Below, in pieces: positions 1-64,000 of a stretch of DNA of 64,000 nucleotides. Position numbers and translations under genes: made by a program. The notes beneath the pieces were generated by a model that saw nothing but the letters and a program-made list of their open reading frames with translations, did no database searches and was not told the origin of the DNA. How positions within the stretch are numbered: the stretch's first letter is position 1; every line of letters starts with the position of its first letter. Source of the stretch: an uncultured Verrucomicrobiae bacterium (GTDB lineage Bacteria; Chlamydiota; Chlamydiia; Chlamydiales; Rhabdochlamydiaceae); contig CAVSUE010000001.1 of assembly GCA_963731265.1 (NCBI GenBank), forward strand, positions 1,632,001-1,696,000, in the 5' to 3' direction.

Positions 1-2
1 TG

Positions 3-1451
3 ATCGACTCCATCCGCAAATCCAAACTTGCAGCGGGGGAAGCAGGAGAAATTACCCAGCATATCGGAGCTTTCAAATGCCATACCGATGCCGGTGATCT
101 CACCATCCTGGATACCCCTGGCCATGAAGCTTTCTCCGCCATGCGCGCCCGCGGTGCTGATGTCACCGACATCATCGTCTTGGTCATCGCAGGCGACGAA
201 GGAATACGCGCCCAAACGGTCGAAGCGATCCAACAAGCGCAAACAGCCCATGTTCCAATTCTTGTCGCCCTTAATAAATGCGATAAGCCGAATTTCAATT
301 CCGAGAACATCTACCGCCAGCTCTCCGAGCACAATCTTCTTCCTGAAAGTTGGGGCGGACAAACGATCACCGTGAATTGTTCGGCAGTAACAGGACAAGG
401 GATAAAAGAACTGCTCGAGATGCTTGCCCTCCAAGCTGAAATCCTGGAGCTCAAGGCTAACCCGAACTTCCGCGCCCGTGGAACCGTGATCGAATCGCAA
501 ATGCACAAAGGCCTTGGAGCTGTGGCGACCATCCTCGTGCAAAACGGCACCTTGCATTTAGGAGATGCTCTTGTGTTTGCGCAGCAATATGCCCGCGTAA
601 AAACCATGCATGATGAACACGAACGGGAATTGACAGAAGCTGGTCCTTCAACCCCTGTCAAAATTACCGGCCTTTCGGGACTTCCTGAAGCCGGCAGCGA
701 GTTCTTCGTCGTCAAAAGCGAGAAAGAGGCGATGGAGATCGCAGAAAAACGAACAGAAGGGCAGCAACACGCCCAACTCCAGCAGGCCAAACGCGGCGCT
801 GAGAGCTTCCTTGCAGAAAAAGCCAATGGGATTCAGAAAAAAATACTTAATCTCATTTTGCGTGCCGACGTGCAAGGGTCTGTCGAGGCTCTGCGAACAT
901 CATTGCTCAAGATCGCCTCTAAAAAGATCGAACTCAATATCCTCTCATCCGCCGTCGGTGAGATTTCAGAGTCCGATGTCCAACTCGCCCAAGCTTCCAA
1001 AGCGACGATTATCGGTTTCCATACACAAATCGAAAGCCATGCGGAATCCCTGATTAAAGAATTGAAAGTGACAGTCAAACTCCATGACATCATCTATCAT
1101 GCTGTCGACGATATCCGTGCGGTTATGCTCGGCATGCTCGACAAAATCCCTCAAGAAACCGACATTGGAGAGGCAGAGGTCAAGGCGATCTTTAAATCTT
1201 CTCATCTCGGCGTGATTGCAGGATGCATGGTGACCGACGGAACGATCAAGCGTTCCGCCCATGTCCGTCAAGTCCGCGATAAGAAAGTCGTTTGGAAAGG
1301 ACCTATCCACTCCTTGAAAAAAGTCAAAGAGGATGTCCGCGAAGCTGCCAAGGGATACGAGTGCGGAATTGTTCTTCAAAATAATAATGACATCAAAGTC
1401 GGCGATGTCCTGCAAGCTTTCGAAATCACTTATCTCGAACAAGAGCTTTGA
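3..1451 (+). CDS. infB: Translation initiation factor IF-2 (5' end outside window)
   Basis: Frame open from position 3: [41 protein letters not shown]; followed by rbfA-truB-ribF. Confidence 0.98.
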
Positions 1452-1456
1452 TCGTC

Positions 1457-1837
1457 ATGGTTAAAAATCGCGTCGCTAGACTCAACTCTTTGCTCAAAGA
1501 AGTCATTTCCGAAGTAATCCACCGCGACGTGCGCAATCCGCACGTCAACAAATTCGTCTCTGTCACAAGCGTTGACATCACGAGCGATCTTCAGCATGCC
1601 AAGGTCATGATTAGCGTGATCGGCACACCTAAAGAAAAAGAAGAAACCATCCTCGCTTTGCAATCCGCCGCAGGCTTTATCGCCATCCATTCTTCCAAAA
1701 AAGTCGTCATGCGCTATTTCCCTGAATTGACCTTCAAACTGGACACTACTGTAGATCAACATATGCGCATCGAGTCTCTTTTGGGGAAAATTAAAGAAGA
1801 ACAAAAGTCGCGCAAATCTCCTCCTGAAGAACTATGA
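1457..1837 (+). CDS. rbfA: Ribosome-binding factor A
   Basis: RVARLNSLLKEVISE, DLQHAKV, RYFPELTFKLD; position after infB. Confidence 0.95.
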   Translation: MVKNRVARLNSLLKEVISEVIHRDVRNPHVNKFVSVTSVDITSDLQHAKVMISVIGTPKEKEETILALQSAAGFIAIHSSKKVVMRYFPELTFKLDTTVDQHMRIESLLGKIKEEQKSRKSPPEEL

Positions 1838-2586
1838 ACTTTTCTGAAGGGATTCTTCCCGTTTTCAAACCTAAAAATAAAACCTCCTTCAGCCTGGTCG
1901 GCATGCTCCGAAAACTCACCCATATTCGGACAATTGGACATGCAGGGACATTGGATCCGTTTGCCGATGGAGTCATGGTTCTTTTGATTGGAAAACGGTA
2001 CACGCAGTTAAGCAATCGTTTTTTGCATCAAGATAAAGAATATTTGGCGGAAGTCCATTTGGGGATTACCACCGATACTTATGATATTGAAGGGAAAGTC
2101 ACGGAGCAAAGTCCTTCCATCCCCGCACGATCTGAAATTGAAGAAACATTGAGCAAATTCCAAGGCACCATTTTGCAAACGCCTCCCATGTATTCTGCAA
2201 AAAAAATCGATGGGAAAAAACTCTATGAACTTGCCCGCAAAGGAATCACCGTCAAGCGGGAGGCAGTGCCTGTAACTTTACATATCGAACTGATCGATTA
2301 TGCCTATCCCCACCTGACTATTAAAGTGCAATGTTCGAAAGGAACTTACCTCAGATCTCTCGCCTATGATATTGGCATCGACCTCGGATGCGGTGCTCAT
2401 CTAGCTGTCTTGACGCGGACGCGGAGCGGCTCGCTCACCCTCAAAGAGTGCTGTGATGGTGCGCAATTAATGGAATCCAGTTATGATTGGCAACGTTACC
2501 TGATCAAGGATGAGAAGAACCTGTGCTGCTCATTACCGACCTCCATCAAATCCCCCCCTCTAATCAACCTTGTGGCCTCACCATAG
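1834..2586 (+). CDS. truB: tRNA pseudouridine(55) synthase
   Basis: GHAGTLDPFADG, QTPPMYSAKK, CSKGTYLRSLA. Confidence 0.96.
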   Translation: MNFSEGILPVFKPKNKTSFSLVGMLRKLTHIRTIGHAGTLDPFADGVMVLLIGKRYTQLSNRFLHQDKEYLAEVHLGITTDTYDIEGKVTEQSPSIPARSEIEETLSKFQGTILQTPPMYSAKKIDGKKLYELARKGITVKREAVPVTLHIELIDYAYPHLTIKVQCSKGTYLRSLAYDIGIDLGCGAHLAVLTRTRSGSLTLKECCDGAQLMESSYDWQRYLIKDEKNLCCSLPTSIKSPPLINLVASP

Positions 2587-3296
2587 GAAGCTTTGACGGC
2601 GTTCATCTCGGCCATCAAGCCCTTCTTAAGCATTTAAAATTGACGCTTCCTCCCAATAGTCTGTCCATCGTTTTTACATTCTCCAACCACCCTTCCCATC
2701 TCTTCACACCTGACCAACCCACTCCTCTCATTTCCCCGCCTGTCCAAAAAGCAAAACTACTTTTCGAACATGAGGCTGATGTCGTTATTCTAATTCCTTT
2801 CACTGCAGATTTTGCAGAAACCCCCTTCTCCGATTTCTTGAAATTCTTAAAAAAACAATTACAATTTTCTCAGCTCATCTTGGGCATGGGAGCTACTTTT
2901 GGGAAAGGTAAAGAAGGCGATGAGAACGCTGTTCGAAAACTTTCTGAAAAACTTGAATTTAGCGTCGAGTACCTTCCTAAAACCATGATTGACGGTGAAC
3001 CGGTCTCTTCAGGCAGGATTCGCTCATTGATTGCAAAGGGCGCCTTCCACGACGTTGAAAAGCGTCTGGGTAGGGATTATTCCCTCATGGGGCGCTACCA
3101 AGGCAGCGAATTTTTCCATCTTCCCCTTCAAGGAATTTGCTTGCCTCCCGAAGGCATTTATCCCGTTCGCGTGAAAAGAAAATCTTCATTGGATTTGGCA
3201 AGAGCTTACGTGCTACCCCTGGAGCAAAAGATCCGTTTGGACCTTTTTCATGAGACCATTCCCCTGCATGATGAGGACATAGAAGTCATTTTTTAA
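2523..3296 (+). CDS. ribF: FAD synthetase; C-terminal riboflavin kinase domain truncated or degenerate
   Basis: TIGSFDGVHLGH, VSSGRIRSLI; no GxxxGFPTAN motif; only 257 aa. Confidence 0.85.
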   Translation: MLLITDLHQIPPSNQPCGLTIGSFDGVHLGHQALLKHLKLTLPPNSLSIVFTFSNHPSHLFTPDQPTPLISPPVQKAKLLFEHEADVVILIPFTADFAETPFSDFLKFLKKQLQFSQLILGMGATFGKGKEGDENAVRKLSEKLEFSVEYLPKTMIDGEPVSSGRIRSLIAKGAFHDVEKRLGRDYSLMGRYQGSEFFHLPLQGICLPPEGIYPVRVKRKSSLDLARAYVLPLEQKIRLDLFHETIPLHDEDIEVIF

Positions 3297-3772
3297 ATTT
3301 GCTTCTCGGTCTCAGGGCTCCACTCCGGGTCTGTAATCGACAAATAGACCAAGTCGCTTTTTCCATTATTTTTTATGGCTCTTTCGATTCCAGGAGCGAC
3401 AAAGATCACATCCCCTTTTTTCACGGAATGAACCGCTTTCCCGATCTCGATCTCTCCTGTTCCCTCAAGAATGAAATAAAATTCGGAGATCGTAAAGACC
3501 GTCTTTGGCCAACCAGAGCCTGGTTTGATGGTGAATTGGGCCGTCGAATAGCGAATGTTAGGCGCGCCTTGTTTAAGATCTATTGCTGAACCATCCTGTC
3601 GGTTGGGGTGAAACATCGGCTTAAATAAAATTCCTTCAGAAAAAGGCACTGACGTCTCTTTCACCTCTTCCATGTTAAATATCTTTTTTTCTAAATAGTT
3701 GTTCATTGTCTGTTCTTCATTTATCAACATTGCGGACAAAAGCAGGGCGTACATAGTCACTCCGATGAGCAT
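3293..3772 (-). CDS. Cupin-domain protein
   Basis: EFYFILEGTG...VKKGDVIFVAPG cupin signature. Confidence 0.75.
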   Translation of the reverse strand: MLIGVTMYALLLSAMLINEEQTMNNYLEKKIFNMEEVKETSVPFSEGILFKPMFHPNRQDGSAIDLKQGAPNIRYSTAQFTIKPGSGWPKTVFTISEFYFILEGTGEIEIGKAVHSVKKGDVIFVAPGIERAIKNNGKSDLVYLSITDPEWSPETEKQI

Positions 3773-4034
3773 GGTTTCATTGAGTCTCAGCTCATTATAC
3801 AGCTCCGTCCTTTTTTTGAAAGGATTTTTCTCTATGTAAGATGTCGTGTCGAGGAAAAAAGGGAAAAAGAACGAGTTGAATTAACCTTTCCCAAAAAACC
3901 CTAGAAAGGTAAGCTTTTAGTTATACTCGTGTGCTCAAGATTGCTGAAAGAAACTCTTTAAAGGAAGGATTAATCGCGTGGTTGCAAAAGGTTCTGAAAT
4001 CATCCAATTTCCTCCGAAAATTAAAAGGGATAAC

Positions 4035-5309
4035 ATGCAGAAAACTCGCGCCACACACTACCGCTGGGTCGTCGCCACCCTGGTGTTTTTTATTACTTTC
4101 GTCAATTTTATCGACCGCTCAGCAATTTCTTTTGTCATCAGTCCGTTGAAACAGGAATTTCATTTCACGGATACAGAGTTCGGGATGATCCTTTCCGCTT
4201 TCGGCGTTGGCTACGTCCTTTTGACAGCATTCGGAGGCTGGCTCGTCGACCTGTGGGGAGCGCGCATTGTATGGCCTTTGGCAGCGATCGCTTGGTCCGT
4301 ATGCGTGGGCCTCCTCGGTTTTGCCGGCGGTTTCTGGGGCTTTATCATGCTGCGTTTTCTTCTCGGCGTTACCGAAGGCCCCCACTTTCCCGCCATGTCT
4401 CGGACGGTCAGTTATTGGCTCCCCCCTGCGGAACGAGCGCGAGCCCTGTCCTTAGGTCTTGTCGCCATTCCATTGTCGGCAGTCGTTGGGGCGCCCATTT
4501 CCACTTACCTTGTCGCTGACTTTGGCTGGAGAATCATGTTCTTTTCCATTTGCGCTTTGGGAATTGTTTGGGCATTTGTTTGGTACTGGCTTTTTAGAGA
4601 CCGTCCTGAAGATTCCCCGTTTGTCAATGAAGCTGAAAAAAAATTAATCACAAGCTCCCGCCCTGAAAAGCTAGAAAGGAAAAAAAACCCTGTAGATTGG
4701 CGGTTTATTCTTACTCATCCCGCTCTTATCGCTAATAATGTCGCCTACTTCGCGTTCGGCTACATGCTGTTTTTTGCGACCTTGTGGCTTCCAGGCTATT
4801 TTTTAACCCAGCACGGCCTCAATCTTAAAAGCGTGGGATGGTATTTGACGATCCCTTGGCTTTCCGCCGCCCTCTTCTTAAAAGCCGGAGGAATCATCTC
4901 GGACCGGCTTTATCAGAAAACCGGGAGTAGCAGATTGGCACGCTCCCACTTGATTTGGAGCAGCCAGCTGCTCGCCGCCGTTTTCTTTGTTCTGCTCGGC
5001 TTCACCGATTCTCTCAGTTTTTCTTTGATTTTCTTGAGCCTGGGACTCGGTTTTGGGTTTATGCCCCAACCTGCATTCTTTAGCATCAATATTGATGTCG
5101 CCAAAGAACGTGCAGGTTCTTCGCAAGGAGTCACTTCGAGCTGTCTTTCTCTGGCGGGCATCATCGCTCCCGTTTTGACGGGATGGCTCATCGATCTGAC
5201 AGGAAATTATCAGGGCGCATTCCTGCTATTGGCCGGATTCACCATCGTCGCGGTGGTTGCAGTCATCCTTTTCCATCATCCCGATCGTGAATATTCTCGC
5301 GCCTCATAG
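4035..5309 (+). CDS. MFS transporter, anion:cation symporter (ExuT/GudP-like)
   Basis: NFIDRSAIS, GGWLVDLWGAR, RFLLGVTEGPHFP; many TM segments; start ATG 4035 chosen. Confidence 0.88.
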   Translation: MQKTRATHYRWVVATLVFFITFVNFIDRSAISFVISPLKQEFHFTDTEFGMILSAFGVGYVLLTAFGGWLVDLWGARIVWPLAAIAWSVCVGLLGFAGGFWGFIMLRFLLGVTEGPHFPAMSRTVSYWLPPAERARALSLGLVAIPLSAVVGAPISTYLVADFGWRIMFFSICALGIVWAFVWYWLFRDRPEDSPFVNEAEKKLITSSRPEKLERKKNPVDWRFILTHPALIANNVAYFAFGYMLFFATLWLPGYFLTQHGLNLKSVGWYLTIPWLSAALFLKAGGIISDRLYQKTGSSRLARSHLIWSSQLLAAVFFVLLGFTDSLSFSLIFLSLGLGFGFMPQPAFFSINIDVAKERAGSSQGVTSSCLSLAGIIAPVLTGWLIDLTGNYQGAFLLLAGFTIVAVVAVILFHHPDREYSRAS

Positions 5310-5333
5310 CCCAGAGTTCATAGAATCGACGCA

Positions 5334-5394
5334 TATACTACTGACGGTTGAAAGCTATAGGAAATTTCTGTCACTTTCAAGCGTCAGCAATATA
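5334..5394. repeat. Palindromic element family A, internally deleted mini-copy
   Basis: TATACTACTGACGGTTGAAAG...CTTTCAAGCGTCAGCAATATA; left end matches 10354. Confidence 0.75.
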
Positions 5395-5404
5395 GGTTCT
5401 GTGA

Positions 5405-5620
5405 TTAATTCATTTCCTCGTCGCGGTATTCGATGATATCGCCGGGTTGACATTGCAAGGCTTTACAAATTGCTTCTAGGGTGCTGAATCGAAGGGCTTT
5501 GGCTTTACCCGTCTTTAAAATGGATAAGTTTTGTTCAGTAATTCCAATCAGCTCGGCGAGTTCTTTTGACCGTTTTTTCTTTTTGGCGAGAATGACGTCT
5601 AGATTAACGATGATCGGCAT
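5405..5620 (-). CDS. XRE/Cro-like HTH regulator (YozG-like)
   Basis: MPIIVNLDVILAKKK...ITEQNLSILKTGKAKALRFSTLEAIC...CQPGDI; usual partner of DUF2975. Confidence 0.9.
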   Translation of the reverse strand: MPIIVNLDVILAKKKKRSKELAELIGITEQNLSILKTGKAKALRFSTLEAICKALQCQPGDIIEYRDEEMN

Positions 5621-5872
5621 ATACCGCTCCCCCTTGAAAGTTAGGAAAATTTCTGCTTCAGCATCTTTATACACATCGTGACTCAAAAGTTGACCACTGA
5701 CTTCGTCGGCATCCTCATCTTTGCAGCTCGCTGCATCGAGGATGCAAATCTGAAGCGCCGACCTTGCCATTGACTAAGTAAACTTACGGCCGCGTTGTGA
5801 CACGCCCTTTTTGTTCGTTTCCATCGACCATGTGCGCCGACATTGTCTGCTTCAACAACCAAAAAATGACAG
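5620..5872. repeat. Family A element (one end truncated) containing a family B segment at 5669-5781
   Basis: Flanks match the reverse complement of 10354-10539; insert matches 55050-55200. Confidence 0.85.
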
Positions 5873-6436
5873 TTACACCGTCGCCGCTTGTTCTTCTTGG
5901 AGTTTTCGCCCTTCATCCATGATCCAAGAAATTAAAATAATGACGAGAGCTAACGCAGTCCAATTAAATTCTGCAGTGCCAAAAGATACGGCGATCACAC
6001 GTTGCCCAGGCGGGTTGGAAAGTGTCAACGTCAGCGAAAGCAAAGCCGTATAAATAGGAAATGTCAACTGACCGGCCAAAAGGGAGAATCCGATACGGCG
6101 TAAAGTCCCTACAGAATGCTGAGAAAAAAACTCCATTTCTTCAAAAAGTCGAAAGAGTTTAGCAAGAAAATAAAGCGCTAGAACCGAAAAAGCATTGGGA
6201 ATTAACGAGACGAGAAAAGCAAAGATTTTTGTCGATGTAGCCATCATTGGGATCGGGGTTAAAAGAGAGTCTGCGATAAATCCTTCTGGCCAGAGATGAA
6301 TATTGAGCAGGGGATGAATCGTCTGTCCATCGCAAATCCAAAAGATGGCTGTGAGGATAGGAACTAGACAAAGGTAAAAAATAGTGAGGTATCGTAAAAT
6401 CCGGCTTACTCGTTTGATTTTTAGATTTGATGTCAT
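5873..6436 (-). CDS. DUF2975 family membrane protein
   Basis: Four hydrophobic segments, C-terminal ISWIMDEGRKLQEEQAATV, upstream of YozG-type HTH. Confidence 0.85.
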   Translation of the reverse strand: MTSNLKIKRVSRILRYLTIFYLCLVPILTAIFWICDGQTIHPLLNIHLWPEGFIADSLLTPIPMMATSTKIFAFLVSLIPNAFSVLALYFLAKLFRLFEEMEFFSQHSVGTLRRIGFSLLAGQLTFPIYTALLSLTLTLSNPPGQRVIAVSFGTAEFNWTALALVIILISWIMDEGRKLQEEQAATV

Positions 6437-6509
6437 AAAACTCTCCTTTTTTGAAGTATTTCCAAAAAAGGGGATTATCGTTAAACGATCATTTCTAGTC
6501 AAATCTCAA

Positions 6510-7715
6510 TCATCTTATTTTAACGACAAGAGCGGAAAGATTGTCTGTTGAACCGGAGAGATAAGCGGAATAGACGATATTCTTCGCCAATGTTCCAGGT
6601 AAAAGAGCGCGCCCTGCATGCGCATTTTGAACAATGTCCGCTGTCCTTGCGACATCATAGATGCCATCGCAGCATAAAATTAAATGGCTTCCGGGTTGGA
6701 TTTCAGAAAGAGGTTTAACCGTGATCTTCGGCCGAGGATTGATGGCGTGTCCCAGACGATGGTCGCCGATCGCTCTTCCCACGGCAAGAACGCCATTGAT
6801 CCTATGAACAGGACCCACAGGTATCACCTCTCCCCCTCTCTTCTCGATGTTCCTCTTATAGCGCGCATCAGAGGGTTTTGCATCCTCACTCAATTGGATC
6901 GGGGTCCCAGCATTGTCCAATACAGTTCTCGAGTCTCCCACATTGGCAGTCCATAGTTTGTTATCCAGGATCATCGACACCGTGGCCGTGCTTCCTTGAC
7001 CGTTGGCAACATGAGGATGCGCATCTTTAAAATTTCGATGCAAACGGACGAATGTCATTTTCAATGAGCGCCAAACCCCCGCGTCAGAGAGCCCATTTGG
7101 ATTGAACTCCAGCAAAGCCCCGCTGAGCTGTTCTTGCAGATGATCACGAATAAACCGGGATGCTTCAGGGCCGCCGTGGCCATCGAAAATACCGAACAAC
7201 TGAATTGGATAATCTCTGCCGCCGATACAGACACGGGTTTCTATGGCTAAATGTTCATCTTCCATGCTTGGCCTTCTTCCTTGCGCATGGCAGACTCCAA
7301 CAGCGAGATTTCCGACCCGCTCTTCATGGGCATTCCAACCTGCAGGAGCAAACGCATAGTGAAAACCTTTGGACGGCTCTTCTCTCATTTGCCGCTCTGC
7401 ATGCTGCATCTGACCCGACAACCGGCTCTGAATTTCACTGTCTTGCGAGATGAGATGATTGTCGTCTCCGATTGGGCGGGAGAAAAAGCCAAACCATTTA
7501 AAAATGGAACGAAAACACTGCGCTATAGAGTTAAAACAATTTTTTATTGGATCAAAAATGCCTTCCCTAGCTTGTGCACGGGAAGTCAAGGTTGAAGCAG
7601 TGGAATTTTTTTGAACGACGTTCGGTTGAATGTTAGCTGGAACAGTAATTGTAAAATTCAGATGATTAGAAGCTTGAGCCCTTTGACTTATATCAAAATT
7701 TAAATTAACTGACAT
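6510..7715 (-). CDS. Eukaryote-like PP2C (PPM) Ser/Thr phosphatase with N-terminal extension
   Basis: QGRRPSMED, FDGHGG, GSTA, ANVGDSR, LAVGRAIGD, CCDGIYD, STDNLS. Confidence 0.9.
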   Translation of the reverse strand: MSVNLNFDISQRAQASNHLNFTITVPANIQPNVVQKNSTASTLTSRAQAREGIFDPIKNCFNSIAQCFRSIFKWFGFFSRPIGDDNHLISQDSEIQSRLSGQMQHAERQMREEPSKGFHYAFAPAGWNAHEERVGNLAVGVCHAQGRRPSMEDEHLAIETRVCIGGRDYPIQLFGIFDGHGGPEASRFIRDHLQEQLSGALLEFNPNGLSDAGVWRSLKMTFVRLHRNFKDAHPHVANGQGSTATVSMILDNKLWTANVGDSRTVLDNAGTPIQLSEDAKPSDARYKRNIEKRGGEVIPVGPVHRINGVLAVGRAIGDHRLGHAINPRPKITVKPLSEIQPGSHLILCCDGIYDVARTADIVQNAHAGRALLPGTLAKNIVYSAYLSGSTDNLSALVVKIR

Positions 7716-7848
7716 AGTAAAAACCGTAGTAATTTTCATTAAGTTATACCAAACACTCATGTTTTGACCAACACGTTTTAGCTTGCCATTAGAACCGCAG
7801 TCCCCTATTCTTTTTGGCAAATCCATTCTTCAAAAAAAAGTAATTACC

Positions 7849-8943
7849 ATGGCTGGACTTTCCTGCGGTATTGTCGGTCTTCCCAATGTGGGCAAATCGA
7901 CCCTTTTCAACGCTCTCACTAAAAAAGCAGCTCAAGCTGCGAATTACCCCTTTTGCACCATCGATCCCAACGTCGGGATCGTCGATGTGCCCGATCTGCG
8001 TCTTCCCGTGCTTTCGAAGATCTCAAAAAGCCAAAAGCTCGTGCCCGCCACCATCACTTTTGTCGATATCGCCGGCCTCGTCAAAGGCGCCTCAGAAGGA
8101 GAAGGGCTCGGCAATCAGTTCTTGGCCAATATCCGCGAAACCGATGCGATTGTGCACGTCGTGCGATGCTTTGAAAACGATGATGTGATCCATGTCGCCG
8201 GCAAAGTGGACCCCATCGCCGATATCGAAGTGATCAACCTTGAGCTTGTCCTAGCGGATTTGCAAATGGCAGAAAACATCGTCAGCCGCCTCGAAAAACA
8301 AATGAAAGGCAAAAAAGAGTTACTTCCAGTTGTTGAAACAATGCGCAAAGCTACCGCGCATCTGAATCAGAATAAACCTCTGCGCACCTTATCCTTAACA
8401 GATGAAGAAAGAGGATTCATCCTCGATTACCCATTCTTGACAGACAAAAAAGTGCTCTATGCCTGCAACGTTTCCGAAATCTCTCTGCCTTCGATGGAAA
8501 ATGAATATGTGCAGAAAGTGCGCGATTATGCCGCTGCGGAGGGAAATCGAGTCATTCCGATTTGCGCCAAGCTGGAAGAAGAAGTAGCGCAGTTCAGCGA
8601 TGAGGAAGCCATCGAATTCCTGAAATCGCTTGGCCTGGAAGAAACAGGGCTGAACCGTTTGATCAAAGCCGCCTATGAGATCCTGGGATTGATTTCTTAT
8701 TTAACCACCGGTGAAATAGAGACCCGCGCCTGGACCATTCGCCGCGGGACCAAAGCTCCCGAGGCCGCAGGCAAAATACACACCGACATCCAAAAAGGAT
8801 TTATCCGTGCTGAGGTCGTCTCTTACAAGGATATGGTCTCTTGCAATGGACGAGCAGGGGCCCGCGACGCCGGCAAATTACGTGCGGAAGGGAAAGATTA
8901 TATTGTACAAGACGGCGACGTCATCGAATTTTTACATAACTAG
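7849..8943 (+). CDS. ychF: Redox-regulated ATPase YchF
   Basis: [40 protein letters not shown]. Confidence 0.97.
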
Positions 8944-9030
8944 TGCCCCGTTTCAAAAATTTTTGAGATAATTTCTAGCGTGAAAGCTCGCTAGAAATTA
9001 TTCCCAAAATTTCTGAAACGGGGCACTAGT
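8939..9030. repeat. Palindromic element family I (long hairpin starting at ychF stop)
   Basis: ACTAGTGCCCCGTTTCA...TGAAACGGGGCACTAGT with inner ATAATTTCTAGCG/CGCTAGAAATTAT stem. Confidence 0.85.
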
Positions 9031-9190
9031 AAGTGAGCTGAAATATTTATAATGAAATTCAAGGAGATTTTCGATGAGATTTTACAGCAGACGACGAAGA
9101 CAATGTGTGAAACACATGGCGAAGGAGGCTGATGTGAAAGATCGCGAAAAGAACTTGAAGTCATTATAAATATTTAAGCGAGCTTACTTA
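9030..9190. repeat. Palindromic element family J
   Basis: TAAGTGAGCTGAAATATTTATAATGA...TCATTATAAATATTTAAGCGAGCTTACTTA; central ATGTGTGAAACACAT hairpin. Confidence 0.8.
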
Positions 9191-9192
9191 AT

Positions 9193-10314
9193 ATGACACA
9201 AACACATTTATTTATCACCTGCGCGGAATATCTCGAGCCCCTTCTTATCGAAGAGCTCAAAAGCCTTGGTCTTACCGATCTGCGGCTTGGCTTTCGCGGT
9301 ATTTATGCACCGAATTCCCAGGAAAACATCTATAAAATCAATTATCTCAGCCGCCTTGCCACACGCGTGCTATTGCCATTAGCGCAATTCCATTGTCCGG
9401 ACCCCGAAACGCTCTATAACGAAGCCAAAAAAATCCCGTGGTTGGACTATCTCGATGAAACAAAGACATTTGCCATTGACGCCAATATTCACCACCCACT
9501 TATCCGCCATTCTTTGTTTGGCGCCCAGCGGGTCAAAGACGCCATCTGTGATGTCATGCGAGAAAGGAAAGGCGTAAGGCCTTCCGTCGACGTCAAAAAT
9601 CCGGACCTTCAACTCAATCTTTTCATCCACAAATCCAAAGCCATCTTGAGCTTGGACACTTCAGGCGCTCCTCTTTATAGAAGAGGTTGGAAAGAGGGCA
9701 ATGTCGAAGCCGGCGTCTCGGAAACTCTCGCTTCAGCCATTTTGATGCGCGCAGGTTATTCCGAGCGGGAAATTCTCTGCGATCCCTTCTGTGGCTCAGG
9801 CACATTCCTCGTCGAAGCCGCCTGCATCGCTACGCTTACTCCCGCGGGTTATTTCCGCAAAAAATGGGGATTTATGCAGTTACCCGGCTTTAAATCTACC
9901 GAATGGGAAGAATTTAAAAACCATTACGACCAAAAAAGACGTTCTATCCCCTCGCAAATGATCATCGGGGCCGACAATGATCCCCATGCGATTCGTTTGT
10001 GCCGTGAACACTTGCATAAAACTGGATTCGAAAAAGAAGTTCTTCTTCTTAACGCTCAGATCTCTAAATTATCTCTTCCCCGTTCGCCAACTCTCCTTGT
10101 CACAGACCCGCCCTTTGGCAAACGGATGGAAGCATTCACACAAATTTACCACGATTTTGGCCAATTCTTAAAGGCCAAATGCCCCGCAGCCCCATGGGCC
10201 CATCTGCTCACTTCCACTTATCATTTGGTCAAAGCGACAGGCTGCACGGTCATGTCGGAATGGCCGCTGAAGCATGGCGGCCTGAATGTCACTCTTTACC
10301 AATTAAAAAATTAA
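9193..10314 (+). CDS. THUMP-domain class I SAM-dependent RNA methyltransferase (RlmL/YpsC-like)
   Basis: SRLATRVL, LDTSGAPLYRRG, DPFCGSGT, DPPFG. Confidence 0.88.
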   Translation: MTQTHLFITCAEYLEPLLIEELKSLGLTDLRLGFRGIYAPNSQENIYKINYLSRLATRVLLPLAQFHCPDPETLYNEAKKIPWLDYLDETKTFAIDANIHHPLIRHSLFGAQRVKDAICDVMRERKGVRPSVDVKNPDLQLNLFIHKSKAILSLDTSGAPLYRRGWKEGNVEAGVSETLASAILMRAGYSEREILCDPFCGSGTFLVEAACIATLTPAGYFRKKWGFMQLPGFKSTEWEEFKNHYDQKRRSIPSQMIIGADNDPHAIRLCREHLHKTGFEKEVLLLNAQISKLSLPRSPTLLVTDPPFGKRMEAFTQIYHDFGQFLKAKCPAAPWAHLLTSTYHLVKATGCTVMSEWPLKHGGLNVTLYQLKN

Positions 10315-10353
10315 TTTCCTGTACGTCTTCGCTAAGATCTGCTACAGGAAGAG

Positions 10354-10539
10354 TATACTGCTGACAGTTGAAAGTTATAGAAAATTTCCATTTCAGCACT
10401 TCAATTTTTTGTTTGTTGAAGAAGACCATGTGCAAGCACATGGTCGATGGAAACGAACAAAAAGGCCGTGGCAAAACCACGGCCGTAAGTGAAGATGCTG
10501 AAGCAGAAATTTTCATAACGTTCAAGTGGAAGCAGTATA
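10354..10539. repeat. Palindromic element family A, full copy
   Basis: TATACTGCTGACAGTTGAAAG...TTCAAGTGGAAGCAGTATA; related copies at 5334 and 5620. Confidence 0.85.
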
Positions 10540-11675
10540 TGTTCGGAAAACGGATTCATCTATTCACCATTACGGGAATTAAGATCGCCATCGATCTCAG
10601 CTGGTTCCTCATTGCCTTTCTGCTCGCTTGGTCGCTGGCGGCCGGCTATTTTCCCTTTTATTATCCGCAGCTCCTATTAAGCACTTATTGGGCAATGGGC
10701 GTCATCGGCATGCTTGGACTATTCGTCTGCGTGATTTTGCATGAATTGGGGCATGCAATGGTGGCCAAACATTACAAGCTTCCTATTAACCAAATCACCC
10801 TGTTTATCTTCGGCGGCGTCGCAGAAATCAAAAAGGAGCCGCAAACTCCCAAAATTGAATTTCTCATGGCGATAGCAGGGCCGATTGTCAGCCTCATTCT
10901 TTCCGGAGGTTTGTATCTTTTGACCCTCGCCGGCAGAAATGCGCAATGGCCGGTGCCCGTCATCGCTGTGACCAGTTACCTCGCGCTCATTAATTTTGTC
11001 CTTGCGATTTTCAATTTAGTCCCTGCCTTTCCTTTAGACGGAGGAAGGATTTTCCGTGCCATTCTGTGGTGGATCAAAAAAGATTCCGAATGGGCAACTA
11101 AGATCGCCTCGCGCATGGGAGCAGGATTCGGCATGCTCTTAGTTTTTTTCGGTATCTTCGCCCTCATTACCGGTAATATCATCGGCGGTGTCTGGTTTAT
11201 CATCTTGGGCCTCTTTTTACAAAGAGCTGCCGCGATGTCCCGTTCGCAGCATCTGGTTACCCATGAACTCCGCGGCGAGAAAGTCCAGAAATTCATGACA
11301 AAAAAGCCGATCAGCGTTCCTCCCAACGCCTCTATCAAGGAATTTATCGAAGACTATGTCTACCACACCTATCATCATCTTTATCCCGTCACCGAAAAAT
11401 CCACCTTGATCGGATACATCAGCCTAAGAGAAGTCAAAGCCATCCCCTCGGAAAAATGGGCAAAAATGTCCGTCCACGAAGCCATGGTCTCCACCTCTCG
11501 CTTCAAAACCATAACCCCCGAAACCACGGCTTTAGAGGCTCTGGACCTCATGAACCGCTCCGAAATGCCCATCATCCTCGTCGTGAAGGGAAAGCAATTG
11601 GTTGGCATTCTCACCGCTCAGGATCTGTTTAAGCTCATCTCAATAAAGCTTGAGTTGCAGAGCGATTCGAATTAA
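10539..11675 (+). CDS. Site-2 protease (M50) with CBS domains
   Basis: HELGH, LFIFGG, AIAGP, NLVPAFPLDGG, C-terminal CBS pair; likely start MFGKRIH. Confidence 0.92.
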   Translation: MFGKRIHLFTITGIKIAIDLSWFLIAFLLAWSLAAGYFPFYYPQLLLSTYWAMGVIGMLGLFVCVILHELGHAMVAKHYKLPINQITLFIFGGVAEIKKEPQTPKIEFLMAIAGPIVSLILSGGLYLLTLAGRNAQWPVPVIAVTSYLALINFVLAIFNLVPAFPLDGGRIFRAILWWIKKDSEWATKIASRMGAGFGMLLVFFGIFALITGNIIGGVWFIILGLFLQRAAAMSRSQHLVTHELRGEKVQKFMTKKPISVPPNASIKEFIEDYVYHTYHHLYPVTEKSTLIGYISLREVKAIPSEKWAKMSVHEAMVSTSRFKTITPETTALEALDLMNRSEMPIILVVKGKQLVGILTAQDLFKLISIKLELQSDSN

Positions 11676-11778
11676 CACATCGATCTAATTGACTGCAAAC
11701 AAGATGCTTACAACATATTTGCAATAATTAACAAACTAATGTATTATTGATATTAAAATAATTAATTTTAAGGATCAA

Positions 11779-13491
11779 ATGTCAGTACAATTTAACACAA
11801 CTCAATCCCAGTATTTTCCAGTTTCTTCTCCCTCTTCCTCCTCTCATCCATTAGAGGCAGTTAAGAATGAGCATAATCGAGCAACAATCGACAAGATCAA
11901 GAAATTCATCGATCAAGGCTTTAAAGTTTGCGTGTTCATTGGCCGAGGGCCAGCAGAGCCGCTGCCAGCGCCAGGTCACCCTAATGAGATTTGGGTCTCT
12001 CTGGATCCTTCCCTAAGAAGCACGGAAGAACTTCCCGCTGATCGATTGCATCTGATCCTCAGTTCCAATGACATTGCAGAGATGGCCTCCATTCAACATC
12101 TATTCTTCAGAGCGGTTGTCGATCAATCCACGATGAAATTTTTCGAACCGGGCGTCATTGATCGTTTGACCTCGCTATTGAATCATGTGGATTTAGACAA
12201 TTCACTGCTCTTTGAAAGCCTGATACATTACCTTTCGCCAGATCCCTCTATTCCAGACTGGAACTTCGATCACCATCACAATAGTATTGGTGTAAATGAA
12301 GAGAAAATAAATAGGGAATTAACAGAATATTATGAAGCTTCAAAAACCTGTTTAGACAATTTTATTCACGAAATCGGCGGGAAAGAAAAGCTCGATTGCA
12401 ATCCCCTTTACAAAGAATTTCTTTCTACACTTCCTGACTTGCTCGTCCAAGGATCCACAACTGAAGAATTGCTTTCCGTTTTTTCCCCTTGGCTTGCAAC
12501 GAAAAAAGGGATTCTATATCCCGATGAAAAATACATTTCTTTGGCACGGCAAAAAACGTTAGACTACCTGGACAAGCGTTATGACAACGTGGAGCTCAAG
12601 GCCAATACGCCTTATCCCTACTGGACAAATTACAGAGGCGATTATGATCATTTCTTCGTGGGGGCTGGAACCCTAGAGGGAATCAAAATGAGAAATAATG
12701 CAGCGGTCATCCGAAAGATTGTACAATTCGTTGCCGAAGGGAAAAAGGTTTCTCTCTTCATTGGCCGCGGTCCTGATGAGTCACTGCCAAATGATCCAAA
12801 TAAGGTTTGGGTGTCCCTTGATCCTTCATTGAGAAAATCCAAGGTACTCTCTTCAGATCGATTGCATTTGATCCTCAGTTGCAACGACAGTGCTGAGATG
12901 GCCTCCATTCAACACCTTTTCTCAGAAGTTGTCGTGGATCAGTCGACTTGGAAATTTTTCAATCCAGGCATCATCGATCGTTTGACGCCACTTTTAACGC
13001 AAGATGCGGAAAGCACTTTGGTTTTTGAAAGCGCATTTCAATTTACCAATACTAGCGACAAAATTGATGCTTGGAAATTCGATCACATCCAACTGACTAT
13101 TCCTACGAATGAAAAGATTCAGTACGCCAAAGAACGAAAGGATTGTCTGACCAACTTCCTCAAAGAAATCGGCGGAAAAGAGAACCTGGCCTCCCATGCG
13201 CTTTACCAAGAGTTTCTTCTTGGGATAGACATGACAAAGTTCCGGAGAGCGCCAACACCCGATCATTTACTTGATGGATTCCAACTATGGCTTTCGTTCA
13301 AGAAGGGAATCCAAACTCCCGAAGCCAAATATACCCCTTTAGCGCGGCAAAAAACTATGGATTACCTAAAAACGCTCTTAGATCACGTCGAACTTAAACT
13401 CGACACTCCCTACCCTTACGTGACAAGGGGTAGAACTGGCCACGATGATTTCTTCGTCGCTAAAGGTCCTAAGAGGGTTTCAATAAATTGA
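11779..13491 (+). CDS. Hypothetical protein with two tandem ~260-aa homologous domains and Ser-rich N-terminus
   Basis: Repeated FIGRGP..WVSLDPSLR..DRLHLILS..EMASIQHLF..VVDQST..LARQKT..TPYPY (11881-12663 vs 12700-13461). Confidence 0.8.
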   Translation: MSVQFNTTQSQYFPVSSPSSSSHPLEAVKNEHNRATIDKIKKFIDQGFKVCVFIGRGPAEPLPAPGHPNEIWVSLDPSLRSTEELPADRLHLILSSNDIAEMASIQHLFFRAVVDQSTMKFFEPGVIDRLTSLLNHVDLDNSLLFESLIHYLSPDPSIPDWNFDHHHNSIGVNEEKINRELTEYYEASKTCLDNFIHEIGGKEKLDCNPLYKEFLSTLPDLLVQGSTTEELLSVFSPWLATKKGILYPDEKYISLARQKTLDYLDKRYDNVELKANTPYPYWTNYRGDYDHFFVGAGTLEGIKMRNNAAVIRKIVQFVAEGKKVSLFIGRGPDESLPNDPNKVWVSLDPSLRKSKVLSSDRLHLILSCNDSAEMASIQHLFSEVVVDQSTWKFFNPGIIDRLTPLLTQDAESTLVFESAFQFTNTSDKIDAWKFDHIQLTIPTNEKIQYAKERKDCLTNFLKEIGGKENLASHALYQEFLLGIDMTKFRRAPTPDHLLDGFQLWLSFKKGIQTPEAKYTPLARQKTMDYLKTLLDHVELKLDTPYPYVTRGRTGHDDFFVAKGPKRVSIN

Positions 13492-13604
13492 GGTTCTGTC
13501 GATTTTTCGATTCTTTTGGCGTGGATTGTATCAACTTGCGTACAACTCCCCCGCAAAAGAATCGAAAATCGGCCAAAATAATCCAAAAACTCGACGACCT
13601 CTCA
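13489..13604. repeat. Palindromic element family C
   Basis: TGAGGTTCTGTCGATTTTT...AAAAACTCGACGACCTCTCA; core is the reverse complement of 57066-57170. Confidence 0.8.
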
Positions 13605-13655
13605 CTTTGTAGACATCCTCTAAACAATAGTTTTTATTTCAAAGAGTCATTTCCC

Positions 13656-13684
13656 TTGAAATAAGAGGGACTTTCCTATAGATT
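13656..13684 (+). promoter_or_regulatory. Putative sigma66/70 promoter of T3SS operon
   Basis: TTGAAA-17 bp-TAGATT upstream of cdsU. Confidence 0.4.
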
Positions 13685-13716
13685 GCGATGTGACCTGGGT
13701 GTGTTAGGATTGGTGC

Positions 13717-14790
13717 ATGGCAGAAAAATCAGAAAAGGCGACCCCGAAGAAGCTGCGAGACGCGCGCAAAAAAGGGCAGGTCGCCAAGGCGCAGGATTTC
13801 CCGTCGGCCTTCACATTCGTTGTCTCAATCGCTACGGTGATCATCAGCTCGGGATATCTTTTCCAGGTCCTGGCCTCCTATATCATTAGCATGTTCAAAC
13901 TCTCCGGAACAAATTTTGATATGCAAAACCGGGCAGCTGAGATTTTGACAGAAGCGATCCAAGTGATTTTCAATACAAGCATGCCCATCCTGGTCTTGAC
14001 AGCGTGCATCGGGGTTTTAACGAGTTTTCTCATTGTGGGTCCGGTGTTCTCTGCCGAGGCGATGAAGCCCGATATCAAGCGGCTCAATCCTGTGACCAAT
14101 ATTAAGAATCTCTTTAAGTTTAAGACTTTCTTTGAACTCTTAAAGTCGATTTTTAAGATTTCTGGCGCTCTGATCCTGATTTATTCCGTCGTCTGGTACA
14201 GTATTCCTGAAATTATTTCCACCGCAGCCCTGCCCGTCGAAGGAAGTGCCCTGGTCTTTTCCAATTTTTTGGTCAAGGTCATCATCCGGGTCGGAATTTT
14301 CTTTTTAGCGATCGCTATTTTTGACCTCGTTTTCCAAAAAAGAAATTTCGCAAAAGAAATGAAGATGGAAAAATTTGAGGTAAAACAGGAATTTAAAGAT
14401 ACGGAAGGCGATCCCCAAATGAAAAGCAAGCGGCGCCAAACCGCCCAAGAAATCGCCTACCAGGAAGGCCCCATGTCGGTGAAACGCGCTAAGGCCATCA
14501 TCACCAATCCTGTGCATATTGCTGTTGCCGTGGAATATTTTCCCGAGACAGAGCCGGCCCCAAAGATCGTCACGATGGGAAAAGGGACCGTCGCCGATTT
14601 GATTATCAAGATAGCCCAAGAAAATGGAATTCCGATCATGCGCAACGTCACTTTAGCACAAACCCTTTTTGAAAAAGGCAAAATCAGTGAATATATCCCT
14701 GAGGACACTTATCAGGCCGTAGCGGAGATCCTGCGCTGGTTGGAAGGCATCGAAACATTGGAGACATCAGGAGTGGAGCTATTTAAATGA
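13717..14790 (+). CDS. cdsU: T3SS export switch protein SctU
   Basis: EKATPKKLRDARKKGQV, KQEFKDTEGDP, TNPVH autocleavage motif. Confidence 0.95.
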   Translation: MAEKSEKATPKKLRDARKKGQVAKAQDFPSAFTFVVSIATVIISSGYLFQVLASYIISMFKLSGTNFDMQNRAAEILTEAIQVIFNTSMPILVLTACIGVLTSFLIVGPVFSAEAMKPDIKRLNPVTNIKNLFKFKTFFELLKSIFKISGALILIYSVVWYSIPEIISTAALPVEGSALVFSNFLVKVIIRVGIFFLAIAIFDLVFQKRNFAKEMKMEKFEVKQEFKDTEGDPQMKSKRRQTAQEIAYQEGPMSVKRAKAIITNPVHIAVAVEYFPETEPAPKIVTMGKGTVADLIIKIAQENGIPIMRNVTLAQTLFEKGKISEYIPEDTYQAVAEILRWLEGIETLETSGVELFK

Positions 14791-16919
14791 AAAATTTCTT
14801 TGATCGCCTCGCCCGAACGCTTGGGGGGGATAAAGCGCTTAACATCATCAATTCTTCCAGCGATATCCTCTTAGCGCTTTTCATCATCATACTTATTATG
14901 ATGATCATCATCCCCGTATCCCCTGGGGTCATCGACAACCTCATCGCCCTTAATATGACGATCTCGATTGTGCTCTTGATGGTTGCGCTATACATCCCGA
15001 GAGCTGTACAGCTCTCGATGTTTCCCTCGCTTCTTTTGATCACGACGCTTTTTCGCTTAGGGATTGAAATTTCAGCAACACGACAGATCCTGCTCCATGC
15101 CAACGCGGGGCATATTATTTTTGCGTTCGGGAATTTCGTCGTCGGAGGCAACTTTGTCGTCGGTGGCATCATATTCCTGATCATTACCATCGTCCAATTC
15201 ATCGTCGTCACCAAAGGCGCCGAACGCGTCGCCGAGGTCGCGGCCCGCTTTACATTGGACGCGATGCCCGGCAAGCAGATGAGTATCGATGCCGATATGC
15301 GCAGCGGGATCATCGATGCCGGCCAGGCGCGCGACCTTCGCCTTGCCTTGACCAAAGAGAGCCAGTTGTATGGAGCGATGGACGGTGCGATGAAGTTCGT
15401 CAAGGGAGACGTCATCGCCGGTATCGTCATCGCCATTATCAACATCGTTGGAGGTTTGATTATCGGGGTGGCTATGCACGGCATGACTGCCATCCAGGCA
15501 GCCCACACCTATACCCTGCTTTCTATCGGAGGCGGCTTGGTTGCACAAATCCCCTCTCTCTTGATCTCTTTGACGGCCGGTATCGTCACCACGCGTGTTT
15601 CTTCTGAAAAGAAAGATTCCCACTTGGGTAAAGAAATTTCCGGACAGCTTCTTAGCCAGCCCAAAGCGATCATGATCGCTTCAGCGGTGATATTCATGAT
15701 GGGATTCATCAAGGGCTTCCCTACATTGATCTTCATCTTCATCGCTATTGTTATGTTCAGCGTGGGCTTCACCGTTTGGTACAATGCCAGGAAAACGGCC
15801 GCAAAATCGCAGGCGGGGATGGGTTCCGGCAAAGTCCAGACGGATGTGGAAGGGCATACCGTCATACGCGGCGGAATGGACGATTATGCTTTAACGCTAC
15901 CGGTCATCCTCGAAGTGGGCAAATTGCTCTCCAATACAATCCGCAAAGAAAAACAGGGCACCACATTTATCGAGGACATGATCCCTAAAATGCGCCATGC
16001 CCTCTATCAAGACCTCGGCGTCCGTTTTCCCGGGGTACACGTCCGCACGGATGCCCCCTCTTTGGAAGGCGATGAATACTCGATCTACCTGAATGAAGTT
16101 CCCATTGTCCGTGGTAAGATCATTGAAAATGCGCTTTTGACCACGGAAACGCCCGACAATTTGCGTCGTTACAATATTCCTTTTACGACGACGAAGAACA
16201 ATATCGGGCAGCCGTCCGTATGGGTCGACAGCAAATATCAGGAAATTTTGCAAAAAGCCGGCATCAAATTCTGGAAGCCGCTCGATGTGATGATCTTGCA
16301 CCTGTCGTATTTCTATCGCCAGCATGCTGCGGATTTTATCGGCATCCAGGAAGTCCGCGGAATTTTAGAGTTCATCGAAAAATCGTACCCCGATCTCGTT
16401 AAAGAAGTCACGCGTCTAGTCCCTTTGCAAAAATTGACTGAGATCTTCAAGCGGCTTGTCCAGGAACAGATCTCCATCAAAGACCTGCGCACCATTTTGG
16501 AGGCCCTGTCCGAGTGGGCGCAAACAGAGAAAGATACTGTCCTGCTCACCGAATATGTCCGCTCATCCCTGAAACGGTACATCAGCTACAAATATTCCCA
16601 AGGACAGTCCATTTTGTCGGTCTATTTGCTCGACCCCGAAATTGAAGATATGGTCCGCGGTGCCATCAAACAAACTTCTGCGGGTTCCTATCTCGCTCTT
16701 GACCCAGATTCGGTGCAATTGATCTTGCACTCAATGCGGACGACTATTGTCCCCACGCCTGTGGGCGGCCAGCCGCCTGTCTTGCTCACCGCGATCGACG
16801 TGCGGCGGTTTGTGCGGAAATTGATCGAAGGCGAATATCCCGATATGGCCGTGGTCTCTTATCAGGAGATCGTTCCTGAAATTAGAATCCAGCCTCTTGG
16901 CCGCGTACAACTTTCTTGA
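14787..16919 (+). CDS. cdsV: T3SS export gate SctV (LcrD family)
   Basis: GAERVAEVAARFTLDAMPGKQMSIDAD, YGAMDGAMKFVKGD. Confidence 0.97.
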   Translation: MKNFFDRLARTLGGDKALNIINSSSDILLALFIIILIMMIIIPVSPGVIDNLIALNMTISIVLLMVALYIPRAVQLSMFPSLLLITTLFRLGIEISATRQILLHANAGHIIFAFGNFVVGGNFVVGGIIFLIITIVQFIVVTKGAERVAEVAARFTLDAMPGKQMSIDADMRSGIIDAGQARDLRLALTKESQLYGAMDGAMKFVKGDVIAGIVIAIINIVGGLIIGVAMHGMTAIQAAHTYTLLSIGGGLVAQIPSLLISLTAGIVTTRVSSEKKDSHLGKEISGQLLSQPKAIMIASAVIFMMGFIKGFPTLIFIFIAIVMFSVGFTVWYNARKTAAKSQAGMGSGKVQTDVEGHTVIRGGMDDYALTLPVILEVGKLLSNTIRKEKQGTTFIEDMIPKMRHALYQDLGVRFPGVHVRTDAPSLEGDEYSIYLNEVPIVRGKIIENALLTTETPDNLRRYNIPFTTTKNNIGQPSVWVDSKYQEILQKAGIKFWKPLDVMILHLSYFYRQHAADFIGIQEVRGILEFIEKSYPDLVKEVTRLVPLQKLTEIFKRLVQEQISIKDLRTILEALSEWAQTEKDTVLLTEYVRSSLKRYISYKYSQGQSILSVYLLDPEIEDMVRGAIKQTSAGSYLALDPDSVQLILHSMRTTIVPTPVGGQPPVLLTAIDVRRFVRKLIEGEYPDMAVVSYQEIVPEIRIQPLGRVQLS

Positions 16920-16924
16920 GAAAG

Positions 16925-17038
16925 TGAACCCAGGCCTTAAGGCCTGGGATTAAGTTGGGGCCGAGCTTTGTACTCGGCCCAACATTGTTTTTGAAAATAC
17001 CTGGCCCTTAAGGGCCCGGTTTCCGCCGGAGGACGGAT
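16925..17038. repeat. 114-bp multi-hairpin element family D, copy 1
   Basis: 6 mismatches to 39179-39292; CCCAGGCCTTAAGGCCTGGG and GGCCCTTAAGGGCC hairpins. Confidence 0.9.
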
Positions 17039-17043
17039 AAAAG

Positions 17044-18246
17044 ATGTCGGAAGATCTTACACCGTCAAGGATCCAACCTACGCAGCTCGACACGACAAGG
17101 ACACAAGCAGCAGCTGCCCAGCAGGCAGCCCGCGGCATGCTTGTCGCTCAAGAAGAAAGCGATTCAGGATTCCAATCCTGGATCGATGAAGGCGTCTTTA
17201 ATCCTACCGTTATGGCCAGACGTTTCGAAGTGCTGGAAAATAAGCGCAAACGCACATCACGCGAAGAAGAAGCTGAAAAAACGGAGCGGAAAGAAGAGGT
17301 TTTGCAGGTTCAGCGCTTAGAAGAGGTTGGCGAACAATTCAACCGAAAAAACCCTGAGCTGCAAACGCGATCTCTACTTCTACTCCGCACCCGTATCTCC
17401 CAAAGAGATTCTCGAGAAGAGATTTTGCGGAAGGTCCTCGAGATGTACCCCGATTATTCTCTTGCCGATGAAGCCCTTGATTTCTTGTTGATGACCACGG
17501 AAGGCGGCCTTGCTGAAGAAGTCCGGGCTGCCAAAAACGAGCTTAACACTCTTCACGGAAGAGAAGTCAAGGCCGGGCGCAATATGGCCGAACAAGCGCG
17601 GGAGTTTTCTAAACAAGGACTTGGAACACCGAGCGGCTTACGCAACCTTTATCGGGAGGTCACAGGCAATCCTCGCGACTCCAATACCCTTTTCAATGAG
17701 CTCACGAGCCAGTTCAATTTCGATAAAATGAAAACGGTGATCGATTTCCTCTTGCATTCGATGGGAGGAGACCTCAAATCGAAAGGTCCTTCCATCGACC
17801 GCGGAGAATTGCACCGCCTTCTTTCCGAGGCCCGAAAACTCCAAGGAATCCTGGGGATTTTCCGTTTCTTCAAATCCCGCATGAATCTGATCAGCGGCGC
17901 ATTCGACCGTCAAGGCTTGCAGCTGCCGATGCGCATCACCTTTGAAATGCTCGCCAAACAATTCATGAAAGCTGTCCAAGAACGTTATCCCTCCGCTGAT
18001 AAAATTCTGCAGCTAGCCGCCCAGCTCGGGCTATCCGAAGAGCTTCTCGCACAAGTGATCATCTTTACGCAGATGCGCGACGCCCTCCGTCAAATCGCTC
18101 CGAAGCTATTTAAGTCTGATCAGCACCGCCAGGACCTCCTCAATGCTTTTATCGACGCCATTGAAGATCTCGATGAGCGTCTTGAAGAAGAAGAAGGCGA
18201 AGACGAGGAAGAAAAAGAACAAGAAAAAGAGAAAGACAAATCATGA
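17044..18246 (+). CDS. copN: T3SS gatekeeper SctW
   Basis: Position between cdsV and scc1; YPDYSLADEALDFL, AGRN, DLKSKGPSI, QMRDALRQIAPKLF. Confidence 0.85.
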   Translation: MSEDLTPSRIQPTQLDTTRTQAAAAQQAARGMLVAQEESDSGFQSWIDEGVFNPTVMARRFEVLENKRKRTSREEEAEKTERKEEVLQVQRLEEVGEQFNRKNPELQTRSLLLLRTRISQRDSREEILRKVLEMYPDYSLADEALDFLLMTTEGGLAEEVRAAKNELNTLHGREVKAGRNMAEQAREFSKQGLGTPSGLRNLYREVTGNPRDSNTLFNELTSQFNFDKMKTVIDFLLHSMGGDLKSKGPSIDRGELHRLLSEARKLQGILGIFRFFKSRMNLISGAFDRQGLQLPMRITFEMLAKQFMKAVQERYPSADKILQLAAQLGLSEELLAQVIIFTQMRDALRQIAPKLFKSDQHRQDLLNAFIDAIEDLDERLEEEEGEDEEEKEQEKEKDKS

Positions 18247-18674
18247 CCGATCCATTCGAAGCATTGCTGCAAGAGCTCGGCGCAGAACTCGGCATAACCC
18301 TTCACCCTGACAGAAAGGGAGCTTGCAAGCTCAAAATCAATGAAACTTTCCACGTCCAGCTGGAATCTGATGGGCACCAGGAAAATCTCCTCGTAGCCGC
18401 TTTCGTTTGCGATGTGCCTCCCGGCAAATATCGGGAAAATATCCTCAGAGATGCCCTGAAAGCCAACTGGCCATTTCCCCAAAATGGAACATTGGCCTAT
18501 TCCGACCGGAATAATAAACTCGTTCTTTTTTCCTATTTTCGGATCGCGAATGTGAATGGAAAAAAACTTGCGGAATTTCTTACCGTCTTTCTCGATAAGG
18601 CTAATAATTGGCGCATCGGGGTAGAAACTGGCCATACAGCCCATCTCGTTCCTCCGCCCCTGAGAGGTCGTTAA
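18243..18674 (+). CDS. scc1: T3SS class I chaperone (SycE/CesT family)
   Basis: Small protein with PGKYRENILRDALKAN; conserved chlamydial order copN-scc1-malQ. Confidence 0.85.
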   Translation: MTDPFEALLQELGAELGITLHPDRKGACKLKINETFHVQLESDGHQENLLVAAFVCDVPPGKYRENILRDALKANWPFPQNGTLAYSDRNNKLVLFSYFRIANVNGKKLAEFLTVFLDKANNWRIGVETGHTAHLVPPPLRGR

Positions 18675-18675
18675 G

Positions 18676-20268
18676 ATGGATGCTCTCTCTCAAATTCTCC
18701 TCAATACGCCCAGTGGGAAAGCCTGGCAAAGAATAGGCATACGCAACCACCAAGGCATTAATTTTCCCTTATCCGCCCTCCACAGCGAAAATAGCTGCGG
18801 TATTGGAGATTTTTTCGACCTCCTTCCCATGATCGACTGGTGCCATCGCCTCAAAATCGATTTCATTCAATTGCTGCCTCTTAACGCCGCTCATTCGGAG
18901 GCCGATCCAAGCCCTTATAATCCCATTTCCTCTTGCGGCCTTAATTTTCTCTATCTCAGTCTTCACGCGTTGCCTTATTTAGAAAAATGCCCCCAGTTGG
19001 AAAAAAAACTTAAAGAGTTCAATAAAAATAACAACTCGTCGCGAATCAATTACCCTGAAGTCTTCGCCTACAAGGTTAACTGGCTTCGGGAATATTTCAG
19101 CGAAGTTGGCCAGGAGCTTTTAAACACGGACGATCTCCAACAATTCATCGCAAATCACGCATGGCTTAAACCTTATTCTCTATTCCGGGTTTTAAAAGAC
19201 CAGTTCAGAAATATCTCATGGAAGGCATGGCCGGAAGATGTTCGCCATCCCACCCCTGAAAAGCTTCAAGCGCTCTACGAAGAACACAAAGCGGATTTAT
19301 CGTTTTATATCGTGCTGCAATTTCTTTGCTTTAACCAGCTTAAAAAAGTCCGGGAATACGCTAATCTCAAAGGCGTTTTCCTGATGGGGGATCTCCCCAT
19401 TCTCTTAAGCCGCGAAAGCGCCGATTTCTGGCAGCATCCGGACTATTTCGACGACCATCTCGCCGCCGGCGCTCCTCCTGATTTTTACAATCCTTACGGG
19501 CAAAATTGGGGTTTTCCAATTTTCAACTGGGACAGTTTAAGAAACGATCATTTCTTCTGGTGGAAACAACGCCTCATGGTTGCAGAGATCTTTTTCGATA
19601 TCGTCCGCATCGATCACATCATTGGTTTTTTTCGCATTTGGGCAATCCCTCCCCGCCATCACAGCAAGGATGGTTACTACATTCCAGAAGATGAAACTGA
19701 ATGGGAATCGCAGGGACGAGAACTTTTAAAGATGATTGTCAATGCGACCCCCATGCTCCTCATCGGCGAAGATTTGGGGACAGTCCCGGATATAGTGCGC
19801 CCCATTCTAAAGGAAATGGGCATCTGCAGCACCAAAGTCATGCGGTGGGAAAGGAAACATGGAGAAGATATAAGGTACATTCCCCTGCAACATTACCCGC
19901 CGATCAGTATCACTTGCCTCTCCACGCATGACTCCGAAACATTGGCCCAGTGGTGGAAAGACTTCCCGGCCCAGGCTATGCCCTTGGCTGACTCGAAACA
20001 ATGGACCTATCAACCCGACCTCTCCGAAAAACAGCGGGAAGAGATTTTATGGGACAGCCACCACACTTCAAGCCTTTTCCATGTGAATCTCCTGCAAGAA
20101 TATTTAGCCTTATTTCCCGACCTGTCCTGGCCAAATCCCGAGGATGAACGGATCAATGTGCCAGGGACAATCTCAGTTAAAAATTGGAATTACAGGTTTA
20201 AGCCCTCTATCGAGACAATTCTATCGCATAAAGAACTTTTTTCAAAAATGGAAGAAATCCTCTTCTAA
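18676..20268 (+). CDS. malQ: 4-alpha-glucanotransferase (amylomaltase, GH77)
   Basis: QLLPLN, SPY, GDLPI, GAPPD, GQNWGFP, RIDH, GEDLG, THD, INVPG. Confidence 0.96.
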   Translation: MDALSQILLNTPSGKAWQRIGIRNHQGINFPLSALHSENSCGIGDFFDLLPMIDWCHRLKIDFIQLLPLNAAHSEADPSPYNPISSCGLNFLYLSLHALPYLEKCPQLEKKLKEFNKNNNSSRINYPEVFAYKVNWLREYFSEVGQELLNTDDLQQFIANHAWLKPYSLFRVLKDQFRNISWKAWPEDVRHPTPEKLQALYEEHKADLSFYIVLQFLCFNQLKKVREYANLKGVFLMGDLPILLSRESADFWQHPDYFDDHLAAGAPPDFYNPYGQNWGFPIFNWDSLRNDHFFWWKQRLMVAEIFFDIVRIDHIIGFFRIWAIPPRHHSKDGYYIPEDETEWESQGRELLKMIVNATPMLLIGEDLGTVPDIVRPILKEMGICSTKVMRWERKHGEDIRYIPLQHYPPISITCLSTHDSETLAQWWKDFPAQAMPLADSKQWTYQPDLSEKQREEILWDSHHTSSLFHVNLLQEYLALFPDLSWPNPEDERINVPGTISVKNWNYRFKPSIETILSHKELFSKMEEILF

Positions 20269-20367
20269 TAACCTGAAAACATGTTAATTCTTTTATTAAG
20301 TAGAAATATACTCTGAATAATATTATAATTAATAGCAAGAAATATCATTAATTTGCGCAGGTAAAAT

Positions 20368-21267
20368 ATGACACATTATTTATCCAGCATTACAGAGTCA
20401 CTGAAAGCTTGGCTGCCTCAAAATACCCATACTCAAAAGGCCGCCAGCCTTACCCAAGAAATGGGTTTTCTTCAACAATCCCTGACAGATAGAACAGGTA
20501 CCTTGTTTCAATCCAAAGTTATCGAACACGTACAAGCGATCAGCCAAGAAAAAGAAAAATGCATTAAAGACCTCGAACGGATGAACGGCTCTTATTATCA
20601 AGATCCCGAATCGAACCTTAAGAAAAATTGGGACAAACTCGTCGTATCCGTTAAAACAGCTGTAGGTACCGATGTGGAGCGATTCGAGCAACTGCCGACG
20701 ATTTCCTCTCAATTGGAAAGCGCACCCTCTAGTGAGCGCATAGAAGATGCGAAGAGAAAAGTTAACTCCTATCAATTCATTGAAAAAAAACGGAACAATC
20801 GACAAGCCCAGCTCGGACGCATTGTCGCTACTGAAAAAGCTTCCAAACCCAACACCGACGAACAATTACGGCTAAAGAAAGAATCGCTTCTCAAAAAACA
20901 TCGAGAACTATGCGGCGATTATTTTGGCGATCCTAACGGAAAACTCGACCAGGCCTGGAGAAAGTACCAGACCGCGCTCCAACACGGATCTACCGGAGAG
21001 CATTCTCTTACCGCCTACGAGAACCTGGAAAAACAAAGAAAACAAATCGAAGCGAAACTCTACTCGGTTGAACAGCTGCTCGCCATTCCTGCCAACCCGG
21101 AACGCACCTATGAGACCCTCACCGCAACTTCCATCGCCAGGCAAATCGAAGATGTAAAGGCCGCACAAGCGAAAGAGTCCGGACTATCAGGAATCGACTG
21201 GAAAGGGATTGGCGCTACGGCAGCCACAACAACCCTAATCACAGCCGGCTACTTCCTTTTGGACTAA
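20368..21267 (+). CDS. Hypothetical coiled-coil protein with C-terminal hydrophobic tail
   Basis: 299-aa ORF after AT-rich spacer; K/E/Q-rich; ends IGATAATTTLITAGYFLLD. Confidence 0.7.
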   Translation: MTHYLSSITESLKAWLPQNTHTQKAASLTQEMGFLQQSLTDRTGTLFQSKVIEHVQAISQEKEKCIKDLERMNGSYYQDPESNLKKNWDKLVVSVKTAVGTDVERFEQLPTISSQLESAPSSERIEDAKRKVNSYQFIEKKRNNRQAQLGRIVATEKASKPNTDEQLRLKKESLLKKHRELCGDYFGDPNGKLDQAWRKYQTALQHGSTGEHSLTAYENLEKQRKQIEAKLYSVEQLLAIPANPERTYETLTATSIARQIEDVKAAQAKESGLSGIDWKGIGATAATTTLITAGYFLLD

Positions 21268-21422
21268 TTCCATCCAAGCCAGGCAGGGGAAACACGATTA
21301 ATCAGTCGTTTTCAACTGCCTCCTATTCCTTTGTCCCCGACTGTTTACTTTATCCTTGCGCCCTTCCTGTTTTTTTTCTTCTCATCAAACTTTACAGGCA
21401 CTAAGCTGGAACGCAGTGATGT

Positions 21423-23003
21423 ATGTCTTTCTTATTTCAAATTATTTTTTTATTTGTTTGTCTGGCCGCCAACCCTGAACTTTCGGCTAAAAGAAAAGTT
21501 AACATAACCGAAAGGGAAGTTTCCTCAAGCGGCTCGACTATCAAATCTTTGCACAATAGCTTGGATCCGTATTCCGTCTCTCAGCATTTGGCTTTTTATG
21601 AGCTCTATCCGGAAGCAGCGGAGGGAAAAGCAGCCTTGAGGCGAGCTTGGGAGCTGCTGAATGGCAGATCTCTGCCTGAAAATGAATCCTCGACGCTCTT
21701 ACCGGCCGTGGACATCCAGGCTATTATTTCTTTAGTGACTCGTCAATCCTCAGATTCCCCTGTGACATTAAGCGAGCAGCAGCTCTGTCAGGTCGAAAAA
21801 ATTGCTGGGCGCCTCGCCAACCGCAAGCTCAAAGGACATCAGGCATGGGCGCGGGAAGAGATTTTAAAAATGCCCCCCGAAGAAATCGATTTGGCCCGGG
21901 GGCTACTCCTCTTTCAATTCGATCCTTCCGATGATCTTGTAAATAACGTGCGCCAATACGAGGCCAGCATCGATCTGATGACCTTGCAAATCGGCGCCAG
22001 ACTGCCCCCTAACGCTTCCAATGAAGATAAAATCCGCGAAATCAATCGGTTTATTTTTCAAGAAATGCAATTTCGATTCCCCCCTCACTCTCTTTACGCG
22101 AATGACATCGACCTTTATACCTTTTTACCCGCTGTCCTCGACAGCAGACAAGGGGTATGCCTTGGCGTGTCGATCCTTTATTTGGCCTTAGCTCAGCGCC
22201 TAAGCCTCCCTTTGGAGATCATCACTCCTCCCGGCCACATTTATGTGCGTTATAATAATGGACGTAAAATCATCAATATCGAAACAACGGCGCGAGGCAT
22301 CGATCTCCCTTCGGAGGTCTATCTCGGAATCAATACCCGCCGCCTGCAGCTGCGCAATCTGAAAGAGGTTATCGGTATGGCGTTCATCAACCAAGCTTCC
22401 GTCTTTTGGTCAAAACAGGACTACCCAAAAACTGTCGCACTCTATGAAAAAGCGCTGCTTTTTCTCCCCGGCGACCCTTTATTGAAAATGTTCATGGGCC
22501 TCAATTATCTTTTCATTGGCAGAAATAGCGATGGGAACAAACTCTTCAGAGAAATCCGCCAGCTGACTTTTGATGAAGCGGTTTCTCCTGAAACCCTCCC
22601 CGATGATTATTTAAACGGCAAAATCGATGCCGAGGGGCTCAAAGCGATCTTTCTGCCCGTAGACGAAACGAGAGAATCGATTGTGAAAAAACAAAAAGAA
22701 TTGGAACAAATCGTTAAACGCTATCCAAACTTCCGGGCCGGCCGGCTTCACCTTGCGACAACATGGATGCAGCTTGGCCGCACAAATGAGGCAAAGGAAG
22801 CCCTTGAGACTTATCACAAACTCGATTCCCATTCCTGCATTGTTGAATACTACCTCGCCGTTTTATGTTTGGAGCACTTGGACTATAACCAATCATGGAA
22901 CTATTTCAAGCAGGCCGAAGCGCTCACACAATCCCGCGCGCATCATCCCAAGGCTCTTCTCTCTCTGAAACAGCAGCTGCGCAGAAGCTGTCCCGAACCC
23001 TAA
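21423..23003 (+). CDS. Transglutaminase-like (SirB1/Transglut_core2) and TPR protein with signal peptide
   Basis: VLDSRQGVCLGVSILY, PPGHIYVR, NIETT; helical repeats; near clpB. Confidence 0.75.
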   Translation: MSFLFQIIFLFVCLAANPELSAKRKVNITEREVSSSGSTIKSLHNSLDPYSVSQHLAFYELYPEAAEGKAALRRAWELLNGRSLPENESSTLLPAVDIQAIISLVTRQSSDSPVTLSEQQLCQVEKIAGRLANRKLKGHQAWAREEILKMPPEEIDLARGLLLFQFDPSDDLVNNVRQYEASIDLMTLQIGARLPPNASNEDKIREINRFIFQEMQFRFPPHSLYANDIDLYTFLPAVLDSRQGVCLGVSILYLALAQRLSLPLEIITPPGHIYVRYNNGRKIINIETTARGIDLPSEVYLGINTRRLQLRNLKEVIGMAFINQASVFWSKQDYPKTVALYEKALLFLPGDPLLKMFMGLNYLFIGRNSDGNKLFREIRQLTFDEAVSPETLPDDYLNGKIDAEGLKAIFLPVDETRESIVKKQKELEQIVKRYPNFRAGRLHLATTWMQLGRTNEAKEALETYHKLDSHSCIVEYYLAVLCLEHLDYNQSWNYFKQAEALTQSRAHHPKALLSLKQQLRRSCPEP

Positions 23004-23112
23004 TTTCCTCTGGGAAAATTTCTCTTCGGCGATTTTTTTTTAAAATTGGTTTGCAATTAATCCATATTTCTTTACCATGCAGATTATGAGAACCTAAAAT
23101 ACGGAGAGACGT

Positions 23113-24318
23113 ATGAAGCAATTTTCTCTAGCAACGATCCCATTGCTCTGCGCGGCGATAGCGCCTCTTTGCGCAGACAATGTGGACAATTTGATCAGTC
23201 AGACTGGAAATGGGAACGGTAACAACCAGTCCCAAATGTCTGGCACGAACAATCAAAAACGAAAAATGGAAGCTCAAAGACAATTTGAGCAAAGATGGCG
23301 TGACAATCAAATCACCCCAGAAGCGAAACCAAACACGGAAGGACAAAGCTGGAATCCGATCGTCACTGCGGATTTCATCTATTGGAAAGCCTATTCACAA
23401 GGCCTTGCATATGCTTATGATGGAGTATCAAACGCCCCTAGCGCTGTACCACCATCGGCATCGTCAGGAAAAGTCATGCGTCCCACATTTGATTGGGAGC
23501 CAGGCTTCAAACTCGGATTTGGCAACAAATTCGCTCATGACGGTTGGGATGCATATGTGCAATACACATGGCTTCACGCTGATGCAGACGATGATGAAGA
23601 AGAAACAAATTGCTGCGTAACAACATGCAGCTCTTCGAAGTCGGACTATTGGTTGGCCACTAACGCCTGCCCTGAAGCCGTCTTAGCTTCCTGCGAAGGT
23701 GCAAAATGGAAGTTGAACAGCTTCAACGTCCTCGATTTCGAAGTAGGAAGAAATTTCTATATGAGTAAATTTCTGACGATGAGACCGTTCGGCGGCTTGA
23801 AATTCTCATGGCAAAGGCAGAAATATAATGTCGCTTATGATGATATCCTATTCGTGGGAGATCAAGGCGGCACTCCATCTTCAAACATTGTCATCCCTCT
23901 TGCATCTGACATCGAACTGAAGTTGAAGCAAAAAGAATTCGGCGTAGGCCTCCGTGCAGGTATGAATACAGCTTGGTATTTCTGCAAATGGCTAGGCGCT
24001 TATGGCGATTTCGCACTAACCGGCCTTTGGAACCATTTCAAAGAAAACCGTACGGTCTCTGTAGCCTCACCTACAGGCACTTTTAATAGCGAAGTCATCA
24101 AAGATAAAGTCTATGATGTGACGGGTGTCATTGAAATCGGGCTCGGTCTCTTCTTTGACTGGGCATGGCATGATGATGACTACATGTTATCATTGGCCGC
24201 TGGATGGGAAACACAAGTGTGGCTCAATCAGAACAATTTCATCTACCTGATGAACAATAATGCCCCTGGAAACCTTTCATTCCAAGGTTTCACACTCGAA
24301 CTTGCTTTCGGGTTCTAA
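23113..24318 (+). CDS. MOMP-like / Lpg1974-family outer membrane porin, paralog 1
   Basis: Signal peptide, ADFIYWKA, WEPGFKLG, GWD, AGWETQVW, GNLSFQG, terminal Phe. Confidence 0.82.
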   Translation: MKQFSLATIPLLCAAIAPLCADNVDNLISQTGNGNGNNQSQMSGTNNQKRKMEAQRQFEQRWRDNQITPEAKPNTEGQSWNPIVTADFIYWKAYSQGLAYAYDGVSNAPSAVPPSASSGKVMRPTFDWEPGFKLGFGNKFAHDGWDAYVQYTWLHADADDDEEETNCCVTTCSSSKSDYWLATNACPEAVLASCEGAKWKLNSFNVLDFEVGRNFYMSKFLTMRPFGGLKFSWQRQKYNVAYDDILFVGDQGGTPSSNIVIPLASDIELKLKQKEFGVGLRAGMNTAWYFCKWLGAYGDFALTGLWNHFKENRTVSVASPTGTFNSEVIKDKVYDVTGVIEIGLGLFFDWAWHDDDYMLSLAAGWETQVWLNQNNFIYLMNNNAPGNLSFQGFTLELAFGF

Positions 24319-24344
24319 TATTCTAAGGCACTCTTAGAAGCAAT

Positions 24345-24377
24345 GCCGCTCTCGTTAACTCGAGAGCGGTTTTTTTT
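24345..24377 (+). terminator. Rho-independent terminator
   Basis: GCCGCTCTCG-loop-CGAGAGCGGT followed by T run. Confidence 0.85.
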
Positions 24378-24461
24378 ATTTCAAAAAAAAATCGTTTTGA
24401 AAAAAATTCAACGAAATACATATAAATCTAGGCATGCCGATGTGGCATTCAACCAAGGGGT

Positions 24462-25673
24462 ATGATGATGAAGCAATTTTCTCTAGCAACAATTTCATTG
24501 CTCTGCGCAACGATAGCGCCTCTTTGCGCAGACAATGCGGAGAACCTGATTAGCCAATATGAAAGTGGGAACAATGGTTCAAGCCGATCCCAAAGGTCTG
24601 GCATGGACAATCAAAAAAGAAAGTTAGAAGCACAAAAGCAATTCGAGCAAAGATGGCGCGACAATCAGATCACCCCAGTAGTGCCGCTAAAACCGGATGG
24701 ATGGTCCAACCCCTTCATTACAGCGGATTTCATCTATTGGAAAGCCTATTCGGATGGCCTTGCGTATGCCTATGATGGAGTAGCAAATGCTCCTAGTGCT
24801 GTGCCTCCAGATGCGATGTCGGGAACGGTCATGCGTCCCAAATTTGAATGGGAACCTGGCTTCAAACTAGGCCTTGGCAACAAGTTCGCTTATGACGGTT
24901 GGGATCTTTATGCCCAATACACATGGCTTCATGCTGACGCAGACGACGATCAGGAAGAAACAGAGTGCTGCGTCACAGAATGCCGTACAGGTAAGTCCAA
25001 TTACTGGCTGGCGACAAATGCTTGCCCAGAAGCCATCCTCATAAGTTGTGAAGGCGCAAAGTGGAAATTAAACAGCTTCAACGTTCTCGATCTTGAAATG
25101 GGAAGAGATTTTTACATCAGCAAATTCCTGACGATGAGGCCCTTTGGCGGCTTGAAGTTCTCCTGGATGAGACAGAAATATAAAGTCGACTATGATGATG
25201 TCCTATTCGTGGGAGATCAAAGCGGCACTCCATCTTCAAACATTGTCATCCCCATTGGATCTGACGTAAACATGAGTTTTAAGCAAAAACAATTCGGAGT
25301 CGGCCTGCGCGCAGGGATGAATACTGCCTGGTACTTCTGCAAATGGCTAGGCGCTTATGGCGATTTCGCAATGACGGGTCTTTGGAACCATTTCAAAGAA
25401 AAACGTAAGGTCGATGTAGACGCACTTACCGGCTCTTGGAACAGCGAAAACATCAAAGACAAAGTTTATGATGTGACAGCTGTTCTGGAAATCGGGCTCG
25501 GTCTTTTCTTTGACTGGAGATTCAGTAACGATGCCTACATGTTGACATTGGCCGCCGGCTGGGAAACTCAAGTTTGGTTCAATCAGAACAACTTCATCTA
25601 CTTGATGAACAACAATGCCCCTGGAAACCTTTCTTTCCAAGGCTTTACCCTGAAAGCTGGTTTCGCATTCTAA
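24462..25673 (+). CDS. MOMP-like / Lpg1974-family outer membrane porin, paralog 2
   Basis: Colinear paralog of 23113-24318; terminal AGFAF. Confidence 0.82.
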   Translation: MMMKQFSLATISLLCATIAPLCADNAENLISQYESGNNGSSRSQRSGMDNQKRKLEAQKQFEQRWRDNQITPVVPLKPDGWSNPFITADFIYWKAYSDGLAYAYDGVANAPSAVPPDAMSGTVMRPKFEWEPGFKLGLGNKFAYDGWDLYAQYTWLHADADDDQEETECCVTECRTGKSNYWLATNACPEAILISCEGAKWKLNSFNVLDLEMGRDFYISKFLTMRPFGGLKFSWMRQKYKVDYDDVLFVGDQSGTPSSNIVIPIGSDVNMSFKQKQFGVGLRAGMNTAWYFCKWLGAYGDFAMTGLWNHFKEKRKVDVDALTGSWNSENIKDKVYDVTAVLEIGLGLFFDWRFSNDAYMLTLAAGWETQVWFNQNNFIYLMNNNAPGNLSFQGFTLKAGFAF

Positions 25674-25692
25674 TTCTAAGCCCTCTCCTTAG

Positions 25693-25730
25693 AAAAACCG
25701 CTCTTGTTCATTCAAGAGCGGTTTTTTTTT
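25693..25730 (+). terminator. Rho-independent terminator
   Basis: AAAAACCGCTCTTG-loop-CAAGAGCGGT followed by T run. Confidence 0.85.
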
Positions 25731-25780
25731 ATTCCCCCTTAAAAATGCTTTTAGATAAACTCAAGTAAAAGGAGAATTTC

Positions 25781-26350
25781 ATGCGGCTAGTCCCCCGTTT
25801 CAAAAATTTTTGGATTAGTTCCTGCGTCAAAGCCGCTATAATCAACTTGCGAAGCCTGCGGTCTTCGATTCTAGGGAGCTTTCACGCTAGAAATTATCCA
25901 AGAGCGTTCGTACCTTTTGTCCTTGTTGTAACAAGCGTTATCCTGTCCTTTTCCTCACTGCAAGCCCAGATTGTTTTAGACGAGGTCATGTCGAAAGATG
26001 ATCAGAAGAAGACAGGAGTCGCCAACATGAACAAGAATCAGAAAATCGCCTTGGAAGCATGGCTGAATAACAATTTTACCCTTAAAACCGAGCCTGAAGC
26101 CCCCGAGCCCGCACTTTCTCTCTCTATCAACATCGACAACGGCAAAAAAATCCAATTGTCGGATAATTCCATCTGGGAAATTTCTCCCTCCGATTTACCT
26201 GCGTCAGCCCTTTGGCTGACTCCCTTTCCCGTTAAAATCACTCCTAGCGCCGATACTAATTACCCTAGCCTGATCGTCAATCTAAATTCCGGCGTCAGCG
26301 TCAAAGCCCGCTGCATCTCGGCTCCTACATCTTCTTCTGATTATCCGTAA
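25781..26350 (+). CDS. Hypothetical exported protein carrying an in-frame palindromic element in its N-terminus
   Basis: AGGAG SD 6 nt before ATG; hydrophobic AFVPFVLVVTSVILSFSSLQA segment after the repeat-derived peptide. Confidence 0.75.
   Translation: MRLVPRFKNFWISSCVKAAIINLRSLRSSILGSFHARNYPRAFVPFVLVVTSVILSFSSLQAQIVLDEVMSKDDQKKTGVANMNKNQKIALEAWLNNNFTLKTEPEAPEPALSLSINIDNGKKIQLSDNSIWEISPSDLPASALWLTPFPVKITPSADTNYPSLIVNLNSGVSVKARCISAPTSSSDYP
25787..25901. repeat. Family I element inside coding sequence (right TIR lost)
   Basis: CTAGTCCCCCGTTTCAAAAATTTTTG matches 8940; GAGCTTTCACGCTAGAAATTATC is the reverse complement of 8967-8989. Confidence 0.85.
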
Positions 26351-26358
26351 CTCTCTCT

Positions 26359-26387
26359 TTGACATAGCATAAAAAACTAAGTAATAT
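26359..26387 (+). promoter_or_regulatory. Sigma66/70 promoter of clpB
   Basis: TTGACA-17 bp-TAATAT, then AGGAGG SD. Confidence 0.65.
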
Positions 26388-26406
26388 TTAGCTCCCAGGA
26401 GGAATT

Positions 26407-29013
26407 ATGGCTCAGCAATTTACAGAATCTGTCCGCGATGCTTTGGAGAAAGCTTTTAACATTGCGCAAGAACGCAACCATGCCGAAGTGAATGACAATC
26501 ACTTATTGAACGCTTTTTTTGAAGATCCTCATGGCTATTTTTGGACGCTTTCTGCCGCTTTAAATTTAAATGCCGAAAGCTTGATTCCGCAGCTCGAAGC
26601 CGCTTTAAATAGAGTCCCCACTTTCAGCGCGGGGCCGCAGACTCCAGCCATTTCCCCTCAATTGCAAAATCGGATTGCAGAAGCACAGATCATCGCCAAA
26701 AAATGGAATGACGCCTACATCAGCAGCGATCATTTTTTTTATGTCTTTTGGCAATCGGGAAGCGATCCTTTCGCCAGCTGGAAAAAAAGCAGCAATCTGA
26801 ATCTCAAAGAACTTGAAGGCCGCATCAAACAAATGAGAGGGTCGGTACAAATGGATTCGCCCACCGCAGAAGCTAGTCTCCAAGCCTTAGATAAATACTG
26901 CAAAAATCTCACTCACTTGGCGAAAGCAGGAAAACTCGACCCTGTGATTGGAAGAGATGATGAAATCCGCCGTACGATGCAAGTTTTAAGCCGGCGCACT
27001 AAGAACAATCCCCTTTTGATCGGCGAGCCCGGCGTTGGTAAAACAGCGATCGCAGAAGGTCTTGCTCTGCGTATCATCCAAGGCGATGTTCCAGATCCCC
27101 TCAAAGACAAGCAACTTTTCGTCCTCGATATGGGAAGTTTGATTGCAGGGACCAAATATCGGGGGGAGTTCGAAGAGCGGCTTAAAGGGATTCTTAAAGA
27201 GATCGAAAAGAGCGAGGGCAAAATCCTGCTCTTCATCGACGAGGTCCACACACTAGTGGGAGCCGGCGCTACTGAAGGAGCCATGGATGCGGCGAACTTA
27301 TTAAAACCTGCGCTAGCGCGTGGCACGCTGCATTGTATCGGAGCGACAACCCTAAACGAATACAAAAAATACATTGAAAAAGATCCCGCCTTAGAACGCA
27401 GGTTCCAACCCGTGCTCATCGAAGAGCCTTCTTTGGAGGACTCGATAGCCATTCTGCGCGGCCTTCGGGAACGTTATGAGATCTACCACGGCGTGCATAT
27501 TACAGAGAGCGCTCTGCATTCAGCTGTTTACCTCTCGGCAAGATATATCACAGATCGTAGACTTCCAGATAAAGCAATCGATCTGATCGACGAGGCAGCG
27601 AGCATGATCCGCCTCCAGATCGGTAGCGTACCTCTTCCGATTGACATTAAGGAAAGAGAGCTTTCCAGCCTTATCGTCAAACAAGAAGGCTTAAGACGGG
27701 AGGATACTCCGACGTCACACTCCGAAGCGGAAAAAATGCAAGGCCAAATTGCCAAAGCTAAAGAAGAACTCTCCCTGTTCCGTGAAAGATGGAACCAGGA
27801 AAAGAAATTGATCGAGCAGGTTAAAGAAAAGAAAAACAACCTTGAAAACTTGCGTTTCCAAGAAGAAGAGGCGGAACGCGCTGCTGACTATAACAAAGTC
27901 GCCGAATTGCGCTATAGCATCCTCCCTAAGACCAAAAAAGAACTCGAAGAAGCTCAAATCAAACTTCTTAGCCTTCCCAATCGCATGTTGCAAGAAGAAG
28001 TGGATGAACCCCTGATCGCCCAAATCGTCGCCAAATGGACGGGCATTCCGCTCAATCGCATGCTCGAAGGGGAAGCGGAGCGGTTATTGCATTTAGAAAA
28101 AGAGCTCGGAGAACGCGTCGTAGGACAATCTTTTGCCGTACAGGCCGTCAGCCAGGCAATCCGCCGTTCCCGCGCTGGGCTGAACGACCCTTCGCGGCCT
28201 GTCGGCGTCTTTTTGTTCGTTGGCCCCACGGGGGTTGGCAAAACAGAGCTTGTCAAAGCGCTGGCTAATCAGCTCTTCAACCAAGAAGAGGCCATCATCC
28301 GACTCGACATGTCAGAATACATGGAAAAACACAGCGTCGCCAAATTAATCGGCTCGCCTCCAGGCTACGTCGGATACGAAGAAGGGGGACAACTTACTGA
28401 AGCGTTAAGAAGGCGCCCTTATTCTGTTGTCCTTTTCGATGAGATTGAAAAAGCCCATCACGATGTTTTTAATATCCTGCTGCAGATCTTTGACGATGGA
28501 AGGCTAACTGACAGCAAAGGGCGTACGGTCAATTGCAAAAATGCTCTTTTCATCATGACATCGAACCTGGGTTCGGATCTTTTGCTCCACCAGATCCGTT
28601 CGCAGGCGGTTGGATGGACCAAAGAAGAAGTGCTTGTTATCGTTGAGCCCGTTCTAAAGATGCATTTTCGTCCAGAGCTCCTGAATCGACTCGACGAAAT
28701 TCTTCCCTTTCTCCCCTTGCAAAAGAAAGACATGGAAAGGATCGCGTTAATCCAACTGAAACGCGTGGCCGATAGACTCGTAGAGCGGAGCATCAAGCTC
28801 GAATGGGAAAAGCCCATTCTAGCCTATCTTGCCGAGAAAGGCTACGATCCACTGTATGGCGCACGCCCGCTAAAACGACTTATTCAACAAGAAGTTGTCA
28901 ACCTTCTTTCGACAGCAATCCTAAAAGGTGACATCAAAAACAATTTCAACGTGATGCTGACATTGCGCAAAGAAAAAGAAGGCGAAATGATTCAATTCAA
29001 GGCGGCCAAATGA
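26407..29013 (+). CDS. clpB: ATP-dependent chaperone ClpB
   Basis: Two AAA modules ([16 protein letters not shown]), coiled-coil M domain, GARPLKR. Confidence 0.97.
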
Positions 29014-29112
29014 GAGGTAAAGCGAGTTGTCGATTGATTATGATGATTTACAGGTGGAAGGGAAATACAGACGATTTTTTTTTAATGTTACAATCTTGTG
29101 CGGAGGAGCCCT

Positions 29113-30621
29113 ATGCCGAAAAGCTTAAATGAAAAAGAAATACCTGGCTTTACATCACCTATTCAGACTTATCTTCCTCCCTATTTTGAAGAAAATGATC
29201 GGCTTACAAAAATCGAACCTCTTTTTCCCGAAATAGATGAGATGTATAAAAACCATGCCAAAAAAAATAGTTACCCAGGATATGCTTATGGGATTTTGTT
29301 AGATGGGCAATTGATATATTCTGGGAGCGGAGGTTTTATTAATATTGATAAAAAGATTCCGGCTACTCCTCAATCTATGTTTCGTATTGCTTCGATGACA
29401 AAAAGCTTCACCGCAATGGCGATTTTAAAGCTTCGTGATGAAGGAAAATTACAATTAGATGATCCTATAGATTTCTATATTCCAGAAATGCAGACACAGC
29501 ATTTAACTGATGATGCTCCTGCGATTACAATTAGAGACCTATTGGTGCATTCTGCAGGCTTTCCTACAGATGATCCTTGGGCCGATAGAAAATTGGATGA
29601 AACTGTAGAACAGCTTGTTGAATTACTAAAAAAGAAAATATCCTTCTCTAATTCCTCCGGAGTAGTATTTGAATATAGCAACTTAGGCTATACCATTTTA
29701 GGCTATCTGATTAAAAAAATAACCGGTATTTCTCATCAAGAATTCATCGAAAATATTTGCCACTCTTTAGGAATGACGTCTTATTGGGAGTATTCACAAA
29801 TTCCGGAAGTTCAACTAGCCCATGGATATAGTTTTAAAGATGAAGAATGGAAAGAAGAGCCACTACTTCATGATGGAATTTTCGGAGCGATGGGTGGGTT
29901 GATTACCTCTATTGAATCCTTTGGCCGATATGTTGCTTCCCATCAAACTGCTTGGCCACCACGAAATGACAGAGAATTAGGACCTATCCAACGAAGCTCT
30001 ATCCGCGAAATGCATCAACCTTGGAAGTTTATAAAATTAGAAACAGGTTTCAAGTATGCATATGGAAATGAATGTTCATTAATGAGCGCTTATGGATATG
30101 GATTGAAATGGCTAAGAGATTCCTTGGGCCGGGTTTTTATAGGGCACAGAGGAGGACTACCGGGTTTTGGAAGCAATTGGTTCTTTCTTCCAGAGTATGG
30201 ATTAGGAATCGTCTCTTTTGCTAACAGCACCTATGCGGACACATCGAAAATTGATTTAGACATACTAAACAAACTATTAGTCGAAGCAAAATTACAACCA
30301 AGGCAATTGCCCCCTTCCGATATATTAAAAGACAAAAAAAACAAAATATTATTGTTGTTGCCACATTGGGAAAATGTCACAGATGGTATTTTTGCAGACA
30401 ATTTCTTCTTAGATCGATCTCTAGAATCAATACAGCAGGAATCGAAAAATTTATTTTCAAAAGCGGGTAACATCATTTCGATTGACGAAGTTATTGCGGA
30501 AAACCAACTGAGAGGTCATTTTATTCTCAGAGGAGAAAAGGCGGATTTACAAATTAATTTCGCCTTAACTCCTGAACATCCATGCTTAATTCTGCAATAT
30601 CAGATCAAAGAAGTTAAATAA
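29113..30621 (+). CDS. Serine hydrolase, beta-lactamase/AmpC-like family
   Basis: FRIASMTKSF (SxxK), YSN, GHRGGLPGF; visibly AT-rich. Confidence 0.85.
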   Translation: MPKSLNEKEIPGFTSPIQTYLPPYFEENDRLTKIEPLFPEIDEMYKNHAKKNSYPGYAYGILLDGQLIYSGSGGFINIDKKIPATPQSMFRIASMTKSFTAMAILKLRDEGKLQLDDPIDFYIPEMQTQHLTDDAPAITIRDLLVHSAGFPTDDPWADRKLDETVEQLVELLKKKISFSNSSGVVFEYSNLGYTILGYLIKKITGISHQEFIENICHSLGMTSYWEYSQIPEVQLAHGYSFKDEEWKEEPLLHDGIFGAMGGLITSIESFGRYVASHQTAWPPRNDRELGPIQRSSIREMHQPWKFIKLETGFKYAYGNECSLMSAYGYGLKWLRDSLGRVFIGHRGGLPGFGSNWFFLPEYGLGIVSFANSTYADTSKIDLDILNKLLVEAKLQPRQLPPSDILKDKKNKILLLLPHWENVTDGIFADNFFLDRSLESIQQESKNLFSKAGNIISIDEVIAENQLRGHFILRGEKADLQINFALTPEHPCLILQYQIKEVK

Positions 30622-30652
30622 CATTGAGATGCGTGTCCGTGCTCGTTTTTCT

Positions 30653-31870
30653 CTATTGCTTCGTCTCTGCCAAATGAGGCGTACGCCGGAATAGGTAATA
30701 AGCTCCGTACAGGCAAAGGAAGGTACCTATGAGCAAAATAGGGGTGGGCCCTATCAGATCGCAAAGAAGACCTCCCATCAACGGCATCACTGCTCCCCGG
30801 AGCCCGAGCATCATAATATTGGCTCGCGTGTAAGGAGAACTGTCCTGTTCGGCCGCAAAAAATGTTCCCGAAAGATTCCAAATCAGATGGCTTCCCGCCT
30901 GAGCGATTCCATAAATAAAGAAAGCAAAATAAAGAAACCAAGGATCGATTTTTGCCATTAAAAGCGCGACGGGAAACAACCCAAATCCGAGCAATACCCA
31001 AAGCGTCAGCTTCAAGATAGGGATGTGCGAGAGCCCTTTTTTCCAAAGCAGCGAAGCACCGGCAACTCCGATCGCCATAAAAATAAACCGCGCTGTCGTG
31101 ATATTGGAATAGGAAAGTTTTAAGGTGTCGACATAATAACTAGAAAGCGCCGGGGCCATCAGCATCAACGCCGAGCCTCCAATCATAAATGCGCCTTGAA
31201 AATATGCGAAGTCCGCACGCTCCCGAACCAACCGAAAACTCTCGCGCCAGGGATGCACAAGCGATCCTGAGGGTTTTGAGTCGGCGTTGGCTTGCATCAC
31301 GGGCACTTTGAGACGGAAAAAAAAGACGACGCTGCTTAAGCCCACAAGCGCAGCGCAAAAAAATAGCATTTTCCAGTCCACTAGTTCGGCATCGAGCAGA
31401 CCGCCGAACATGAGCCCTAAAAAACCGCTTTCGACAAAACTCAAGATGAAAAAAAGGGAAAAGGCATGCTCTCTCGTCTTCTTGGGGATATTCCTCTTCA
31501 ATACCTCGATTAAGGAGGGCAGGGCTGCCCGGCTAAAAAGCTGGTACATCGCTGAGGCGAACAATAAAAACCAATAGCCTCCTGCCCAAGGAAAAAATAC
31601 AAATGGCAGATAAGCGAGCAGAGAGGCGCTACCGAGATTGACGATCAGCCTTCCTTTTCCTTCTTTCAGATAGGCGCTCCAATAAAAAGAAAACACCGAC
31701 AGAACAGGCCTCAACGTCACAAACAATGAGATCTGAAACATCGTGGCATTCAGATCTTTGCGCAAAAGAAAAGGAATGAGAGTATAAAGAGAAATGAGAG
31801 GCTCGGAAGCCAGATTCATCCATAATAGGGCAAACTGGGTCGGCCGCGAATCTTGGTGGTTTTCCATCAT
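30653..31870 (-). CDS. MFS-type membrane transporter
   Basis: Many hydrophobic helices in two halves; start uncertain. Confidence 0.75.
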   Translation of the reverse strand: MMENHQDSRPTQFALLWMNLASEPLISLYTLIPFLLRKDLNATMFQISLFVTLRPVLSVFSFYWSAYLKEGKGRLIVNLGSASLLAYLPFVFFPWAGGYWFLLFASAMYQLFSRAALPSLIEVLKRNIPKKTREHAFSLFFILSFVESGFLGLMFGGLLDAELVDWKMLFFCAALVGLSSVVFFFRLKVPVMQANADSKPSGSLVHPWRESFRLVRERADFAYFQGAFMIGGSALMLMAPALSSYYVDTLKLSYSNITTARFIFMAIGVAGASLLWKKGLSHIPILKLTLWVLLGFGLFPVALLMAKIDPWFLYFAFFIYGIAQAGSHLIWNLSGTFFAAEQDSSPYTRANIMMLGLRGAVMPLMGGLLCDLIGPTPILLIGTFLCLYGAYYLFRRTPHLAETKQ

Positions 31871-31939
31871 TTTTTCGTTCATGATGGCATTGAGTTTAAC
31901 ACACACTTTGAATGATAATAATCGAAAAAATGAATATTT

Positions 31940-32851
31940 ATGATTTTAAAAAAATTGCTTCCTATTTCTTTGAAACTTCTCGCAGCCGCCTCCGTGTTCC
32001 TGGGCCTACAATGGTTCTGCCAAAAAAAAACTTGCGGCTTTCGCCCTTATTGGATTCTTTCCAACCTCCCCAATGAATTCCGTTGGGAAGTCCCCCCCCT
32101 TTCCGAAGAAGAGCAACAAAAAATCGACGCATTGCTTGACCAGCCTTTTACCTTTCTCGGCTATGGGGGATGGTCCTTCGCCTTTTTAGGAGAGGACCAG
32201 AAAACGGTGCTCAAATTTTATCGGCACACCCATCTGCACCCTTTGAAAATTCTCAAAAATTTCTCACTTCAAAAGCTCTTTCTTCAAAGCGATCCTTGGC
32301 CAGAAAATACCCAATATTTTCAAGAGTTCAATTTCAACAGTTGCAAACTGCTCTATTCCTTTGCGAAAGAACGGACAGGGATCCTCTATGTCCATATCAA
32401 TAAAACAGAAGGGAAGCACAAACCTGTCACTCTTATCGACAATATCGGCATCCGCCATACGATCGACCTCGACAAAACCGAGTTCATCCTCCAAAAAAAA
32501 GCAGAGCTGTTCTACTCCCACCTCGAAAAACTCGCCAAAGAGAAAAAAATCGAAGAGGCCAAGCATTGCATCGATGAAATGTTGGATTGCCTCCTCGTCC
32601 TTTGCAAACAGGGGTTACGTGACAGCGATCATTCCTTCAAAAACAATTTTGGCTTTACCGAAGATGGGGCTGTCACCTTAGATTTAAGTTCCTTCGTTTC
32701 AGATGAAGGCTTAAAAAAACCCGGCCGCTATCGAAAAGAAATCATCATCAAGACGGCAAAAACAGCTCACATCCTCAGGAAACACTATCCTGCCGAGCTG
32801 TCCGCGCATTGCGAAAAGCGGCTCTGCGAAATTTTAGAGGGAGATTACTGA
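31940..32851 (+). CDS. Hypothetical membrane-anchored protein, possible protein-kinase-like fold
   Basis: N-terminal TM; FLGYGGWSFAF..VLKFY; D..FKNNFG..TLD. Confidence 0.65.
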   Translation: MILKKLLPISLKLLAAASVFLGLQWFCQKKTCGFRPYWILSNLPNEFRWEVPPLSEEEQQKIDALLDQPFTFLGYGGWSFAFLGEDQKTVLKFYRHTHLHPLKILKNFSLQKLFLQSDPWPENTQYFQEFNFNSCKLLYSFAKERTGILYVHINKTEGKHKPVTLIDNIGIRHTIDLDKTEFILQKKAELFYSHLEKLAKEKKIEEAKHCIDEMLDCLLVLCKQGLRDSDHSFKNNFGFTEDGAVTLDLSSFVSDEGLKKPGRYRKEIIIKTAKTAHILRKHYPAELSAHCEKRLCEILEGDY

Positions 32852-32899
32852 TTTAAAGGGACTCTTGCCGATCCTTGAGCCTGAATAAGACTGAGCCTT

Positions 32900-33185
32900 T
32901 GCCCCGGATGTAGGGTGAAGAATCGCGTCTAGCGAACTTCTTGAAAGCCGGGAACCATCCCATATATTACGTTGTTATGCGAAGAGTGATTCTTTGCTGC
33001 TCATCATAAACTGAAAAGTTTCAGCAGTATGTATTTCTTGCGCTCCATTTTCCCAAAGATCATCCGGCCACGTCCAAAATCTCCATATTTGACGAGGTCG
33101 TCCACGAGTTTTTTTTGGTATGGTCTTTTGAAGAATTGAGGTTCGACGATTGAGAAAATTGATGATTTTCTCGGGTAAAGCAAGT
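32900..33185 (-). pseudogene. Possible degraded transposase fragment
   Basis: Minus strand reads KKTRGRPR then, after a 1-nt shift, KYG; stops and frameshifts present. Confidence 0.25.
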
Positions 33186-33348
33186 TAGAGGTTGTAAGGA
33201 AATAAATTTTAGAGTTCCCGAGCAGAAAAACGGTTCAGATCTTGAGGATTTTTGCGCACCAGGTGTTCACCCCTGCAAGTAAAAATCGTCGAGAGGTGAA
33301 TCGATTTTTCCCTCGAGAACTCTAAAAGTTATTTCCTTATAACCCTTA
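33186..33348. repeat. Palindromic element family K
   Basis: TAGAGGTTGTAAGGAAATAAATTTTAGAGTT...AACTCTAAAAGTTATTTCCTTATAACCCTTA. Confidence 0.8.
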
Positions 33349-33361
33349 CGCAAAAGGTCTA

Positions 33362-33778
33362 TTAAAATCTGCTCGAATTGTAAGAAACTTTGTCGACATG
33401 CGACAGCTCGTCAAACTTGATGACGACAGTCAATGTCTTTTGCGTCGATCCTCTAGCGCCGGCCCCTTTCTCGTAGCCACCTAAGATGAGCCAAATGCCG
33501 CCAGAGTCTTGAGAATACGAAACTTCGTTGGCAATTTTATCGTAGATCCACGTTTCGCGTCCATCCTGGTCTTTAGTGACAATATTCGGTGAGCCGAGAG
33601 CGGAGGCGACGTCGGCTTGCGACATGCCGTGATGGATTTCTTTTTGAACGATCCCCAGCGTCATCTCCCGTTCATGGGCAGTATGGAGCTGGTTCGAGTG
33701 CGTCGAAGCGCGCGAGCAGCTTGTGAACAACGCTGCGACAGCAAAAACAGATGAGAGAATGGCAATTTGTTTTAACAT
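33362..33778 (-). CDS. SmpA/OmlA (BamE-like) domain lipoprotein
   Basis: Lipobox LFTSC; GMSQADVASALGSP..ETWIY. Confidence 0.7.
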   Translation of the reverse strand: MLKQIAILSSVFAVAALFTSCSRASTHSNQLHTAHEREMTLGIVQKEIHHGMSQADVASALGSPNIVTKDQDGRETWIYDKIANEVSYSQDSGGIWLILGGYEKGAGARGSTQKTLTVVIKFDELSHVDKVSYNSSRF

Positions 33779-34281
33779 TAAATTTTTTCCTCCTGGAAAA
33801 AGAGTCCCTTGTGGACTTTGGTAAAGAAATCCTGGTAGTAATTTTCGTCATAGATTTGGATGACTTTTACGACACGCCCATAGTTGTCGAAGATCTTACG
33901 TTGGAAATTGACCCGCACCTTTGTATTTTCGCCAAATTGGGTGACATTCGCAGAGATTTCAATGAGAGCATTTTTATTCCAGGAAGCGCGCTGCCCATTG
34001 GCCATCACGTTGAAAAACCGGTCCCACCCGTCTTCGATATCGATATCTTTTTCTCCCGCAAGGAGACCGAGGTCCAAGTTAGCGTGTTTAACAATGAAAG
34101 CATCGTCTTGAAGGACATTGATCATTTCTTTGAGGACAGCTTTGGCATCCTTCTTGTCAAAACTACGCGTTTGAATTTCACGGATCTGCAATTGCGTCAT
34201 CGGTTGGTCAGTCGGTTGCGAAACACAGCCGGCGGCAAGCAAGGTGAAAAGAGTAAGGATAGTTGCACAATTTAAACGCAT
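33778..34281 (-). CDS. Hypothetical lipoprotein
   Basis: Lipobox LAAGC; stop overlaps the start of the downstream lipoprotein. Confidence 0.7.
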   Translation of the reverse strand: MRLNCATILTLFTLLAAGCVSQPTDQPMTQLQIREIQTRSFDKKDAKAVLKEMINVLQDDAFIVKHANLDLGLLAGEKDIDIEDGWDRFFNVMANGQRASWNKNALIEISANVTQFGENTKVRVNFQRKIFDNYGRVVKVIQIYDENYYQDFFTKVHKGLFFQEEKI

Positions 34282-34515
34282 AAAGAAAAAGAATATTATC
34301 CAATTGATTTATTAACAATAAAAAACAGATCTTTCTTAATTCTGAATTAAACAATTTTCTTACACTTCAATGAAGCCTGAGTATTCCTCTCTCCACCCCC
34401 CTCTATTTTAATTTTCGTTTGTAAAGTTCTTGTTAATGGCATATAAAATTTTGCCAAGTTTCTGGCGGCCGTTGCCAGAGGCTAATTGAACAATAACTCA
34501 ATCGATGAGGTCTTT

Positions 34516-35025
34516 ATGGCTACTCTTACACAAGTGAGTCCCCAGGCAGAAGCTGCACACCATCTACAAGCAATTGAAACGCTATTTCCCAATCTCCCAG
34601 AACCCTCCAAATCGATTTTCAAATACACTTCCATGAGCATCAACGATCCCCAACTCGCCAATAAATTTCGTGAAGTGGCAGGCGTTACAGTACACGTCTA
34701 TGTGAAACTGGCCAATAAAGTAAACCATCCCGTCACAATGCGCGGAAGCATAGGCGCCCCCGATTCGCACGGGAACAGCGGTGGAATTCTTGATTGGGCT
34801 ACTGATCGTGCTACCGATACACAATCAACTCCAGATTTCTTTTCAAGGACGTTTACCTTTCTTGTTCCGAGGGAGAAAATGCACGAGACGATGCAATTCA
34901 AGCTGTGTACGTTGAATCCCAATAAGAATACTGAATTGCTCTGGTCAAAAGGCAATAATTGGAGCTACGACTTAAGCAAATATGGAAATATTGCGATCAT
35001 CGAAGTCGAAAACGTCGCATTTTAA
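34516..35025 (+). CDS. Hypothetical protein, possible CBM20-like C-terminal domain
   Basis: GAGG SD; MRGSIG..LDW..QFKL..WSKGNN pattern. Confidence 0.55.
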   Translation: MATLTQVSPQAEAAHHLQAIETLFPNLPEPSKSIFKYTSMSINDPQLANKFREVAGVTVHVYVKLANKVNHPVTMRGSIGAPDSHGNSGGILDWATDRATDTQSTPDFFSRTFTFLVPREKMHETMQFKLCTLNPNKNTELLWSKGNNWSYDLSKYGNIAIIEVENVAF

Positions 35026-35064
35026 TAAGATTTTCAAGAATTATCCGTTGCTTCACGCAACGGA

Positions 35065-35538
35065 TCATTCTTTTGGGAAAAACTCTTTGAACTGGGATTG
35101 CAAAGAGGAGGGAATCACTTCATCGATCCCCGATTTGTCGTACATGAGAAAATACGTACAAGCGATCATGATTCCGAATGCAGGGCTGAAAATGGCCAAA
35201 AAGAGGGAAACACCGCACACGAGGGAGCGTCTTAAAGCAATCCAAGCCTTTCCCCCGATCGTTTTGAAATAGGAAAACTTTCCCCCGGTCACCATTCTTC
35301 CGGTCAGGGAGAAAACAAGCCGCAACAGCGCTACGCAAATCCAGACCAAATCTCCGACAAGCAGCACCAAAAAGAAAAAGCGGGCGGCAAAACCCGAAAG
35401 CAGCCGATCGCGTGTTTTGACTTTAGGCTGAAAAGTGTCGGAAAGATCGGATGCTGATGAAAAATCTTGTTCCTCGAAGCGTTGATGAGGGATGTTAAGC
35501 TCTTCTTTTTCCGCTTTGGAGAAGTCGTAGATTGCCAT
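35065..35538 (-). CDS. Hypothetical membrane protein
   Basis: Two hydrophobic segments; directly follows sthA. Confidence 0.65.
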   Translation of the reverse strand: MAIYDFSKAEKEELNIPHQRFEEQDFSSASDLSDTFQPKVKTRDRLLSGFAARFFFLVLLVGDLVWICVALLRLVFSLTGRMVTGGKFSYFKTIGGKAWIALRRSLVCGVSLFLAIFSPAFGIMIACTYFLMYDKSGIDEVIPSSLQSQFKEFFPKE

Positions 35539-35547
35539 TCACGTTTC

Positions 35548-36945
35548 CTATTTTCTGTGCTTGACTTTGTTGAATCCATTCAAGGCGGCGATGCGATACC
35601 CCTCCGCATAAGTGGGATAGTTGAACACCTGATCGATAAAATAATCGATCCGGGCATTAAAACTCATCGCCACTTGGCCAATGTGGATTACCTCTGTCGC
35701 AGCTCTGCCAATGATATGGATGCCTAAAATCTCCAGCGTTTCCGCATGGAAGAGAATTTTAAATAACCCTGGATCGTTTCCGACGATCTGGTTGCGCGCG
35801 ATCTCATAATAGTAAGCGCGTCCGATCTCGTAACGAAAACCAAGCTCTTTAAGTTCATTTTCAGTATAACCGCACGAAGAAATTTCTGGAATCGTATAAA
35901 TGCCGATCGGATAGAACGAAGGGAAATGATGCGTCTGCGCACCGAAAGCATGACGCGCAGCCAGTCTTCCCTGTTCCATGCTTGTCGAAGCAAGGGCCGG
36001 AGTTCCGATCACATCGCCGGCTGCGTAAATATGGGAAACCACGGTTTGGAACAAAGCGTTCACAGGGATATAACCGGACTTGTCGAGTTGAATGCCCGCT
36101 TTTTCGATGTGCAGCATATCGACATCCGCTTCCCTTCCGAGAGCATAGAGCAGCATCTCCGCTTGTATGCTGCTGCCATCTTTAAAACTCGCTTCGACAT
36201 GTTCATTTAAACGTTTGATGTCGTCGATTTCTTGATTGCCGACGAACTTGAGGCCAATGGATGTTAACGCTTTTTGCAAATGCATGCCAATCTCCTGGTC
36301 CAAAAGCGGCAATAAATGGTCCCGTTTGTCGACAACGGTCACCTCCGTTCCGAGCGCTGCGAAAAAACTCGCATATTCAGCGCCGATGATGCCGCCCCCG
36401 AGAACAATCAGTGTTTTCGGAACGTGGTCGATCGCTAAAAGAAGCGTCGAATCCAAGATCTTTTCTTTGTCGAAGGGAACGTTGATCGGATTACGCGGCT
36501 TCGAGCCCGTTGCAATCAAGCAATACTCGAATGCAATTTGAAAAAGAGCCTGTCTTTTATGATCGACGACCGCGATCCTATTTTTGTCATCAAAACGGGC
36601 GATGCCGTGAATCAAACGGATTTTGTTCTTTTCAAATTGCCTGAGCAGCATTTTGCGTTGCTCATCCAAGACAATATTGAGCCGGTAATTCAAATCATTG
36701 ATCGAAATTTCCCTAACGACCCGGTTTTGCCCATAAAAGCTACGTTCGTAAAAGTCGGTCAAATCGAGAATGGCCTCCCTGAGCGATTTGGATGGGATCG
36801 TCCCCGAATTCAACGAAGAGCCGCCGGGGTGCGGACTCTTGTCTAAGACAATGACGCTTTTTCCCAATTTTGCCGCTTGGATAGCTGCTTTTTGGCCAGC
36901 AGGACCCGAACCAATGACCACGTAATCCGCGTAAAGTTCTTCCAC
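35548..36945 (-). CDS. sthA: Soluble pyridine nucleotide transhydrogenase
   Basis: IGSGPAGQKAAIQAAK, GTIPSKSLRE, LASTSMEQGR, FNYPTYAEGYRIAALN; GTG start after AGGAG. Confidence 0.92.
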   Translation of the reverse strand: MEELYADYVVIGSGPAGQKAAIQAAKLGKSVIVLDKSPHPGGSSLNSGTIPSKSLREAILDLTDFYERSFYGQNRVVREISINDLNYRLNIVLDEQRKMLLRQFEKNKIRLIHGIARFDDKNRIAVVDHKRQALFQIAFEYCLIATGSKPRNPINVPFDKEKILDSTLLLAIDHVPKTLIVLGGGIIGAEYASFFAALGTEVTVVDKRDHLLPLLDQEIGMHLQKALTSIGLKFVGNQEIDDIKRLNEHVEASFKDGSSIQAEMLLYALGREADVDMLHIEKAGIQLDKSGYIPVNALFQTVVSHIYAAGDVIGTPALASTSMEQGRLAARHAFGAQTHHFPSFYPIGIYTIPEISSCGYTENELKELGFRYEIGRAYYYEIARNQIVGNDPGLFKILFHAETLEILGIHIIGRAATEVIHIGQVAMSFNARIDYFIDQVFNYPTYAEGYRIAALNGFNKVKHRK

Positions 36946-37079
36946 AGCTCTCCTTCCGTCTTCTAGTGCCAAACTACCAAATTTAATTTTTAATTACATC
37001 TTTTACAATTCCTATCTTGTTCAATATGGATTAAGATGTTAAGATAACGGCTTCATCGAGAATGCTCAGGAGAAGAATT

Positions 37080-37355
37080 ATGTCCAAGAGATGTCAAGTG
37101 ACCGGCAAGGTCCCCGTCCGTGGCAATTCTTACGCGATTCGCGGGATTGCTAAGAAGAAAAAAGGGATCGGCTTGAAAGTCACAGGGATTAAAAAACGTC
37201 GCTTTCAACCTAACTTGAAGAAAAAGCGTCTGTGGTTTGGTGACGAGAATCGCTTCATCACCTTGCGCCTATCTACCAATGCTTTACGCACAATCGACAA
37301 AGTTGGCCTACCAGCCATCATCCGCGATCTCCGTGCTAAAGGCCAACGCATCTAA
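37080..37355 (+). CDS. rpmB: 50S ribosomal protein L28
   Basis: [10 protein letters not shown]...[16 protein letters not shown]. Confidence 0.95.
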
Positions 37356-38355
37356 CGCTTATAAAACGCTCTCATTGTTATTGATGACGGGCGTTTTTTT
37401 TATTTTCTATGGCTGGATCGTCTTTTCGGCGATCCAGGCAGACCTCCCCGATCAAACAAGCCCCCTGAAGTTTTATTCGAATCAGTCGCGGCAGGACATT
37501 AAGCTCGCCTACCTCCAAGCTCTTAACAAAGCCCAGCATTCAATTCATTTGAGCGTATACGGGATCACCGATCCGGAAATTCTAAACGTGATCAGTAAAA
37601 AATCTCTTAACAATCTGTCCATTTCTATCGACTACGACCCATCGGCTTCGTCCGCACTAAAAAAATGGCTGCCCTCTTCCATTCAACTGAGGCCTATCAA
37701 ATCCCCAGGGTTGATGCACCGAAAGATTGTCCTCATCGATCACGCGCAGATCTATTTGGGGTCGGCCAACCTCACCCCCTCTTCGTTAAGGCATCATGGT
37801 AACCTGGTCGCCGGTTTTTTTCATCCAGGACTTGCGGTATTCTTGGAAAACCCCGCCTCCACATCCTACTTTTTTGAAATTCAAGGACAGCAAGGCGAAG
37901 TTTATCTTTTTCCCGATCCGCTAAAAAAAGGACTTTTACGCCTGATTCAGGCTATCGACAAGGCGGAAAACAAAATTAACGTCGCGATGTTCACTCTGAC
38001 CCATCCAGAAATCGCTGAAGCTTTAGTTCGGGCAAAAAAAAGAAATGTCAAAGTCTGCATCGCCCTCGATGCCTATACAGCACGGGGAGCGAGCAAAAAG
38101 GCGGTCGAAGTGTTAGAAAAAGAAGGCGTGAATTTTCTTTTGAGCCAAGGAAGAGAATTGCTCCATCACAAATGGGCGGTCATCGACGACAGGGTGTTAG
38201 CCATGGGATCGGCCAATTGGACAAAGGCCGCTTTCAACAAAAATTCCGATTTCCTTTTTTTCCTCTCTCCTCTTGATAAAAGAGAAAAAAAATTTTTAGA
38301 AAATCTCTGGAAAATCATTGAATCTGAATGTATTGAATATAAAAATTCCTCATGA
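37333..38355 (+). CDS. Phospholipase D superfamily protein
   Basis: Two HKD motifs ([24 protein letters not shown]); N-terminal TM; start uncertain (37333 or 37384). Confidence 0.88.
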
Positions 38356-38360
38356 TATAA

Positions 38361-38544
38361 ATCTCGACTTTGCAACTTTTTGGGCCCGCCTGCCTCGCCT
38401 ATTTACTCTCGGCCGTGCGACCCCTGGTCGAACGGGGAGTTATTTAAAACAGGAAGGGGTTAAAAACCCTTTCCTGTTTTAAATAACTCCCCCAAGAGCA
38501 AATATTTCGAGGTCTTCGGACCCAAAAAGTTGCAAAGTCGAGAT
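38361..38544. repeat. Palindromic element family E with nested F hairpin (38434-38492)
   Basis: ATCTCGACTTTGCAACTTTTTGGG...CCCAAAAAGTTGCAAAGTCGAGAT. Confidence 0.9.
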
Positions 38545-38584
38545 AAATGATTAAAAAGATGTGGTCTCTATGGACGGTTGGTGG

Positions 38585-39181
38585 ATGCAAATGTTCTCCA
38601 TGGCATTTGCGCTTTTTTTGCTGATGGATCCGATTGGCAATGTTCCCATTTTTGTTTCCGTGCTCAAAGATATCGAATCCAAACGCCAACGCAAAATTAT
38701 CGGACGCGAACTCGTTATCGCATTGATCATCATCGTGCTATTTTATTTTTTGGGCGATGCTTTACTCGGATTTCTCAACGTCACTATGCCTACGATTCTG
38801 ATTTCCGGAGGCATTATTCTTTTCCTCATCGCGCTTAAAATGATTTTCCCTGGAAGAAGAGATCCCGACGTCGAACTGTCGCAGGATAAGGAGCCATTCA
38901 TCGTCCCGCTTGCGACGCCTCTTGTCGCGGGTCCAGCCGTTTTGGCTGCTGTCATGCTCTACTCAGGCCAACATAAACAGGAGATGCTCCTTCCTCTGAC
39001 GGCCATCGTGATCGCTTGGGCCCTTTCAACGGTGATCTTGCTCAGCTCATCTCTTTGGAAAAGACTGTTGGGCTGGCGCGGCCTTGTCGCTTGCGAAAGG
39101 TTAATGGGCCTGATCCTGACATTGATCGCGGTTCAAATGTTCCTCGAGGGAACGCATCTATTCTTGAATCCCTTAAAATGA
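38585..39181 (+). CDS. MarC family membrane protein
   Basis: LMDPIGNVPIF, ISGGIILF, IVPLATPLVAGP, ERLMGLIL. Confidence 0.92.
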   Translation: MQMFSMAFALFLLMDPIGNVPIFVSVLKDIESKRQRKIIGRELVIALIIIVLFYFLGDALLGFLNVTMPTILISGGIILFLIALKMIFPGRRDPDVELSQDKEPFIVPLATPLVAGPAVLAAVMLYSGQHKQEMLLPLTAIVIAWALSTVILLSSSLWKRLLGWRGLVACERLMGLILTLIAVQMFLEGTHLFLNPLK

Positions 39182-39292
39182 TCCCAGACCTTAAGGCGTG
39201 GGATTAAGTTGGGGCCGAGCTTCGTACTCGGCCCAACATTGTTTTTGAAAATACCCGGCCCTTAAGGGCCGGGTTTCCGCCGGAGGACGGAT
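39179..39292. repeat. 114-bp element family D, copy 2
   Basis: Near-identical to 16925-17038; fills the whole marC-truA gap. Confidence 0.9.
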
Positions 39293-40049
39293 GAATCTGA
39301 AACTTGTTATCGCCTATTTTGGCCGATCGTTTTCCGGCTGGCAAAAAACTAATAAGGGAAACAGCATAGAAGAAGCGTTGGAGAAGGCGCTCCAGCAGAT
39401 TTTGCAGCATGACGTGCAGCTGCAGGCTGCAAGCCGGACAGATGCGGGAGTTCACGCAGAAGGCCAGGTTGTGAATTTTTTGACTCATAAAAAGGTTTGC
39501 TTGAAAGCACTTGTGCACAGTTTAAACGGCCTGCTTCCCAAAGACATTTCTGTCCTGAGCGCTGAAGAAATGCCGATGGATTTTCATCCGACGCTATCCT
39601 GCAGAAAAAAGGAGTATCTGTATGATCTTTGCTATGGACCCGTGCAAATGCCTTTTGTTCGACATACCTCATGGCATTTTCCCTATGCTTTGGACCTGAA
39701 AAAAATGCAAACGGCGGCGGATCACCTCATCGGAGTTCAGGATTTTTCTTGTTTTTGCAATGAAAGAGCTCTCTGGGACCGCAATCCCATCTGCCATGTG
39801 GAGAAAATCGAATTCATGAATTTCCTTGAAACAGAGCGTCTGTCGATTGCGATCACAGGAGATCATTTTCTCTATAGGATGGCCCGCAACATGGCGGGCA
39901 CTGTCGCCTATGCCGGATGCGGCAAAATCGATCCGGAGCAAATTCCCGCTATACTGGCGAGCAAAGACCGCACTCAAGCCGGAATGACGGCGCCGGCGCA
40001 TGGACTCACCTTGAAACGTGTTTTTTATGATGATGATCTCTCGAAATGA
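39291..40049 (+). CDS. truA: tRNA pseudouridine(38-40) synthase
   Basis: GWQ, ASRTDAGVHAEGQV, FLYRMARNMAG, TAPAHGLTL. Confidence 0.95.
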   Translation: MNLKLVIAYFGRSFSGWQKTNKGNSIEEALEKALQQILQHDVQLQAASRTDAGVHAEGQVVNFLTHKKVCLKALVHSLNGLLPKDISVLSAEEMPMDFHPTLSCRKKEYLYDLCYGPVQMPFVRHTSWHFPYALDLKKMQTAADHLIGVQDFSCFCNERALWDRNPICHVEKIEFMNFLETERLSIAITGDHFLYRMARNMAGTVAYAGCGKIDPEQIPAILASKDRTQAGMTAPAHGLTLKRVFYDDDLSK

Positions 40050-40908
40050 CCCTTGCTGGTGCCGAAGCGGACAAAAGTGGAAAAAATGCCACTTTCCCAA
40101 CCCTGGATCGCAGTCCCACAGCGAATTGAGCGCACAATATCTTAAGAAGCATGGGATCCTATTGAAAACCGGTGAGCAAATCCAAGGCATTCGGCGCGCC
40201 TGCCATTTAGCTGCCCAAATCCTTGACAAAACATGCAAGATGGCCAAAGCGGGAGTGACCACAAATGCTCTCAATGCCTATGCCCATCAATTGCATCTTG
40301 AGGCAGGGGCTATCCCTGCGCCGCTGGGCTACGGCGAGCCCCCGTTTCCCAAGAGCATTTGCACATCTCTCAATGAAGTGATCTGCCATGGGATTCCCGA
40401 TGACAACCCTCTCAAAGAAGGGGATATCCTCAACATCGACGTCACATGCATCCTCAATGGATATTACGGAGATTGCAGCCGCATGGTCGCTATCGGCCAG
40501 ATCGATACGGAAAAACAAAAAGTCATAGATGTTTCTTATGAATGCCTGATGCGCTCTATTGCCCTGTTAAAGCCGGAGATGATGATCTTTGAGATCGGCA
40601 ATGCGATTGAATCCTATGCAACAGCGCAAGGGTGTTCTGTCGTCAATCAATTCGTCGGCCATGGCACCGGCCTCCATTTTCATGAGCCCCCCCAAATTCC
40701 TCATCATTACAACCAGATCCTCATTCCGCTTGCTGTTGGCATGACGTTCACGATCGAGCCCATGATCAACGCAGGAACCCGCGCGGGCTATGTCGACACC
40801 AGAGATCATTGGACGGCGAGAACAATGGACGGAAAGCCCAGCGCGCAATGGGAACACACCCTTCTCATCACGGAAAACGGCCACGAAATTTTAACTTGCC
40901 TCAACTGA
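40033..40908 (+). CDS. map: Methionine aminopeptidase with N-terminal SEC-C motif
   Basis: RNDPCWCRSGQKWKKCH; CTSLNEVICHGIP, GHG, FHE, TIEPMIN, AQWEHT; start uncertain. Confidence 0.95.
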   Translation: MISRNDPCWCRSGQKWKKCHFPNPGSQSHSELSAQYLKKHGILLKTGEQIQGIRRACHLAAQILDKTCKMAKAGVTTNALNAYAHQLHLEAGAIPAPLGYGEPPFPKSICTSLNEVICHGIPDDNPLKEGDILNIDVTCILNGYYGDCSRMVAIGQIDTEKQKVIDVSYECLMRSIALLKPEMMIFEIGNAIESYATAQGCSVVNQFVGHGTGLHFHEPPQIPHHYNQILIPLAVGMTFTIEPMINAGTRAGYVDTRDHWTARTMDGKPSAQWEHTLLITENGHEILTCLN

Positions 40909-41922
40909 ATTGACCCGATCGATTTTCTCTTGGATCAGGTCGGGAAGGTCGTCCCTTAACTTTCGAGTTCGGGCAATACGTTTTTTTGGAGCCGATAAGG
41001 ATGTGATGATATCCTGCAAGTTTTGAACCTGTGCTTCAAGGTCGCTGCACTGTTCTTCAAGCTCTTTCAAATCTTTAATCAACCCGAGGTTCTCTTCAGA
41101 GGAACCCAGAACCTTCTCGTCCAGGGCCTTCTGCAGGGCTAAAAATGCGTTTTCCATATGGAACAAATCTTTACGCGTTTGATTCAACGTCTCAGACTTT
41201 TCATCAAACTGCTCTCTTAACAATGCATGTTGCCGCTGCATTTGGCTCAATTGCATTTGTTCCTCAGGATCGTTTTCTTCCTGAGGAATGAATGGCTTCT
41301 CTTGATTTTTCAGTTGTATCAGCTGGCCTTGTGCATCACCGAGGGCATGCTGGAAAGCGACCTCTTTCCTTTGATAGGCAAAGCATTTCTGACTTAAATC
41401 ATCACGTTCTTTTTCCGACGCTTCCAAAGAGCGTTGCGCGGCGCTCAATCCTTTGGCGGCTTCCGCATAAAGCCGTTTCAAATGCTCTCTTTCGGCAATA
41501 TTCTTTTTATTTTCTTCCGAAAGAGAATTCAAAGACTGGCGAAGCTGCTCTTCCAACCCTTGACAGCGCTCTCGTAAAGCCATGTCCCTTTTTTCGTTCT
41601 TCTCGAAAAAAATATCCGCTTCCTGACCTCCCAAAAAAATGAGAATCCAGGAGACCCCCGTGCAGGCGGCAAGCAGCGACGACCAGAAAGGTTCAGGACC
41701 TCGGAAGATCGTGTACAAAGCAGCGGCCAAGAGAGCAGCGAGAGAAAAGTAAAAGCCTCTCTTTTTCCAAATGAGGCTCGCGGAGTAGCCGATGAAGGCG
41801 GTCATTAACAATGGCCAAAAAAAATGAGCGCATTTGTCAATGAGAACGGCATAAGCGGCTAATAAAAAAAAGGGGCCGGACTGGCTTAATAAAGATGGCT
41901 TGGCGATTTTTTGAGTCTCCAT
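40891..41922 (-). CDS. Hypothetical membrane protein with long coiled coil
   Basis: Four N-terminal TM segments, then E/K/Q/L-rich region. Confidence 0.7.
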   Translation of the reverse strand: METQKIAKPSLLSQSGPFFLLAAYAVLIDKCAHFFWPLLMTAFIGYSASLIWKKRGFYFSLAALLAAALYTIFRGPEPFWSSLLAACTGVSWILIFLGGQEADIFFEKNEKRDMALRERCQGLEEQLRQSLNSLSEENKKNIAEREHLKRLYAEAAKGLSAAQRSLEASEKERDDLSQKCFAYQRKEVAFQHALGDAQGQLIQLKNQEKPFIPQEENDPEEQMQLSQMQRQHALLREQFDEKSETLNQTRKDLFHMENAFLALQKALDEKVLGSSEENLGLIKDLKELEEQCSDLEAQVQNLQDIITSLSAPKKRIARTRKLRDDLPDLIQEKIDRVNSVEAS

Positions 41923-41940
41923 CGTCTTTCTCCTTGGAAA

Positions 41941-43320
41941 CTATGCTCCCTGTGCGTGATGCAGAATCCGTCCAATCGTCAGGAATCCTAATTCAAAGCG
42001 GTCGAGGCCAAAGTGTTCATTGGGAGCGTGAATATCATCATCCGCTAGCCCCACACCTATCATGGCCACCTCCGCTTTGCTAGTGCGAACAAGATCGACG
42101 ACGATCGGAACCGTTGCCCCGCATAAGAGGTATTTGCATGGCTTCCCAAATATCTCTTCATAGGCTAAAGACGCAAGTTTGACAATAGAAGAATCAAAAG
42201 CGCTGCGATAAGCCGGCGCCCCATGATGCACTTGGGCTTTGATTTCTATGCCTTTAGGAACTTCTTGTTGAAGATATGCATCAATTGCCTTGGCAATTTT
42301 TTCCGGGTCCTGGTTTGGGACCAGGCGGCAGGTGATTTTCGCATACGCTTTTGCGGGAATGACCGTCTTGAAGCCGGCGCCGGTATATCCTCCCCACATC
42401 CCATTGATTTCCAATGTAGGGCGAATCGAATTCGATTCTTTGATGGAAAATCCCTCTTCAGGACAAAACGCCTTGACTCCAAAATTCTGTTTGTATTGCT
42501 CTAGATCAAAAGACATATCGACGCGCGATAGTTCTTCTTTTGACAAAGGAAGAACATCATCATAAAACTGGGGTACGACCACTCTGCCTTTTTCATCCCA
42601 CATCCCCGCAAGAAGAGAGACCAGGATACGATTGGGATTCAAAGCAATTCCTCCGTGCACCCCAGAATGGAGATCTATAGAAGAATTGGCGCATTCGATG
42701 TTCATGCCCACAAGACCACGCATGCCCAAGGTAATCCCGGGTGTATGGATATTGGGAATATCGAAATCGACCACCAAAAGATAATCTGCTTGAAGCTCCG
42801 CTTCTTTTTGCTGCAAGATGGCCGCAGTCCCCCGGCCGCCCGACTCTTCCTCGCCTTCGATAAACACTTTAATGTTAAAATTAATCTCCTTGGCAAGTTC
42901 GAAAAAAGCCTTAAGGGCTGTGAGCGAATAGAAACATTGCCCTTTGTTATCGGCAGCTCCCCGAGCATAGACTTTATTATCTTTGACCACAGGCTTAAAG
43001 GGATCACTTTTCCATAGATCGAGAGGGTCGACCGGTTGGACATCGTAATGATGATAAATCAAAAGGGTTGGACGGTCCTTTCCCGCCTTCAGATGCTTCC
43101 CAAAAACAACAGGAAGCCCGGGAGTTTCCCAAAGTGAAGTTTCCAACCCAATTTTATTCATATATTCGCAAAGCCATGCAGCGGTCTTTCGAGAATCCTG
43201 TTCATTATTCGGATCGGTACTAATGCTGGGGAAACTCAAAAAAGTGAAAAAATCCCTCAATGTCTGTTCGTAATGGTCCTTGAACCATTTTTTCAGTTCT
43301 TCTATCGAAAGCGATGTCAT
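41941..43320 (-). CDS. M20 family dipeptidase
   Basis: HYDVQP, ARGAADNKGQ, EGEEESG, DLHSG, IHAPNE. Confidence 0.92.
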   Translation of the reverse strand: MTSLSIEELKKWFKDHYEQTLRDFFTFLSFPSISTDPNNEQDSRKTAAWLCEYMNKIGLETSLWETPGLPVVFGKHLKAGKDRPTLLIYHHYDVQPVDPLDLWKSDPFKPVVKDNKVYARGAADNKGQCFYSLTALKAFFELAKEINFNIKVFIEGEEESGGRGTAAILQQKEAELQADYLLVVDFDIPNIHTPGITLGMRGLVGMNIECANSSIDLHSGVHGGIALNPNRILVSLLAGMWDEKGRVVVPQFYDDVLPLSKEELSRVDMSFDLEQYKQNFGVKAFCPEEGFSIKESNSIRPTLEINGMWGGYTGAGFKTVIPAKAYAKITCRLVPNQDPEKIAKAIDAYLQQEVPKGIEIKAQVHHGAPAYRSAFDSSIVKLASLAYEEIFGKPCKYLLCGATVPIVVDLVRTSKAEVAMIGVGLADDDIHAPNEHFGLDRFELGFLTIGRILHHAQGA

Positions 43321-43459
43321 TCGTTCAGGCCTCTCTTAAAAAAAGCGGGGAAGAAAATTTGAATGTCCTAAATGACACATTCTCGAATTATTTTGCAAAG
43401 AAAATTGACGTCGACCTCGCAGAGCCCATCAAACCGAGTGGTCCCATGAGTTTACCGGC

Positions 43460-43795
43460 TCAAAAGAACAGATAACCCATGCATTGGATTAAACAATAAC
43501 CAACACCGCCTGTGATGATTGGCGCTACACAATAAAAACCAGCTTTGCGGTACTCCCCTTGAAAATATCTGCGCCACATAAAATAAATGGACGCAGGAAT
43601 AGAAAGGGGAATACTAAGGCAGACAAAAATAAAGATGACTTGAAGAAATCTCAAGCCCGTGGGGTCAAGAATCGCTACTGAAAACAGGGAAGCATATAAG
43701 AGAATCGGAAATGGCACGGAGTAAAGCAGTGTCATTATCCACAGCCACCGTCTTATTGTTTTTTTCTTATTTAGAAGAAGCTTATTATCCGTCAC
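43460..43795 (-). CDS. Hypothetical small membrane protein
   Basis: 111 aa, three hydrophobic segments. Confidence 0.55.
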   Translation of the reverse strand: MTDNKLLLNKKKTIRRWLWIMTLLYSVPFPILLYASLFSVAILDPTGLRFLQVIFIFVCLSIPLSIPASIYFMWRRYFQGEYRKAGFYCVAPIITGGVGYCLIQCMGYLFF

Positions 43796-43993
43796 GTTAT
43801 AAAACTCTCAATGGGATATCATATTTTACCAAAAAACGAGTTGTGATTTCTATTTAAAAATTAATACATGTGCGTTCTGTATTCATTTTAGCTGCAGTTA
43901 AGGGTTATCCGGTGCATATTAATTAACTATTTTCATTAAAATTTTTAATGATCTTTTGAAAAACCATTTTTTCTACGAGGAATTTCCTTGCAC

Positions 43994-44023
43994 TTGACAG
44001 CATGGCTTTATAAGAGGTAGAAT
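43994..44023 (+). promoter_or_regulatory. Putative sigma66/70 promoter of htpX
   Basis: TTGACA-18 bp-TAGAAT. Confidence 0.55.
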
Positions 44024-44048
44024 TGGCACTTACTCAAAAGGTTTTTTT

Positions 44049-44960
44049 ATGGCATTTGCAAAGCGTATTTTCTTGTTCCTGGCAGTAAACATTCTCGTTG
44101 TCGTCACGCTATCCCTCATTCTCAATCTTTTCCATGTTCAGCCCTTTTTAAATAGCTATGGACTTAATATCCAGTCCCTGTTGATTTTCTGTTTCATCTG
44201 GGGGATGGGGGGCGCCTTTATTTCTTTAGCGCTTTCTAAGCAAATGGCAAAATGGCTGATGGGTGTTCGTGTGATTGATTCTGACACCAATGATCCTGAC
44301 CTGCGCCGCCTGATCGCCACCGTTCATCAACTCGCGCGTGATGCCCAGTTGCCCGCTATGCCCGAGGTGGGAATTTTTGAATCGGCAGAACCTAATGCCT
44401 TTGCCACAGGGCCAACCAAAAAACGCTCTTTGGTCGCCGTTTCCTCTGGGCTGTTGCGTAGAATGTCGCAAAAAGAATTGGAAGGAGTGCTCGCACACGA
44501 GATCTCCCATATTTCTAATGGGGATATGGTGACGATGACGCTGATCCAAGGCGTCGTTAATGCCTTCGTCATGTTCCTTGCCCGCCTACTTGCCTATGTC
44601 TTTTCCGGAATGGGCAGAAGCCGCGATCAAGGATCATCAGGATCTTATGTCAGTTATATGATCTTCGTTTTTGTTTTCGAAGTTGTCTTTATGATCCTCG
44701 GGTCAATTGTTGTCTGCTGCTTCTCCAGATTCCGGGAATTCCGTGCCGACCGAGGCGGGGCAGATCTCGCCGGCAAAGACAAAATGATCGCCGCTCTAGA
44801 GTCGTTGCAAAAATTGCAGCAGATCCGCGATCCTCAATTAGAAAAGCCCTCATTCCAGTCGTTCAAAATATCGACCCAGAGAAAAAGCGGGTTTCTAATG
44901 CTTTTTGCCACTCACCCGCCCCTTGAGCAACGGATAGATCGTCTGCGCCTTCAGGCTTAG
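44049..44960 (+). CDS. htpX: Protease HtpX (M48)
   Basis: PNAFATG, AHEISH, NGDMVTMTL, SRFREFRAD, THPPLEQRI. Confidence 0.96.
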   Translation: MAFAKRIFLFLAVNILVVVTLSLILNLFHVQPFLNSYGLNIQSLLIFCFIWGMGGAFISLALSKQMAKWLMGVRVIDSDTNDPDLRRLIATVHQLARDAQLPAMPEVGIFESAEPNAFATGPTKKRSLVAVSSGLLRRMSQKELEGVLAHEISHISNGDMVTMTLIQGVVNAFVMFLARLLAYVFSGMGRSRDQGSSGSYVSYMIFVFVFEVVFMILGSIVVCCFSRFREFRADRGGADLAGKDKMIAALESLQKLQQIRDPQLEKPSFQSFKISTQRKSGFLMLFATHPPLEQRIDRLRLQA

Positions 44961-45609
44961 ACGGCTTATTTTTTTACGGCCTGCTTTTCCCAATACTCGT
45001 TGATGATATTGTCCACGGCACCGCGCAACTTATCATTGGCAGGGGGAAGACGATCGATGACCGATTGCGCCCACTCATAATATCTATCGATACGGGTTTG
45101 CGACCAATCGGGAGGAGGATTGCTACAAAGATCGTTGAGATTGAATAATTTGTCGGCGAGCTTGATTTGGGCAGCCCCTTTTGAGCAGATCTCGCCGGCA
45201 AAGACAAAATGATCGCCGCTCTAGAGTCGTTGCAAAAATTGCACCAGATCCGCGATCCTCAATTAGAAAAGCCGTCATTCCAGTCGTTCAAAATATCGAC
45301 CCAGAGAAAAAGCGGGTTTCTGATGCTTTTTGCCACTCACCCGCCCCTTGAGCAACGGATCGATCGTCTGCGCCTTCAGGCTTAGACGGCTTATTTTTTT
45401 ACGGCCTGCTTTTCCCAATACTCGTTGATGATATTGTCCACGGCACCGCGCAACTTATCATTGGCAGGGGGAAGACGATCGATGACCGATTGCGCCCACT
45501 CATAATATCTATCGATACGGGTTTGCGACCAATCGGGAGGAGGATTGCTACAAAGATCGTTGAGATTGAATAATTTGTCGGCGAGCTTGATTTGGGCAGC
45601 CCCTTTTGA
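44760..45609. repeat. 425-bp direct tandem duplication (44760-45184 / 45185-45609)
   Basis: Both copies run GCAGATCTCGCC...GCAGCCCCTTTTGA; 4 substitutions seen. Confidence 0.95.
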
Positions 45610-46191
45610 CTTGTGAGAAGCGTTGACTACTTGCATCCTTTTGCGGGCCTCTTGAGCAAGAGATTTATCATCGGTCAATTCTCGCACTAAGCCAGCGACT
45701 TTTTCTCCGAATTTCTTTTCGATCTCGTCAAAAGTCGTTTGGGTATCTTCAACTGTGTCATGCAGAAGCGCTCCAATGATCAGGGAGCTCTCTCTAACCT
45801 CACCGGTATTCATGAGATAATAGGCTACGCCGATGGGGTGGGAGATATAGGGAGTTTTTTCTTGATTTTTGCGCGTTTGAAAACGGTGTTTATCCGCGGC
45901 AAATTCGACACCTGCACAAATTTCTTGGATCTCTTGGGCTGTCATGCTTTTTTCTTTTTGGAAGGCTGTGGCGAGAATTTCCGCTAGATTATCGAAATTT
46001 CTCATCACAACCGGATCATTGTGAGCAAGATCCGCCAGCTTCTTTCTCGTCTCCTGAATGTTCTGAACGACCGGATTTTCTATCGTACCGCATTCCTCGG
46101 CCTCGGAAACGGAAACGTTTGGCTTTTCTTCATTGGCATGAACGAAGAGAGTCGTAGTTGCTGCTACAACTAAAGGAAATAAATATTTCAT
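45391..46191 (-). CDS. MESH1/HDDC3-like small alarmone hydrolase (HD domain) with signal peptide
   Basis: KHRFQTRK..TPYISHPIGVA, ALLHDTVEDT, LTDDKSL, IKLADKL. Confidence 0.88.
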   Translation of the reverse strand: MKYLFPLVVAATTTLFVHANEEKPNVSVSEAEECGTIENPVVQNIQETRKKLADLAHNDPVVMRNFDNLAEILATAFQKEKSMTAQEIQEICAGVEFAADKHRFQTRKNQEKTPYISHPIGVAYYLMNTGEVRESSLIIGALLHDTVEDTQTTFDEIEKKFGEKVAGLVRELTDDKSLAQEARKRMQVVNASHKSKGAAQIKLADKLFNLNDLCSNPPPDWSQTRIDRYYEWAQSVIDRLPPANDKLRGAVDNIINEYWEKQAVKK

Positions 46192-46267
46192 TTGGGGCCT
46201 CCTGTTAAATATAAAAAGAAAAGGGTACTACAGAAACCATTAAAAATAAATAGAACAAATGTTTTAA

Positions 46268-47635
46268 TTATGGAATATCTGCTAATGCGGGATTCAAACT
46301 ATCTGTTACTTTGGAAAGCAGCGCCGTAGCATGGTCAAGGGTGACGAGCTTATCATCATCCATAATAAAAACTTGATGCGGGTGGATAATGTCGCACAAA
46401 TTTTTTAAACTTTCACATTTCAAAACAATGAAATCGACTTCGGCAATAGAGGAAAGCAGCGAAACGAACTCTGCATCAGGCTCATTATCTCGGACGTAGA
46501 CGATGAGTTTCTTTTCGCTATCCCTGGAAGCGAGCTTGCGCAAGGAACGAAAAAGAGCTGTCGACATCCCGTGCGCGCTATTCAATCCTAATACGGAATA
46601 CCGTTTTCCTTTCAAAGCTTGCTGAAGCGCAAAAAGGTGTTCTTCGTCGAAGATCTTGTTTTCGACATCGAATTCCAAAAGACGTTCGGCCATTTCAGAA
46701 AGATTGATGCGTGCGCAGCCTAATCTTTCAATGGCCATTCCGGCAGCGATGTTGGCGAGCTGGGCCCCATACCTGATGTCTAAATTATTGGCGATCGCAA
46801 CACTGATCATAGAAAGAACGGTGTCGCCTGCCCCCGTGACATCTTTGACTTCTTTGGAGCGCACTGGGAAATCAAATTGCTGTCCGGCCTTGTTAAATAA
46901 AGAAATACCGGCCTCGGAGCGGGTAACTATAAGCATTTCCACTCCGCAGTTCTGCAAAATCACACTGGCGATCTGGTCGAGAGGGACTTCTTGAGGAAGT
47001 TTTGCCGCAGCATAAGCTTCTGCGAGATTGGGTTTGATCACCGTAGCGCCAGAATATTTTGAAAAATCTTCCCCCTTAGGATCGACGATGACAGGAATCC
47101 CTTTTTGGGTGGCCATTTCGATTGTTTTTTTGAGGAGATTTCGCGGTAGAAATCCTTTGCCGTAATCAGAAATTGCCACGATCTGAACCTTTTCCATAAG
47201 AGGAGGGAGCCTTTCTAAAATTTCCGCTTCGATTTGATCGGGCAAAAGACTTATTGTTTCATGGTCGACTCGCAAAATTTGCTGCGCATCCGCAATCAGT
47301 CGATTTTTAACCGGTGTCTTGTATCCTTTTTGCAGCATCAGATTCTCGATATTGACTCCTTCTCTCTCGAGAGCTCCTCGAAGCTCATCTCCAGCGAAGT
47401 CGTAACCGATCCTACCCACCGCGATCACACCCGCGCCGAGCGAAATCAAATTGAGGACGACGTTCCCAGCGCCCCCAGGGCGGCTTTCTTCTTTCTGTAC
47501 ATGAAGAACCGAGACTGGGGCTTCAGGAGAAATCCGTTTGACCTTACCTGTTGTGTAAGTGTCGAGCATGAAATCGCCAATCACCAACACACGCACAGGC
47601 CTAAACCGGCTCAACATCCCGCTGAGTTTTACCAT
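46268..47635 (-). CDS. hldE: Heptose-7-phosphate kinase (RfaE/HldE) with degenerate C-terminal adenylyltransferase domain
   Basis: RISPEAPV, GGAGNV, SDYGKG, VDPKG, DVTGAGDT. Confidence 0.88.
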   Translation of the reverse strand: MVKLSGMLSRFRPVRVLVIGDFMLDTYTTGKVKRISPEAPVSVLHVQKEESRPGGAGNVVLNLISLGAGVIAVGRIGYDFAGDELRGALEREGVNIENLMLQKGYKTPVKNRLIADAQQILRVDHETISLLPDQIEAEILERLPPLMEKVQIVAISDYGKGFLPRNLLKKTIEMATQKGIPVIVDPKGEDFSKYSGATVIKPNLAEAYAAAKLPQEVPLDQIASVILQNCGVEMLIVTRSEAGISLFNKAGQQFDFPVRSKEVKDVTGAGDTVLSMISVAIANNLDIRYGAQLANIAAGMAIERLGCARINLSEMAERLLEFDVENKIFDEEHLFALQQALKGKRYSVLGLNSAHGMSTALFRSLRKLASRDSEKKLIVYVRDNEPDAEFVSLLSSIAEVDFIVLKCESLKNLCDIIHPHQVFIMDDDKLVTLDHATALLSKVTDSLNPALADIP

Positions 47636-48618
47636 CGTCGGTCCTCAAGTAAGTAGTTCTTCACATAATCGGCGACGCCCTCTTCAATGGTATATTTGCA
47701 TAGGGCTTTTGTATGTTTTTTATATTTGACCATATCGGCGCAAGTGTAGTTCTGATATTGCTTGACCAAATCGCTAGGCATATCGATATATTCGATTTGC
47801 GGTGGCTTGTCGAGAGCTTTGAATACTGCCTTGGCAAGTGCATTCCATGTCGTCGTCTCCCCCGACCCGATATTAAAAATCCCGGTGATATCATTTTCCA
47901 AAAAATCGCAGGTCATTCGTACAGCATCTTTGACATAGATAAAATCCCGGCATTGGTCGCCATCGGCAAAAAGTTGTGGCCGGGAAGATTTGAATAAACG
48001 TATTCTTCCCTCATTTTGCACAATCGGTAACATTTTGTAGACCATGGAAGCCATGCGCCCTTTGTGATTCTCATTCGGGCCGAAAACATTGAAGTACTTC
48101 AAACCGACAATCTTATCCAAAATTCCTTGCTGCTTCGCCCATAGATCAAAATAATACTTGGAAAATCCATACAGATTGAGCGGCCTTAATTCTTCCAGAC
48201 TCGCATGATCATCGGTAAAGCCCAAAGCCCCGTCGCCATAGGTCGCTGCAGAGGACGCATAGATGAAGCGCTGCCCGTGTTTCATCGCATATTCCGCTAA
48301 CCGGACACTATAACGGAAATTATTTTCCATGAGGTAATTACCGTCATTTTCCATCGTATCTGAACAAGCGCCCAAATGAATAAAGGCCTGTACATTTTTT
48401 TCTCTTCCTTCGAGCCATTGAAAAAGATCACCCCGCGAAATGAAATCGATGCACTTTTTGTTCAATAGATTTTTCCATTTCTCTGTCTTCTTAATATCGT
48501 CGACAAGAACAAGATTCGCCATGCCTCGATCATTCAAGTGTTTGACGGTACAGGAACCGATGAACCCTGAAGCCCCGGTAACGACGATCAGTTGCCCCTT
48601 ATTGGTTTTTGTTTGCAT
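47629..48618 (-). CDS. hldD: ADP-L-glycero-D-manno-heptose 6-epimerase
   Basis: VTGASGFIGS, HLGACSDT, YASSAATYG, PLNLYGFSK, HKGRMAS, RDFIYVKD. Confidence 0.95.
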   Translation of the reverse strand: MQTKTNKGQLIVVTGASGFIGSCTVKHLNDRGMANLVLVDDIKKTEKWKNLLNKKCIDFISRGDLFQWLEGREKNVQAFIHLGACSDTMENDGNYLMENNFRYSVRLAEYAMKHGQRFIYASSAATYGDGALGFTDDHASLEELRPLNLYGFSKYYFDLWAKQQGILDKIVGLKYFNVFGPNENHKGRMASMVYKMLPIVQNEGRIRLFKSSRPQLFADGDQCRDFIYVKDAVRMTCDFLENDITGIFNIGSGETTTWNALAKAVFKALDKPPQIEYIDMPSDLVKQYQNYTCADMVKYKKHTKALCKYTIEEGVADYVKNYLLEDRRW

Positions 48619-48643
48619 ACAGCCTTAGTGAATTGTGGGCACT

Positions 48644-48693
48644 TATACCGGACTCGGCCATAAAAATCTAAGTTTATGGCCGAGTCCGGTATA
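48644..48693. repeat. Perfect 21-bp-stem hairpin bounded by TATA
   Basis: TATACCGGACTCGGCCATAAA / TTTATGGCCGAGTCCGGTATA. Confidence 0.85.
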
Positions 48694-48871
48694 GCTCGAC
48701 TTTGTAACTTTTGGGCCGAAGGACTCGAAATATTTGCTCTGGGAGATTATTTAAAACGGAAGGGGTTTTAACCCCTTCCGTTTTAAATAATCTCCCAGTT
48801 CGACTATAGGTCGAACGGCCAAGAGTAAATAGACCAGACAATCGGACCCAAAAGTTACCAAGTCGAGCTTA
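48692..48871. repeat. Family E element with nested F hairpin (48739-48798)
   Basis: Reverse-oriented homolog of 38361-38544. Confidence 0.9.
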
Positions 48872-48982
48872 GGATAATATAACAGAGACAAGAAAATCTT
48901 GCCAACTGGAGTAAAAAAAGCCCGTTGAATTTTGTCATGGACGCGTGATACAATTCTGTACAAAAAAGGCAAATAATTTTTT

Positions 48983-50494
48983 ATGAGAAAAAAAATAAAG
49001 ACGGTATTCGTTGTGATCTGTTCAGCTATTTTTTCAACAACAGGGAATTGTGCAACCCACCCTGAAAATGTTTCTCTTGAACTCGAAGAAGAAAGCATCC
49101 GCTCTTCACTCCGCACGGAAGGGGAAATTCCTTCCTGGCTTTCAGGGACATTGGTTAGAAATGGACCTATCGTTGTTACGATCGACGATAAGACGAATGA
49201 ACATTGGTTCGACGGCCTGGCTATGCTGCATGCTTTTTCTTTTGATCAGGGCAATGTCATCTACTCCAATCAGTTTTTGCGTACCGATGCCTATCGCACG
49301 GTCTTCGAAGAAGCGAGAATGAATTATAGCGGATTTGCTACCGATCCTTGCCAATCGATTTTCAAGCGTCTCTTCACTTGGTTATTTCCCTCCTCGACAT
49401 ATCCTCTTCACAACGCTAACGTCAACATTGCAAAAATTGCCAATCAATACGTGGCGCTGACTGAAATCCCTCTGCCAGTTAAGTTCGATCTCAAAAGCCT
49501 GGAAACGCTCGGCGTTTTCGAATTCCAGGACAACCTTCCAAAGGATCGCTGTTGGGAATCCGCCCACCCTCACTACGATCCCATCCGGAAAGAAACGATC
49601 AACTATTTAATCCAATACGGGCCGACGAGCTATTATACTTTCTATCGCTTGGAAGATGGGTCTTCTGAAAGAAAAGTTTTTGCGGAAATCCCTGTAGCAA
49701 AACCTTCTTATATGCACAGCTTTGCGCTGACAGAAAATTTTATTGTCCTTACTGAATTTCCTTTCCGAGTCAATCCTATCAACCTAATTTTAACGAACCA
49801 GCCGTTCATTAAGAATTTCTATTGGGAACCTGAGAGTGGTACTCGATTTATTGTCATTGACAGGTTTACAGGAGAAGTGATCAAGGAATACACCACCGAC
49901 TCCTTTTTTGCTTTTCACCATGTTGCGGCTTTTGAAAAAGAGGATCAATTAATTGTTGATATGGTCTGTTTCGATGATGCTAAAATCATCACGGAAATTG
50001 CTGATCATTTTAAACCAAATAGAAATAAAGTAGATAAAGAAACTGCACGTTACATGAGGTACACGCTTTCTAAAAAGGGGGAAATACGCTCCGAACTTTT
50101 CTTTCAAAATGCTATTGAGTTCCCAAAGATTGACGGGCGCCTCGATGGCCGACCTTTTCGTTATGCCTACCTTTCCGATCCTGGAAGCCCGGAACAAAAA
50201 GAAGACATTCGACCTCTTTATAAATTGGATACGGAGACAAAAAAAATTTTACACTGGAGTCAAAAAGGGTGCTATCCTGGGGAGCTGATTTTTATTCCCC
50301 ATCCCGGGTCAACGGTTGAAGATGAAGGTGTGGTGATGACAATCGTTTTAGATCGTCTGAACAACACCTCTTTCCTTCTTATCCTGGATGCGAAGACCTT
50401 CAAAGAAATCGGGCGAGCAGTTGCTCCTTACCCGATTCCACCAGGGTTTCATGCCAATTTTTTCAACAAAGAATCCGATCTGTCTGGCAATTGA
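48983..50494 (+). CDS. Carotenoid oxygenase (RPE65/BCO family) with N-terminal signal-like segment
   Basis: GEIPSWLSGTLVRNGP, HWFDGLAMLH, candidate Fe-ligand His in SAHPH, YMHSF, FHH, GFH; EDEG. Confidence 0.92.
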   Translation: MRKKIKTVFVVICSAIFSTTGNCATHPENVSLELEEESIRSSLRTEGEIPSWLSGTLVRNGPIVVTIDDKTNEHWFDGLAMLHAFSFDQGNVIYSNQFLRTDAYRTVFEEARMNYSGFATDPCQSIFKRLFTWLFPSSTYPLHNANVNIAKIANQYVALTEIPLPVKFDLKSLETLGVFEFQDNLPKDRCWESAHPHYDPIRKETINYLIQYGPTSYYTFYRLEDGSSERKVFAEIPVAKPSYMHSFALTENFIVLTEFPFRVNPINLILTNQPFIKNFYWEPESGTRFIVIDRFTGEVIKEYTTDSFFAFHHVAAFEKEDQLIVDMVCFDDAKIITEIADHFKPNRNKVDKETARYMRYTLSKKGEIRSELFFQNAIEFPKIDGRLDGRPFRYAYLSDPGSPEQKEDIRPLYKLDTETKKILHWSQKGCYPGELIFIPHPGSTVEDEGVVMTIVLDRLNNTSFLLILDAKTFKEIGRAVAPYPIPPGFHANFFNKESDLSGN

Positions 50495-50529
50495 TTGACC
50501 AGACAGAGCTGGGATTATTTTTTAATATA

Positions 50530-50656
50530 AACTCGACTTTGTAACTTTTTGGGTCCGAAGGACTCGAAATATTTATTCTCGACTGTTCGACCATTAGTCG
50601 AACAGCAGAGAGTAAATAGGTGAGGGAGGCAGTCCCAAAAGCGCAAAGTCGAGATA
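50530..50656. repeat. Family E element without F
   Basis: ACTCGACTTTGTAACTTTTTGGG...CCCAAAAGCGCAAAGTCGAGAT; same orientation as 48692. Confidence 0.9.
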
Positions 50657-50673
50657 GAGCCTTAGGAAAAAAA

Positions 50674-51522
50674 TTAGCCCAACGCAAGAGACTTAATTGC
50701 CTCTTCTAGCTCAAAGCACTTTGCATAATTAGCATGCTGTAGGGCTTTATTTATTATCCTAAAAGGAATTTTAGACGCATTTTGATGTGAAACAACCTGA
50801 CAAAGACAATGGGCTAATTTTTTTCTCTCTTTTTCCCCAAAGTTAGTTAGGGTTTCCCCTCTCTGATCTAAAATCTTATCGAGACCATAATATCCATCTC
50901 TAGCGGGAATGTCTGAGGCCTGCGGAAAAGACATTGTCAAACGTACAAAATTCTCACTTCTTCTGTACACAGCGGCCCCCAAAACATCTGCAAGACCATA
51001 TTGACCTTCTGCCTGGATTTGCATTGCGTGAGGATGTGCGAAAACACTTTGCACATCTTTGGAGGAAAGTTCTAAAATAGCTCTACTTAAAATTCTTCCA
51101 ATGCTGTAAGGCCCATTAGGAGGTATTTTTTTTGTATGATAGTCAAAAAGAACGATGTATAGACTAACCCAGAGGGGTACGGAACGAAATGAATATTGAA
51201 ACAAAAGCTGGATATCCTCTGTATCAACATTTTCCTCTTTCATGCACGCTTTCAAATCGTTGATTGCATCGAAGAAACCCGACTGATCTGACAACGCCTC
51301 CATTTTCAACTTTTGAAGCAGAAGTGCAGTTATGGACGGATTGATCTTAATTAACACCCTTTCACCTGGAAAAGTTACATCTTTCTGTAATTCTTTAGCG
51401 GCAGCTTGAATCATTTCAAGAGCAGGTTTTGAGGAGATGCTGAAACGCCTTGTTTCCATTGCAGTCAATAACGGAACAACATGGGTCTGAAAAAGCGGCT
51501 GAATATGAGATATTGTGGCCAT
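50674..51522 (-). CDS. Hypothetical protein
   Basis: 282-aa orphan ORF; short internal repeat YGLADVL/YGLDKIL. Confidence 0.6.
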   Translation of the reverse strand: MATISHIQPLFQTHVVPLLTAMETRRFSISSKPALEMIQAAAKELQKDVTFPGERVLIKINPSITALLLQKLKMEALSDQSGFFDAINDLKACMKEENVDTEDIQLLFQYSFRSVPLWVSLYIVLFDYHTKKIPPNGPYSIGRILSRAILELSSKDVQSVFAHPHAMQIQAEGQYGLADVLGAAVYRRSENFVRLTMSFPQASDIPARDGYYGLDKILDQRGETLTNFGEKERKKLAHCLCQVVSHQNASKIPFRIINKALQHANYAKCFELEEAIKSLALG

Positions 51523-51530
51523 TTAACAAA

Positions 51531-51568
51531 CTCAGGTCTGTCTGGGATTTTATCCCAGACAGTCTGAG
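51531..51568. terminator. Hairpin downstream of rplI (terminator-like)
   Basis: CTCAGGTCTGTCTGGGAT / ATCCCAGACAGTCTGAG. Confidence 0.5.
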
Positions 51569-51573
51569 CAAGA

Positions 51574-52080
51574 TTATTCTTGTGTTTCGGGGGCTGATGG
51601 AGCTTCTTCCGGCTCTGGCATTTCTATCACGCCGCCGCTGTGCACTTTGAGAGTGACGCGGGCGGGAACGCCTTCTTTGAGCTTGAGGGTGACAGGATGA
51701 ACGCCCAATGTTTTGATGGGCTGAATGAGCGCGATATTGCGACGCTCGATTTTGTATCCTTCCTGTTCAAGCAGACGGGCGATGTCGAGGGCAGAAACGG
51801 AACCATACATGTGGCCGTCGGGATCGACTTTGACTTCGATCGAGAGGACCACGCCTTCGATCTTGCTGGCGATTTCTTCCGCTTCTTTTCGATCGACCTC
51901 AGCGAGCTGGGCCCTTTCTTCCTTGAGTTTGGCTTGCAGGCGCAATGTATATTTGTCTGCGATCACGGCCTTTTTTTGCGGAAGCAAAAAATTACGGCTG
52001 TATCCAGGCTTGACGCTGACGAGATCGCCGCTGCGGCCGAGATCATCGACATCTTCGATTAATAGTAACTGATTTCCCAT
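51574..52080 (-). CDS. rplI: 50S ribosomal protein L9
   Basis: LGRSGDLVSVKPGYSRNFLLP, MYGSV. Confidence 0.96.
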   Translation of the reverse strand: MGNQLLLIEDVDDLGRSGDLVSVKPGYSRNFLLPQKKAVIADKYTLRLQAKLKEERAQLAEVDRKEAEEIASKIEGVVLSIEVKVDPDGHMYGSVSALDIARLLEQEGYKIERRNIALIQPIKTLGVHPVTLKLKEGVPARVTLKVHSGGVIEMPEPEEAPSAPETQE

Positions 52081-52101
52081 AAAATTCTCTTTGTCCCCTT
52101 C

Positions 52102-52374
52102 TTATTCTTGAGCTACAAATGGCAAAAGCGCCATATGTCTTGCTCTTTTGATCGCTTGAGCAAGCTGCCGTTGATGATAAGCGGAAACCCCAGTGATCCG
52201 GCGAGGGATGATTTTTCCGCGTTCAGTGATGAATTGATATAAAGTGTTTGTATCTTTATAGTCGATGTGGCGAACACCCGCAGCCGTGAAAGGGCATGAC
52301 TTTCTTTTTTTAACGAAAATCCCTTCCAAAGATGGCGGTAGTTTCTCTTTTTCCTTTTTTGTTGTTATGCTCAT
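52102..52374 (-). CDS. rpsR: 30S ribosomal protein S18
   Basis: [30 protein letters not shown]. Confidence 0.97.
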
Positions 52375-52384
52375 GGTCTCATCC

Positions 52385-52726
52385 CTATTCTTGAAGGAGT
52401 TGTTTAAATTCTATTTTCTCCGGGACGGCTTCAGTCCGCAGGGTTAAAAAACGGACGAGGTCTTCATTGAGATGGTATTCCCGCCACATTTCATTCAAAT
52501 TGTTGGACGGGGTTGTAAAATAGAGCAGGAAATAATGCCCTTCTCTTCTACCATTGATCTCATAAGCAAGTTTTCTTCGGCCTTGATCGAATACCTTGTG
52601 GATCTCCCCTCCGCGGCCTGTGATGCCGGTGGTGATTTTTTCAAGCGCTTTTTGACGAGCGTCATCGCTTAAAGTAGCACTTAAGATGTACATCCCTTCA
52701 TAAAGATGTTTTCTTGTTTTAGCCAT
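52385..52726 (-). CDS. rpsF: 30S ribosomal protein S6
   Basis: [20 protein letters not shown]. Confidence 0.95.
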
Positions 52727-53333
52727 TGTTATCTCCTTCTTTCTTATCTTTACTATTCTTCGCATTCGCGGCCTGCATCGCCATCGCGATCCCCGCCGTC
52801 ACCCACAACTCGAGCACTTCGATGGCTTTGATTTTGATCTCCTCGATCGTCTTACTCTCTTCTTCAGAGAATTTGCCGAGAACATAATCTGCCAGATGCT
52901 CCTGTTCAGGGGAGCTGACTCCAATCCTGAGGCGAGCATAATGCTCGGTGTGCAAATGCGCTTCTATGCTTTTTAGCCCATTGTGGCCGCCGCTGCTTCC
53001 CTTGCTCCGCATTCTCATCGTCCCAATTGGAAGGGCGACATCGTCGCAAACGATGATTAACGAACCCACCGGCACCTTAAAATAATCGATGCATCGGCGG
53101 ACCGCATCGCCGCTGGAATTCATGAACGTCGTAGGGAGCAGCAATATCCCTTTTTTTCCGCGGACTTGGCCTTGGGCTGCATCTCCAATCAGATGGGAAG
53201 CGTGCTTGAACTCAAGGCCATGCTTCTTTCCAAAAGATTGGACGATATTGAACCCGACATTATGTCTTGTCTTTTGATACACTTTGCCGGGATTCCCAAG
53301 ACCGATGATTAAAAACTTTTCCAGTTCGTCCAC
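52719..53333 (-). CDS. pth: Peptidyl-tRNA hydrolase
   Basis: GLGNPG, TRHNVGF, PTTFMNSSG, GGHNGLKS. Confidence 0.96.
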   Translation of the reverse strand: MDELEKFLIIGLGNPGKVYQKTRHNVGFNIVQSFGKKHGLEFKHASHLIGDAAQGQVRGKKGILLLPTTFMNSSGDAVRRCIDYFKVPVGSLIIVCDDVALPIGTMRMRSKGSSGGHNGLKSIEAHLHTEHYARLRIGVSSPEQEHLADYVLGKFSEEESKTIEEIKIKAIEVLELWVTAGIAMAMQAANAKNSKDKKEGDNNG

Positions 53334-53342
53334 GGGTATCTA

Positions 53343-53900
53343 TTATCTCTTCGCAATCACGACGACAACTTCTTCAGGGCTGGCCAGCGCTCTAACACCT
53401 GCCGGCATAACCAGATCTTTCAATCGCCGGGATTGCCGTATTCCCAAATCTTTCACATCGACAAGAAACTCCGCCGGAATGTTTTTCGGCAGGCATTCCA
53501 CCTTGACATGGCGGACGACTTGTCTCAAAAAACCGCCGAGTTTAATGCCCATGCAATCGACGACGCCTGTGCAGTTAACAGGCACTTTGACGCAAACGGG
53601 TACATTATCGACAAGTTCTTCGAAGTCGATGTGTGAAACATGATAGGTTGTCAGATGGTATTGGATGTCTTTGATGATCGCGCGGCGTTCTTTTTTCCCG
53701 TCCGATACAACAAAAACCGTCGTTGGCAGCTGACCTGGCTTCATTTCACGTAGAATGGCACTGAATTCGGCGCCGATGACGATCAATTTTTCGGGTTGGC
53801 TTTTAGAAGAATAGATGATTGCAGGGATATTTCCTTCCCGGCGAATTTCTTTGATATCCTTCTTCTTCTCGCCAACGCGTTGTTTCACTGCGAGTTTCAT
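53343..53900 (-). CDS. rplY: 50S ribosomal protein L25 / Ctc
   Basis: IRREGNIPAIIY, IKDIQYH..HIDF; start MKLAVKQ after GGAG. Confidence 0.93.
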   Translation of the reverse strand: MKLAVKQRVGEKKKDIKEIRREGNIPAIIYSSKSQPEKLIVIGAEFSAILREMKPGQLPTTVFVVSDGKKERRAIIKDIQYHLTTYHVSHIDFEELVDNVPVCVKVPVNCTGVVDCMGIKLGGFLRQVVRHVKVECLPKNIPAEFLVDVKDLGIRQSRRLKDLVMPAGVRALASPEEVVVVIAKR

Positions 53901-53949
53901 AAATAATACTCCATTTTTTACAAATTTTTTTTCGAGAAAAGAGCACCTG

Positions 53950-54074
53950 GCTCGACTTTGTAACTTTTGGGGGCCGCTACCTCGCCACTTTACTTTCCGC
54001 CGGCCGATCATGGGTCGGACGGCCGAGAGCAAATATTTCGAGTCCTTCGGACCCAAAAAGTTACAAAGTCGAGC
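53950..54074. repeat. Family E element without F, between prs and rplY
   Basis: GCTCGACTTTGTAACTTTT...AAAAGTTACAAAGTCGAGC. Confidence 0.9.
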
Positions 54075-54080
54075 GTGGGA

Positions 54081-55019
54081 CTAATTATAGAGAGAGGAAA
54101 TCGATTTGGCGCCAATGATCGATTGGATCGCCTTTCCAAAGAGCGGGGCCGCAGTGACGATCTCCAATTTTTTCTGGTCAATCGTTTCCGGGGCTGGAAT
54201 AGTATTGCTCATTACGATTCTTTCGATTCCGCTATCCTCAAGTAGTCCTTTCCCGACAAATAAGCCATGGCTAACAGCTGCCCAAACGCGCTTTGCGCCG
54301 GCATGCTTGCAAACCCTGGCTGCAGTTTTAAGTGTCCCCCCTGTCGAACACACGTCGTCTACGAGAAGGACATTTTTGTCCTTCACGTCCCCGATCAGGG
54401 CGGACATTTCCACTTGTTCTGCACTTACACGGCGCTTATCAACGATAGCGAGATCAATTTTCAAGGCTTCGGCATACGCCCGAGCCAGTTTGATGCTGCC
54501 TATATCCGGAGCTACAACGACAAACTCGTCCATCTTTTGTTTAGACAGAGCCTCTACAATGAGAGGACGAGCATAAAGGTTATCGACAGGGATGTCGAAA
54601 AAACCCTGGATTTGCTCGGTATGCAAATCCATCGTCAACACTCGCGTCGCCCCTGCTGTTTGCAGGAGGTCGGCAACGAGTTTGGCCGTGATCGGCTCGC
54701 GCTCCTTGCCTCGTCTGTCTTGCCGCGCATACCCATAATAAGGAATGACGGCGATGATAGAACGGGCGGACGCGCGTTTCATAGCATCGATCAAAATCAA
54801 TAGTTCCATGAGATAGAAGTTGGGATGGCGCGCTATAGATTGAACTATAAACACATCCCGACCACGGACGCTCTCTAAAACGTGAGCGCCTATCTCGCCA
54901 TCTGGAAACATTTCGATGCGCGCTTTTCCCAGTGGAATGCCTAAACAATCCGCGATTTGTTGAGCAAGCTCCAGATGGGAGGTGCCAGCAAAAAGCGCAT
55001 AATCATTGTTTTGAGACAT
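54081..55019 (-). CDS. prs: Ribose-phosphate pyrophosphokinase
   Basis: FPDGE, PYYGYARQDR, DLH, VDDVCSTGGT. Confidence 0.97.
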   Translation of the reverse strand: MSQNNDYALFAGTSHLELAQQIADCLGIPLGKARIEMFPDGEIGAHVLESVRGRDVFIVQSIARHPNFYLMELLILIDAMKRASARSIIAVIPYYGYARQDRRGKEREPITAKLVADLLQTAGATRVLTMDLHTEQIQGFFDIPVDNLYARPLIVEALSKQKMDEFVVVAPDIGSIKLARAYAEALKIDLAIVDKRRVSAEQVEMSALIGDVKDKNVLLVDDVCSTGGTLKTAARVCKHAGAKRVWAAVSHGLFVGKGLLEDSGIERIVMSNTIPAPETIDQKKLEIVTAAPLFGKAIQSIIGAKSISSLYN

Positions 55020-55049
55020 TCGTACTCGCTGGGTATAAGTGAGTCACAT

Positions 55050-55218
55050 TACACATCGTAATCCAAAAATTGGCCACTGGCTTCGTCGGCATCTTCATCT
55101 TTGCAACTGGCTGCATCGGGTATGTGCTTACACATGCCCTGCTTCGCCAACGGCTGCGCCTGCTGCAAATCTAAAGCGCCGACATTGCCTTTGACCAATC
55201 TTTGAATCTCTCTATGTA
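55050..55218. repeat. Palindromic element family B
   Basis: Imperfect TIR TACACATCGTAATCCAAAAATTGGCCA / TGACCAATCTTTGAATCTCTCTATGTA; homolog at 5669-5781. Confidence 0.8.
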
Positions 55219-55230
55219 TTAACACTAAAC

Positions 55231-55302
<72 letters not shown>

Positions 55303-55484
55303 CCAACAAAAGTTAAGTCGCTTGCGAAAAACAGCCATGCTAAATGGTCTAACATTAAAATGCAATCCTAAGACAAAAAGACCTGATTGTCTGAGGGATA
55401 TATCGACACCTCCTAAAAAAAACAGGTTTACAGTAGCGCCAATATACGCATTAATATTAAAAAAATAATTAACAGGTTGTCGTC

Positions 55485-57029
55485 ATGTACATAGTTCATA
55501 TTGTGACCGAGCTCTGTCCCATTGCGCGCGTCGGGGGGCTAGCGGATGTGATCTACGGACTTTCCAAGGAACTGTGCAGACAGGGGCATAAAGTGGAGAT
55601 TATCCTGCCCAAATACGACTGCATGGTTGATGCCGAACTTAAGAATTTGAAAGTGGAACATCCGGACGTTTGGTCTTTCGAAGGCGTGAATAGATACAAT
55701 AATACTATCTGGTCCGCTGATCTCGATGGACTTAAAGTGCTGCTTGTCGAAGCCCACCATCCCCAGTATTACTTTGGCCGCGGCGTCATATATGGATGTC
55801 CGGACGATATTGATCGGTTTACTTATTTTTCTCGCACAGCAATGGAGTTTCTCTTTAAAGCCGGCAAGCAGCCCGATGCGATTCATGTGCATGATTGGCC
55901 AACGGCTTTAGTTCCCGTTCTTTATAAAGAAATGTATCAACCTCTTGGTTATCATGCTGGAGGCACAGTCTTGACGATCCATAACATGGAACACCAAGGC
56001 CAATGCCAGGTATTCAATCTCTCCCGCATCGGTCTACGCGGGGAAAGTTATCTCACTCCCGAAAAAATGCAAGATCCCCGTTCTTCCAATCTCCTCAATC
56101 TCCTCAAAGGGGGCATCGTCTACGGCGACAAAATCACAACGGTATCCCCCAATTACGAAAAAGAGATACAGACTCCAGAAGGAGGTTTTGGCCTTCAGGA
56201 CGTCCTGATAAAACACCGAAAAAAACTAGGTGGGATTTTGAATGGAATCGATGAAGATTTTTGGAATCCCGAAAAAGATCCTCATCTCGTACAAAGATAC
56301 GCAACCCATGGGGTTGAAAAAGATCGACTTGCTTCCGTCTTAGAGGCAAAAAAAGAAAATAAGCGTTTTTTACGCGATCGTTTTAATCTTAAGCAAACAG
56401 ATGTCCCGCTTGTCGCTTCTGTCACACGTCTGGTCTCGCAGAAAAGTCCCGAGCTCATCAAATACGGCCTGCAACGCACTCTCGAAAAAGGGGGACAGTT
56501 TATTCTTCTCGGCTCGACCCATAATCCTTTGGTTCAAAAAGAATTTGAAACACTGCAGGAAGAGCTTAAAAACCATGAAAATGCCGTTGTGCTATTGGAC
56601 AAAGACGAGGCATTGGCCCATCAAATTTATGCAGCTGCCGACCTATTCCTGATTCCTTCTCTGTTTGAGCCTTGCGGACTCACCCAGCTCATTGCTCTAC
56701 GTTACGGAGCAGTTCCCATCGTCCGTTTGACGGGAGGCCTCGCCGATACTGTTTTTGACGTGGATACATCGCCCTGCCCCATCGAAAAAAGAAACGGCTT
56801 TACTTTTGACCTTCCCGATAAAAAAGGCGTCGATGGGGCCTTGACTCGAGCCCTGGATTGTTATAAGCATCAGCCTCAAAAATGGCAGTCGCTCATCTTG
56901 CACGGCATCCAGCAAGATTTTAGCTGGAAGCACTTCCTTCCTGATTATTTGTCGGTTTATCGGGATCTTGGAACAGCCATCGAAGAAGAGTCTGTTAAAA
57001 CTAAACCTAAAAAAATCAAGTCAGCTTGA
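55485..57029 (+). CDS. glgA: Glycogen synthase
   Basis: RVGGLADV, HVHDW, TIHN, GILNGID, PSLFEPCGLTQL, TGGLADT. Confidence 0.95.
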   Translation: MYIVHIVTELCPIARVGGLADVIYGLSKELCRQGHKVEIILPKYDCMVDAELKNLKVEHPDVWSFEGVNRYNNTIWSADLDGLKVLLVEAHHPQYYFGRGVIYGCPDDIDRFTYFSRTAMEFLFKAGKQPDAIHVHDWPTALVPVLYKEMYQPLGYHAGGTVLTIHNMEHQGQCQVFNLSRIGLRGESYLTPEKMQDPRSSNLLNLLKGGIVYGDKITTVSPNYEKEIQTPEGGFGLQDVLIKHRKKLGGILNGIDEDFWNPEKDPHLVQRYATHGVEKDRLASVLEAKKENKRFLRDRFNLKQTDVPLVASVTRLVSQKSPELIKYGLQRTLEKGGQFILLGSTHNPLVQKEFETLQEELKNHENAVVLLDKDEALAHQIYAAADLFLIPSLFEPCGLTQLIALRYGAVPIVRLTGGLADTVFDVDTSPCPIEKRNGFTFDLPDKKGVDGALTRALDCYKHQPQKWQSLILHGIQQDFSWKHFLPDYLSVYRDLGTAIEEESVKTKPKKIKSA

Positions 57030-57033
57030 TTCT

Positions 57034-57188
57034 TAGAGACTGACCACAAACCCAGGCTTCATCGCTTTTTGGTATTATTTTGGCCGCTTTTCGATTCTTT
57101 TTGCAGGGATAGTATACGCAAGTTGGTACAACCCCCCGCAAAAAGAATTCGAAAATCGACAGAAGCTGAGTTTGTGGTCAGTCTCTTA
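57034..57188. repeat. Palindromic element with family C core and different termini
   Basis: TAGAGACTGACCACAAAC...GTTTGTGGTCAGTCTCTTA. Confidence 0.85.
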
Positions 57189-57191
57189 GAG

Positions 57192-58677
57192 CATAGTGTT
57201 ATACACAACTTTTTATTGACAAGATAGCCCTTCCATTCTGCATCCTGTTTCTCCTAAACTCTTAGGAGGGCTAAAATGGGATGGATTGATTTGGAAATGG
57301 CTGAATTGAAAGTGGGTGATAAACGGTTAGACAAAAGAGTCAAGCATGCGATTGAAAAACTCGCGGCCTCTTCTGAGGGCAGCTTGCCAGCCTGTTTCAA
57401 AACAAGATCCGAGCTGGTCGGGGCTTATAGACTGTTTAGTAATGATTTTGTAACTCCTGAGAAAATATTAGAACCCCATTACAAGAACGTGCAGCAAAGA
57501 GCTAAAGCATTCCCTGTAGTCTTATTGTTAAATGACACCTCCTCTCTTGACTACACATCTAGAGATGTAGAAGGGTTAGGTATGTTGGAAAAGAATTATA
57601 CGAAAGGACTGTTTATTCATCCTATACTCGCGATCACCCCTGATAGGCAGTGCTTGGGACTCGTAGATCATGGTACATGGACTAGAGTACCCAACCAGCA
57701 TAGAAATCAAATTTCTGGAACTATTCGAGGCAGCCAACCCATAGAGGAAAAAGAAAGTTTTCGCTGGTTAGAAAGCTACAGGCAAGGATGCCTATTTGCA
57801 AAATCCACACAGGAAACAGGATTTGTATATATTGCGGATAGAGAAAGCGATATTTTAGAGCTGTTGGCTGAAGCAATTAAGGAAAAAGAGCAGACTAAGA
57901 ATATCGATATTCTGATTCGGGCAAAACACGATCGTGTTTTAGTCGGTGAAATCGAGGAGAAAAAACTTAAGAAAACGATGTCGAAAGCTCCAGTAATAGC
58001 TCAGATAAAATTCCACATTCCAGGAAGAGGAACTCAAAAAAGCCGGGAAGTTGAACAATCTATTCGAGTCAAACAAGTGAAGGTTCAAGGAAAAGAAGTC
58101 AAAGGGAAGATCTACCCCTCTATGCAGATCAATGCAGTCCTTTGTGTGGAGGAATCCCCTCCTGCAGGTTCTGAAGCGGTTGTTTGGCTTCTTTTAACTA
58201 CCTTGCCGATTAACAATGAGGAAGAAGTTTTAAGAGTCATTAAATACTATTTATGCCGTTGGGAGATAGAAACGTTTTTTAATGTTTTGAAGAATGGGTG
58301 TAATGTTGAAGAGAAGGAACTTAAAACAGCAGACAGACTAAAAAACATGATCGCTCTGTTTATGATTATTTCATGGAGAGTCATGTTTTTAATGAATCTA
58401 GGTCGAAAAAATCCAGACAAGCCATGCGACGAAGTCTTTGAGAATGCTGAATGGATGTCCGTCTGCAGCATACTGAATAAAAAAGCACCGAAAGAACCAC
58501 CCCGACTTGGAGAATTTATGATCATGATCGGTAGATTGGGTGGTTACCTACCTAGGGAGAGCCCTCCCGGAGTAAAGGTTATATGGGAAGGGCTCAAAAG
58601 AATGGCAGATTATGCATTGATGTGGGAAACGGTTAATGCGCATTATCTGTCAATAAAAAGTTGTGTATAACACTATG
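57192..58677 (+). mobile_element. IS4 family (IS50/Tn5-like) insertion sequence, 1486 bp
   Basis: Perfect TIR CATAGTGTTATACACAACTTTTTATTGACA / TGTCAATAAAAAGTTGTGTATAACACTATG; 9-bp target duplication CTCTTAGAG at 57183-57191 and 58678-58686. Confidence 0.96.
57276..58670 (+). CDS. IS4 family transposase
   Basis: GDKRL, DTSSLD, EKESFRW, ADRESDI, Y..RWEIETFF..LK (YREK motif). Confidence 0.95.
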   Translation: MGWIDLEMAELKVGDKRLDKRVKHAIEKLAASSEGSLPACFKTRSELVGAYRLFSNDFVTPEKILEPHYKNVQQRAKAFPVVLLLNDTSSLDYTSRDVEGLGMLEKNYTKGLFIHPILAITPDRQCLGLVDHGTWTRVPNQHRNQISGTIRGSQPIEEKESFRWLESYRQGCLFAKSTQETGFVYIADRESDILELLAEAIKEKEQTKNIDILIRAKHDRVLVGEIEEKKLKKTMSKAPVIAQIKFHIPGRGTQKSREVEQSIRVKQVKVQGKEVKGKIYPSMQINAVLCVEESPPAGSEAVVWLLLTTLPINNEEEVLRVIKYYLCRWEIETFFNVLKNGCNVEEKELKTADRLKNMIALFMIISWRVMFLMNLGRKNPDKPCDEVFENAEWMSVCSILNKKAPKEPPRLGEFMIMIGRLGGYLPRESPPGVKVIWEGLKRMADYALMWETVNAHYLSIKSCV

Positions 58678-58681
58678 CTCT

Positions 58682-58851
58682 TAGAGGGTATTGTAAAATT
58701 GCTTTCCCTCTAGAAAAGAGAGATTTTCGAGCAGATTTAAAAAGTCCGGCCGAGCCAAATATCGGGACGGTCATATGGGCGAGGGCGGACTTTTTGAAGA
58801 TGCCGAAAAGATCCTTTTCTAGAGGGGAATGAGTTTTACAACATCCTCTTA
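58682..58851. repeat. Palindromic element family G ending in pgsA stop codon
   Basis: TAGAGGGTATTGTAAAATT..CCCTCTAGAAAAG...CTTTTCTAGAGGG..GTTTTACAACATCCTCTTA. Confidence 0.8.
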
Positions 58852-59436
58852 GAGGCCCACAGCTTTTTTGATGTATTTCCGGTTGGCGAAGATGTACTCG
58901 GCACCCGAATAGAGGGTGTAAATGGCGGCTGTCAGAACGCTATAAAAACTAATCGCTTGAAGAAGTTCGAGATCCAAGCACCCGAGTGAATAAGGGACCA
59001 TTAAAATTAAAATAAAAAAGACCACTGCTGCCTGGATGACCGCTTTAATCTTTCCCGAAAGGCGGGCAGCAAGGGCGATTCCCCTCAATGCGCACAGAGT
59101 CCTTAGGGTACTAATGATTATATCACGATAAAAGAACACGCAAACCAGCAAAAGCGGAAGCTGAATGGCGCCTTGAGTAAAGGCAAGTAAAACGGAAAGC
59201 CGAAAGATGCTGTCGGCCATAGGATCGAGAAGTTTGCCAAGATCAGTGACTTTATTCTGCTTACGTGCGAGCGCCCCGTCAAAAGCATCGGAAAGCTCGG
59301 AGATGCCGGCTAAAACAAGAAGGATATATGGCAGTACAGCGAGGCTGATGTCCAAATCTTGAGAATAAAGGTACACGACCAAAAAGATGGGGCCGAGAAA
59401 AATTCTGGATAGTGTCAGAATTAGTGCTATGCTCAC
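58849..59436 (-). CDS. pgsA: CDP-diacylglycerol--glycerol-3-phosphate 3-phosphatidyltransferase
   Basis: LTLSR, SDAFDGALAR..TDLGKLLDPMAD, GKIKA. Confidence 0.93.
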   Translation of the reverse strand: MSIALILTLSRIFLGPIFLVVYLYSQDLDISLAVLPYILLVLAGISELSDAFDGALARKQNKVTDLGKLLDPMADSIFRLSVLLAFTQGAIQLPLLLVCVFFYRDIIISTLRTLCALRGIALAARLSGKIKAVIQAAVVFFILILMVPYSLGCLDLELLQAISFYSVLTAAIYTLYSGAEYIFANRKYIKKAVGL

Positions 59437-59485
59437 GAAATTAACCTAAACGTAGGCTTTCAAGGTATATTCATTTCCCTCTTTT

Positions 59486-60535
59486 TTAGGAAGGGGCAAT
59501 ACTCAATTTATTTTGCATCGCCAGCTGGCCGCAAGCGGCCGCAATGTCTTTTCCCTTAGTGTACCTCCAAGTCGCCACGATATCATAAGAAGACAGGATG
59601 GTACGAAAATTTTCAATTGCTTCCTTCTCAGGCCGCTTCAGTTTCAGGCCTGGAACAGGATTATAGGGAATAAGGTTGACTGTGCAAGGTTGTCCCTTCA
59701 ACAAAACCCCCAATTCATGCGCATGGTCGGGAAGATCGTTGATCCCTTCAATTAAAGTGTATTCATAGGTAATGTCCCTTCTGCTCTCTCTGGCAAAAGC
59801 GGTCATCGCGGCGATGAGGTCTTCCAAGGGATATTTGCGAGCGTAAGGGATAATTTTTTTACGGATATGCTGATTAGGCGCATGCAAAGACAAAACGAGG
59901 CTGACATTCAAATCTTCTTTCATAAAGCGACGGATCCCCTCAATGACTCCAACCGTTGAGACTGTCATACGGCGCTGGGAAATATTGAGGCGGGAGGGTT
60001 CGTTCAACAGGTGGATGGCCTGCAGAACGTTGTCATAATTTTCAAATGGCTCGCCCATGCCCATGAAGACAACATGAGAAACCCTTTCCCCTTTCTGATG
60101 CAGGAAACGATCAATCTGGTAGACCTGTTCGAAAATTTCTGCCGCGTTCAGGTTGCGCAAAAGCCCCTGTTTGCCCGAAGCGCAAAAGGCGCACCGCGCA
60201 GGACAGCCGACTTGGGAAGAGACGCACACTGTCCGCCTCTGCTTGGAACAGATGAGAACCGATTCCACGAGTTCTCCGTCGTACAATTCCCATAAAAATT
60301 TAGTCGTTTCCTCATCTTTGGACTCTTGGATATTTTTCTGTACAAGGGAAGAAAGAGATAACTTTTCCTTCAATTTCGATCGTAAAGACTTATTGAGATC
60401 AGTCATTTGATCCCATTCGATCACTTTTCTTTCATAAATCCAGTGAAATATTTGCTTGGCGCGAAAAGGCTTTTCTCCCTCTTCGCTAAGGAGCTTCGAG
60501 AGCTCGTCCAAACTCATACTGTGAAGTGTTGGCAT
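59486..60535 (-). CDS. rlmN: 23S rRNA (adenine2503-C2) methyltransferase
   Basis: CVSSQVGCPARCAFC, MGMGEP, SLHA, NLIPYN, DIAAACGQL. Confidence 0.96.
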   Translation of the reverse strand: MPTLHSMSLDELSKLLSEEGEKPFRAKQIFHWIYERKVIEWDQMTDLNKSLRSKLKEKLSLSSLVQKNIQESKDEETTKFLWELYDGELVESVLICSKQRRTVCVSSQVGCPARCAFCASGKQGLLRNLNAAEIFEQVYQIDRFLHQKGERVSHVVFMGMGEPFENYDNVLQAIHLLNEPSRLNISQRRMTVSTVGVIEGIRRFMKEDLNVSLVLSLHAPNQHIRKKIIPYARKYPLEDLIAAMTAFARESRRDITYEYTLIEGINDLPDHAHELGVLLKGQPCTVNLIPYNPVPGLKLKRPEKEAIENFRTILSSYDIVATWRYTKGKDIAAACGQLAMQNKLSIAPS

Positions 60536-60541
60536 GAGGCC

Positions 60542-60838
60542 TTATAATTGGGAAACGTTTCGTGTAAAAAGGTGTCTGTAGGCCTTATCAAAAAATGGCC
60601 GCCCTTTCTTGCTGAGATTGATCTTCTCAAGTGCACGGGCTGCGTCTTTATGCTCTTGCAATGTCTTATAAGTATTATTCGCAATGCAGCGATAGACCTT
60701 TTTGTCCATATGGAGTCTTGCTGAAAGGAGCTCATGCGATAGACGCGTATAGATTTTTCTTTCTTTGCGATCGGCGAAATGGACAGCAAGAGCCGTCTTT
60801 GGCAGAGAAACTCTTCGGACTGATAATGCAATCGCCAT
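60542..60838 (-). CDS. Hypothetical basic protein
   Basis: 98-aa ORF with AGGGG SD, ends just before rlmN start. Confidence 0.5.
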   Translation of the reverse strand: MAIALSVRRVSLPKTALAVHFADRKERKIYTRLSHELLSARLHMDKKVYRCIANNTYKTLQEHKDAARALEKINLSKKGRPFFDKAYRHLFTRNVSQL

Positions 60839-60937
60839 AAAAGATTTACCCCTATTTTTTGGAGACTATTTTATAGGAGAAGGGCTTAAGAAGCAACTCG
60901 GAAAATGATAATTTTAGTTGGGTGCAACTAAAATTTA

Positions 60938-61061
60938 TAATCATTATGAAAAAATAGCGAGAAGACTAAGATGAAAGCCTCGAAAGGCGGGCACGCGATG
61001 CAGGCAACCCCGAGTGGAGTTGTCGATCAGATTAACCTTCGCCGCATTTTTTCATTGAGTA
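60938..61061. repeat. Degenerate palindromic element family H
   Basis: ATGAAAAAATAGCGAGAAG...CTTCGCCGCATTTTTTCAT. Confidence 0.5.
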
Positions 61062-61067
61062 AGGATT

Positions 61068-61856
61068 TTAGTTATTTCGTTTCCAAAAGGCGCCTTGGAT
61101 GCTTTTCGACCACCATAGCAAAAGGCGCAAATGGTTTTGAGCAATCCAAAAAATGACTGCTTTGCTGAGGCCAAAATGACGGAAAATAATTATCAATGTC
61201 TCGTAGACTTGCCTTAAGATCCAATTGCGCTTCGGCAATCGGTATTCGTAATCAGTGAGAATCCGTTTCATGAAGGCTTTGCGCAGCGTTGGATCGCGAT
61301 AGAAACGGCAAATGAGGTCAAATCCCCCTTGAATGCGGTAGGCACTATTGAATTTGCCTGCCATCACGAGGCTTGTTTTCTTAAACCAATAAGCCTGCAG
61401 ACTGTAAGGAGTTTTTGCGCCTTTCAGGTCTTCTTCTTCAATTTGCCTGAAGATCTGCTGAGGCCGCATCAGGCTATGCCGAATGACGCAGCCCGTGTAA
61501 ATGAGATCGGGATCGGACTCGTTGAGGATAAATTCCTTCATAAACTGAAATGAATTTCTTGAAATATAGAATTCCCCGGGCTGCAAAAAATGCAAAAAAT
61601 TTCCTTTGGACAACTCCACCCCTTTATTCAGCATGGCACTCAACTTGCGGTCCAGGGCCGTATAAATGCGGGCAATGCAACTCCGATAGGCATCAAAGAT
61701 CGATAGAGAATGTTCTTTTGTCTGACCGTCGATGATAATCACCTCGAAAGCGTCGAAAGTTTGGCCGGCTATGCTATCCATGGTAAAAGGAAGCAAATGC
61801 ACATTTTGGTCCGTAATGGGAACGATTACCGAAAAATAGGTGGGGAGATTGTTCAT
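61068..61856 (-). CDS. Glycosyltransferase family 2 (divergent)
   Basis: FSVIVP, SIAGQTF..FEVIIIDG, AMLNKGVELSKG. Confidence 0.75.
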   Translation of the reverse strand: MNNLPTYFSVIVPITDQNVHLLPFTMDSIAGQTFDAFEVIIIDGQTKEHSLSIFDAYRSCIARIYTALDRKLSAMLNKGVELSKGNFLHFLQPGEFYISRNSFQFMKEFILNESDPDLIYTGCVIRHSLMRPQQIFRQIEEEDLKGAKTPYSLQAYWFKKTSLVMAGKFNSAYRIQGGFDLICRFYRDPTLRKAFMKRILTDYEYRLPKRNWILRQVYETLIIIFRHFGLSKAVIFWIAQNHLRLLLWWSKSIQGAFWKRNN

Positions 61857-61933
61857 ATCCAGATTGTAAAGTTTCGTGCAAATTTATGCTCTTAGGCATA
61901 GAATAGAGTAAATAAACTTTCGAGTCTTCCATC

Positions 61934-64000
61934 ATGTTGACCTTTCAGCAGATCGTCCATCGGCTTACCGAGTTTTGGGAAAAAAAACGGTGCATTATCC
62001 ATCAAGGGCACGATTTAGAAGTAGGAGCCGGCACTTTTAATCCTGCGACTTTTTTGCGTTGTCTGGGGCCTGAACCCTATCGGACAGCCTATGTCGAACC
62101 CTCGCGGCGGCCATCCGATGGCAGATATGGTGAAAATCCGAATAGGATGCAGCTATTCCATCAATTCCAGGTGATCCTCAAACCCTCTCCGGCTGATGTG
62201 CAACAGCTCTATCTCGAATCTCTCAGAGCGCTTGACTTCGACCTAAAAAAACACGACATCCGTTTTGTTCACGATGATTGGGAATCGCCCAGTGTGGGAG
62301 CTTGGGGCCTCGGATGGGAGGTCTGGTGCGATGGGATGGAGATCACGCAATGGACCTATTTCCAGGCCATGGGAAGCACCCCTCTCAAACCTGTCAGCGT
62401 GGAAATCACCTACGGGCTGGAACGTTTGGCGATGTACATCCAAAATAAGGACAGCATTTATGACCTGCAGTGGAACGAAGAATTGACATTCCAGGATATT
62501 GCTCAACGCGGCGAGGTAGAATGGAGCGCGTATAATTTCGAGGAAGCGAACGTCTCCATGTGGCTCAAGCATTTCGAAGACTACGAAAGAGAGGCCAAAA
62601 CTCTCATCGCCCGCCATCTGCCTCTTCCCGCCTATGATTTCGTCATCAAAGCCTCGCATGCTTTCAACATGCTGGACGCCCGCGGTGCGATTTCTGTCAC
62701 CGAACGCACCGGCTATATCGCACGCATCCGCGATCTGGCGCGTTTGATTGCTGTGGAATATATTTCTTCAAGAGAGAAATTAAACTTCCCTTTGCTGCAC
62801 AAGGAAAAACCAAAACTCCTCAAAAAACTTCCTGTAGTTAAAACGCCGAAGTTCGATCCGCAAAAAAAACAGGATTTCCTGCTTGAGATCGGATCGGAGC
62901 AGCTTCCCGCGACCTTCGTCCCCATCGGCTGCATTCAGCTCGAAAAAGCAATGAAGCGGCTGTTTGAGGAACATGGTATAACCTATGATGCTTTGCAAGT
63001 GTTCGGGACGCCTCAGCGGATTGCAATTCTGGTCAAAGGGCTGGTCGAAGGGACCCGAGCGGCAGAGACTGTCCGTAAGGGGCCTGCCATCGCTTCGGCA
63101 TTCGATGCCTCTGGAAGGCCTACTCCTCAAGGCCAAGGCTTTTTGAAGTCCTTGGGCGCTTCCACAGCTTCCCTGAATGCGATTCGAAAAGGGGAGATAA
63201 AACAATTAAAGATTGAGAGTGTGAAAGACGCCGACTACCTGTTTGCCGTCATTTGTGAGCCGGGGCAATCGACATACGCCTTGCTCGCAGAAAAACTTCC
63301 TTCTCTGATCTTGAACCTCGAATTTCCCAAAAAAATGCGTTGGGGAGATCTCGATGTGAGTTATCCTCGGCCTGTTCATTGGATCGTTGCTCTATTTGGC
63401 GATAAAGTCATTCTGTTTCAATTCGGAGATGTCTCTTCGGATCGGCATTCCTTTGGACATGCGCAGCTATCCCCGAAAAAATTCCCTTTAAAAGCTCCGA
63501 AAGATTACGCGAAAGAACTCAAAAAACATTACGTGCTGGCGGACATCGAAGAGCGGAAAGGAAATATCTTAAAGCAGCTCAAAGCGCTGGAAAAAAAGAT
63601 CAAAGGGCAAGCTCTCGAAATCAACAAAGTGATTCCTCAGGTTTTGCATCTTGTGGAATGGCCTCAGCTCACTTCTGGAACTTTTGCGCCCGCATTTTTA
63701 AAAGCGCCCAAAGAAGTCTTGATCTGCGAAATGGTCGAACATCAGAAGTATTTTCCTGTTGCCGATAGCAAAGGGCAGCTCAAAAACCTTTTCATTATCA
63801 CAGCAGATAACAAACCGAGTGATTTGATCCGCAAAGGCAACCAAAAAGTCCTTTCCGCCCGTCTATCTGATGGGGTTTTTCTCTATGAACAGGATCTGAA
63901 AGCCTCATTGGAATCATTGAACGAAAAGCTCCGTTTAATGACGCATCAAAAAGAACTGGGCACAATGTTTGACAAAGTGCAGCGCCTGGGCGCTCTGTCT
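61934..64000 (+). CDS. glyQS: Fused glycine--tRNA ligase alpha/beta (3' end outside window)
   Basis: [34 protein letters not shown], continuing in frame to [12 protein letters not shown] and FPKKMRWG; absent from the ORF track because it runs off the end. Confidence 0.95.

Follow-up and report, generated by a model that had tools for sequence, protein, structure and literature searches.

In-frame fusions of MITEs with open reading frames are established for RPEs, intragenic ERIC elements, the Yersinia YPAL repeats, Anabaena MITEs and the QMITEs of Coxiella (PMC10969869, PMC2229807, PMC5896051). RPEs are short palindromic mobile elements with one translatable frame, which lie in frame in conserved genes of an intracellular-type bacterium and contribute a peptide to host genes that survive (PMC10969869, PMC2229807). 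The YPAL/RU-2 repeat of Yersinia measures 168 bp (56 codons, a multiple of three), has one open frame and is fused in frame to ORFs. In one of its hosts, YPO1552, described as a putative exported protein, the repeat supplies part of the signal peptide; according to that proposal, a new hypothetical protein acquired its signal peptide from the hydrophobic repeat peptide (PMC2229807). QMITE1 and QMITE2 are MITEs of the intracellular bacterium Coxiella burnetii that encode basic peptides and overlap gene ends, and for the functional genes listed there the overlap is confined to the 3' end, where it affects 1-50 bp of the C-terminal coding sequence (PMC5896051). REP/BIME elements are extragenic units of 20-40 bp with a GTAG or CGTC tag that are mobilised by RAYTs (PMC3733652). 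The text of the MITE review PMC10969869 contains neither 'Chlamyd' nor 'signal peptide', and full-text literature searches, judged from listings and abstracts, returned no report of in-frame, palindromic or MITE elements in Chlamydiae or Parachlamydiaceae. Rickettsia provides the best-known examples of selfish repeats that survive in frame; the cases described here come from chlamydia-like bacteria.

The window analysed here, a stretch of 64,000 nucleotides, belongs to the genome G000 (two contigs, 2.34 Mb, 45.8% G+C). It contains a conserved gene in which a decayed copy of a dispersed palindromic repeat directly follows the second codon (Table 1). The interpretation that we favor, with a probability of roughly 70%, is that a MITE-like repeat inserted behind codon 2 of a gene for a conserved secreted protein, and that its remnant is now read as an over-long n-region which is removed together with the leader. 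The repeat works like an RPE but is not counted as a member of the RPE families: it is short, palindromic and mobile, it has one translatable frame, and it lies in frame in conserved genes that survive. It differs from RPEs in belonging to another phylum, in its length of 178 bp and in its unrelated-looking termini (CTAG...CTAG). Its genic copies are also far fewer (2 of the 26 loci in G000), and the chlamydial cases occupy the extreme N-terminus, mostly a cleaved leader, and once a C-terminus, but not folded domains. The first-pass annotation had spoken of an RPE-like domestication; the likeness to RPEs stands, whereas the data fit a tolerated passenger rather than a domesticated sequence. 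The YPAL repeat resembles the window repeat in adding a multiple of three, in its single open frame and in its fusion to ORFs. Nevertheless, in contrast to YPO1552, the window gene has a basic peptide ahead of a pre-existing conserved signal peptide, in a conserved gene for which insert-free orthologs serve as controls. The Coxiella QMITEs are similar in their host lifestyle, their basic peptides and their overlap with gene ends, but the window repeat hits 5' ends, yet 7 of the 15 longer G000 copies examined, the 8940 copy among them, are separated by no more than 8 nt from the point where a long ORF ends. The family does not fit the REP/BIME description: its unit is 178 bp long, it ends in CTAG and it has copies inside ORFs.

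The terminator-like hairpin, the Shine-Dalgarno site and the ATG that precede the insert occur in the same arrangement upstream of the orthologs whose upstream regions were compared. A search of positions 25600-26050 against Rfam gave 11 sub-threshold matches and none at the gathering score, all of them centred on the terminator hairpin (25690-25735). As proposed in the first-pass annotation, the gene passes from its Shine-Dalgarno site and ATG CGG directly into a palindrome terminus, CTAGTCCCCCGTTTCAAAAATTTTTG, which agrees at 25 of 26 positions with the left-terminus sequence of the copy at 8940-9029, and the inner stem of that palindrome returns later in the gene, in reverse orientation (27/28). 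The palindrome that had been taken as the reference element (given as 8939) does match, but it is a 90-bp deletion derivative of the 178-bp unit. Similarly, the insert is stop-free and in frame as described, while its extent, first put at about 115 bp and 38 residues after the start, is corrected to 25787-25903, with a net gain of 40 residues relative to the insert-free allele P0011.

Table 1. Features of the window gene, its surroundings and the intergenic repeat copy (window coordinates)
Feature	Position	Strand	Basis or remark
Legionella_OMP-type porin gene, upstream context	24462..25673	+	Pfam PF05150, E 1.9e-31
Terminator-like hairpin and T-run 3' of the porin gene	25698..25730	+	read directly from the sequence
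Shine-Dalgarno site AAGGAG, 6 nt 5' of the ATG	25769..25774	+	duplex with 16S tail, -8.9 kcal/mol
Conserved start and codon 2, ATG CGG (MR)	25781..25786	+	orthologs have M-(K/R/Q/H/G/N/V) at the equivalent position; P0011 has MRP
ORF, 189 aa	25781..26350	+	exact product present in public gene calls
Element-derived insert, decayed copy of the 178-bp nested-palindrome repeat	25787..25903	+	alignment to 8 full-length copies, nhmmer, six-frame translations
Left terminus of the element	25787..25812	+	25/26 identical to 8940-8965
Junction of the 39-nt (13-codon) internal deletion, ATC microhomology; central hairpin lost	25841..25846	+	alignment to full copies
In-frame TTG within the element (codon 23), candidate rival start without Shine-Dalgarno site	25847..25849	+	duplex -0.3 kcal/mol
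Inner-stem segment of the element	25870..25897	+	27/28 to the reverse complement of the 8940 copy
GCGTTC, 6 bases between recognisable element and native sequence	25904..25909	+	alignments to the repeat and to P0011
Predicted hydrophobic core of the signal peptide, VPFVLVVTSVILSF; alignment with insert-free P0011 begins here	25910..25951	+	alignment A1; model helix 44-58
Putative c-region SSLQA	25952..25966	+	conserved column pattern in A1
Predicted mature protein (conserved small beta-rich domain) and stop codon	25967..26350	+	orthologs in 30/41 genomes searched
90-bp intergenic copy, termini and inner stem	8940..9029		absent from the equivalent site in G003

The full unit of the family is 178 bp long, palindromic over its whole length and delimited by paired termini, each bounded by CTAG. 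Reduced copies measuring 90, 51-52 and 40 bp retain these ends. A profile of 8 full-length copies (nhmmer) gave 54 strand-hits in G000, corresponding to 26 loci, 12 of which are 169-178 nt long, and the terminus occurs 31 times genome-wide at up to 5 mismatches. When up to 3 mismatches are allowed, a 20-mer of the terminus is found 3 times in the window, where shuffles predict 0.03, and the window gene copy matches the profile over positions 1-60 (E 4.9e-11) and 94-156 (E 4.1e-16); the resemblance between gene and repeat is therefore not due to chance. The element resembles a MITE in several respects. It is short, its termini (CTAGTGCCCCGTTTCAAAAATTTTTG) match their own reverse complement, and the best of its six frames encodes a peptide of only 59 residues, so that it carries no transposase gene. 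Moreover, its copies are dispersed over 26 loci, with empty sites in G003 for the copy at 8940 (which begins right after a TAA in the window) and for a copy in a SprT-like gene, and with the insert-free P0011 as counterpart of the window gene. For the target there is a single clean empty site, at which G003 has CTAA where G000 has CGAG...CTAG; CTAG is kept at both copy ends. On the basis of this single site, the target is probably CTAG/CTAA with a net insertion of 174 bp (58 codons): since the 169-nt copy of the SprT-like gene brings a net 165 nt, a full 178-bp copy at a CTAG-type site would add 174 nt. The right end of the copy in the window gene is deleted and a target duplication is thus not visible there. 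Scarcity of CTAG was considered as a cause of the copy positions and rejected, because the 2520 CTAG sites of the genome amount to 0.78 of the expected number, a mild under-representation only.

Translation of the 8 full copies shows that frame +0 is the sole open one of six: the consensus has a single TGA, located in the right terminus and altered in 4 of the 8 copies, whereas a typical copy has 4-7 stops in each of the other five frames. Both the window gene and the SprT-like gene read the element in frame +0, in the manner of RPE-type insertions. The copy in the window gene lacks 39 nt of the central hairpin as well as the whole right terminus with its TGA (alignment to full copies), and the frame is kept in both deletions. 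The deletion in the window gene copy removed the acidic centre of the element peptide, and the insert peptide is strongly basic (6 Arg/Lys and 1 His, no acidic residue). The RNA between 25760 and 25910 folds at -36.7 kcal/mol (z -0.75), no better than shuffles; the palindrome has been dismantled in the window gene, and a residual stem pairs 25810-25833 with 25878-25901. Five of the seven substitutions relative to the consensus change the residue, so no constraint is visible on the peptide, and since the element consensus is itself open over codons 3-22, their lack of stops does not testify to selection.

Relatives of the window protein occur in 30 of 41 related genomes, with matches that start at query residue ~38-46. 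Nine complete ortholog N-termini consist of M-(K/R/Q/H/G/N)-x, a hydrophobic core and ...LQAQ, ~23 residues in total, and five more of the insert-free type come from named MAGs and metagenome contigs (L002, on a truncated contig, was dropped from this comparison). The gap after MR that the first-pass annotation expected in an ortholog alignment is indeed present: the insert is missing from 14 of the 16 sequences of alignment A1, and the gap falls exactly at the window repeat (L014 and L016, which duplicate L009 and L010, were omitted from A1). With P0011, the insert-free orthologs amount to 15. P0011 (147 aa) is the closest allele (129/143 identical, 90%), starts with MRPVPFVLVV and is the representative under which the 189-aa product clusters in public gene calls. 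Window residue 44 pairs with its residue 4, so that the window protein is longer by a net 40 residues in the interval from Met-Arg to the hydrophobic core; P0011 is known as a protein and the breakpoints of the insert are placed at the protein level. A metagenome scan added 4 orthologs, all without the insert, and no second insert-bearing allele was found in it. In G003, the closest genome examined, contigs end at the window equivalent of 25777 and restart at 25943; broken on both sides of the locus, this assembly offers neither an empty nor a filled site for the window gene. The downstream Met of MSKDDQ, raised in the first-pass annotation as a possible start, was rejected: every ortholog has this Met, as an invariant internal residue that follows the conserved signal peptide.

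Behind the insert, the N-terminus resembles a Sec (type I) signal peptide as judged by eye, namely VPFVLVVTSVILSF followed by SSLQA-Q, with ...LQAQ conserved in the orthologs and a helix predicted at residues 44-58. The n-, h- and c-regions were likewise read by eye in the alignment, and the conserved L-Q-A-Q points to signal peptidase cleavage after A62. These elements suggest the following scenario. A non-autonomous MITE-like repeat, a 178-bp nested palindrome with CTAG ends, would have inserted just behind codon 2 and landed in the single orientation and frame of six that has no stop except the TGA of the right terminus. Two later in-frame deletions would have eliminated the central hairpin and the TGA-bearing right end, and the remnant would amount to 40 extra basic, acid-free residues between Met-Arg and the Sec hydrophobic core. 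Translation most likely continues to begin at the conserved ATG, which has a Shine-Dalgarno site, so that the ribosome would read the remnant as an over-long n-region, after which signal peptidase would remove the insert with the leader behind ...LQA. In that case the insertion would be nearly neutral, because the mature protein is unchanged once the leader is removed. More generally, genic copies may survive only in the open frame and only at places where 40-60 extra residues are harmless, and a cleaved leader would be the place of least harm. The insert is thus best read as a tolerated passenger, although an n-region of 42 residues is unusually long and could slow or block export. The extended signal peptides of autotransporters (ESPR) have long N-terminal extensions before an n-h-c signal peptide and are compatible with Sec. 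The ESPR is a conserved motif with its own signature, whereas the extension in the window gene is a recent repeat remnant absent from orthologs.

Insertions of this kind recur. In G000, a gene for a SprT-like protein of 214 aa (G000:C1:1739263-1739905, minus strand; weak Pfam hits, HEMLH motif) begins with an ATG that shares bases with the stop codon of the GNAT gene upstream, an overlap also present in most orthologs. A 169-nt copy of the element follows its ATG ATT, open in frame +0 and free of stops, before the conserved body of the protein. The G000 protein accordingly reads MI, 55 inserted codons and LESLKNLF, against the empty site MILKSIKNFF in G003; at the DNA level, ATGATT-CTAA-AAAGCATTAAG in G003 faces ATGATT-CGAG...CTAG-AGAGCCTTAAG in G000 (net gain 165 nt, 55 codons). 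None of the 11 orthologous loci examined carries an insert. This copy is an intact hairpin (-93.8 kcal/mol, z -12.35) that begins 4 nt past the start codon. In the sister species G005, the ortholog of the window gene itself starts with MRY, followed by ~60 extra residues and then LGITFILTTLVLSFSQLHAQ (MRY[..]LGITFILTT). The G005 insert is a different, unrelated repeat, with at least 10 full copies in that genome at 88-96% identity, ends TACCC...GGGTA flanked by TA and a core of 184 nt in 6 of 10 copies; together with the TA duplication it adds 186 nt (62 codons), and exactly one of its six frames is open. Two unrelated repeats have hit the same slot of 2-3 codons in the same gene independently in two species. 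The G005 repeat is also found, in the same frame, in the leader of a GspG-like pseudopilin adjoining a T2SS-F gene (MIY, the repeat, then RRKKRTLTLLEIMIVIV), where six orthologs without the repeat have M-x(0-3)-R/K-KKR-x-LTLLE (L057 was left out, as its HSP frame gave no N-terminus), and in the signal peptide of a Legionella_OMP porin (MLNRRTL, the repeat, then FSSFFLWTTAFCQEE). The same three fusions are carried by P0006, P0007 and P0008, public gene calls from other assemblies.

A search of the G000-type peptide against 5.8 billion predicted proteins returned four proteins of 117-375 aa and one longer. The peptide precedes a lipobox-like ...ILCFFLLLSSC in P0001 and AFSFSGC in the LptE protein P0002 (PF04390). 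In P0004 (TPR) it stands between MRFC and ALFTVASLWASPA, and in P0005, which has an inverse-autotransporter domain (IAT_beta, PF11924), between MKKYIISSLGSI and LVLLGCSLHA, while the nucleotidyltransferase P0003 has it at the C-terminus. In P0001, P0002, P0004 and P0005 the peptide thus immediately precedes what reads as a signal-peptide core. These further cases in leader peptides strengthen the earlier idea that a cleavable leader makes the insertion tolerable. In total, 9 of 11 distinct in-frame host genes have a repeat in an N-terminal leader, a count made by eye, with the window gene and its G005 ortholog taken separately, in which hosts are non-independent and gene callers favor long ORFs; the leader bias is therefore a lead and not a statistic.

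The host gene is under purifying selection, with a dN/dS of 0.096 (dS 0.39) between the window gene and G003 over codons 55-186. A public-run contig of a relative ~94% identical covers 25875-26048, from which it follows that this relative has the same truncated right junction; 8 of its 13 listed differences in the ORF are synonymous. Since P0011 is empty and the ~94% relative shares the junction, the insertion is placed after the split from the P0011/G003 lineage and before the last ~6% of nucleotide divergence. In the AlphaFold model of the protein (mean pLDDT 76.5), residues 1-40 score 40-56, residues 44-58 form a helix and a confident small beta domain (112-179) lies above 90. The host protein matched no Pfam family and no PDB structure in Foldseek at E <= 0.001. 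PmrD, its best VIA-align match (Z 5.8, rmsd 3.0, 66 residues aligned), was rejected as a fold relative, as these values lie within the noise range of the tool.

Several other explanations have to be weighed against the passenger interpretation. Translation might now start inside the element, at the TTG at 25847 or another near-cognate codon, in which case the last ~18 element codons would make an n-region of ordinary length, while the codons between ATG 25781 and the TTG would serve as leader RNA or be read only incidentally. The TTG is in frame and would yield MRSLRSSILGSFHARNYPRAF and the hydrophobic core, a typical basic n-region. As stated in the first-pass annotation, the interval that separates the element from the hydrophobic stretch contains no in-frame start, the TTG being within the element itself. 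Many genes of this genome have no Shine-Dalgarno site: an SD-like core precedes the first ATG in 317 of 981 long ORFs (about a third), so that its lack does not exclude a start. Elements of this kind also seem able to donate starts, given that the gene call of P0002 begins at a GTG which belongs to the CTA-GTG terminus of the element, and that the open frame of the G005 element contains an in-frame ATG towards its end. Nevertheless, ATG 25781 retains a strong, well-spaced Shine-Dalgarno site at a position conserved in orthologs: with the 16S rRNA 3' end (GGATCACCTCCTTT, a canonical anti-SD tail), the duplex energies are -8.9 kcal/mol for this ATG, -0.3 for the TTG and -5.3 for the internal ATG at 25988. 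Ribosomes loading at ATG 25781 would read through in frame anyway, and the deletion upstream of the TTG has a length divisible by three (39 nt), though this happens by chance in one case out of three. For the SprT-like gene, most of the orthologs seen have start and upstream stop overlapping as ATGA, which suggests that the old start is still used. The conserved ATG 25781 is the better start candidate, a start within the element is unlikely, and the Shine-Dalgarno site, the frame and the stop-free reading together suggest that the insert is translated.

The insertion could also have crippled its host gene, the protein being no longer exported or no longer made and the ORF being a young, undecayed pseudogene. 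An n-region of 42 residues is far beyond the 2-3 residues of the orthologs, and no RNA run was listed for positions 25300-26700, but the ORF is intact, both element deletions keep the frame and remove the TGA, and the low dN/dS relative to G003, together with the mostly synonymous differences from the relative that shares the insert, makes this very improbable. True domestication, in which the basic extension would slow or regulate export or alter the targeting route, or in which the residual stem would tune translation, is likewise improbable. The insert has persisted through ~6% nucleotide divergence, it is basic and free of acidic residues after the loss of the acidic centre, and leader insertions recur in several genes and species. 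Yet 15 orthologs, one of them 90% identical, manage without it, its RNA folds no better than shuffles, its substitutions are mostly non-synonymous, and tolerance explains the recurrence equally well. Finally, a repeat-induced misjoin could have put a piece of the element into the gene during assembly, and the G003 assembly is broken on both sides of the locus. However, a 173-nt public-run contig bridges the left junction (25690-25862) with 0 mismatches, although its source sample is possibly the same, and the right junction is covered by the contig of the ~94% relative; among short contigs from four public runs, none spans the whole insert. The copy in the window gene moreover carries private deletions and substitutions, and analogous in-frame copies occur in independent assemblies (P0006, P0007 and P0008), so that an artefact has a next to negligible probability. 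The passenger interpretation is thus retained.

The most interesting aspect of these data is the recurrent use of leader peptides, one gene even having been hit independently at one and the same place by two unrelated repeats. A broader hypothesis, which we regard as tentative and somewhat doubtful, is that the codons between the start and the hydrophobic core of a cleavable leader (Sec, lipoprotein or prepilin) offer frame-neutral MITEs a favored safe harbour, or even attract their integration as a hot spot, in these environmental chlamydiae, the elements being shaped as a disposable leader and occasionally donating start codons. If the leader bias holds true in a census, it would represent a specific route by which compact genomes poor in intergenic space accommodate mobile DNA. 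The cases that have clean insert-free orthologs constitute a natural experiment on how much extra sequence an n-region tolerates. They also matter for annotation, as start-codon calls, signal-peptide predictions and ortholog clustering will be misled by such extensions.

Regarding the origin of the two families, duplications of 4 bp (YTAR) are typical of IS5 and TA duplications are typical of IS630/mariner elements. The G000 family, with its CTAG bounds and CTAA empty site, may therefore be of the IS5 type, and the G005 family (TACCC...GGGTA, TA) may be a MITE of the IS630/mariner type. No autonomous parent with matching ends was found in G000: no transposase ORF lies beside the solo termini at C1:1542833, 233126 and 490405, and the end of a transposase-like ORF that abuts a repeat copy in locus L018 has no counterpart in G000 (tblastn). 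Both of these unrelated families add a multiple of three nucleotides (probably 174, and 186), and each has one open frame, which encodes a basic peptide.

The G000-type repeat, a 178-bp MITE-like nested palindrome with CTAG ends, is carried in frame by an SprT-like gene of the source genome (G000) as an intact copy, for which a hairpin of -93.8 kcal/mol is predicted, with its onset 4 nt past the start codon; this start codon itself overlaps the upstream stop (ATGA). Related copies in other MAGs and metagenome contigs (L017, L018 and L070; see table) are all in the same reading frame. The database protein P0002 (LptE family) is called from a GTG that belongs to the CTA-GTG terminus of the element itself, so the element may supply start codons to genes. 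The corresponding codon of the window gene reads GTC.

The assembly of the closest genome, G003, is broken on both sides of the window gene locus, at window-equivalent positions 25777 and 25943. A near-identical, insert-free product of 147 aa (P0011) is recorded from a contig of 35.5 kb. Together, the breaks and the insert-free allele may reflect a presence/absence polymorphism in that population.

Among the 15 longer copies in G000, seven have the 3' terminus of a long ORF at most 8 nt away, and the copy at 8940 in the window begins directly after a TAA stop. Two scenarios could explain this placement: a target preference for YTAR sites, which resemble stop codons, or alternatively selection for positions in 3'-UTRs.

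The sister species G005 bears a 184-bp repeat of its own (G005-type). Its inner part (approximately positions 30-163) gave 53 nhmmer hits in G000, where the ends are different; from their sequence, these matches would constitute a third repeat family of that genome. One copy in G005 (at L049) overlaps the final codons of a 403-aa ORF and provides its stop codon (...GGGYHSIPK*). Read by eye, this ORF looks outer-membrane-efflux-like.

Coordinates of repeat copies, repeat matches and contig ends
Feature	Position	Strand	Remark
Intact 169-nt G000-type copy	L026:1731-1899 (G000:C1:1739730-1739898)	minus	in frame after codon 2, SprT-like gene
Related G000-type copy	L017:257-499		C-terminal extension of an ORF
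Related G000-type copy	L018:117-275		adjoins end of transposase-like ORF
Related G000-type copy	L070:1201-1353		four codons past an ATG
G003 contig ends at window gene locus	G003:C187:1 and G003:C178:1		loci L071, L002
G005-type inner-part match	window 5798-5868 (G000:C1:1637798)		nhmmer
G005-type inner-part match	window 10385-10506 (G000:C1:1642385)		nhmmer
G005-type inner-part match	window 55064-55207 (G000:C1:1687064)		nhmmer
184-bp repeat copy	L049:1196-1423 (G005:C1:1587195-1587422)		403-aa ORF

A different inverted-repeat element (window 9028-9196) adjoins the 8940 palindrome, and the intergenic site of G003 lacks both. This second element has 10 matches within G000, and its counterparts in G002-G005 are 88-93% identical to it, whereas the coding DNA that flanks it shows only 76-81% identity to these genomes (95% to G003). 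It contains an AAGGAG motif and a 31-codon ORF.
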